DNA of 33,697 bases from Candidatus Bathyarchaeia archaeon (GCA_036396185.1 DASWLJ010000172.1:1-33697); one strand, 5' to 3'. Counted from the first letter of the stretch, positions 1 to 33,697 are shown. A program made the numbers and translations. Notes: a model not told the origin generated them from the letters alone.

Positions 1-332
1 TCCACGAATATCTGCTGCAGATTGGCGTCAGACTGGTTGGACGCGTCAGGATGCTTCTGGAACAGAAACGAGTACGTCTCCCTGAGGCTCTTTGCCATCA
101 CACTGGTCGTCTTCGACTTGTTCTGGAAGGCCGCCCAGCTCTGGTTGGGTTTCCTGTCGGCGTCCACGAATTTGAGCAGCTCCAGTATTTCGAGGAACTG
201 GGCGTCCTGCCTGTCCTTGAAGCTATTGGCCTTCAGCCAGTCAACGGACGCTTCCCCGGTCGGTATGGGCTTGTCTCTCACTAACTCTATGAATTTTTTG
301 AGCCTGTCCGTGTTGTCTACGTTGTATCTCAT
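1..332 (-). CDS. DUF5343-like protein, N-terminal part (gene continues beyond the left edge)
   Basis: Absent from the ORF track because it leaves the window. The reverse complement from CAT at 330-332 reads MRYNVDNTDRLKKFIELVRDKPIPTGEASVDWLKANSFKDRQDAQFLEILELLKFVDADRKPNQSWAAFQNKSKTTSVMAKSLRETYSFLFQKHPDASNQSDANLQQIFV with no stop down to position 1. The pattern matches DUF5343 N-termini as I remember them. The + strand ORFs 22..360 and 51..284 are its shadows. Confidence 0.5.
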   Translation of the reverse strand, partial: MRYNVDNTDRLKKFIELVRDKPIPTGEASVDWLKANSFKDRQDAQFLEILELLKFVDADRKPNQSWAAFQNKSKTTSVMAKSLRETYSFLFQKHPDASNQSDANLQQIFV

Positions 333-837
333 ACCTTACCTACCTTGTGGTTTAACTTAAACTTATACGGGCTACCTGATGATGTCAAGTGCTTCGAGGA
401 GCGACTTAGCGTTGGAGCCGTTCCCTGATGGAGACGGCTCTTGATCCCTTTTTTCTCGTCTAGGGCTGGCCAATTCCACGCTTGGGCCCTAAAAAAGTGT
501 ACACTCGACGTAGGGTTTATGAATGCAGCTGAAGCCTCGTGTTCATTTCTTCTTGTGGTATCCGGCGGGAAGAGAAACGTTTTTCCTCATCTTGATCTGC
601 TGTTTCTTTTCTCTCTGCTGTTGCATGTGTTTCTTTAAGCCGTCTTTCTTTTCTTGCTTGCTCTGTGGCACGCCTAAAACCTCGTGACACACTGTGGAGG
701 CGCTGTAGGATTAAAAGGTTCTGCATGTAAGCCGAAGTTGAGGCTTCGCGTCTTAGGCCCCGCTTGCGGCTTGCATCAACAACTTGCGTACAGCGCCGAA
801 AGCTTCTTCACTGCCAGCAATATTACCATGGGATACC

Positions 838-2007
838 ATGGCTGAGAAAGACAAGTTTAGGGACTCGGGGTTCATCCTCGTGGTGGTTTCCCACGCCTTA
901 AACCACGCCTATGAGGCTCTCATGCCTGTGCTGTATCCTCTGCTCATCGCCGAGTTTGGCCTCCAGTACAGCGCCGTGGGACTCCTAGTCATGTCCTACA
1001 GGCTGACCAGCGGCGCCTTCCAGCTGGTGATGGGCTTCATGGGCAGGTTCTACCGGAGAAAGGTTCTTCTCGGAGTGGGGATGATGTGGCAGGCGGTTAC
1101 AAACGTCTTCCTAGGCTTCTCACCCGGCTTCACCCAGATGCTGGCCGCCCGGTCACTGGCAGGGGTCGGGTCAAGCCCCCAGCACCCCACAGGCTCCGCC
1201 TACATCGCGGAGGCCTTCGACTCCAAGCAACTAGGGAGGGCCCTGGGCATCAACATCGGCGCCGCCAGTCTGGGGCGGCTCATGGCGCCGCTGGCGGCGA
1301 GTCTGCTGATTCCTGTGATCGGGTGGAGATCGACACTGCTCGCCTTCTCCGGTTTGGGCTTGGTCGTGGGAGCCGGGTTCCTGCTCATAAAGGAGCCTAG
1401 GAGGCCGGGGAGCTGGTCAGGGGCCTCCAGCATCAGAGAACTTGGGAAGGGGATACGAGACATCTTTCGGATCAGAGTTGTGGTGATCGTAATGGTTGTG
1501 GAGACGGTTATGGCCTTCAAGGTGGGGATAAGTGACTTCCTGCCCACGTACTTCACCGAGGCTCTGGGCATGTCCTCTGTCTCGTCGGGGCTGTTGTTCA
1601 CAGGGTTCCTGGTCGCGGGGCTCCCGGCCCCCTACTTCTGGGGGCTCATGTCGGACCGGCTTGAGCGGAGGGTGGTGGTCATGGCGGCCATGGGGGCCGC
1701 GGCTGCTCTATGGTTTCTCCTGCCCCTGGTTAGCGGCTCTGTGCTGCTGCTACCCCTGCTCCTGGTACTGGGCTTCGTCGGTCAGGGGGTGGGCGGCGTC
1801 ATCCAGGCCTTCGTGGCGGAGGCGACGGAGCCGGAGAACCGGGACATAATCTTCGGCGTCTACTTCACCCTGGCCTTCACCATCGGTTCCATTTCGCCTG
1901 TCATCTTCGGGGTTCTCGCGGACGCCTACGGTTTCCAGGCGGCCTTCCTATACGTCTCGACCGTCTCCATCCTGGCGGTAGCTGCCTCCTACTATCTGAA
2001 AGAATGA
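838..2007 (+). CDS. MFS transporter
   Basis: ORF 784..2007. About 12 hydrophobic segments and a typical MFS loop (GRFYRRKVLL). The first in-frame ATG is at 838 (MAEKDKF...), and 784 is a TTG, so the start is uncertain. Confidence 0.8.
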   Translation: MAEKDKFRDSGFILVVVSHALNHAYEALMPVLYPLLIAEFGLQYSAVGLLVMSYRLTSGAFQLVMGFMGRFYRRKVLLGVGMMWQAVTNVFLGFSPGFTQMLAARSLAGVGSSPQHPTGSAYIAEAFDSKQLGRALGINIGAASLGRLMAPLAASLLIPVIGWRSTLLAFSGLGLVVGAGFLLIKEPRRPGSWSGASSIRELGKGIRDIFRIRVVVIVMVVETVMAFKVGISDFLPTYFTEALGMSSVSSGLLFTGFLVAGLPAPYFWGLMSDRLERRVVVMAAMGAAAALWFLLPLVSGSVLLLPLLLVLGFVGQGVGGVIQAFVAEATEPENRDIIFGVYFTLAFTIGSISPVIFGVLADAYGFQAAFLYVSTVSILAVAASYYLKE

Positions 2008-2016
2008 GACGAGTCT

Positions 2017-2724
2017 ATGGCAGAGGTCACGGTTTTTACGGACAAAAGGCTTCGGAAAACCTTTTGTCCTTTGATGAAAAACGATCACAGGCTAATGGGT
2101 GACTCAATCAGGGACAAATTATTGGCTTCGCTCCCAGTAAGTGGTGACAACCTGAAAATAAGGCTGTGCGAGCGCGGCGACTACGATGCACTTGCAGGGT
2201 GGCCCCCTTACCTCTGGCCGTACGATGGGTTTACCCTCCGCTTCGCCTCGATGAGTAGAATGGAGCTTGATCAGCTTCACGAGGACAGGTTAGGAGAAGA
2301 AGACAGAGTAACCTTGGTAGCTGACTCCGGACCCGACCTTGTGGTCGGGTACGTCGCCCTGGTGCAGATTGACTGGGAGAGAGGAGTAGCTGAAAACATG
2401 GCGATACGCCTTCACCCCGACCACTGCGACAGAGGCATCGGGACCAGGATGCTGGAGCAGGTCCGGGACTGGTGGTTTCGCTGCGGCATGAAAGGGCTGC
2501 GGCTGGATGTCGCCGCCACGAACCACAGGGCCGTACGCAGCTACCTGAATGCCGGTTTTATTGTTGCCGGGGAGTTCTGGAGGGAGGCGCCGGACCTCGA
2601 GAACGTGGATATGGGGGATTCGCGTTACGATTTTCTAAGAGGCCACACCCGTTTCGGGGGCAAGGTCCCGGAAACCCGTTTCTACTGGATGGAAATTATG
2701 CAGCGACGCCTTGATAATACATAA
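2017..2724 (+). CDS. GNAT family N-acetyltransferase
   Basis: Acetyl-CoA binding core (RLHPDHCDRGIGTRMLEQV ... ATNHRAVRSYLNAGFIVAGEF). It lies 9 nt after the MFS stop, so it is probably co-transcribed. Confidence 0.75.
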   Translation: MAEVTVFTDKRLRKTFCPLMKNDHRLMGDSIRDKLLASLPVSGDNLKIRLCERGDYDALAGWPPYLWPYDGFTLRFASMSRMELDQLHEDRLGEEDRVTLVADSGPDLVVGYVALVQIDWERGVAENMAIRLHPDHCDRGIGTRMLEQVRDWWFRCGMKGLRLDVAATNHRAVRSYLNAGFIVAGEFWREAPDLENVDMGDSRYDFLRGHTRFGGKVPETRFYWMEIMQRRLDNT

Positions 2725-2782
2725 GGTATCTCCAGTTAAGATGATCCCGGTCACTGGACAGCCGAGTTGTAGGTTAGAACGT

Positions 2783-2807
2783 GGCGGGCTCGGTGGGATT
2801 CAAACCC
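2783..2807 (-). repeat. Relic copy of the 3' end of tRNA-Arg (T-stem, T-loop, acceptor 3' strand, discriminator, CC)
   Basis: ggcgggctcggtgggattcAaaccc matches 13191-13215 (ggcgggctcggtgggattcGaaccc) at 24/25 positions in the same orientation. The mismatch changes the conserved T-loop C56. No D-arm or anticodon arm follows. It sits in a convergent intergenic spacer. Confidence 0.75.
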
Positions 2808-2900
2808 TAAATGGAGACATCTCCTGAATCGCTTTCCTTTTTCCTAAAATTCGTTTAAGAAACTAAAGGTTAGTAGAAAGAAAATAAAGAAGGTTTGATT

Positions 2901-3629
2901 TTATTCGGGAGTTACTTTTTTCAGTAGATCTGGGTACCGTTTGTGAAGCAGGTATGTTGACACGATCATTATCAGCACTATTGTCACGGTTACGAAGAAG
3001 TCAGGGAAGTAGGGGGTAAGATAATTCTCCAGGTGGCCGAGGAGTAGCCCCAGCCTGCCCATGTAGGTCTGGGAGAACAGGACGCCGAAGGCTAGGTACA
3101 GTATGTACTTGCCCACGGAGTTCGCGCTCTTTAGGGGCCCCTTCATCTCCATTGTGTAGAAGTAGTAAGTGAAGACTAACAGGACACACAGTATTACCGT
3201 AAGGTTGTAGATGAGGGCCCATATGTCCGTGGCGCTGAACACCGGGAGTATGGTGGCCCTGATCTGGTTGATGATGCCGCTGAACAGGGTGGCTCGTGTG
3301 CCTACTGCTATGCCTGCGCCTGTGGCTATGGTGATGGGGATCCTTGCGATGTGCACGGTATCCTTGTGGATCCTCAGGAGCATCATGAGGCCCAGTGCTA
3401 TGGAGATGAACGTAGGCCAGTTCTTCCCGGGGTCCGTCATGATCCTCGGGACGATGGTCCTGAAGATGTAGTCCGTGGAGACCACCACGGAGAGGCCTAT
3501 AGCGCAGCCTACGAAGGCGTGCTCGGCGAAGGCGAACCAGGGGTTGTCCACGCCGGACAGTATCATGTACAGGCCGAAGGTCGTCAGCGTGCTGAGGATG
3601 AGCACGGCCCAGGTGTAAATGTCAGCCAT
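2901..3629 (-). CDS. Polytopic membrane protein (about 7 TM), 4th gene of the four-gene membrane operon
   Basis: ORF 2901..3629, 242 aa, hydrophobic throughout. Its ATG directly abuts the upstream stop (TAGATG at 3627-3632). I recognise no family motif. Confidence 0.7.
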   Translation of the reverse strand: MADIYTWAVLILSTLTTFGLYMILSGVDNPWFAFAEHAFVGCAIGLSVVVSTDYIFRTIVPRIMTDPGKNWPTFISIALGLMMLLRIHKDTVHIARIPITIATGAGIAVGTRATLFSGIINQIRATILPVFSATDIWALIYNLTVILCVLLVFTYYFYTMEMKGPLKSANSVGKYILYLAFGVLFSQTYMGRLGLLLGHLENYLTPYFPDFFVTVTIVLIMIVSTYLLHKRYPDLLKKVTPE

Positions 3630-4502
3630 CTACTTGACCTCCTTGAGGTTTCTCGTGTACCCGTAGTACCCTATGTTGCCAAGGATCATGAGGAATATGA
3701 GGAAGAACTGTATAATGCTGAAAGCGTCCATCTGCGTCAGCGCGAAGCCGGGGTAGTCCGCGAGGAACTGGTACTCCGCGGCCCCGCGTATGCTGGGTAC
3801 GATGGCGGCGTAGTTGCCCGCGTTGTACTCTACCTTGGCTCCCGCGACCATGACGCCGATCATGGATTGCATCACCGGGGTGCCGTACTCCAGGTAGAAG
3901 TACCTCATGAAGTCGCCTGCGCCGTCGTCGGAGTCGAAGCTCAGCACTAGGTCCACGTCCCTTGCCTCCATGATCCCGTTAGAGTTCAGGAACTGCGTGA
4001 CGTCAACCCCGTACCAGTCGTTGTTTCCAAGGGAGCCCCTCAAGTCGGCTGAGAGGGCCGCGACCCATTTGAACAACCCGGGGTAGTAGCCCATGTTTAT
4101 GTAGTCGACGCCGTACTTCTTTCCCCGTATATCGAAGTAGGGGTAGTCGCTGTACCCCGCCATCAGCTCTCCGTTGTTGGCAATGATCTCCTCCAGCATT
4201 ATAGGGGCCTGGTCGGCTGTCGCTGTGAATATCACCTTGACCCCCGGCTTCTCGAATATGTGGGCGATCATTGAGTTGCACGCCCCCTTCAGCTCGTTGT
4301 AGCCTGATGCTGTGATGCAGAAGTTTATTATCACGATGTCTCCGGGCTCAAGGCTGTCAATCATGTTGTAGGCTGCCCTCACCTCGGGGCTCACCTTCAG
4401 CGGAAGCCCGATGGGGAACAGCAGCATGATCGCCGTTATTATGAAGACTGCGCTGTAGTAGATCCTCCGGTCGATGGTCGCTATAGCCTTAATTACAGAC
4501 AT
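3630..4502 (-). CDS. Bitopic membrane protein (N-terminal TM, ~230 aa central domain, C-terminal TM), paralog of 5178..5969
   Basis: ORF 3630..4511 begins with GTG at 4511. I prefer the ATG at 4502 (MSVIKAIA...) because GGAGG lies about 10 nt upstream of it. The stop of the upstream gene is at 4508-4510. Confidence 0.7.
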   Translation of the reverse strand: MSVIKAIATIDRRIYYSAVFIITAIMLLFPIGLPLKVSPEVRAAYNMIDSLEPGDIVIINFCITASGYNELKGACNSMIAHIFEKPGVKVIFTATADQAPIMLEEIIANNGELMAGYSDYPYFDIRGKKYGVDYINMGYYPGLFKWVAALSADLRGSLGNNDWYGVDVTQFLNSNGIMEARDVDLVLSFDSDDGAGDFMRYFYLEYGTPVMQSMIGVMVAGAKVEYNAGNYAAIVPSIRGAAEYQFLADYPGFALTQMDAFSIIQFFLIFLMILGNIGYYGYTRNLKEVK

Positions 4503-4507
4503 GCTTT

Positions 4508-5164
4508 TCACTCCTCCCTCTTGACCACTCTCTCTACGAGCCCCACGAGGGCCAGCTCCTGACCCATCATGAGGCGGATCGCCAGCACTACTGCGCCGAC
4601 GGCAAGGCTCACGCTGAACACCCTGGTCGCGGCCATGGCGACGTAGTTCTCAAGGTACGTCGACACTGGCACGGCCCAGGGGATCAGCAGCTCGCCCAGG
4701 GGGGCCTGCTTGAGTAGCACGAACAGCGCGCCCACTGTGAGCAGGCCGGACTCGAAGCTGTTAACCCTGAAGGCGCGGGCACCAGCCGAGGTCAGGTAGA
4801 ACACAAGTATGGCGTATATGGTGGAGTCGCCGGGCAGGACGAATGCGTACTGCAGGAACTCGAATATCACGTGCGTCTTTCCCAGTCCCAATCCCACGAT
4901 GACCATGGTCCATGAGAGGACGAGTATGAGGACCCCATAGAACCACCCTCTTCGCTTCCTCTGTATCCTCACGACCTCCCTGCGCGTGGATGTTATGAAG
5001 CCGACCCAAACGGCGAAGGCCCCGATGACCACGGACGAGTCGATGAGCCACGTCTCCAGGTTGGTGACCGCCTGGGGCACCTGGAAGAAGTAAGGCACGT
5101 AGATGATCAACGAGACGATGATCAGTAGAGCCACGTAGAACTCCTTTCTCTTAAGGAACGACAT
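4508..5164 (-). CDS. Polytopic membrane protein (about 6 TM), 2nd gene of the operon
   Basis: ORF 4508..5164, 218 aa. GAGGTGA (SD-like) lies 8-9 nt upstream of the ATG, inside the 13-nt gap after the upstream stop. Confidence 0.7.
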   Translation of the reverse strand: MSFLKRKEFYVALLIIVSLIIYVPYFFQVPQAVTNLETWLIDSSVVIGAFAVWVGFITSTRREVVRIQRKRRGWFYGVLILVLSWTMVIVGLGLGKTHVIFEFLQYAFVLPGDSTIYAILVFYLTSAGARAFRVNSFESGLLTVGALFVLLKQAPLGELLIPWAVPVSTYLENYVAMAATRVFSVSLAVGAVVLAIRLMMGQELALVGLVERVVKREE

Positions 5165-5177
5165 TCTTCATTTCACC

Positions 5178-5969
5178 TCAACTACTCAGGAAAACCTTCA
5201 CTACGTCGCTGCCGAGGGCGAGCGCCGCTGTGCCAATCACCATTATACCGATGAGCACTATTTTGACTAGGTCCTGCGTCCTGATGGTGGCCAGCTGGCC
5301 AGGGTCCTTGGATAGGTAGGCCCCGGCGGCCAACATCTCCTCCCCTATCATGACGTAGTCGGAGGACGCCGCGAGGCATGCTACGTTGGACAGGTAGTCG
5401 GCTCCGCTTATCACCATGGCGCCCACCTCGTGGCCCACCTCCGATATGTAGACGGCGGAGGCGTACTGGACGCCCACCATGATGTTCGTCGCCGGCTTCT
5501 CGCGCAGCATCATGCCGCAATAGGCCGAGGCCCACGCGAACTGCCTGCCGCTCAGGAAGGGCATGTCGTCGATGTTAAAGGACTCGGGCTTCCCCTCGAG
5601 CTTGTACTGGGTCTCAACCAGGTCCCTGGCGAGCTCCATCGTGGTGTAGCTCTCCTCGGAGCCGCCCATTGGAGCCATGAGGCGTAGATCGTTTCGGGCG
5701 CACAGCCTGGCCGTGTATGTCAACATACTCAACCCGGCAACTGTAGAGGCATTGATCCCGGATGCAGCCATCCCGCAGGAGGCTATCACCGGTTTACCGA
5801 GCTCTGTTGCTCTTCCTATGCCCTCTTCAATTGCGTCGATTGCTGGTACGCGGCGTATGTAGATCAACTTCTTGGTTCTCAGGTAGTACAATGTCATCAC
5901 TAGCGTGAACGCGAACAGCAGCAGTCCCGATAGTCTTCCTACAACTATTGGATAGATGCTAAATACCAT
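5178..5969 (-). CDS. Bitopic membrane protein (N-terminal TM, ~200 aa central domain, C-terminal TM), 1st gene of the operon
   Basis: ORF 5178..5969, 263 aa. N-terminal (IYPIVVGRLSGLLLFAFTLVMTLYYL) and C-terminal (LVKIVLIGIMVIGTAALALG) hydrophobic helices flank an alpha/beta-looking domain. Confidence 0.7.
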   Translation of the reverse strand: MVFSIYPIVVGRLSGLLLFAFTLVMTLYYLRTKKLIYIRRVPAIDAIEEGIGRATELGKPVIASCGMAASGINASTVAGLSMLTYTARLCARNDLRLMAPMGGSEESYTTMELARDLVETQYKLEGKPESFNIDDMPFLSGRQFAWASAYCGMMLREKPATNIMVGVQYASAVYISEVGHEVGAMVISGADYLSNVACLAASSDYVMIGEEMLAAGAYLSKDPGQLATIRTQDLVKIVLIGIMVIGTAALALGSDVVKVFLSS

Positions 5970-5995
5970 TGTTTATCCAGTTGTTTATTTACTAG

Positions 5996-6010
5996 TATTT
6001 ATTATAAATA
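5996..6010 (-). promoter_or_regulatory. TATA-like box for the four-gene membrane operon
   Basis: The minus strand reads TATTTATAATAAATA, centred about 33 nt upstream of the ATG at 5969, inside a 225-bp AT-rich spacer. Confidence 0.35.
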
Positions 6011-6074
6011 ATTTCTGTCGATTCGAACCAAATAGAAAAAAAGGGGACTCACAGAACAACAACAATTAACATTT

Positions 6075-6098
6075 AAAAAAAATAGATAGGCGAAAAAA
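6075..6098 (-). terminator. Oligo-T tracts downstream of pcm
   Basis: On the minus strand there is a T8 tract (6075-6082) and a T6 tract (6093-6098) 100-120 nt after the pcm stop. Archaeal termination typically uses oligo-T. Confidence 0.3.
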
Positions 6099-6194
6099 TT
6101 ACTAAAAACATCAAAGTAGCAAAAGTAAACGACACCTGATTGTCATATATAATAATTATTTATGGTTTGGCCGTAGACCGTCATCATGCTTATG

Positions 6195-6998
6195 CTATCC
6201 CCCGGATCTCGTCGCCTCGCCGACCATGGGTACAAAATTTGCCTTAACCATGTAATTCACGATGACCTCGTCGCCCCGCTTCTCTATCAGGGTGAGCACC
6301 TGGTAGTACTCTGTGCTCCCCAGGGGCAACACCATGCGGCCACCGTCCCTTAGCTGCTGCAGCAGGTAGGGGGGGACGTGGTTCACGGCGCATGTGATGA
6401 TTATAGCGTCGTAGGGCGCGTGCTCCTTCCACCCGAAGTACCCGTCGGCCCAGCTCACCTCCACGTTGTCGTACCCGAGCAGCTCCAGCCGCTTCTCGGC
6501 TCCGACGGCCAGTATCTCCCTGATCTCGACCGTGTACACCTCCTCGCTGAGCTCCGATAGCACAGCGGCCTGGTAACCCGAGCCTGTACCGATCTCGAGC
6601 ACGCGCTCGGAGCCCGTCAGGCGCAGCGACTGGGTCATCAACGCGACCACGTAGGGCGACGATATGCTCTGGCCCTCGGCTATGGGCAGCCCGTGGTCGC
6701 TGTACGCCTCCTTCTCCAGCAGGTCGTACGGGAGCGGATAATCGATGACGGGGTTCTGCTCCCCCACGTTCGCGTCGATGAGCCAGGGGCACAGGAACAG
6801 GTGCCTGGGCACCCTCCCCATGACCTCTAAGACTCTTGTGTCCGTGATGTTCTTCCTCTCGGAGAGGTACTTCACCATCTCGGCCCTGGATTCATCGAAC
6901 TTGTCGTCGCCACCCTGGTTCGCGCGGTAGTACCCGAATGCGACTAGGAAAAGCAGAAGGAGTGAGCCTAGGATTATCCTATTCTTGTTTGAGAGCAA
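6195..6998 (-). CDS. pcm: Protein-L-isoaspartate O-methyltransferase with N-terminal membrane anchor
   Basis: SAM motif I VLEIGTGSGYQAAVLSEL, GLPIAEGQSISSPYVVALM and C-terminal LRDGGRMVLPLG. The N-terminus IILGSLLLLFLVAFGYY is a hydrophobic anchor. Confidence 0.8.
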   Translation of the reverse strand: MLSNKNRIILGSLLLLFLVAFGYYRANQGGDDKFDESRAEMVKYLSERKNITDTRVLEVMGRVPRHLFLCPWLIDANVGEQNPVIDYPLPYDLLEKEAYSDHGLPIAEGQSISSPYVVALMTQSLRLTGSERVLEIGTGSGYQAAVLSELSEEVYTVEIREILAVGAEKRLELLGYDNVEVSWADGYFGWKEHAPYDAIIITCAVNHVPPYLLQQLRDGGRMVLPLGSTEYYQVLTLIEKRGDEVIVNYMVKANFVPMVGEATRSGG

Positions 6999-7143
6999 GG
7001 CACCGTATCATGTATCCAAGTAAAATCTTATGAACATTTCTAACACACATTTCTTACTTCGAGTCTCCGTCTAAACAGTCTTTCATAGGAAGAAGCGTGC
7101 GGATTCATGGAAACTATTTTTTCCCGAGACCCGATCACTAGCC

Positions 7144-9540
7144 ATGATGGACCGCTGGTCGGTGAGGTGCGCCGGCATTTTCGCCATATCCACAGCCACG
7201 CTGATGCTTCAGGTCGCGTACACGAGGATTTTCTCGATAGCCCTCTGGCACCACTTCGTGTGGATGATCGTGAGCATAGCACTGCTCGGCTTCGCGGTCA
7301 GCGGCACGTTCATGTCGGTTCTCAGGCTCCGGCAGGAGAAGAACCTGGACATGCTGCTGGCGACCTCCTCGGCCCTCTTCTCCGCGTCCATCCTGTTCAG
7401 CTACGCCGCCTCCAACCAGATTCGCCTAGACCCGTTCACCTTCGCCTGGGACAACCTGCAGCTGCTCTACATCGGCGGGTACTACCTTCTGCTATCGATA
7501 CCGTTCTTCTTCAGCGGGCTGGCTCTGGGGCTCGCCGTCGAGGAGGCTAAGAGCCGGATCAGCAGGGTCTACTTCTCGAGCTTCATCGGCTCTGCTCTCG
7601 GCTCCGTCCTCATCTTGCCCCTCTTCGGCCCGCTGGACGGCCCCGGCGTAATAGTGTCCGTCTCCGTCATCGGGGGGGCATCAGCCATGATATTCGCGTT
7701 GAACCTGGGGAGGAGGCTCCAGACGCTTCTGCTTGGGTGGGTGCTTGTGCTGACGGTCTTCCTTCCGCTGGCCGGGGCCCTCGTACCCATAAATGTGTCC
7801 CCCTACAAGGGCCTCAACGTGGCCCTCAGGTACCCGGGCGCCAGCCTGGTGGAGACCCGCTGGAACGCGTTTTCGAGGATCGACGTGGTGAGGAGCGGCT
7901 ACGTCAGGTACGCGCCCGGTCTTAGCCTCCGGTACGGCGGCTACCTGCCCGAGCAGATCGGGGTCTTCGTGGACGGGGACGACTTGAACGCCATCACCAA
8001 GTACGACGGGGACCTGTCGTCCCTCACCTTCACTGGGTACATGCCTATGGCTCTCCCGTACCACCTGGTGGAGGAGCCGAGGGTCCTCATAGTGGACGCC
8101 GGCGGGGGCCTGGGGGTGCTGACGGCAATATATCACGGGTCAGCCAGCATCAGTGTCGTGGAGGAGAACCCAATAATAGTTGACCTTGTGAGGGGCCAGT
8201 ACGCCTCGTATTCAGGCTTCATCTACAGCGACGAAGCGGCGGATGTCTCCATATCGGATGGCAGGAGCTTCATCCAGGGCAGCAGGGAGACATACGACGC
8301 CATAGAGCTATCGATGACGGGGGGTGCCTCGGCCTCCTCGACGGGCATCTACGCCCTGTCCGAGAACTACCTCTACACGGTGGAGTCCTTCGCGAGCCTC
8401 ATCGGGCACCTGTCCGAGGACGGGTTCCTCTCCGTCTCGCGGTGGCTCCTCCCTCCCCCCAGGGAGGACGTCAGGATCGTATCCCTTGCGCTGGCCGCTC
8501 TGGAGTCCCTCGGGGTTCAGGACCCTGGGGCGCACATCGCGGTCATCCGCTCCTGGGGGACGATAAGCCTACTCGTGGGGAGAAGCCCCCTGACACAGGA
8601 GAACATAGCGTCCATCCGCTCCTTCTGCAGCGAACGGGGGTTCGACATCGTCTACGTCCCCGGCGTAAGCGCCTCCGAGGTGAACATCTACAACAGGTTC
8701 CCCCAGCCCATATACTACAACATAGTCAAGGAGCTGGTCCAGCCCGAGGAGAGGGACGCGTTCTACAGGGACTACCTCTACGACATCTCCCCCACCACGG
8801 ACGAGAGGCCCTTCTTCTTCAACTTTTTCAAGTGGGATAAGCTCGCCGAGACCTATAGGTCCCTGGAAGAGAGGTGGCAGGCCCTCATAGAGGGAGAGTA
8901 TCTGGTCCCCATCGTGCTCCTGCAGGCCCTCGTCCTATCCATTGCGCTTGTCGTGCTCCCCATGTACAGGCTGGGGGGCGCGGGGGACAAGCCCGGCCTC
9001 CTCTACTTCTTTCTAATCGGGCTTGGCTACATGTTCATAGAGATATCCACCGTCCAGAGGTTCATCTTGGTCCTGGGGAGCTCGGTCCAATCCATGGCCG
9101 CCGTCCTATTCAGCCTCCTGCTCTCGTCTGGGCTTGGCAGCCACTACTCGGGGAGGATCGAGCCGCGTAGCAGGGGCCACAGGACGGTCATACTGCTTCT
9201 GGGGGCGCTGTCCATCCTGTACGGCTTGGCCCAGCCCGTGATCCAGCTTACGCTCGGCCTTCCGTTCACCGCCCGGCTCCTCCTGTCGTTCATCATGATA
9301 TCTCCGCTGGGCTTCCTCATGGGGATGCCGTTCCCCATCGGCGTCCGAATGCACTCCGAGTCAGGCGGCTCCTTCCTCGGCTGGGCTTGGGCGGTCAACG
9401 GGTGCGCCTCGGTCCTGGGCTCGATTCTGCCGATCGCGATGGCCTTGTACTCGGGCTTCTCAATGATATACGTGTTGGCTGGGGTGCTCTATCTGCTGAA
9501 CCTAGCGCTGGTGCGTGGAGGCGGGGAGAGCCTTGAATAA
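7144..9540 (+). CDS. Large polytopic membrane protein with a central spermidine-synthase-like (class I MTase fold) domain
   Basis: 798 aa. There are about 6-7 TM segments at each end and a soluble centre with VLIVDAGGGLGVLTAIYH...VVEENP...YDAIELS. It resembles proteins annotated as fused MFS/spermidine synthase. Confidence 0.75.
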   Translation: MMDRWSVRCAGIFAISTATLMLQVAYTRIFSIALWHHFVWMIVSIALLGFAVSGTFMSVLRLRQEKNLDMLLATSSALFSASILFSYAASNQIRLDPFTFAWDNLQLLYIGGYYLLLSIPFFFSGLALGLAVEEAKSRISRVYFSSFIGSALGSVLILPLFGPLDGPGVIVSVSVIGGASAMIFALNLGRRLQTLLLGWVLVLTVFLPLAGALVPINVSPYKGLNVALRYPGASLVETRWNAFSRIDVVRSGYVRYAPGLSLRYGGYLPEQIGVFVDGDDLNAITKYDGDLSSLTFTGYMPMALPYHLVEEPRVLIVDAGGGLGVLTAIYHGSASISVVEENPIIVDLVRGQYASYSGFIYSDEAADVSISDGRSFIQGSRETYDAIELSMTGGASASSTGIYALSENYLYTVESFASLIGHLSEDGFLSVSRWLLPPPREDVRIVSLALAALESLGVQDPGAHIAVIRSWGTISLLVGRSPLTQENIASIRSFCSERGFDIVYVPGVSASEVNIYNRFPQPIYYNIVKELVQPEERDAFYRDYLYDISPTTDERPFFFNFFKWDKLAETYRSLEERWQALIEGEYLVPIVLLQALVLSIALVVLPMYRLGGAGDKPGLLYFFLIGLGYMFIEISTVQRFILVLGSSVQSMAAVLFSLLLSSGLGSHYSGRIEPRSRGHRTVILLLGALSILYGLAQPVIQLTLGLPFTARLLLSFIMISPLGFLMGMPFPIGVRMHSESGGSFLGWAWAVNGCASVLGSILPIAMALYSGFSMIYVLAGVLYLLNLALVRGGGESLE

Positions 9541-9585
9541 TTAACCCTGGCGCATGTTTGGTCGTTAAAGAAAATGGGGGGCCTT

Positions 9586-10737
9586 TTACTCCTCTATGAT
9601 CTCGACGTTGGCCCTGGGCACAGTGACGACGCGCCCGTCCTCCAGCTCGACCTCGATGACCCTCACCTTCGAGCCTGACTGCACCGTCTGGAGGTTGACG
9701 GGCAGGCCGGCCACCTTGGCTATCTCCCCGAAGTAGGGTGCCCTTATTATCCTCACCAGCGACCCCTGCGCCATCCCGTCGGAAAACCTCTCGTCGGACG
9801 CGGCCACGCCCTCGCCCTCACCGTAGGGAACTATGATCTCGGGCCTCAGCACTCCCGCCCTTATCTGCGTGGCCCCGTTGATGGCCGACATCCTGCCCTC
9901 CACCTCCCTGAACAGTTTAAAGGTCCGGTCGGACATGGGCAGGGCGCCGAACCCCTCTGTGGCTATCACCGTGATCTCGACGTTCTCCTCGCCGGTGATC
10001 GCGACGCCTATGTCCTCGCCCAGGATGCCTATGAGGTCCTCGACGTTCATCCCTCCGACGACGATGCCCTTAACGCCGATCTCCAAGGCCCTCTTGTACG
10101 CCGCGCTCGTGACGCCGGAGCCGCCGACTATCACCTTCCCCTTGTGCTCCGCCTTGATGTTGTCCTCCTTCAGTAGCTCGGATGGCGAAGAGACTGCTAT
10201 GGCGATCTCTCCGTGGTTCTCCCCCCCGAACCCGAATATTCCCTGTATGAAGGCGGCCTGCGTCTCCACGAGGGCCCCCTTAGCGGGTATGATCTCGACG
10301 ACCTTCCCGCGGATGTAGGAGTCGACCTCCAGGGAGATGTTGTTCTGCCTTATGATCACCTGCCCTGTCAGGCCCGATACGCTCTCCACCTTCCCAGCGA
10401 AGGGCGCGTACACGTAGTTCTTGACGAGCCCCCAGAACGCCGTGTACTTCGCCAGCATCTCCCCCTCCTCGAACTGCTCGCCCTCCTTCTTCAGCATGTA
10501 GTCGAAGACGGCCCCTGGGTCCACGTTCAGTATCTCGTCCACGTTCAGTATCTCGGCGTCCCCAGGTATCTCGGTGCGGGCGAGGGTCGTGTGGAAGTCG
10601 ACCCTGTCGCCGACCTTCACCAAGACCTCGCCCTCTATAGGCAGCACCCTCTCCTTCCTGACGGTCTCGACCTTCTTTATCTTAAGCCCCGGCGTGTATG
10701 CGTGCGCCATGCTCTTCTCAACGCCCGTCTGAGTCAT
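9586..10737 (-). CDS. Uncharacterized partner of the GlmL-like protein (barrel-sandwich-hybrid-like N-terminus, KOW-like C-terminus)
   Basis: ORF 9586..10755 starts at TTG. I prefer the ATG at 10737 (MTQTGVEK...) because GAGGGTGATGG (SD-like) precedes it, 11 nt after the upstream stop. Motifs: VLVKVGDRV, VYAPFAGKVESV, VRIIRAPYFGEIAKV. Confidence 0.65.
   Translation of the reverse strand: MTQTGVEKSMAHAYTPGLKIKKVETVRKERVLPIEGEVLVKVGDRVDFHTTLARTEIPGDAEILNVDEILNVDPGAVFDYMLKKEGEQFEEGEMLAKYTAFWGLVKNYVYAPFAGKVESVSGLTGQVIIRQNNISLEVDSYIRGKVVEIIPAKGALVETQAAFIQGIFGFGGENHGEIAIAVSSPSELLKEDNIKAEHKGKVIVGGSGVTSAAYKRALEIGVKGIVVGGMNVEDLIGILGEDIGVAITGEENVEITVIATEGFGALPMSDRTFKLFREVEGRMSAINGATQIRAGVLRPEIIVPYGEGEGVAASDERFSDGMAQGSLVRIIRAPYFGEIAKVAGLPVNLQTVQSGSKVRVIEVELEDGRVVTVPRANVEIIEE
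10520..10555. repeat. Perfect 2 x 18 bp in-frame tandem duplication
   Basis: tccacgttcagtatctcg occurs twice back to back and encodes EILNVD-EILNVD in the 9586..10737 gene. Confidence 0.95.
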
Positions 10738-10747
10738 GCCATCACCC

Positions 10748-12583
10748 TCATTCAAGGTCGTACAGCCCCAGGCTTCTGTTCCACTCCAGGAGCTTGCTCA
10801 TCCTCTCCCGGGGGGCCTCAGGGATGACCAGCGGCCTCCCCCTGGCGTCCAGGATCAGGCCCGCCTCGCCTCCGTGAGCCTTGCCCTTCAGGGGCTTCCC
10901 CGGCCCCTCGCCGACGTCCATGCCTCTGGCGGGCTCCACCTCGATCTCCGCCACCTCCCCGACGCCCAGGCCGATCCTCTTGATCTCCCCGAACCTCATG
11001 GTTTCCCTCAGCGCCGTGCCGTCGGGCATCGCTATCTTGACTTCCATGGCCTCCGCTCCCTCCCTGGACTGCCCCTTCGGCGCGACGACGGTGCCCAGGT
11101 GGACGAGGCAGTCCTTGTCGAATATCTGCCACGCCGCCTTAGAGTCCACGGTGGAGAGCACCCCGAGGTGGGGCATCATGAACACGCTGTCCTGGAACAG
11201 CCTCGTTACCCCCTGTGGCTGGAACGCGTCGGTCAGGATGATGAGGGTCTGCACGCGTTTGGGCGCGTGTGAGAGGAGCCCCCCCGTGCCGCAGATAACT
11301 GGGAATCTTATCATGTCGATGTACGTGTCCTCCAGGCCCTGGTCCAGCATGTCCCCCACGGTCCTCTCCACGTTAACCCCCTTAAGCCTCGTCGCTATGG
11401 TCTTGTGGTGCTCGAGCCCGAGGCGCAGCGCCTCCCTGGCCACCGCGTGCTCGATCACCAGGTCGTTGATTGTCTGGGGGATCGTGGTGGGCCTTATCAT
11501 CTTGTTCTTTATCTCGGACTGCAGCTCGCCCACGTTCTTCTCGAAGGGCAGCCACCGCATAATGTTGCTGATCCCTGTCTCCTTGCACACGTTGGAGATG
11601 CTGTAGCTCATACCCAGGTTCGCACTCACGCTCCTCACGAACCGCTTCTCGTAGATGGAGTACACGTTGGTGGTGGCCCCGCCTAGGCCCACGCCCAGGA
11701 CGTTGGTGCCCAGCTCGCTGGCTATCAGCTGCATGGCTATGCCCTCCCCGGCTGGCGTAGGCATGATGTCCACGTCCGTCCACTTCATCAGCTTGAGGTA
11801 GCCCGGGGCGTGGCTCATAACGTGCTCCATGAACAGCTCGTGGACGGCCCGCCTGGCGTGCTCTATCCTCTCCTCATTCAGGGTCGGACGGATGTTGTCT
11901 ATTATGGATAGGGCGAAGTCCTTCTCGAACAGCTTCCGTATGTGGTCCTGGACATCTTTGTTCCCGGCGTAGATCATGGGCAGGCTGTACCCCTCGCCCA
12001 GCCTGGGCTTTGGCTTCGCCGCGTAGAATATCTCGGCCATGGCGGCTACGTGCTTCACAGTGCCTCCGTCTGTGCCGCCCGCCAGGAGTATCATGTCGGG
12101 TCTGAGGTTCTTGATCCTGGATATCTTCTCGTGGGCCACCCTCCCGTCGTCCATGGTGAGTATGTCCATGACTATGGAGCCGGCCCCCAGGACGGCGCGG
12201 TTCGCGCTCGCCGCCGTGATCTCCTTCACCACCCCGCCGACCATCATCTGGAGTCCGCCGCCAGCGCTGCTCGTCGTGCAGTATAGGTCTACCCCCTTTT
12301 CTCCATCGTATGGGCGCAGGATGTTGTCGTTGGCGTCGGAGATCATCTTGTGGCCGGTTAGCTCCTCTATCTCTCGGACGGCGTTAAGGACCCCCATCGT
12401 AACGTCTTCGTACGGCTTCTCCACCGTTGTGGGCGCCTCACCGCTGATGATGTACCGCCACTCGTTCCCCTTTTTAGCGAAGAACCTCGCCTTTGTGGTA
12501 GTGCTGCCCACATCTGTCACAAGTATGTATCTCATCTCTCTTGATGGGTTACCCTGGGCTTCGTTAATCGTCATGTGCTTCAT
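10748..12583 (-). CDS. GlmL/MutL-family (ASKHA fold) protein, long form, no mutase partner nearby
   Basis: 611 aa. N-terminal phosphate-1-like motif ILVTDVGSTTTKA, then LLAGGTDGG and GVGLGGATTNV. It resembles the glutamate mutase accessory protein family but has a ~110 aa C-terminal extension. An AT-rich TATA-like element lies 25-38 nt upstream of 12583. Confidence 0.7.
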   Translation of the reverse strand: MKHMTINEAQGNPSREMRYILVTDVGSTTTKARFFAKKGNEWRYIISGEAPTTVEKPYEDVTMGVLNAVREIEELTGHKMISDANDNILRPYDGEKGVDLYCTTSSAGGGLQMMVGGVVKEITAASANRAVLGAGSIVMDILTMDDGRVAHEKISRIKNLRPDMILLAGGTDGGTVKHVAAMAEIFYAAKPKPRLGEGYSLPMIYAGNKDVQDHIRKLFEKDFALSIIDNIRPTLNEERIEHARRAVHELFMEHVMSHAPGYLKLMKWTDVDIMPTPAGEGIAMQLIASELGTNVLGVGLGGATTNVYSIYEKRFVRSVSANLGMSYSISNVCKETGISNIMRWLPFEKNVGELQSEIKNKMIRPTTIPQTINDLVIEHAVAREALRLGLEHHKTIATRLKGVNVERTVGDMLDQGLEDTYIDMIRFPVICGTGGLLSHAPKRVQTLIILTDAFQPQGVTRLFQDSVFMMPHLGVLSTVDSKAAWQIFDKDCLVHLGTVVAPKGQSREGAEAMEVKIAMPDGTALRETMRFGEIKRIGLGVGEVAEIEVEPARGMDVGEGPGKPLKGKAHGGEAGLILDARGRPLVIPEAPRERMSKLLEWNRSLGLYDLE

Positions 12584-12763
12584 GTAGAGGTATTGAGACG
12601 TCTTATTAGATTTTTCAAAGGTTAAGACTAGACGCTATACGTTAAAGGATGAGACGAAAGTGTGTGAAATAGATGCATCTTACAGAAGAGCGCTCGGGTT
12701 AACGTGCCCTCCGCGGTTCGTTGAAAGAGTTAATACCAGGCGTCTCCCTCTCATCAATGGGGA

Positions 12764-13123
12764 TTGACCGATAATTATTCTTACACCCGCTTCAGGTGGG
12801 TGGATGCCGCGAACCTCGACACTCTGGCCAAAGAGCTGAGGGAGGCCGGATTCGATGTAAGTATCCGGCAATTACCCACGTCAGAGTACGATATCTCCCC
12901 CTACAAGAACCAGCGCACCAGCCTACACATCAAAGCCGACTCTTTGAACGCTATCATCTCCCCGTCCAGAGCCACCCTTGCCCAGAGGGTGAGAAGGCCC
13001 TTCACGGCCAGAGACATGAGGCTGAGGGAAATAGTGTTGGAGGCGTTCCCTCATGGGGCTTCAACTTTCTTCCCCTGGGGCTTCAATGTAGAGCCGGCGT
13101 TTGAGTTGGAGAAAGGCGGCTAA
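12764..13123 (+). CDS. Hypothetical protein
   Basis: 119-aa ORF with roughly host-like codons, a TTG start (an in-frame GTG lies at 12800) and no recognisable motifs. A hairpin follows it directly. Confidence 0.4.
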   Translation: MTDNYSYTRFRWVDAANLDTLAKELREAGFDVSIRQLPTSEYDISPYKNQRTSLHIKADSLNAIISPSRATLAQRVRRPFTARDMRLREIVLEAFPHGASTFFPWGFNVEPAFELEKGG

Positions 13124-13142
13124 CCTGAAGCAATATTCAGGT
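13123..13142 (+). terminator. Hairpin immediately after the stop codon
   Basis: ACCTGAA-gcaata-TTCAGGT forms a perfect 7-bp stem overlapping the TAA at 13121-13123. A TTTT tract follows about 20 nt downstream. Confidence 0.3.
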
Positions 13143-13192
13143 TGATCCTCGAGGTATCGTTTTCCAGGCTTGAAACATCGCCCAGCAATAGG

Positions 13193-13267
13193 CGGGCTCG
13201 GTGGGATTCGAACCCACGACCTCCGGCTCCGCAGGCCAGAATCATATCCTGGCTAGACTACGAGCCC
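13193..13267 (-). tRNA. tRNA-Arg (anticodon GCG)
   Basis: Reverse complement: GGGCTCG TA GTCT AGCCAGGATA TGAT T CTGGC CTGCGGA GCCGG AGGTC GTGGG TTCGAAT CCCAC CGAGCCC G. The cloverleaf folds, it is 75 nt long, and CCA is not encoded (CCT follows). Confidence 0.9.
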
Positions 13268-13286
13268 AGCAAACAATGCAGGCTTC

Positions 13287-13298
13287 CCATAAATAAGC
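13287..13298 (-). promoter_or_regulatory. TATA-like box for tRNA-Arg
   Basis: The minus strand reads GCTTATTTATGG, centred about 26 nt upstream of the tRNA 5' end. Confidence 0.35.
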
Positions 13299-13462
13299 TC
13301 TACTGAACCGGATGGCTGCGGAAAACACAGGTTGGGGGTCCTGAGCCGCAGTTTCTATAACGGAGAACATATATCGTTACGTATTGTGTTGTTATAGCAT
13401 CGTTTTCAGCAGCACCTAACGCTTATTTAAGCTGGGTTTCGTAGAGGCGCTGCGGAAAAAGT

Positions 13463-13475
13463 AAAGATTTATATG
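13463..13475 (+). promoter_or_regulatory. TATA-like box for the amidohydrolase gene
   Basis: AAAGATTTATATG lies about 30-40 nt upstream of the ATG at 13505, which implies a short or absent leader. Confidence 0.35.
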
Positions 13476-13504
13476 CTGCTACCCTGAGCACACGTACAAC
13501 CAAA

Positions 13505-15082
13505 ATGTCGCTAGTTTCGTGCCCACGCGTACTTGTGGGAGGCACCCTCATAGACGGGACGGGTGCAGACCCAGTCAATGACTCCGTTGTTGTTCTACGG
13601 GACGAGTACATCGTCGCCGCAGGAAAGAGAGATGAGGTGGAGGTACCCCCGGGATCGGAGGTCTACGACGTCACAGGCATGACGGTCATGCCTGGGCTCA
13701 TAGACAGCCACTGCCACTTCATCTGGATGGGCGTCAACATGCTCACAACCGTGCCCATAAGGTACACGGCCACCATGAAGGACGCACTCAAGCTCATAAA
13801 GAAGCGCGCCGAGAAAGCCAAACCCGGCGAGTGGATCATAGGCCGCGGCTACGACGAGGCAAAGTGGCCCGAGAACAGGTACATCACCAGGAAGGACATA
13901 GACGCCGTGGTCCGCGACAAGCCCGTGGCGCTGGTCCGCATATGCGGCCACCTGGTCAGCGTCAACAGCAAGGCGCTTGAGCTGGCCGGGATCAACAAGG
14001 ATAGCCCGGACCCTGACGGCGGAACCATCGACAGGGACGAGGGCGGGGAGCCCACAGGCGTCCTCAGGGACTGCAGGGACCAGATCTGGAAGGTCATCCC
14101 ACCCACAGCCTCCGAGACCATGGTGGAGGGCCTCAAGGTGGCCAGCGACCACGCCCTCAGCCTCGGCTGTACCAGCATCCATGACGCGGGCTTGGGCCCA
14201 CAGGAGGTGGCAGCGTACCAGAAGGCCCACGACAACGGTAACCTCAAGGTACGCGCAAACATAATGCTCAGGACGGAGACCCCCGAGGCCGCCATGAAGC
14301 TAGGCATCAGGACGGGGTTCGGCGACAAGATGCTTCGCATCGGCCCCGTGAAGCTGCTGATAGACGGCAGCCTGGGCGCCCACACTGCGGCCCTCTTCGA
14401 GCCCTACGAGGACGACCCGTCCACGTCGGGGCTCCTGCTGGAGGAGCCTGCGGTCATCGCGGAGAAGATGGCGGCCGCCCACGGCCACGGGTTCCAGGTG
14501 GCAACCCACGCCATCGGCGACCTGGCCATAGAGCACGTCATCGACGGCATCCAGAAGACCCTCAGACGCGAGCCCAGGAAGAACCACAGGCACAGGATAG
14601 AGCACTGCGAGATACTGAGCGCCCAACAGATAGAGCGCATCAAGAGGCTGGGGATCATCCCGGCGATGCAGCCCAACTTCATAGGCGAGTGGAGCGGCCC
14701 AGGCAGCATGTACAGGCAGCGCCTAGGAGAGAAGCGTGACAGGGCCAGCAACCCCTACAGGGTGCTCCTGGACGAGGGCATCACGGTGGCCTTCGGTAGC
14801 GACGGGATGCCCTTCAACCCCATCTACGGAATCTGGAGCGCCGTGAACCACCCCATCAGGGAGAGCAGGATAAGCCTCGTCGAGGCCGTGAAGTGCTACA
14901 CCCTGAACTCAGCCTACGCGGGGTTCCACGAGGACTACGTGGGCAGCGTAGAGGTGGGTAAGCTGGCCGACGTAGCCGTCTTCGACAGGGACCTCACAGA
15001 GGTGGCACCCGAGACCATCAGGGACGCCCAGTGCTACATGACACTGGTAAACGGTAAAATCCTATACCACAAGGAAAAATAG
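13505..15082 (+). CDS. Metal-dependent amidohydrolase (Amidohydro_3 / YtcJ-like)
   Basis: 525 aa. Contains GLIDSHCHF (HxH metal motif), a later HAIGD and a C-terminal GSDG...GKLADVAVFDRD, typical of this family. Confidence 0.8.
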   Translation: MSLVSCPRVLVGGTLIDGTGADPVNDSVVVLRDEYIVAAGKRDEVEVPPGSEVYDVTGMTVMPGLIDSHCHFIWMGVNMLTTVPIRYTATMKDALKLIKKRAEKAKPGEWIIGRGYDEAKWPENRYITRKDIDAVVRDKPVALVRICGHLVSVNSKALELAGINKDSPDPDGGTIDRDEGGEPTGVLRDCRDQIWKVIPPTASETMVEGLKVASDHALSLGCTSIHDAGLGPQEVAAYQKAHDNGNLKVRANIMLRTETPEAAMKLGIRTGFGDKMLRIGPVKLLIDGSLGAHTAALFEPYEDDPSTSGLLLEEPAVIAEKMAAAHGHGFQVATHAIGDLAIEHVIDGIQKTLRREPRKNHRHRIEHCEILSAQQIERIKRLGIIPAMQPNFIGEWSGPGSMYRQRLGEKRDRASNPYRVLLDEGITVAFGSDGMPFNPIYGIWSAVNHPIRESRISLVEAVKCYTLNSAYAGFHEDYVGSVEVGKLADVAVFDRDLTEVAPETIRDAQCYMTLVNGKILYHKEK

Positions 15083-15108
15083 CCCCCAACCTTTCTTTAA
15101 AAAGGGGT
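15083..15108. terminator. Bidirectional T-rich spacer between convergent genes
   Basis: cccccaacctttctttaaaaaggggttt carries T-runs on both strands, with partial CCCC/GGGG complementarity. Confidence 0.3.
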
Positions 15109-16239
15109 TTACTCCAGGGATATGACGCCCCTGGAGTACTTCTTCAGCTTGGACTCGTCAAGCTCGACGCCGAGCCCAGGGCCATCGGGAACGTGGACGT
15201 AGCCCTTCTCGAACCGGATGGGCTTCTTCACGACGTCGTCCTTCACCCACTCCGGGCACCCTGACAGCTCGCACTTGTGGGTAATGACGCGCCTGTACGC
15301 GGATATGATTTGGGTGGCCGCCGAGAGGCTTACGCCCAGCTCCACGTCGTCGTGGAACATGCAGGGTATGTTCATCACTCTGGCCATCTCCAGGAGCCTC
15401 CGCGCCCCCGTGACGCCGCCCCACGGCCTGTACGTCTTAAGGCCGAGGACGCCCACTGCCCCCATGTCGATGAGGCTCTTCACGTCCGACAGCAGGTACA
15501 TGGACTCGTGGGGCATGATGGGCGTGTCCACGGCAGCCGCCACCTCCGCCAGGCCCCTGAAGTCCCACCAGACTGTGGGCTGCTCCACAAACTCCACTCC
15601 ACAAGGCTCTATAGCCCTGATCATCTTCACTGCGTCGGCCACCCTGTACCCCTGGTTGCAGTCCACCCTCAGGGTGACCCCATCACCCACTGCGTCCCTG
15701 ACCGCCTCAACGCATTCCACGTCGCGTCCAGGCCCTATCTTGAGCCTGATCCCTGTGTACCCCTCCGTGACCATGCTGGACGCGACGGCCGCCACCTTCT
15801 CGGGGGCGTCGATGCCTATGAGCCCCACGTTGGGTATCGGTTCAGGCTTGGAGCCCCCCAGCATCCTGTACAGGGGAAGCCCTAGGCTCTTACCCATGAT
15901 GTCCCAGAGAGCCATGTCGATGATAGCCTTGGCCATGGGATACGTGGGCGCTATGTAGTCCATCTTCTCCCAGACAGCCTCCGTCTCGAATGGGTCCATT
16001 CCCAAGACGCTGGGCACCACCCAGTTCCTGAGCATCTCCACGATGACCGGCTGGCTCTCAGGGGACAGGGGCGGCAGGGGCGGGACCTCCCCCACGCCGG
16101 TGACTCCCTCGTCGGTGTGCACCCGGGCCAGGACGAACTGGAAAGGCTTACCCTCCCCCAGGGACCCGTACCTGGATATGACCAGCGCCTTGCTCCGCGG
16201 CACGTCCACGGGGATTATCTCAACCTTAGTGATCCTCAT
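15109..16239 (-). CDS. Enolase-superfamily enzyme, MLE subgroup (dipeptide epimerase / N-acylamino-acid racemase-like)
   Basis: 376 aa. IRLKIG, VDCNQGY (D193), FVEQP (E219), PHES (H244-E245) and GLKTYRPWGG (K268). The spacing matches L-Ala-D/L-Glu epimerase-type enzymes. Confidence 0.8.
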   Translation of the reverse strand: MRITKVEIIPVDVPRSKALVISRYGSLGEGKPFQFVLARVHTDEGVTGVGEVPPLPPLSPESQPVIVEMLRNWVVPSVLGMDPFETEAVWEKMDYIAPTYPMAKAIIDMALWDIMGKSLGLPLYRMLGGSKPEPIPNVGLIGIDAPEKVAAVASSMVTEGYTGIRLKIGPGRDVECVEAVRDAVGDGVTLRVDCNQGYRVADAVKMIRAIEPCGVEFVEQPTVWWDFRGLAEVAAAVDTPIMPHESMYLLSDVKSLIDMGAVGVLGLKTYRPWGGVTGARRLLEMARVMNIPCMFHDDVELGVSLSAATQIISAYRRVITHKCELSGCPEWVKDDVVKKPIRFEKGYVHVPDGPGLGVELDESKLKKYSRGVISLE

Positions 16240-16362
16240 GGTTAACCACTTCAGAACATGGAAATCTGTGCCTGACGCACATTTAACTGATTGGAGCCGT
16301 GGGCCTTAACGCGCCCCTGTGGGCCTTGCGTGTGGCACCGGTAGTTAGGACATAAGGGATCC

Positions 16363-17940
16363 TTAAAGGAGCCCCTTGAACGCCAGGAACCAGTCTATTA
16401 TCGGGGGCCCCAGCAGGATGAGGAGCCCGAATCGTATAACGTCGGATATCAGCCCTACCTTCACCATGTCCCTCATCTTCACGTAGCCTGAACTGTAGGC
16501 TATGGCCATGGCGGGGGTGGTGCTGGGCAGTGTGCTTGGTATCGTGGTGGCGATAGCGGTGCCAAGGACGGGCCCTATCGGGTTGATGCCCGCCGCTATG
16601 GATAGGGACGCGGCCAGAGGACACGCCATGCTCGCCGCCCCCGTGTTGGAGGCAGGGTAGCTCAGCAGGAACCCTATGAGGCTGCACGCCGCGAATATGA
16701 CGAACTCGTTGGGGCTGCCCCCTACGACGCCCCTGAAGATAGCGGTGACCCATTCGCTGAACCCGCATGCCATGAGCCCAAGCCCCAGGGTTATGCCTCC
16801 GCCCACCAGGAACACCACGTCCCAGTTGACCGAGCCCTTCAGTATCTCGTCCCACTCCAGCATACGCCTACCCTCGTTCCGAATGAGAGGGAACAGGAAG
16901 ATGGCTAGAACCGCCGGCGCGGCCTCAGGCAGGGCGCCGCTCACAGCGTCGCTGATGGACTTCAGGCCAGGGTCACCGATGGCCAGGTTCTGCAGCAGCC
17001 CTGGCATGATCCAGAGCAGAAGCGTGAAGAGGAGGAGCCCGACGGTGATCTTCTCTCCCCGGGTGACCCTGCCCAGGGAGTCCAGCTCACTCCTGAGAGT
17101 ACGGGAGTCGAAGGGAAGCTGCCTCACTTCAGGCCTGATCACCCTGTAGACTATGAGCCACGATATGAGTAGCCCCGCGACAGCGTGCACGCTGCCCACG
17201 AAGAACCAGTCCACGAAGGTGAGGTCAACCCCCGTAGTCTCCAGGATCACCTTCTTGCCGATGAGGTTCGTCGTCGTGCTCGTCAGGAAGAGCAGGCTGC
17301 CTGCCGTCGCGGCCTGGCCCAGTGCCAGGAGGGTGGCGGAGCCGTAGGAGCTGCCCCTATAGAACCCCTGCTTGACAAGGAACGCTATTACGAACCCGTA
17401 GACTATGCTGGTGGCAGCCGTCATGCTGCCCGTGATGGTTAAGAAGAACACCGGGAGGCTGGCCACGAAGAACCCTGCCAGCGCCGGGTTCCGGGTGCCG
17501 CTGAGGCTGGATATGGTCAAAGCGACCCGCTTGTCCAGGCCCCACACCTGGAACGACTTGGCGAACAGGAACCCCACCATGATCACCCAGATGAGGGGAT
17601 CCATGAACGGGGCTAAGCCCTCCTTCCAGGGAAGGATGCCTGAGAGCCCGAACAACATAACGGGGACCAGTGCAGCCAGGCCCAGAGGCGTTGTCTCGAA
17701 TATCCACCAGCAGGCCGTCCACAGGAGAACCCCGAGCCCGTACTGGGGGGCCGACGCGTACGAGAGACCCACAGCCTGAGCAGCCTCGGCGACGGCCGGC
17801 AGCGGCGGCAGAGCCACGCAGAGCAGGAATAGCGCTGGCCCTAGGTAGACGCTGATGCCCTTTAGGCTGTACCTGGACACGGCTTCCTGAACCTGTACCT
17901 GCATGCCGACAGTTGCACGCTTACCCTTTTGTATAAACAT
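16363..17940 (-). CDS. Anion permease of the DASS/SLC13-ArsB/NhaD type
   Basis: 525 aa and polytopic. The signature-like TACWWIFETTPLGLAALVPVMLF sits near the N-terminus, with a repeated hairpin-like segment in the C-terminal half. The start could also be the internal ATG (MQVQVQ...). Confidence 0.7.
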   Translation of the reverse strand: MFIQKGKRATVGMQVQVQEAVSRYSLKGISVYLGPALFLLCVALPPLPAVAEAAQAVGLSYASAPQYGLGVLLWTACWWIFETTPLGLAALVPVMLFGLSGILPWKEGLAPFMDPLIWVIMVGFLFAKSFQVWGLDKRVALTISSLSGTRNPALAGFFVASLPVFFLTITGSMTAATSIVYGFVIAFLVKQGFYRGSSYGSATLLALGQAATAGSLLFLTSTTTNLIGKKVILETTGVDLTFVDWFFVGSVHAVAGLLISWLIVYRVIRPEVRQLPFDSRTLRSELDSLGRVTRGEKITVGLLLFTLLLWIMPGLLQNLAIGDPGLKSISDAVSGALPEAAPAVLAIFLFPLIRNEGRRMLEWDEILKGSVNWDVVFLVGGGITLGLGLMACGFSEWVTAIFRGVVGGSPNEFVIFAACSLIGFLLSYPASNTGAASMACPLAASLSIAAGINPIGPVLGTAIATTIPSTLPSTTPAMAIAYSSGYVKMRDMVKVGLISDVIRFGLLILLGPPIIDWFLAFKGLL

Positions 17941-18006
17941 TACGGGGCGGAGCCTGTCCCCAGTAAATATTATAATTATTTCCCGGGTGCACGCTCAGGG
18001 AAGAGC

Positions 18007-19209
18007 TTAGTCAACCTTTACGCCGAACTGGAACATAATCCATGTGAGGGCGAAGACGCCGACGCTCAACATGAACACGTTGAACACGCCGAACATGTCC
18101 GCTATGTAAGCCGCTATCATGGGGGCGAAGGCGCCCATTATGCTCCCGGGCAGGAAGTAGAGGGCGAAGCCTAGGCCCCTCTGCCTGCTGGGGCTCAGCT
18201 TGGCCGATATGGCGGAGTTGGCTGCCATGCCGAGGAGGTTGAAGAACCCATACCCCAGGTAGAAGGATGCGAAGCTCCAGTTGCCGGGGACTAGGAAGGC
18301 CAGCGCGAAGGAAACGTACGCGAACGCGAGTGTATAGGTGATCCACCTCTTCTCGCCGTACTTGGCCGCGAATATGCCTCCGAGGGGAGCCGCCACGATC
18401 CCCATGAGGCTGCTGGCACCGAAGACGAGGCTAGCCAACGCGATGTCCAGGCCCCTCGTCTCGACGAGCCAAATGTTCAGGAACGTGACCGTCATGTTGG
18501 CTGCCACGGTTCTCAAAGCCCCGAAGACGAGGAACATTACGAGGCTGGCGGATAGAAGCTTCTCAACCTGACCCGCGGGCTTTCCATCACCGGTCTTAAC
18601 CTGCACGTCCCCAGTGGGGACGTACTTTATGAAGTAGACCATGAAGGCGCTGAGGATCAGAGGCACAACCCACGCCATGTAGACCTGCCTCCACCCGAAT
18701 GCGAAGAGTCCCACCAGGATGCTGATGCTTATGGGACCCAAAGCCATGCCCAGGGTGCCCCCCGCACCGTGGATGCCCAGGGCCTTGCTCCTATCCTTGG
18801 GTGCGAAGAGGAAGCTGGTGAAGCTGTAGCTGGCGGGGTGGTAGAAGGTGGTGCTGAGGTAGAACAGGCTAACGGCCAGTATGAACACCCATGGGTTCTG
18901 GGCGAAGCCCGCCGTGAGTGCGCCGGTGGCGGCGATGACGCTACTGAAAAAGATCATCTTCTTGGTCCCCAGCTTATCGGTGGCTAGTCCCGCGGGGATG
19001 GTCAGTATAGCGGCAGCCAGGCTCGGTATGCTGCTGATGAGTCCGATCTGCTGGTTGCTCAGGGCGAACTCCACCTTCAATATAGGGTAGAGGGCTGTGT
19101 GCATCTGCTGGAAGGCGTGTGTGAGCGTGTGTGTGATGGTCATAACGATGAGGCCGTAACTGAGGAGACTACGGTACCCGCCCGTCTCAGGTTCACCCAA
19201 TTTATTCAT
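18007..19209 (-). CDS. MFS transporter
   Basis: 400 aa, about 12 TM segments, and an MFS loop GLATDKLGTKKMIF. Confidence 0.8.
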   Translation of the reverse strand: MNKLGEPETGGYRSLLSYGLIVMTITHTLTHAFQQMHTALYPILKVEFALSNQQIGLISSIPSLAAAILTIPAGLATDKLGTKKMIFFSSVIAATGALTAGFAQNPWVFILAVSLFYLSTTFYHPASYSFTSFLFAPKDRSKALGIHGAGGTLGMALGPISISILVGLFAFGWRQVYMAWVVPLILSAFMVYFIKYVPTGDVQVKTGDGKPAGQVEKLLSASLVMFLVFGALRTVAANMTVTFLNIWLVETRGLDIALASLVFGASSLMGIVAAPLGGIFAAKYGEKRWITYTLAFAYVSFALAFLVPGNWSFASFYLGYGFFNLLGMAANSAISAKLSPSRQRGLGFALYFLPGSIMGAFAPMIAAYIADMFGVFNVFMLSVGVFALTWIMFQFGVKVD

Positions 19210-19300
19210 CCCAGAGTTGACACCGGAAATCCCTTCACCCGGCTATATAAGTGCGCCGAATATGCATAGCCTTAAACTAAGCCGACCATGTTCATACCCC

Positions 19301-19855
19301 ATGATATCCCGGGAACAGTGTATTAAACTCGTCAGGGAGCATGTGAAGAACGAGAACCTGGTGAACCACATGATAGGCGTTGGCGCTATCATGAGGGGTC
19401 TCGGGGAACGCCTGGGAGAAGACCCCGCCCTGTGGGAGGCTGTCGGCATACTCCACGACGTCGACTACGAGACCTTCGGCGAAGACTTCAGCAAACACGG
19501 CCTGAAGTCAGCTGAAATGGTCCAAGACCTGCTGCCAGAGGAAGCCTTAGAGGCCATAAGGGCTCACAACGATTTGACGGGGTTCAAGGCCGAGAAGAAG
19601 ATGGAGGTAGCCCTTCTTGCAGCAGACGCCATCTCGGGGATGATCGTGGCCAACGCCCTCGTACGGCCCACCAAGCTCATCGGCATGAAGGCCAAGAGCA
19701 TCAAGGACAGGATGAAGGACAAGAGCTTCGCAAGGCAGGTGAGCCGCGAGAACATCATGAGGTGCGAGGAGATAGGTCTCCCGTTCGGCGATTTCTCCCA
19801 GATAGCGGTCTCATCCATGCAGAGTGTGGCAGCCGAGATAGGGTTGGGCGCGTGA
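19301..19855 (+). CDS. HD-domain phosphohydrolase
   Basis: HMIGVGAIMRGLGERLG....GILHDVDYE (H...HD motif). ORF 19217..19855 starts at TTG. In-frame ATGs lie at 19262 and 19301, and I prefer 19301 (MISREQCIKLVREHV). Confidence 0.7.
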   Translation: MISREQCIKLVREHVKNENLVNHMIGVGAIMRGLGERLGEDPALWEAVGILHDVDYETFGEDFSKHGLKSAEMVQDLLPEEALEAIRAHNDLTGFKAEKKMEVALLAADAISGMIVANALVRPTKLIGMKAKSIKDRMKDKSFARQVSRENIMRCEEIGLPFGDFSQIAVSSMQSVAAEIGLGA

Positions 19856-20316
19856 TGCTTGACCCCGAGGTACAGCTTAACAGGATCATCAGGATAATAG
19901 CGGCCACCAGGTTCCCATTCGTGGACCAGGTGGAGGGTTGGCCGGACCACTACCAGACCATCGTGAACGACGAGCAGAAGCGGTTCGGCATCAAGGGCCC
20001 CGAAGGCGTCGTGTACCCCAGCATCGTGATCCTCAGAGACGACGGCGGAGTCCAGGAGCTGGGCATGGTGGAGAGAGCCGGGGACGTCCATGAGGGCCGA
20101 GCCGATCTGTGGAGGTTCCTCAGCGACTGCGCCGGCGTTGGCCGCAAGTACAAGAAGCTGTTCATATACGTGCCCCGCGGCCTCGAAGAGAAGGCGCTGA
20201 AGATACTGGAGGGCAACGGGATCGAGTACGATGGCCTCAGAGGCTACGCCGTGGAGGACAGGAGCCTGAAGATCATCCCCATAAAGACCCATGACAGCCC
20301 CCACGACCACCGCTGA
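19855..20316 (+). CDS. Hypothetical alpha/beta protein, translationally coupled to the HD gene
   Basis: The ATG at 19855 overlaps the TGA of the HD gene by 1 nt (gTGATG). 153 aa (MLDPEVQLNRIIRIIAATRF...). The track ORF 19762..20316 extends it upstream into the HD gene. Confidence 0.55.
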   Translation: MLDPEVQLNRIIRIIAATRFPFVDQVEGWPDHYQTIVNDEQKRFGIKGPEGVVYPSIVILRDDGGVQELGMVERAGDVHEGRADLWRFLSDCAGVGRKYKKLFIYVPRGLEEKALKILEGNGIEYDGLRGYAVEDRSLKIIPIKTHDSPHDHR

Positions 20317-20317
20317 C

Positions 20318-22804
20318 TCAGCGGAGGAAGCCGTCCAACCTCACACGGTCTTCTACCTTAGCCACGCTCCTCCCGTAGGCGACGGCCCACAACTCACCGT
20401 AGAGGTCCGCCGGAACCGTCAAAGTGTACCTTAGGTCCGCTGGCGCGGACACGGCCCTGTATCCCCCTATGCTAGGTATATCCGTCCAGCAGGCTCCGCC
20501 CAGCACCGTGTCGCCCGTAAGCACCGTCAGGCTGCAGTACTCCATCCCTGGGGGCTCAGAGTCGATGTGCGCTTCTACATCAACGACGAGGAAGCCGCCC
20601 ACCTCACGGCCGCTGAACCTGGTTATCTGGAGGTCGGTGAAAAGCGGAGGCGCGTCGACGGATACGGCATCGGATGTCATGGTTGCGCTGAGTTGTGCCG
20701 TGTTCCTCGCGTAGCACCTGAGGGCGACCTCGTGGCCACTGGCGCCGAGCGGAACCGTCACCTCGTACCCTATTGTCGTGGGCGATGTGACCCCTGCATG
20801 GCTCCATGTGACCTCATCCAGGCTGCTCCAGCATTCCCCGTGCACGATCTCGCCGTCAACTAGGATGTCCAGGCTGCAGTACTCGACACTAGGGGGATCG
20901 CTCAGGACATCCACGTATGCCACCACTTTAGCCTCCCCGTACCCCGCTTGGACCCTGAAATCTCTCATAAAGAGCTCAACCCCGGGCCCCTGGATGCTCC
21001 GAGTTCCATCGCTAGTATAACCACATGATACTTGAATGTCATCCGCCTCGCACACGAAGACCAGTGAGTCGGTGTATGTCTGACCCGTGAACCCGAAGCA
21101 GGCATACTCAAGCTTATACAGGGCTCCATCCTCTCCAACGGGCACCTTGAACTCGACCTCTTCTCCCGGCCCCATACTCGGGATCAGCCTGTCCATGACC
21201 ACCTTTGAGTCTTGAGAAAGCTTCACGTGGACAGCGTAGGCGGCCCCAGACCCGGCGTTGCTCAACCTGACTGAGCCCGGCTGGGGCGCAGCCACGAGGC
21301 TGGGCTCTCTCTCCTTGACAGGCTCACCCTTGAACCGCTGGGCGTTCACCCTCGTGACCTGAAGGGCGGCGAAGCCGTCCTCCACGCTGGGCTCAACCTC
21401 GGTGCCCTCATGCCACTCGTTCCAGCTGGTCACCATCACCCAGTCCACCCCGGCCTCGGAGACGCGGCTCCAGTATCCCTCATAGGTCTCCGAGCCGTTA
21501 CGGGGCATCACCCCGCCCGGTTGTCTGGTCTCGGTGTCGTCGTAGCCGGGGAGCACGGTCCCCACCCTGATCCTCCTGTGGAGCGTGACTGATCCCGCGG
21601 CCTTCACGGCCGCCATGGCCTCCACAATGCTGCCCTCCTCAAGCGCCCATCCACTCTCCGATACGACCCCCATCACCGCCCGGTGCTCCTCCGCGTCAAG
21701 CTCTATGTAGACGTGCATGCCGTCGAAGACCCTGAGGAACCCTGGGTCCCTGAAGTCGCCCACCAGCACCACGTCTCCCACCCTACCCTTGAGGGCGGAC
21801 TCCACGCGGCGCCAGTAGTCCGCGTCTCTACCAGCCCCCTCGGCGCCGTAGATGAACACGACGGGAGCGCCCCCGACCCTGAGGTAGCCGCCGTACCCTG
21901 AGTACCTGTCAACTAGGTAGGTGAGCTCATCCACCGCGGCCTCGACGGGCAGCGGAGCTAAACCGATCCTCAGAGACTCGTAGTAGGCCCCCACGCTGAA
22001 CCCCAGACGGCCCGCGACCCCTAAGAGCAGCTCCATGGCCTGGTCCTCCCTTGAGCCTGGGCCCCACCAGCTGCACAGGAAGCCGTCTATACCCGCGTCC
22101 ATGGCCAGCCTTACGTGGGCCTCCACCGTGGCCTCGTCCAGGCTGTCGTAGGCTCTGAGGACCGGGAAGTGGACCGAGGCGTCCGAGCATCCTTCAGACA
22201 CGTTGCCCCAGTGGAGCCAGCCGCCCGCGGGCCCATCCGGGCTACCGTACCACGGGTAGTAGACGGCCTGAACCATCCTGCCGGGCTCCTCGCCGACCCG
22301 CTTCACATCTATCCCGGTGTACCGCAGCCGCTCCGCGTCAACGGTGTAGACGCCGCGGTTCCTCGCCGGGTCTGATGGGACGCTGCCGTGGGTGATCCTC
22401 TTGAGTAGCATGTACCGGCCCATGGCCCAGCCGTAGACGTTTACCCGCGCCTCGCCTACGAAGCCCTTCTCAACCTCCACCGTGAAAGGCTGCCCTGTGC
22501 CAAGGACCAGGGCTTCGACGTCCAGCTGCACCAGCGTCTGGTCGTAGGGTGCTTTGGAGACCCAAACATGTATCTCGCCGCCTTCTGCGTACACGGCCAC
22601 GCCGCTCTCGGGTCCCTTTGTTACGGCGTATTCGTGAAGCAGAACGGATCCGAAGCCGGAAAAGGTCAGGTGGCTCCAGTCCGAGTCAGTGGACACCGTG
22701 AACTTGACTATGTGGGCGGTCTCGGCCAGGCACCCCACCTGGGGCACCGTAACCATGAGTAAAGCAAGGATGGTGACAGCAGCTATATCTGTACGCGGGC
22801 TCAT
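20318..22804 (-). CDS. Secreted multidomain protein with a GH99-like/WbsX-like glycoside hydrolase domain
   Basis: 828 aa. N-terminal signal-like IAAVTILALLMVTVPQVGC. The central domain has YYPWYG...HW, GIDGFLCSWWGPG, VLPGYDD and VTSWNEWHEGTEVEP. The C-terminus carries two ~114-aa repeats, each with EYCSL...G.CW. Confidence 0.7.
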   Translation of the reverse strand: MSPRTDIAAVTILALLMVTVPQVGCLAETAHIVKFTVSTDSDWSHLTFSGFGSVLLHEYAVTKGPESGVAVYAEGGEIHVWVSKAPYDQTLVQLDVEALVLGTGQPFTVEVEKGFVGEARVNVYGWAMGRYMLLKRITHGSVPSDPARNRGVYTVDAERLRYTGIDVKRVGEEPGRMVQAVYYPWYGSPDGPAGGWLHWGNVSEGCSDASVHFPVLRAYDSLDEATVEAHVRLAMDAGIDGFLCSWWGPGSREDQAMELLLGVAGRLGFSVGAYYESLRIGLAPLPVEAAVDELTYLVDRYSGYGGYLRVGGAPVVFIYGAEGAGRDADYWRRVESALKGRVGDVVLVGDFRDPGFLRVFDGMHVYIELDAEEHRAVMGVVSESGWALEEGSIVEAMAAVKAAGSVTLHRRIRVGTVLPGYDDTETRQPGGVMPRNGSETYEGYWSRVSEAGVDWVMVTSWNEWHEGTEVEPSVEDGFAALQVTRVNAQRFKGEPVKEREPSLVAAPQPGSVRLSNAGSGAAYAVHVKLSQDSKVVMDRLIPSMGPGEEVEFKVPVGEDGALYKLEYACFGFTGQTYTDSLVFVCEADDIQVSCGYTSDGTRSIQGPGVELFMRDFRVQAGYGEAKVVAYVDVLSDPPSVEYCSLDILVDGEIVHGECWSSLDEVTWSHAGVTSPTTIGYEVTVPLGASGHEVALRCYARNTAQLSATMTSDAVSVDAPPLFTDLQITRFSGREVGGFLVVDVEAHIDSEPPGMEYCSLTVLTGDTVLGGACWTDIPSIGGYRAVSAPADLRYTLTVPADLYGELWAVAYGRSVAKVEDRVRLDGFLR

Positions 22805-22824
22805 GGACCGAGAACGGTCATCCG

Positions 22825-22843
22825 TTATTTAGATATTATAAAC
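22825..22843 (-). promoter_or_regulatory. TATA-like box for the GH99-like gene
   Basis: The minus strand reads TTTATAATATCTAAATAAC, 20-40 nt upstream of the ATG at 22804. Confidence 0.3.
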
Positions 22844-23124
22844 CATGACTAGGTACCCCGACAACTGTCTAGCTGCTATTCCATGAAATTAGCTATAGAT
22901 AACATTGAAAAACGAAAAAAACTGCATCTAGCAACAATCTCCACGGCGTGCAACCGTAATGGAAGAACGTGAACCATGGATGTAAACCACGAAGGCGCAG
23001 ACCTAGTAAAATGACGCGGAGCAGGCATTTCCCTAGGAATAATGCTCAGGCTCAGACCCGCCACTGTGTTGAGTAATTAACATAAGCTGTAAAGAAGCAT
23101 AAAATAGGTAAAATAGTGGAGAGG

Positions 23125-24765
23125 CTACTTCGCCTTGAACACGGTCTTGCCGCCGAGGAACGTCCTGAGCACCCTCGTGTCCCGGATGTCGTCCTCGGGG
23201 CAGGTGAGTATGTCCCTGTCCAGGATCACCATGTCGGCCAGCTTCCCCGGCTCCAGGCTCCCCTTCAGGTCCTCCTCGAAGCTGAGGTAGGCACCATTGA
23301 CCGTGTACATCCTGATGGCCTCCTCCCTCGTGACTCTCTGCTCCTTACCCATCTGGGTGCCCTTCACCTCGGTCCTGCGGGCTATGGCGGCCCAGAGGCT
23401 TGGGAACGGCGGGTATGGTGTCACGGGGCTGTCGGTGCCGCCGCCCACTACTACGCCGTGGTCGATCCAGGCCCTGTGGGGTTTCAGCCACTCGCTGCGC
23501 TGGGAGCCCACGTTCTCGTGGTAGCTGTCGCCGAGGTAGTAGAGGAAGCTGGGCTGGCTGGCCACCAGGACGCCAAGCTCTCTGCATGTCTTGAAGTTGT
23601 CCTCGCTGGGTTGGTACGCGTGGATTAGGTAGAAGCGGCGGCCCTTGATGGGCTTCACCTTGTCCGTCTTCCTGTAGGCGTCGAGCACTATGTCCATGGC
23701 TTTGCCTCCGGCGCAGTGGATGCCGCAGAGCATGCCGCGCCTGTTGGCGGCGTCCACCAGCTTCTGTAGGTTCTCCGCGGGCACCGTGAGGATGCCAGAG
23801 TTGTCGGGCGTCCCCTCGTAGGGTTCACGCAGCAGCGCGGTCCTGCCGCCTACGCCTCCGTCGATGAGTATCTTGAGCCCCTGGAACCTGAGGAGCTCGT
23901 CGCCCATCCCTGTGATCATGGGGAAGTTCTCGACCCGTTTGACGCTCTCCTCGACGGGCTCCCCCTCCTGGATGGACCTGAGCATCACGTTGACGCGGCA
24001 CGTGAGCCCACCTTGCTCCCTGAGCAGCTGGTACGCCACCATCTCGTCCTCTGTGTCGCCGGCGTCTATGACGCTGGTAATACCCACCTCGTTGAACGAC
24101 TTGCACGCCGTCTTAATCGCCTTCATGGTCTCAGGGATGCCCACCGGGGGGACGTGCAGTCTGACAAGGTTCATGGCAGGCGACTCCTCCAGCATCCCCG
24201 TCGGCTCACCCTTGGCGTCCCTGACGATCCTGCCTCCGACAGGGTCCTTCGTCTTCTTGGTGACTCCGGCGATCTTCAGCGCCACGCTGTTAGCGACGAG
24301 AAGGTGGCCGCAGGTCCTTGTGAGCACCACGGGGTTGTCTGGGCTCACCCCGTCCAGGTCCCAGCGGCTGGGGTTCCTGTGCTCCGCCAGCTTGGCCTGG
24401 TCCCAGCCGCGGCCCTGTATCCACTCGCCGGACTTGGCCTGCTTAACCTTCTGGGCCACCGCCTTCTTCATGTCCTCGATGCTCATCATGGGCGGCGTGC
24501 GGCAGTTGATCATCTGGAGAGCCGTACCCGTGCTCACCACGTGCAGGTGGCTGTCGTAGAGGCCCGGCATCGCCGTCCTGCCCTTGAGGTCGACCACCTC
24601 GGTGCCCTTACCGGCGAGCTTCCTGATCTCCTCGGTTGAGCCCACCGCCTGGACCCTGCCGCCCTTGACGGCCACGGCCTGTGCCAGGGAGAAGGAATCG
24701 TCCACGGTGATGACCTTACCGTTGACAAGAACCAGATCAGCTTCACATGCGTTGCTGGGTTTCAT
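23125..24765 (-). CDS. Metal-dependent amidohydrolase (Amidohydro_3), paralog of 13505..15082
   Basis: 546 aa. Contains GLYDSHLHV, HCAGG and GTDSPV...GKLADMVILDRD. Confidence 0.8.
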   Translation of the reverse strand: MKPSNACEADLVLVNGKVITVDDSFSLAQAVAVKGGRVQAVGSTEEIRKLAGKGTEVVDLKGRTAMPGLYDSHLHVVSTGTALQMINCRTPPMMSIEDMKKAVAQKVKQAKSGEWIQGRGWDQAKLAEHRNPSRWDLDGVSPDNPVVLTRTCGHLLVANSVALKIAGVTKKTKDPVGGRIVRDAKGEPTGMLEESPAMNLVRLHVPPVGIPETMKAIKTACKSFNEVGITSVIDAGDTEDEMVAYQLLREQGGLTCRVNVMLRSIQEGEPVEESVKRVENFPMITGMGDELLRFQGLKILIDGGVGGRTALLREPYEGTPDNSGILTVPAENLQKLVDAANRRGMLCGIHCAGGKAMDIVLDAYRKTDKVKPIKGRRFYLIHAYQPSEDNFKTCRELGVLVASQPSFLYYLGDSYHENVGSQRSEWLKPHRAWIDHGVVVGGGTDSPVTPYPPFPSLWAAIARRTEVKGTQMGKEQRVTREEAIRMYTVNGAYLSFEEDLKGSLEPGKLADMVILDRDILTCPEDDIRDTRVLRTFLGGKTVFKAK

Positions 24766-24797
24766 GGCTAATTATTCTAGGCGTCGTTCATATAACA

Positions 24798-25262
24798 CTA
24801 GTCCAGTATCAGGGTTATCTCGTAGACGAGGAGCTCGGGCACCATGCTCCTGCCCTCACGGTTCAGCGCCACGAAGCCCATCCCCTCCAGAGCCTTCAGG
24901 TCACGGTACACGTTCTTCACGTCCCTGCCCACGTGCTCCGCGAGCTCGTTTATGGAGCCGGCGCGGCCCTCGGTCAGCTGGTCCAGTAGCTCCAGGCGTC
25001 GGGGCGTCAGCTTCCTGAAGTCCTCGACCGTGAGGCTCAGGTCCTCCTCCGCGAGGTACTCGAAGTCTTCCCCCTCCTGGTAGGCCCGGACCGCGTGGGT
25101 CATGCTTGTCCAATCCACGTACTCCTGGAACCTCCCCGGGGGCATGCGGCCCTTGGTGAACTCTTCGTGGAGTAGGCTGAGGCTGACATGCTTCTCACGG
25201 TAGGCGGCTATCCTCTCCTGAACCTCACCCAGGTGCAGAGTTTTAAGAGCCCTCCAGCGCAA
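24798..25262 (-). CDS. Winged-HTH transcriptional regulator (HVO_A0114/COG4190-like C-terminal domain)
   Basis: LTPRRLELLDQLTEGRAGSINELAEHVGRDVKNVYRDLKALEGMGFV. It uses a TTG start at 25262 and lies 32 nt upstream of the amidohydrolase on the same strand. Confidence 0.6.
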   Translation of the reverse strand: MRWRALKTLHLGEVQERIAAYREKHVSLSLLHEEFTKGRMPPGRFQEYVDWTSMTHAVRAYQEGEDFEYLAEEDLSLTVEDFRKLTPRRLELLDQLTEGRAGSINELAEHVGRDVKNVYRDLKALEGMGFVALNREGRSMVPELLVYEITLILD

Positions 25263-25270
25263 AACCCATC

Positions 25271-25288
25271 ATTGGTTTCTACACCAAT
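25271..25288. promoter_or_regulatory. Inverted repeat ATTGGT-N6-ACCAAT in the divergent regulator/rtcB spacer
   Basis: Perfect 6-bp arms (25271-25276 and 25283-25288) lie 9 nt from the regulator start codon. This is a candidate operator. Confidence 0.3.
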
Positions 25289-25331
25289 AAACGCTTATTA
25301 GGTTTACCATACGGGAAAATGCTAGAGACAC

Positions 25332-26780
25332 ATGCAATTTCCCATAGACAAACTAAGCGACAACGTTTGGGAGATACCCACGGCCTACAGCAAGTACATG
25401 AAAGTGCCCGCGAGGATATACGCGGACAAGAGCCTGCTGGAGGCCATGAAGGGGGACGACACGCTGACTCAGAGCGTCAACATATCCCAGCTCCCGGGCA
25501 TCTACAAGTACAGCATCACCCTCCCAGACGGCCACCAGGGCTACGGTTTCCCCATAGGCGGGGTGGCGGCCTTCGACTTGGAGGAGGGGATCATCACCCC
25601 GGGGGGCGTCGGCTACGACATCAACTGTGGCGTACGCCTCATACGAACCAACCTCACGTTCAAGGACGTGGACCCGAAGAAGCAGGAGCTCATAGACCGC
25701 ATTTTCCAGCTTGTGCCGTGCGGCGTCGGGGTCGGCAGCAAGCTCAAGCTCAGCGAGAAGGAGCTGGACAGGGCCGTGAGCGAGGGCGTATCCTGGGCCG
25801 TGGAGAAGGGCTACGGCTGGGACCGCGACCCCAGCCACAGTGAGGAGGGCGGCTGCATGAAGGAGGCTAACCCAGACAAGGTGAGCGACCGAGCCAAGAA
25901 GCGGGGGGCCACCCAGCTGGGGACCCTGGGGGCAGGCAACCACTTCCTGGAGATCGCCCGCGTCAAGGACGTGTTCGACGAGAGGGCCGCCAAGGTGTAC
26001 GGGATCACGGGGCCGGACCAGGTTGTGGTGTGGGTCCACACGGGCAGCAGGGGCTACGGCCACCAGATAGCCACAGACTACATAAGGGTCATGGAGAGGG
26101 CTGCCAGCAAGTACAACATCAGGGTCCCGAGCCGTGAGTTGGCGTGCGCCCCGGTGAAGAGCAGGGAGGCTCAGGACTACTATGAGGCCATGAGCTGCGC
26201 CGTCAACTGGGCATTCATCAACCGCCACATCATAATGCACCAGGTCAGGCAGGCCTTCGAGGACGTTCTGAAGAGGAGCGCGGACGAAATGGGCATGGAC
26301 ATGGTTTACGGGATGACCCACAACACGGCCAAGAAGGAGGAGCACACAGTGGACGGTAAACGCGTCCAGTGCGTGGTTCACAGGAAGGGCGCGGCCAGGG
26401 CCTTCGGCCCCGGGCGCAGCGACCTGCCCCAGGAGTACAAGAGCACAGGGCAGCCCGTGCTCCTAGTGGGCACCATGGGCACGGCCAGCTACCTCCTCAG
26501 AGGAACCGAGGAGGGGGAGGAGCTGAGCTTCGCCAGCACGGCCCACGGGGCTGGCAGGGTCATGTCCAGGTCGGGCGCCAAGAGAAAGTTCGCGGCCAAC
26601 GACATCATCAACGACCTGCGCCGGAAGGGCATCGTCGTCAAGGCGGCCAGCAGCCGCGTCGTGGAGGAGGAGAGCCCCGACAGCTACAAGGACATCCACA
26701 GGGTGGCCGACGTGAGCCACAGGGTGGGCCTCGCCAAGAAGGTGATGATGAGCATCCCCATGGCCGTGGCCAAGGGATAG
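25332..26780 (+). CDS. rtcB: RNA-splicing ligase RtcB
   Basis: 482 aa. Contains GGVGYDINCGVRL, GAGNHFLE, HTGSRGYGHQ, HNTA and AHGAGR. The length is normal, so there is no intein. Confidence 0.95.
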   Translation: MQFPIDKLSDNVWEIPTAYSKYMKVPARIYADKSLLEAMKGDDTLTQSVNISQLPGIYKYSITLPDGHQGYGFPIGGVAAFDLEEGIITPGGVGYDINCGVRLIRTNLTFKDVDPKKQELIDRIFQLVPCGVGVGSKLKLSEKELDRAVSEGVSWAVEKGYGWDRDPSHSEEGGCMKEANPDKVSDRAKKRGATQLGTLGAGNHFLEIARVKDVFDERAAKVYGITGPDQVVVWVHTGSRGYGHQIATDYIRVMERAASKYNIRVPSRELACAPVKSREAQDYYEAMSCAVNWAFINRHIIMHQVRQAFEDVLKRSADEMGMDMVYGMTHNTAKKEEHTVDGKRVQCVVHRKGAARAFGPGRSDLPQEYKSTGQPVLLVGTMGTASYLLRGTEEGEELSFASTAHGAGRVMSRSGAKRKFAANDIINDLRRKGIVVKAASSRVVEEESPDSYKDIHRVADVSHRVGLAKKVMMSIPMAVAKG

Positions 26781-26786
26781 GCTACC

Positions 26787-26825
26787 TAAAAAAGGGTTAA
26801 ATACGGCCCACTTACCCTTTTTCTA
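26787..26825. promoter_or_regulatory. Palindrome TAAAAAAGGGTTAA-N11-TTACCCTTTTTCTA (rtcB terminator hairpin and/or RbkR operator)
   Basis: The AAAAAGGGT/ACCCTTTTT arms can form 9 bp. The element starts 7 nt after the rtcB stop, ends in a T-run, and encloses the TTAAATA box 30-45 nt upstream of rbkR. Confidence 0.4.
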
Positions 26826-26831
26826 AGCACG

Positions 26832-27530
26832 TTGAAGGATAGAATGAAGCCACACATCTGGTTCACGCTGTACACGTTGATGCGGCTGGGGGCCACCAGG
26901 GCCTCTGTAAGGCTCAGCACCACGGAGCTCAGCCACATAACGGGGGGGAGCCAGCAGTCGGCCTCCAGGCACCTACAGACGCTGGAGAGCCTAGGCCTGC
27001 TGACGCGCAGCATAGACCCTGGGGGCACCAGGGTCCAGATAACGGAGAGAGGCCTCAACGAGCTTGACCTGGTGCTGCAGGAGCTCAAGTGGCACCTGGA
27101 GGGCAAGGAGGCCAACACCATAGAGCTGGAGGGCACCGTTGTGAGCGGCCTCTTCGAGGGAGCCTACTACATCAGCAGGGACGGCTACAGGAGCCAGATA
27201 GTGGAGAAGCTGGGCTTCGACCCCTTCCCCGGCACACTGAACGTCAGGATCAGGGAGGAGGACTTCGATAAGAGGAGGCAGTTGGAGAGGCTTCCCAGTA
27301 TAAAGCTGGAGGGGTTCAAGGACGGCGAGCGGGCCTTCGGGGCGTGCCGCTGCTACCCCCTGACCATCAACGGTGAGGTGGACGGCGCCCTGATAGTGGC
27401 CGAGCGGAGCATACACGACTTCAACATAATGGAGATCGTGTCACCCCTGTACCTTAGGCGTCACCTGGGGCTGGCCGACGGAGACAGGGTCAGGCTCTCG
27501 TTCTTGCCCCTTCGACGATCCGTCTCTTGA
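26832..27530 (+). CDS. rbkR: wHTH-fused CTP-dependent riboflavin kinase (RbkR-type bifunctional regulator/kinase)
   Basis: The N-terminal wHTH (LSHITGGSQQSASRHLQTLESLGLL) is fused to an archaeal RibK domain (GTVVSGLFEGAYYIS...FPGTLNVRI...). 26832 is a TTG, and an ATG lies at 26844. Confidence 0.8.
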   Translation: MKDRMKPHIWFTLYTLMRLGATRASVRLSTTELSHITGGSQQSASRHLQTLESLGLLTRSIDPGGTRVQITERGLNELDLVLQELKWHLEGKEANTIELEGTVVSGLFEGAYYISRDGYRSQIVEKLGFDPFPGTLNVRIREEDFDKRRQLERLPSIKLEGFKDGERAFGACRCYPLTINGEVDGALIVAERSIHDFNIMEIVSPLYLRRHLGLADGDRVRLSFLPLRRSVS

Positions 27531-27945
27531 TCTTGCTGCTGCTGTTAAGGTCATCCTCGCCGAAGCGGCCCACCTGAACTATCTCGAAGCCCATCTCCTT
27601 GGCCCTCTTGATCTTCTCAACCTGGCTTCTGATGGCGTCCTGGTCGTGGCCCACAGCGACGATGTCAGGCTTCACCTGCTGTATGACTCGATCCAAGTCT
27701 AGGTCCTCGAAACCCAGCAGGGCCTCGTCCACTACCTTGAGGGCCTCCACAGTGGCTCTGCGCTGGTCCTCCGGGATGACGGGGTCCTGGCCCTTCATGC
27801 GGCGCACCGTCTCATCCCTGGCCACGATGACCGTGAGCCTGGCCCCTAGGCCGCCCAGCTTCTTGGCCTCCTCCAGGTATCGTATGTGGCCGTAGTGCAA
27901 GAGGTCGAAGACCCCCGCCGCGAGAACCTTCTTCATCTTCACCAC
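27490..27945 (-). CDS. ribL: FAD synthase (FMN adenylyltransferase), cytidylyltransferase family
   Basis: AGVFDLLHYGHIRYLEEAKKLG (HxGH nucleotidyltransferase motif), about 150 aa. GTG at 27945, or alternatively ATG at 27936, which lies 2 nt after the dphB stop. Confidence 0.8.
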   Translation of the reverse strand: MVKMKKVLAAGVFDLLHYGHIRYLEEAKKLGGLGARLTVIVARDETVRRMKGQDPVIPEDQRRATVEALKVVDEALLGFEDLDLDRVIQQVKPDIVAVGHDQDAIRSQVEKIKRAKEMGFEIVQVGRFGEDDLNSSSKIKRRIVEGARTRA

Positions 27946-28967
27946 TGGAAGTCGGCTAAGCCTAAAAGCTTTAAGGCGTCCAGGACGCCCTCCGCGTAGG
28001 CCACGCTGGTAAGGGCGACTGCCCTCTTATCGGCCCTATAGAACACGGCGTCGTCCAGGTACCTCCCCGCGTGGTCTAGGAGTTCCTCCACCTTCCTCTC
28101 ATCCACTTCTGCGGGCAGCTTCTCGACCACGATGCTGTCCAGCACCTTCCTGCAGCCTCTGGAGTACTTCTCTATGAGGAAGTCCACCTCCCCCTGGACC
28201 CTCCTGCCGTCAAGAAGTTCGGCGGGGCACCCCGCGACCACCTTCAGTGCCTCCTCCTCAAGGAAGTGCAGGGCGCCGGGGACGACTAGAGCGTGCGGCG
28301 GGCCACCGAAATCAGTCTCCTTGATCTTGGAGGCAGCGTCGGCTACAATAACGGGGCTGTCCGAGCCCAGGCGGGCTACACCGACCACGAGGGTGCTGGT
28401 GGGAAACTCGCCTGTCTCCTCCAACCGCTCCACGGCCTCACGGATCGTGAGGTACCTGCCCGCGGGGACATCCAGGTCCAGCAGGATGAGGGTGTGGAGC
28501 CCGTACTCGGCGTTGTCCCTCAGGGTCCGGATGACGGTGTCCACGGGCCCCTTCTCTGGCAGGGGCAGAGTGACGGTTCGCCCGAACTTGTAGAGGCTGA
28601 GGCCTGTCTCGGCGACGGCCGTCATGATGCTGCTCCCGTGCACCACCTTGACCGGGATGCTCCTCTTAGCCGCGTCCACAACCAAGCTTATGTGGGTCGT
28701 TGCGGCAAGCGCGTCACCCCCGACCAAGATAGCGACATGGGAGTTCTCCGCCTCCTCCAGGAGCCTCATGGCCTCCTCCTCCATGCCGCCCCTGCTCAGA
28801 GGGGTGACAGGCCTGCCTATGGTCTTCTCCAGGGCCTCCGGGGTCGTGTCGAGCTTCATGGTGTAGGTCTCGGCGTAGACGTGGTGGGCGTCCCTGGCGG
28901 CTTCAAGGGCTCTTAGGGAGAGGTCCATGTGGCTGTTCAGGCCTATGCCTATGAGGGTCAGGGTCAA
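27939..28967 (-). CDS. dphB: Diphthine synthase with ~85-aa C-terminal extension
   Basis: MTLTLIGIGLNSHMDLSLRALEAARDAHHVYAETYT..., the tetrapyrrole-methylase fold typical of Dph5/DphB. It is 342 aa, against roughly 260 aa for archaeal DphB as I remember it. Confidence 0.85.
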   Translation of the reverse strand: MTLTLIGIGLNSHMDLSLRALEAARDAHHVYAETYTMKLDTTPEALEKTIGRPVTPLSRGGMEEEAMRLLEEAENSHVAILVGGDALAATTHISLVVDAAKRSIPVKVVHGSSIMTAVAETGLSLYKFGRTVTLPLPEKGPVDTVIRTLRDNAEYGLHTLILLDLDVPAGRYLTIREAVERLEETGEFPTSTLVVGVARLGSDSPVIVADAASKIKETDFGGPPHALVVPGALHFLEEEALKVVAGCPAELLDGRRVQGEVDFLIEKYSRGCRKVLDSIVVEKLPAEVDERKVEELLDHAGRYLDDAVFYRADKRAVALTSVAYAEGVLDALKLLGLADFQW

Positions 28968-29083
28968 TCGGTCTTCCTCCGATGGTTGGGCCGAAGCCCA
29001 CCGATCTGTTGGTCGGTCAACCTGTTAAATAGTTCTATACGGCTCCAAGGGTAGGCCGTGCCTGAACTGGACACATTTTATCC

Positions 29084-30259
29084 ATGCGCCGCACCATTAT
29101 CACGTGGGTGTGCGACCTGAAGATCGCGCTTTGCAGCGACTGGGTGTACCCATCCGTCGGCGGCGTCCAGTCGCACATCATGGGTCTGGCGGCTCAGCTC
29201 AAGGAGCTTGGGCACGAGGTGATCATAGTCACCAAGGAGATGGACCACGAGGACCCCGCTGCCGAGTACCCCGGCGGCGTCCGGAAGGTCAAGGCCAAGA
29301 GGCTCACCCTGCCCGAGCACATCCTGGCACCCCCCAACCCGGATGACCTGAGAAGGCTCTTGAAGCGGGAGGATTTCGACGTCGTGCACGCCCACCACGC
29401 ATTCACCCCCACGCCCCTGCTTTCACTGGACGCCGCGAGGCGGCTTGGCGTTCCCAGCGTCCTCACGAACCACTCCATAACCTTCGCCAGCTCCTCGGAC
29501 CTCATCTGGGGCCCTGTCAGCCAGGTTCTGCCCTTCAAGCGGTACATAAACATGGCGGACAGGGTCATAGCAGTGAGCGGCGCGGCGGCCGAGTTCATAG
29601 AGAGGTTCATGGACAGCGGGGAGGCTATCGTGATCCCTAACGGCGTGGACGTAGGGAGGTTCCACGACCCCAAGCCCGTGCCCAAGGGCGTATTTGATTT
29701 AACGCGGCTCGAGCACCCCATGGTCTTCTCGGCCGGGAGACTGGCCTTCCGTAAAGGGTTCCACTTGCTGCTGGAGGCCATGCCCAGGGTTCTCAGTGTG
29801 AACCCTGGCGCCCGGCTGTATGTCGCGGGTAAGGGCGCCATGGCGGGGTTCCTGAGCATGCTGGTTGAGAGCCTGGACCTGGAGGATGAGGTGAAGCTGC
29901 TGGGCTTCGTACCCGAGGACGTTCTCCCGTGGCTCTACAGGAGCTGCGACGTCTTCGCCCTGCCCTCTGTGGCGGCTGAGAGCTTCGGCATCACCCTCAT
30001 CGAGGCCATGGCTGCTGGTAGGCCTGTCGTGGCGTCGAGGATCGGAGGCGTCCCTGAGATCATCGACGACGGCGTGGACGGGTTCCTGTTTGAGCCCTGG
30101 GACAGCAGGGGCCTCGGAGAGGCTGTGAACACGCTGCTGGGTGACCCTGGGCTCGCCGCCGAGATGGGTAGGCGGGCCCACGCCGCGGCTGAGGAGCGTT
30201 ACAGTTGGCCTAAGGTGGCGCACAGGATCGAGGAAGTGTACGAGGATGTGACCTCCTAG
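29084..30259 (+). CDS. Glycosyltransferase family 4
   Basis: KIALCSDWVYPSVGGVQSHI at the N-terminus and the E-x7-E region (ESFGITLIEAMAAGRPVVASRIGGVPEII). The start may be the GTG at 29107. Confidence 0.85.
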   Translation: MRRTIITWVCDLKIALCSDWVYPSVGGVQSHIMGLAAQLKELGHEVIIVTKEMDHEDPAAEYPGGVRKVKAKRLTLPEHILAPPNPDDLRRLLKREDFDVVHAHHAFTPTPLLSLDAARRLGVPSVLTNHSITFASSSDLIWGPVSQVLPFKRYINMADRVIAVSGAAAEFIERFMDSGEAIVIPNGVDVGRFHDPKPVPKGVFDLTRLEHPMVFSAGRLAFRKGFHLLLEAMPRVLSVNPGARLYVAGKGAMAGFLSMLVESLDLEDEVKLLGFVPEDVLPWLYRSCDVFALPSVAAESFGITLIEAMAAGRPVVASRIGGVPEIIDDGVDGFLFEPWDSRGLGEAVNTLLGDPGLAAEMGRRAHAAAEERYSWPKVAHRIEEVYEDVTS

Positions 30260-30834
30260 TGTCGCTGTTTGAGCCTCTGTCGCCTCTTGTGGGGTGGATG
30301 CTTGAGAACAGCTACGCTGGGCTTGCCGCGGTCATGTTTCTGGCGGGCTCCGTGGCGCCGATCCCGTGGGAGCTGGTCCTCCTTCCTGCGGGGGCCCGCG
30401 GCCTGGACCCGTTGGTGGCTGGCCTGTGGGGTGGGCTCGGCGCCTCCGCTGGGGCTGTTGTGGGCTACGTGGTGGGGTATGTTGGGGGGAGGCCCCTTGT
30501 GGTTGGGCGTTGGGGGCGTGTGCTGGTCTCTGAGGACGGTTTGGCGGCGGTGGAGGGCTGGGTTGGTAGGTGGGGTGACGCGGCCACCCTGGTGACGCGT
30601 TGCGTCCAGTACATGCCTTATAAGACTTATAACTTGGCGGCGGGTGTTCTCGGGCTGGGTTTCAGCCGTTATGTGGTTCTTACGGTTGTCGGGACGGTGG
30701 TGAGGTGCTGGTACATGGTGTACCTGGGGAATGTGGCGTCGCTGAGCACGGAGTCGCTGGTGTTCGTGGCCGTCGTTTTCCTTGTGGCGTTCTCGCTTCC
30801 CCGGGTGTTAGGCCGGAGCAGGGTCGCGGGTTAG
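30259..30834 (+). CDS. DedA/VTT-domain membrane protein
   Basis: The GTG start overlaps the TAG of the GT4 gene (TAGTG). Contains FLAGSVAPIPWELVLLPAG...GYVGGRPLV. Confidence 0.7.
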   Translation: MSLFEPLSPLVGWMLENSYAGLAAVMFLAGSVAPIPWELVLLPAGARGLDPLVAGLWGGLGASAGAVVGYVVGYVGGRPLVVGRWGRVLVSEDGLAAVEGWVGRWGDAATLVTRCVQYMPYKTYNLAAGVLGLGFSRYVVLTVVGTVVRCWYMVYLGNVASLSTESLVFVAVVFLVAFSLPRVLGRSRVAG

Positions 30835-30841
30835 CTGGGGT

Positions 30842-31165
30842 TTACTTGCCTGTGGCTTTCTTCGCCCTTATGGGTGTCCTGGTTATGTGGCCGCAGGTGT
30901 GGCACGTGGTGGCGATGTGGGGTTCTCTTCTTTGCCTGGCGCGTGTGTGGCTGTTGACCCCCTGGATGAGTATGGTGCCGCAGCTTCGGCATATGTTTCG
31001 TCTGATGTGTGTGGGGAGTTTGGTGCGTGTGCGCTGGGCTATGCGTCTGAGGAGCTGGACGTATCGGCGGCTGAGGTCCGGGTGGGTGGCGTAGGTCTCC
31101 TTCGCTCTGCTGTACAGTATCTCTATGCGCTGTTCGGCGATGCGTCTCGGGTCTTGGCGGGGCAT
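30842..31165 (-). CDS. rnp4: RNase P protein component 4 (Rpp21/Rpr2 family)
   Basis: 107 aa. The N-terminal helical part is RIAEQRIEILYSRAKE...RRYVQLLRRIAQRTR. The zinc ribbon is CRSCG...CHTCG. Confidence 0.8.
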   Translation of the reverse strand: MPRQDPRRIAEQRIEILYSRAKETYATHPDLSRRYVQLLRRIAQRTRTKLPTHIRRNICRSCGTILIQGVNSHTRARQRREPHIATTCHTCGHITRTPIRAKKATGK

Positions 31166-31193
31166 TTTTCCTGTGGTTTGGGTGGGTGGAAGG

Positions 31194-31201
31194 TTTATAA
31201 G
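31194..31201. promoter_or_regulatory. Palindromic TATA box (TTTATAAG) shared by divergent rnp4 and tRNA-iMet
   Basis: It is centred about 30 nt from the tRNA 5' end (31227) and about 32 nt from the rnp4 ATG (31165). A purine-rich GGAAGG lies upstream on the + side. Confidence 0.4.
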
Positions 31202-31226
31202 ACTATAGGGTTGCTAATCTGGTCGG

Positions 31227-31301
31227 AGCGGGGTAGGGCAGCCAGGTTAGCCCGCGGGGCTCATAACCCCGAGGTCGGTAGTTCAAATCTACCCCCCGCT
31301 A
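31227..31301 (+). tRNA. Initiator tRNA-Met (anticodon CAT)
   Basis: AGCGGGG TA GGGC AGCCAGGTTA GCCC G CGGGG CTCATAA CCCCG AGGTC GGTAG TTCAAAT CTACC CCCCGCT A. A1:U72 and three G:C pairs closing the anticodon stem are initiator hallmarks. CCA is not encoded. Confidence 0.9.
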
Positions 31302-31449
31302 CTTTTAAATAAATTTAAATATCATGGCATTATGTTTCTATAATTTTAAACGAGAAAAGCTGTTGACCCTTAGGAGAAGGATCTGGAAGTTCAGAAGAAA
31401 AAGACCTGAACCTGCACAGACTGGAAATAAGGACAGAATTAAAGATGTC

Positions 31450-32025
31450 CTAGTCATTCATTGCCCGATCGAATTCGTAACGCATGATCGGGCGAGGTGG
31501 TACCCGTTGAGCTACAATCTTGAATCCTAAGCGCTTGAAGGTTGATGTGTAGCCAGTGCTCGATGCGCTAGGCGTCAAACTCGCATCAAGAGGATATGCT
31601 TCAAGTGCGGGTGCCCCAGCACGCTTAGCAACATCCAACGCCGCGGTAATTAGAGCGGACGCAATTCCCTGCCTTCGATAACCTTTTCGCACATAGAAAC
31701 AAGAGAGCGACCAGACTGGCACATCGTCCACACGTTTGAGACGCCACGTCTGGTCAAGCCACGGCAAGGCATCACGTGGTGTGAGCTGGCACCAGCCCAC
31801 GGCCAAATCATTTTTAAAGGCGAGTAAACCTGGAGGCGGACCTTTCATTACCAACTCATAGAAATCTGCTTTGTTCGCATCGCGTGGTCTCTTGCGATAG
31901 TCGTTTCCGATTCGCCAGTACATGCACCAGCAGCCACCAACAGCTCCATGTTCCCCGAAGAGGTCATCGAACGCGACCCAGAGGTCCGGAGTGAGGGGAC
32001 GGATGACGAACGGCGTCGAGGACAT
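31450..32025 (-). CDS. GNAT family N-acetyltransferase (bacterial-type)
   Basis: 191 aa. Contains GGCWCMYWR and YVRKGYRRQGIASALITAALDVAKRAGAPALEAYP. Confidence 0.75.
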   Translation of the reverse strand: MSSTPFVIRPLTPDLWVAFDDLFGEHGAVGGCWCMYWRIGNDYRKRPRDANKADFYELVMKGPPPGLLAFKNDLAVGWCQLTPRDALPWLDQTWRLKRVDDVPVWSLSCFYVRKGYRRQGIASALITAALDVAKRAGAPALEAYPLDASLTPSASSTGYTSTFKRLGFKIVAQRVPPRPIMRYEFDRAMND

Positions 32026-32056
32026 CTGATCACACCTGGTAAGGCATCACACTCGC

Positions 32057-32542
32057 TCATGAACTTGGGAAATCGCCCTTTGATCTGAGGCGGCTCACAG
32101 TGCCTCTGATGTACGCTATTTGCCCCCTGTGGTGTATGATCTCCCCGATGAAGTCGAAGAGCTTCACCTTCCTCGAATTGGCCCCGCCCCACGTTTGAAC
32201 TTGCTCATTTAGTTGTGCGTCGGTGATTTTCCCGATACTTTCGAGAACAAGCTTCTTTCCCGCGGATAGATCCGCCATGTACCTCTCGATCCTGTATCTG
32301 TGGTCCTTGTAGTCTTTAGGCCAGTCAACAGGTTCGTAGTTAGGGTCGCCACCGGCCTGCGCGATCCTTGGCAGTGTCGTGTTGCTTATCCTGCAGACGT
32401 GGTTGAGGATCATGTCTATGCTGTTTGACACTTCGGTGGGCTTGTAGCTCATCTCCGCTTCGTCGAGTCCCTTTAGGGTTTCTTCTAAGGCGTTAAAGTG
32501 ATACTCCGCGAACTCCTTGAGGACCTGAGTTTTCATCGACAT
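32057..32542 (-). CDS. DinB-family (DinB_2-like) four-helix-bundle protein
   Basis: 161 aa. Contains HHRGQIAYIRG near the C-terminus and LNHVCRI in the N-terminal half (His-containing metal-site pattern). Confidence 0.75.
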   Translation of the reverse strand: MSMKTQVLKEFAEYHFNALEETLKGLDEAEMSYKPTEVSNSIDMILNHVCRISNTTLPRIAQAGGDPNYEPVDWPKDYKDHRYRIERYMADLSAGKKLVLESIGKITDAQLNEQVQTWGGANSRKVKLFDFIGEIIHHRGQIAYIRGTVSRLRSKGDFPSS

Positions 32543-32728
32543 TAGAATCGGAGTTGAGTTGTTTTAACAATTAATAAAGTAATTGACGAGCTATAATCGA
32601 TTTTCTCGATGTCTGGCGGGTGCCGTATATTCAAAGGGTTGAGGGAAGACTGCGAGAGAAACCATTACGCGTGCATTTTGAGATTTGACATTCACGTGAG
32701 TTACCTAGTCGATGAAAAGATGGAAAGC

Positions 32729-32764
32729 TAGTTCAAACGAAAGCAAGTCACTACCTCCCGCTAC
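32729..32764 (+). repeat. Degenerate direct copy of the tRNA-iMet 3' end, split by 13 nt
   Basis: tagttcaaa (32729-32737) and ctaccTcccgctac (32751-32764) match tRNA positions 31279-31287 and 31289-31302 at 22/23 positions. CGAAAGCAAGTCA replaces one T-loop nucleotide. The copy continues as ACCA. Confidence 0.6.
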
Positions 32765-32804
32765 CACCTGTTTCTGTGTGCGTGCACGTGGTTATGGGCG
32801 ATCC

Positions 32805-32914
32805 GTCGCCGCCGCCGAGGCTCATCGTTTCCCGGGCCTGTTTCGGTGATCGGAGGCTTTCCCGGGGTCCTCTGGGCGGCGACGGTGGTCCTCGATGTCC
32901 GCGGACCATCACCG
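32805..32914. other. GC-rich block forming two adjacent long imperfect hairpins (possible structured RNA or DNA element)
   Basis: Hairpin 1 (32805-32883): GTCGCCGCC/GGCGGCGAC (9 bp), GAGG/CCTC (4 bp), inner CCCGGG/CCCGGG (6 bp) and CCT/AGG. Hairpin 2 (32883-32914): CGGTG/CACCG plus GTCC/GGAC with a 3-nt bulge. The overlapping ORFs look non-protein-like. Confidence 0.3.
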
Positions 32915-33048
32915 TGGTGCCGGGGTTGGGAGAGAAGAATTTTGTTGAGGTCGAAGGCGAGATATTCTAGGCGTTGACTAACTAGAAGCGAGACCACGTT
33001 TTTCCTACTGAAAAGTTATACTTATATACTGTCCGGTCATTCTTTTTC

Positions 33049-33312
33049 ATGGGAATGTTGAGGCTGAAGAGTAAGCTGGGCCCCAAGGGCCAGGCGGTGA
33101 TCCCCAAGGAGATAAGGGAGATGATGGGGATCAGGCCGGGCTCCGAGGTCGTGTTCGAGGTCAGGGGCGACGAGGTCGTCGTTAAGCCGTTGCGGGATCG
33201 GAGCAGCGTCGACGAGCTGATCCGGCTGATCCCACGCGAACTGAAGCTTAGTGGCGAGGTGGACTTCAAGAAGATCATCCTGTCTGAGGTCTTGGAGCGA
33301 TGGTCTACCTAG
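33049..33312 (+). CDS. vapB: AbrB/SpoVT-type antitoxin (VapB-like)
   Basis: KLGPKGQAVIPKEIREMMGIRPGSEVVFEVRGDEVVVKP is a swapped-hairpin AbrB motif. A TATA-like TTATACTTATATA lies about 25-35 nt upstream. Confidence 0.75.
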   Translation: MGMLRLKSKLGPKGQAVIPKEIREMMGIRPGSEVVFEVRGDEVVVKPLRDRSSVDELIRLIPRELKLSGEVDFKKIILSEVLERWST

Positions 33313-33697
33313 ACTCTAATGTCTTTCTGTACGCGATCCTCCACGACGGTTCCTCAAACCCCAAGTCCCGAAGGGCGGCGGACATCTTGAGAGGGGTCGA
33401 GGACGGTAAGGTCAGGGGATTCAGCTCCCTCCTGACGTGGGACGAGGTGGTGTGGGTCGTGTGGAGGCTCTCCGGCTACGAGTACGCCCTGAAGGCCGGC
33501 GCCTCGATGCTGCGGATTCCGAACATGGTCTTCGTGGGCGTGGATGAGAGGGTGATCCTCAGGGCTCAGGATCTGGTTGAGAGGCACAGGCTGAGGCCGA
33601 GGGACGCGATACATGTCTCGACTGCCATGTTGGTTGGGGAGAGGGAGATGGTGAGCGACGACGCTGACTTCGACGGCGTCAAAGATGTGGAGAGAAC
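33300..33697 (+). CDS. vapC: PIN-domain toxin VapC (3' end beyond the window)
   Basis: Absent from the ORF track. The ATG at 33300 overlaps vapB by 13 nt. It reads MVYLDSNVFLYAI...TWDEVVW...RPRDAIHVSTA...VSDDADF, with the four PIN acidic positions, and stays open to the window end. Confidence 0.75.
   Translation, partial: MVYLDSNVFLYAILHDGSSNPKSRRAADILRGVEDGKVRGFSSLLTWDEVVWVVWRLSGYEYALKAGASMLRIPNMVFVGVDERVILRAQDLVERHRLRPRDAIHVSTAMLVGEREMVSDDADFDGVKDVER

Follow-up and report, generated by a model that had tools for sequence, protein, structure and literature searches.

A conserved four-gene membrane cassette containing a DUF6754 protein, in Bathyarchaeia and many bacterial phyla, and its genomic link to a GlmL-type ATPase pair

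The stretch of DNA analysed here (the window) comprises 33,697 nucleotides of a Candidatus Bathyarchaeia archaeon (GCA_036396185.1 DASWLJ010000172.1:1-33697) and contains a cassette of four adjacent genes, g1 to g4, and, on the same strand (12583..9586), a pair of genes that we call A and B (Table 1). ORF analysis and reading of the DNA agreed with the original prediction that the four same-strand genes lie behind an AT-rich spacer carrying a TATA-like box: GC content in the spacer is 0.284, compared with 0.593 for the whole window, and the box, TTTATAAT, is found at approximately 6008-6001, some 35 nt ahead of the g1 ATG. This spacer is probably the archaeal promoter of a g1-g4 operon with a short leader before g1, and the T-rich tract that follows the g4 stop is probably its oligo-T archaeal terminator. 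All three junctions read as had been described and are of the translational-coupling type: 13 nt separate TGA from ATG between g1 and g2, with the stop spanned by GAGGTGA; GGAGG precedes the g3 ATG, the g2 stop being at 4510-4508; and TAGATG, with AGGAGG upstream, joins g3 to g4 at 3632-3627. Because homologs of g1-g4 reach E=1e-150 and beyond and their synteny crosses phyla, these are real genes and not chance ORFs. The cassette and the A/B pair are contained in a 10.4-kb segment bounded by the tRNA-Arg gene (13191-13267) and a copy of its 3' end in direct orientation, so that the predicted tRNA-Arg repeat is real. No integrase was identified among the ORFs scanned, and a 95%-identical relative (L166) holds a diverged remnant of the repeat at the corresponding place.

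Table 1. Features of the window discussed in the text, with coordinates counted from its first nucleotide
Feature	Coordinates	Strand	Description
g1	5969..5178	-	263-aa ORF
g2	5164..4508	-	218-aa ORF
g3	4502..3630	-	290 aa from ATG 4502; alternative GTG start 4511 gives 293 aa
g4	3629..2901	-	242-aa ORF
AT-rich intergenic spacer upstream of g1	5970..6194	-	225 bp; sequence reading and GC content
T-rich tract 3' of g4 stop	2868..2900	-	DNA reading
Component A	10748..12583	-	GlmL/MutL-family ASKHA-fold ATPase, 611 aa; Pfam PF13941
Component B	9586..10755	-	389-aa partner of A; overlaps A by 8 nt
tRNA-Arg 3'-end copy	2783..2807	-	24/25 positions match the tRNA 3' end at 13191-13215

It had been claimed that no family could be named for these proteins, and for g1 this was wrong, as it belongs to the uncharacterised Pfam family DUF6754 (PF20539; E=1.6e-59, 201.6 bits against a gathering cut-off of 27, with model positions 17-252 of 257 aligned). 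Neither name is mentioned by any paper in the literature searched. Public data hold approximately 2,600 sequence clusters with DUF6754, almost all from uncultured lineages (Bathyarchaeia, Poribacteria, Zixibacteria, WOR-3, Eisenbacteria and anaerobic Bacillota), and the domain is present in all the g1 homologs retrieved. The g1 protein starts with a short outside N-terminus followed by TM1 (residues ~13-31), a cytoplasmic Rossmann-like domain (42-220) and a C-terminal TM helix (223-251). This large and strongly conserved cytoplasmic domain, which the AF2 model (pLDDT 93, pTM 0.87) places between the two TM helices, falls on the K/R-rich side of the membrane in 69 of 72 orthologs, and Foldseek related it only to generic Rossmann folds (best E=5.6e-3). 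In bacterial homologs TM1 is preceded by a signal peptide and by variable ectodomains, which range in length from 0 to more than 1000 aa on the constant TM-plus-cytoplasmic module; one of the ectodomains is a BamB/PQQ-like propeller. Beta-sandwich modules also occur among these outward-facing domains. Archaeal versions of g1, including that of the window, have no ectodomain and yet the whole cassette is kept.

The g3 protein, whose homologs are mostly 289-290 aa long, has the reverse orientation: an N-in TM helix (15-31) leads to an extracytoplasmic Rossmann-like domain (42-250) and a C-terminal TM helix (256-292), the termini being K/R-rich, with the domain outside, in 72/72 orthologs. Its AF2 model (pLDDT 90, pTM 0.86) shows the Rossmann-like domain flanked by the two helices, and its Foldseek matches are again generic Rossmann-like ones, the best at E=2.6e-3 and none at E<=1e-3. 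The two models thus agree with the architecture predicted for g1 and g3 (N-terminal TM, alpha/beta domain, C-terminal TM). Hydropathy also returned the predicted counts for the polytopic proteins, approximately six TM segments in g2, which is N-in according to its hydropathy and K/R profiles, and approximately seven hydrophobic segments in g4. Conserved in g2 are an RAFRAR loop, R181 and N176, while in g4 the E36 of a FAEH motif is invariant and N29, Q122 and R192 are conserved; taken together, g2, g3 and g4 have buried positions within the membrane at which acidic, basic or polar residues are conserved. In one Planctomycetota locus (L025), a g3-type domain is inserted in the outer TM3-TM4 loop of g2 (E=2e-43), a fusion that ties the subunits together.

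Beyond the DUF6754 match, searches of Pfam, NCBIfam, PADLOC, PHROG and PDB yielded no sequence family match for g2, g3 or g4. None of the four proteins has a Walker motif or a conserved Cys, and motif and profile searches alike bore out the claim that Walker motifs and known transporter signatures are missing from them: there was no significant profile match to TRAP/TTT (DctQ/DctM, TctA/B) or to another secondary transporter family, the sole hint of a transporter being a 42-residue uracil permease stretch that scored 19.8 bits against a cut-off of 477. Comparison of sequence families for all four proteins, and of folds for g1 and g3, revealed no likeness to a characterised transporter or machine. 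Defence families in PADLOC gave only noise (E=0.016-0.025), phage families (PHROGs) gave no match for g1-g4, tblastn against plasmids and phages gave none either, and no riboswitch or other ligand clue was present in 33 loci.

The cassette had also been interpreted as a duplicated module of one bitopic and one polytopic protein with 2+2 pseudo-symmetry, which our results do not support well. With regard to the paralogy of g1 and g3, their shared architecture stood, and the 15 secondary-structure elements of the two models follow one another in identical, one-to-one order, but the sequence signal is marginal: BLASTP gave E=0.61, the hhalign P value varied with the alignment (P=0.0018 for the N-terminus, 0.01 for the C-terminus and 0.035 for trimmed columns), and 2 of 40 block-shuffled nulls reached the observed trimmed-column score. 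For g2 and g4, hhalign gave P=0.001-0.004 with 0/40 nulls, although the similarity is weak and the match not collinear. Sequence support for either duplication is only marginal. Because the soluble domains of g1 and g3 stand on opposite faces of the membrane, any symmetry in the complex would be inverted rather than parallel.

Conservation of the gene order was extensive. From 85 fetched loci we recovered 71 cassettes in which all four genes stand in the order g1-g2-g3-g4; they come from Bathyarchaeia, Bacillota, Poribacteria, Zixibacteria, WOR-3, Eisenbacteria, Armatimonadota, Cloacimonadota and other lineages, and the genes flanking them are otherwise unrelated between loci. Overall, the system occurs from Bathyarchaeia to about 15 bacterial phyla. 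The expected co-occurrence in related genomes therefore extends over archaea and many bacterial phyla, and with the four genes forming one conserved unit, the predicted hetero-oligomeric membrane complex very probably exists. Whole cassettes are tandemly duplicated in some loci, in 2-3 copies, and many loci share a small linked hydrophobic protein (approximately 75-145 aa) whose tail is charged.

The claim that there is no ATPase holds within g1-g4 but is incomplete: a GlmL-type ASKHA ATPase and its partner are linked to the cassette in the genomes of many lineages, and in the window the pair lies 3.6 kb upstream. Component A matches the full PF13941 model (positions 1-450; E=6.6e-112, 375 bits against a gathering cut-off of 27), retains the phosphate-1 (DVGSTTTK) and phosphate-2 (GGTDGG) motifs of ASKHA ATP binding, bears an extra C-terminal extension of about 120 aa and is 48-56% identical to cassette-flanking genes of other phyla. 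As a GlmL equivalog it was rejected (205 bits against a cut-off of 475 for NF040745, 204.5 against 600 for NF040744). Component B, directly 3' of A in nearly all loci, begins with a barrel-sandwich hybrid domain (RnfC_N/NqrA_N/lipoyl-like) in which no modifiable Lys is conserved, continues with an alpha/beta region and ends in a KOW-like barrel. Eleven distinct loci, belonging to about 10 phyla, have the pair next to the cassette, either upstream or downstream of it, and in two archaeal relatives (L168 and L169) it lies within ~5 kb in convergent orientation. In the reverse test, cassette genes were present in 30 of 80 partner-seeded metagenome loci, all within 4 kb, and in 25 of the 52 loci that had 3 kb or more of flanking sequence. 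The A/B pair and the cassette are genomically linked, in both directions. On the other side, A/B lies within 6 kb in only ~13% of cassette loci, and about half of the A/B loci with good flanks have no cassette, so the link may be facultative or metabolic and not physical.

Our preferred interpretation, to which we give a probability of roughly 0.35, is that g1-g4 form an ATPase-assisted transmembrane transport complex powered or gated by A/B. According to this model the four genes would be co-transcribed and their products would assemble as one integral membrane complex, in which g2 and g4 would form the membrane core with their conserved buried polar residues (E36, N29 and Q122 of g4; R181 and N176 of g2), the Rossmann-like domain of g3 would sit on the outer face and the DUF6754 domain of g1 on the cytoplasmic face, with bacterial g1 proteins additionally supplying variable outward binding domains. 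The outer domains would capture a substrate that the complex moves across the membrane, while the DUF6754 domain would be the docking or hand-over site for the soluble ATPase A and its partner B, which would power or gate the transport cycle. The variable g1 ectodomains would suit a receptor or an anchor as well as a transporter. We consider it doubtful, as a wider proposition, that the system represents a new class of transmembrane machine, one in which two oppositely inserted bitopic proteins (maybe distant paralogs) and two polytopic ones are energised or gated by a GlmL-type ASKHA ATPase with a barrel-sandwich/KOW partner instead of a P-loop ATPase, with a hitherto unrecognised coupling of ATP to transport or force across prokaryotic membranes that Bathyarchaeia would have in common with many uncultured bacterial phyla.

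Much of the same evidence can be read in terms of a self-sufficient secondary transporter driven by an ion gradient, with A/B being an ATP-dependent cytoplasmic enzyme of two subunits that acts on the compound after its import and the link between them being metabolic, and we regard this as possible though not probable. Ion coupling would fit the buried charged (acidic and basic) and polar residues that are conserved in g2, g3 and g4, substrate diversification would fit the tandem cassette paralogs, and most cassette loci are without adjacent A/B; in addition, transporter genes commonly adjoin those of catabolic enzymes, and two-subunit ASKHA enzymes exist, such as hydantoinase/oxoprolinase A/B. 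Against this interpretation, neighbour-family scans found no other catabolic genes recurring with the pair or with the cassette, A is nearest to GlmL-type accessory proteins and not to kinases or hydantoinases, and without a docking partner the large conserved cytoplasmic domain of g1 has no explanation.

The ectodomains bring to mind a less likely possibility, a machine of the envelope or cell surface instead of a solute transporter. By analogy with MreB-RodZ-MreCD or PilMNO, the cassette would anchor variable outward domains and couple them to a cytoplasmic ATPase of the actin/Hsp70 fold, serving surface organisation or the assembly or secretion of a polymer. The range of g1 ectodomains on a constant module, the propeller among them, the ASKHA fold of A and the recurrence of the small hydrophobic protein are consistent with such a role, and MreC/MreD/RodZ offer a similar combination of bitopic and polytopic subunits. 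Archaeal versions, however, dispense with the ectodomain while keeping the whole cassette, cell-wall, glycan and secretion genes do not recur near cassettes, and two or three tandem cassettes would be unusual for a core envelope machine. We find a transmembrane sensor, in which the outer and g3 domains would detect a signal that the DUF6754 domain relays, possibly to A/B, very unlikely: receptors typically join an ectodomain that varies to a cytoplasmic module that is conserved, and Rossmann-like, ligand-binding domains would be available on both faces, but an output domain of known type (kinase, cyclase, HTH) is found neither in the cassette nor near it, four obligate subunits of which two are strongly conserved and polytopic would be unusual, and archaeal cassettes do without the variable domain.

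If these interpretations are set aside, what has changed for DUF6754 is that it is now one subunit of a fixed, predicted four-protein membrane complex with the orientation of both soluble domains established, and that it becomes part of a system of 4-7 components (the cassette, the GlmL-type ATPase pair and the small accessory protein). Should the ATPase link be physical, this branch of the actin/Hsp70/sugar-kinase superfamily would for the first time be seen to serve a membrane machine, and a role for GlmL-like proteins beyond B12 enzymology would be suggested; should the complex be a transporter, the abundant microbes of sediments and symbioses would have a new family in their transport repertoire.

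Placing the system among known ones, DUF6754 has had only a catalogue entry that names no function, structure or partners, and its definition includes neither the four-gene cassette nor the membrane orientation nor the link to the ATPase. The likeness to Na+-NQR and Rnf is an architectural analogy only (a soluble subunit with an N-terminal barrel-sandwich domain, bitopic proteins whose domains stand on one face or the other, two six-TM subunits of ~200 aa), and a divergent ion-translocating redox complex of this kind, with B as NqrA/RnfC, g3 as NqrC/RnfG, g2 and g4 as NqrD/E and g1 as NqrF, is hardly credible, since despite the RnfC_N/NqrA_N-type domain in 9/11 members of B and the superficially parallel subunit sizes and topologies, g1-g4 and their orthologs have no Rnf-Nqr (NqrD/E), NQR2_RnfD_RnfE or FMN_bind matches in Pfam or NCBIfam, no conserved Cys, flavin or Fe-S motifs and no equivalent of NqrB/RnfD. 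Some features recall ECF and ABC importers. In two loci, L032 and L036, a single A/B set (all of B but just the 3' end of A is contained in these loci) stands ahead of a tandem array of two or three cassettes, much as a common energising module would serve several diversified substrate modules, and the outward alpha/beta domains of the cassette could bind substrate. An ABC or ECF transporter as such was rejected, there being no P-loop ATPase or Walker A in g1-g4 and no ABC_tran, EcfT or S-component match; ABC_tran occurs in only 3/89 upstream neighbours. No transporter is known to be energised by a protein of the ASKHA fold. The MreB-MreC-MreD-RodZ and PilM-PilN-PilO assemblies likewise have a cytoplasmic ASKHA-fold protein in genomic linkage with bitopic proteins, whose domains stand on one face or the other, and with small polytopic ones, but they have no sequence relationship to the present system, A is GlmL-like and not actin-like, and the Rossmann-like folds of g1 and g3 differ from those of MreC, RodZ and PilN/O. 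Closest to A are the GlmL/MutL accessory proteins of B12-dependent glutamate and ornithine mutases, with which it shares the whole GlmL core and the ASKHA motifs. Unlike them, A is paired with a barrel-sandwich/KOW partner and a membrane cassette, and mutase subunit genes were found neither among the window ORFs scanned nor among the neighbour families and cluster representatives covered. The presumed target of GlmL-type proteins is a cofactor-binding subunit with a Rossmann-like fold, and a domain of that general fold is present in g1.

Reading of the DNA bore out the four co-oriented genes of the original prediction together with every junction described for them. The stop codon of g1 is separated by 13 nt from the start of g2 (TGA, 13 nt, ATG), with GAGGTGA lying across the stop; g2 terminates at 4510-4508, with GGAGG found 5' of the ATG at 4502, the start codon that gives g3 the length of most of its homologs; and g3 and g4 meet in the sequence TAGATG, with AGGAGG upstream. 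A short leader on the first gene, with Shine-Dalgarno motifs on the internal genes behind it, is typical of archaeal operons. The spacer preceding g1 contains TTTATAAT about 35 nt 5' of the g1 start, and a tract rich in T stands 3' of the g4 stop; the two would act as the operon promoter and terminator, respectively. The genes are real: homologs of g1, g3 and g4, the three searched, were retrieved with E-values of 1e-150 or better.

Examination of other genomes showed the order of the four genes to be kept in 71 cassettes (units of g1-g2-g3-g4 in order and within the expected size ranges), recovered from 85 loci by chaining the ORFs downstream of every g1 match, the failures being mostly contig ends. 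Behind each of three distant g1 homologs (36-55% identical) located in unrelated neighbourhoods came three unannotated genes of fitting size. The scan, using one genome per species, yielded at least 566 relatives, and the best 80 of these are all metagenome-assembled genomes (MAGs) from groups that include Bathyarchaeia, Bacillota, Poribacteria, Zixibacteria, WOR-3, Eisenbacteria, Armatimonadota, Cloacimonadota, Latescibacterota, Sumerlaeota and Planctomycetota, among others. The window probably derives from an archaeal relative of Bathyarchaeia: the named relatives are Bathyarchaeia/Bathyarchaeota MAGs, and close to the 95% identical g4 of L166 lies a gene for a release factor of the archaeal type (aRF1/eRF1 domains). 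Tandem runs of two or three full cassettes occur in L017, L031-L034, L036, L037 and L060. Homology searches detected no copies in plasmids or phages. A Pfam census and all-against-all clustering of the ORFs on either side of some 70 cassettes revealed mostly lineage-specific synteny, such as the sulfatase and xylose-isomerase-like genes of Poribacteria, the neighbouring genes being otherwise unrelated, and the only neighbours recurring across phyla were a GlmL-like pair and a small protein.

Coordinates of the features in the window and in homologous loci (L-numbers)
Feature	Locus	Position	Strand	Description
g1	window	5969..5178	minus	263 aa
g2	window	5164..4508	minus	218 aa
g3	window	4511..3630	minus	293 aa from GTG; 290 aa from ATG at 4502
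g4	window	3629..2901	minus	242 aa
Spacer upstream of g1	window	5970-6194		225 bp; GC 28% vs 59% for the window
PCMT (protein-L-isoaspartate O-methyltransferase)	window	6195-6998	minus	N-terminal hydrophobic signal-anchor (MLSNKNRIILGSLLLLFLVAFGYY...)
798-aa polytopic membrane protein	window	7144-9540	plus	between A/B and cassette
B	window	10755..9586	minus	389-aa partner of A; overlaps A by 8 nt
A	window	12583..10748	minus	611-aa GlmL/MutL-family ASKHA-fold ATPase; PF13941, E=6.6e-112
tRNA-Arg gene	window	13191-13267
Direct repeat	window	2783-2807, 13191-13215		24/25 identical; second copy is the tRNA-Arg 3' end
Fused g2 ortholog	L025	1255-2598		447 aa
Tandem cassettes	L032	1855-12264
Tandem cassettes	L036	1657-8970
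Small linked protein	L093	7659-8045
Small linked protein	L097	7615-8052
Small linked protein	L006	9054-9308
Small linked protein	L045	5590-5934
DUF483-matching protein	L095	9531-10415
DUF483-matching protein	L099	4881-5831
DUF483-matching protein	L133	1651-2580
TPP riboswitch	L051	1749-1861		Bacillota; ~4 kb upstream of cassette

The AlphaFold2 (AF2) models of g1 (pLDDT 93, pTM 0.87) and g3 (pLDDT 90, pTM 0.86) both place an alpha/beta domain between two transmembrane (TM) helices (TM 13-31, alpha/beta 42-220 and TM 223-251 in g1; TM 15-31, alpha/beta 42-250 and TM 256-292 in g3). Foldseek searches of both models against the PDB returned generic Rossmann-type folds only and no match at E<=1e-3, the best being E=5.6e-3 for g1 (Moco-carrier/LOG-like, USP) and E=2.6e-3 for g3 (GT-B halves, RCK, dehydrogenases). 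Membership in SLOG/LOG, GT-B or RCK was rejected as unsupported, all these matches having E>1e-3. Application of the positive-inside rule put the g1 domain on the K/R-rich cytoplasmic side in 69/72 orthologs, and gave g3 K/R-rich termini with the domain outside in all 72, so that the two domains are predicted to face opposite sides of the membrane. Two further observations agree independently with these orientations. In bacterial homologs of g1, TM1 is preceded by what looks like a cleavable signal peptide and by an additional domain, and in a Planctomycetota MAG (L025) the g2 ortholog contains a g3-type soluble domain (g3 HMM positions 34-206, E=2e-43) between TM3 and TM4, a loop of g2 predicted to face outward. 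A separate g3 gene is kept downstream of this fused g2, and the fusion speaks for physical contact between g2 and g3 in their function. The part N-terminal of TM1 spans from 0 to over 1000 residues in the g1 family and is missing from the archaeal forms; that of the homolog P0244 is a BamB/PQQ-like beta-propeller (PDB search, E about 7e-5 over roughly 330 residues). By eye only, the ectodomain of P0246 also appears propeller-like, its PDB matches being not significant, that of P0372 shows repeated beta-sandwich-like modules and that of P0361 an FN3-like module. The polytopic proteins have about six (g2, N-in) and about seven (g4) TM segments, and conserved polar residues are embedded in the membrane in g4 (E36, 100%; N29, Q122 and R192), in g2 (R181 and N176) and in g3 (N279, 100%; H268, 96%, Q in the window). 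Invariant positions further include R181 of g2 and R53, E56 and D233 of g1. No conserved cysteines or Walker motifs were present in g1-g4.

Whether the operon arose by duplication of a bitopic plus polytopic module, as had been proposed by eye, was examined by aligning each pair. The architecture of g1 is also that of g3, with 15 secondary-structure elements of the AF2 models corresponding one to one, and they have in common the motifs G-x-x-V-I...A-S-G-x-N after strand 1 and [YF]-L-x-x-x-P-G before a C-terminal helix with a conserved Gly. A shared fold class is weak evidence since Rossmann-like folds are common, and the sequence statistics are marginal: BLASTP gave E=0.61, hhalign P=0.0018 for the N-terminal part, P=0.01 for the C-terminal part and P=0.035 for trimmed columns, and 2/40 block-shuffled nulls reached the score of the alignment, which is collinear. 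For g2 and g4 (BLASTP E=1.0; hhalign P=0.001-0.004; 0/40 nulls reaching the observed score) the alignment is not collinear, TM1-3 of g2 pairing with TM4-6 of g4. Paralogy is plausible but unproven. If g1 and g3 were true paralogs, their opposite orientations would make them a pair inverted across the membrane rather than a parallel 2+2.

The first of the recurrent neighbours is the pair formed by A and B. The statement that there is no ATPase holds within g1-g4, but A and B are encoded further upstream on the same strand. The nucleotide-binding motifs of A are intact, and its score is below the GlmL equivalog cut-offs. Its partner B starts with an RnfC_N/NqrA_N/lipoyl-like barrel-sandwich, is alpha/beta in its central region and ends in a KOW-like part; we rejected it as a biotin or lipoyl carrier, the hairpin Lys not being conserved (K, R or T). 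In 11 distinct loci (Clostridia, Zixibacteria, Eisenbacteria, Sumerlaeota, Latescibacterota, Desulfuromonadaceae, Vulcanimicrobiota, Pseudomonadota and unclassified bacteria) an A/B pair 39-56% identical to that of the window directly adjoins the cassette, upstream of it in some and downstream in others. Pair and cassette are arranged convergently in two archaeal relatives, L168 and L169, where they lie within about 5 kb of each other with different intervening genes. Conversely, a metagenome scan seeded with B found cassette genes in 30/80 of the loci returned and in 25/52 of those whose flanks total at least 3 kb, with gaps that were all <=4 kb (median ~0.5 kb), a range that includes the 3.6 kb of the window. 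By a rough estimate, chance would place an unrelated pair of genes no more than 10 kb apart in <1% of genomes. A/B and the cassette are genomically linked in both directions, and the pair probably belongs to the same system. In L032 A/B is followed by three tandem cassettes and in L036 by two, B being complete in both and A represented by its 3' end inside the locus.

The second neighbour is a protein of ~75-145 aa whose N-terminal part is hydrophobic and whose tail, rich in K and E, often ends in GWRRFLPF; no Pfam match was found for it. It lies upstream of A in 27/80 loci and also beside several cassettes without A/B; tblastn and a six-frame profile search detected none in the window. A further protein of ~300 aa matching DUF483 (E=1e-6) was seen 3' of B in six metagenome loci and may be an accessory or alternative module of A/B. 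Riboswitches were found near neither the cassette nor the ATPase pair in 33 loci, and hence gave no clue to a ligand; the TPP riboswitch of L051 is probably unrelated to the cassette.

The tRNA-Arg repeat said to bound the cassette is real, and delimits a 10.4-kb segment that holds the cassette, the PCMT gene, the gene for the 798-aa protein, B, A and a 119-aa ORF. A diverged remnant of the repeat occupies the same site in L166, so that the junction, and any integration event that the repeat may record, is old; L166 lacks the GNAT gene following the repeat in the window. A mobile element seems improbable in view of this old junction, the lack of an integrase among the window ORFs scanned, the small GC difference (0.581 vs 0.603) and the lack of plasmid or phage homologs. 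The signal-anchor of the PCMT is unusual for a repair enzyme that is normally cytosolic, and the PCMT of L166 has the same length (267 aa). The 798-aa protein, a homolog of which is also adjacent in L166, has a central spermidine/spermine-synthase-like domain with a weak match (E about 1e-3 to 2e-5).

Taking these results together, we infer that g1-g4 form one complex; the hetero-oligomeric assembly originally proposed is very probable, given the conserved operon and the g2-g3 fusion, whereas its possible 2+2 symmetry is not well supported. In this complex g2 and g4 would constitute a polytopic membrane core, the outer face would carry the Rossmann-like domain of g3, plus the g1 ectodomains in bacteria, and the inner face would carry the Rossmann-like domain of g1. 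We tentatively favour a transport complex of this design, with that inner domain as the docking site for A/B (rough probability 0.35), because polar residues are buried in the membrane, diversified cassettes stand in tandem beside a single A/B pair and the outer domains are of a binding type. The cassette could instead be an ion-driven transporter with A/B only a linked enzyme, a reading that we hold to be somewhat less likely. Slightly more doubtful again is an envelope or surface machine, by analogy with MreBCD-RodZ or PilMNO, and a transmembrane sensor seems improbable. A redox pump of the Rnf/Nqr kind, formed by the cassette and B with its RnfC_N/NqrA_N-like barrel, is very improbable and was rejected for lack of conserved Cys and cofactor motifs.

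Comparison with catalogued families places g1 in DUF6754 (Pfam PF20539, E=1.6e-59), the sole match in the Pfam searches with the four proteins and not a characterised family; g2, g3 and g4, for which the original prediction of no nameable family holds, had no match in Pfam, NCBIfam, PADLOC or PHROGs. A pooled Pfam scan of 96 g2/g4 orthologs gave scattered noise only, profiles of all four families found nothing among PDB sequences, and literature searches for DUF6754, PF20539, PF13941 and GlmL retrieved nothing relevant, DUF6754 and PF20539 being mentioned by none of the papers in the library searched. The DUF6754 family is genuine, though not large: when 1.84 billion representative proteins were searched with its profile, 2,616 clusters reached E<=1e-3 and 1,214 reached E<=1e-30. 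The system fits no characterised family, g1 alone belonging to a catalogued DUF, and is not explained by any kind of system known so far.
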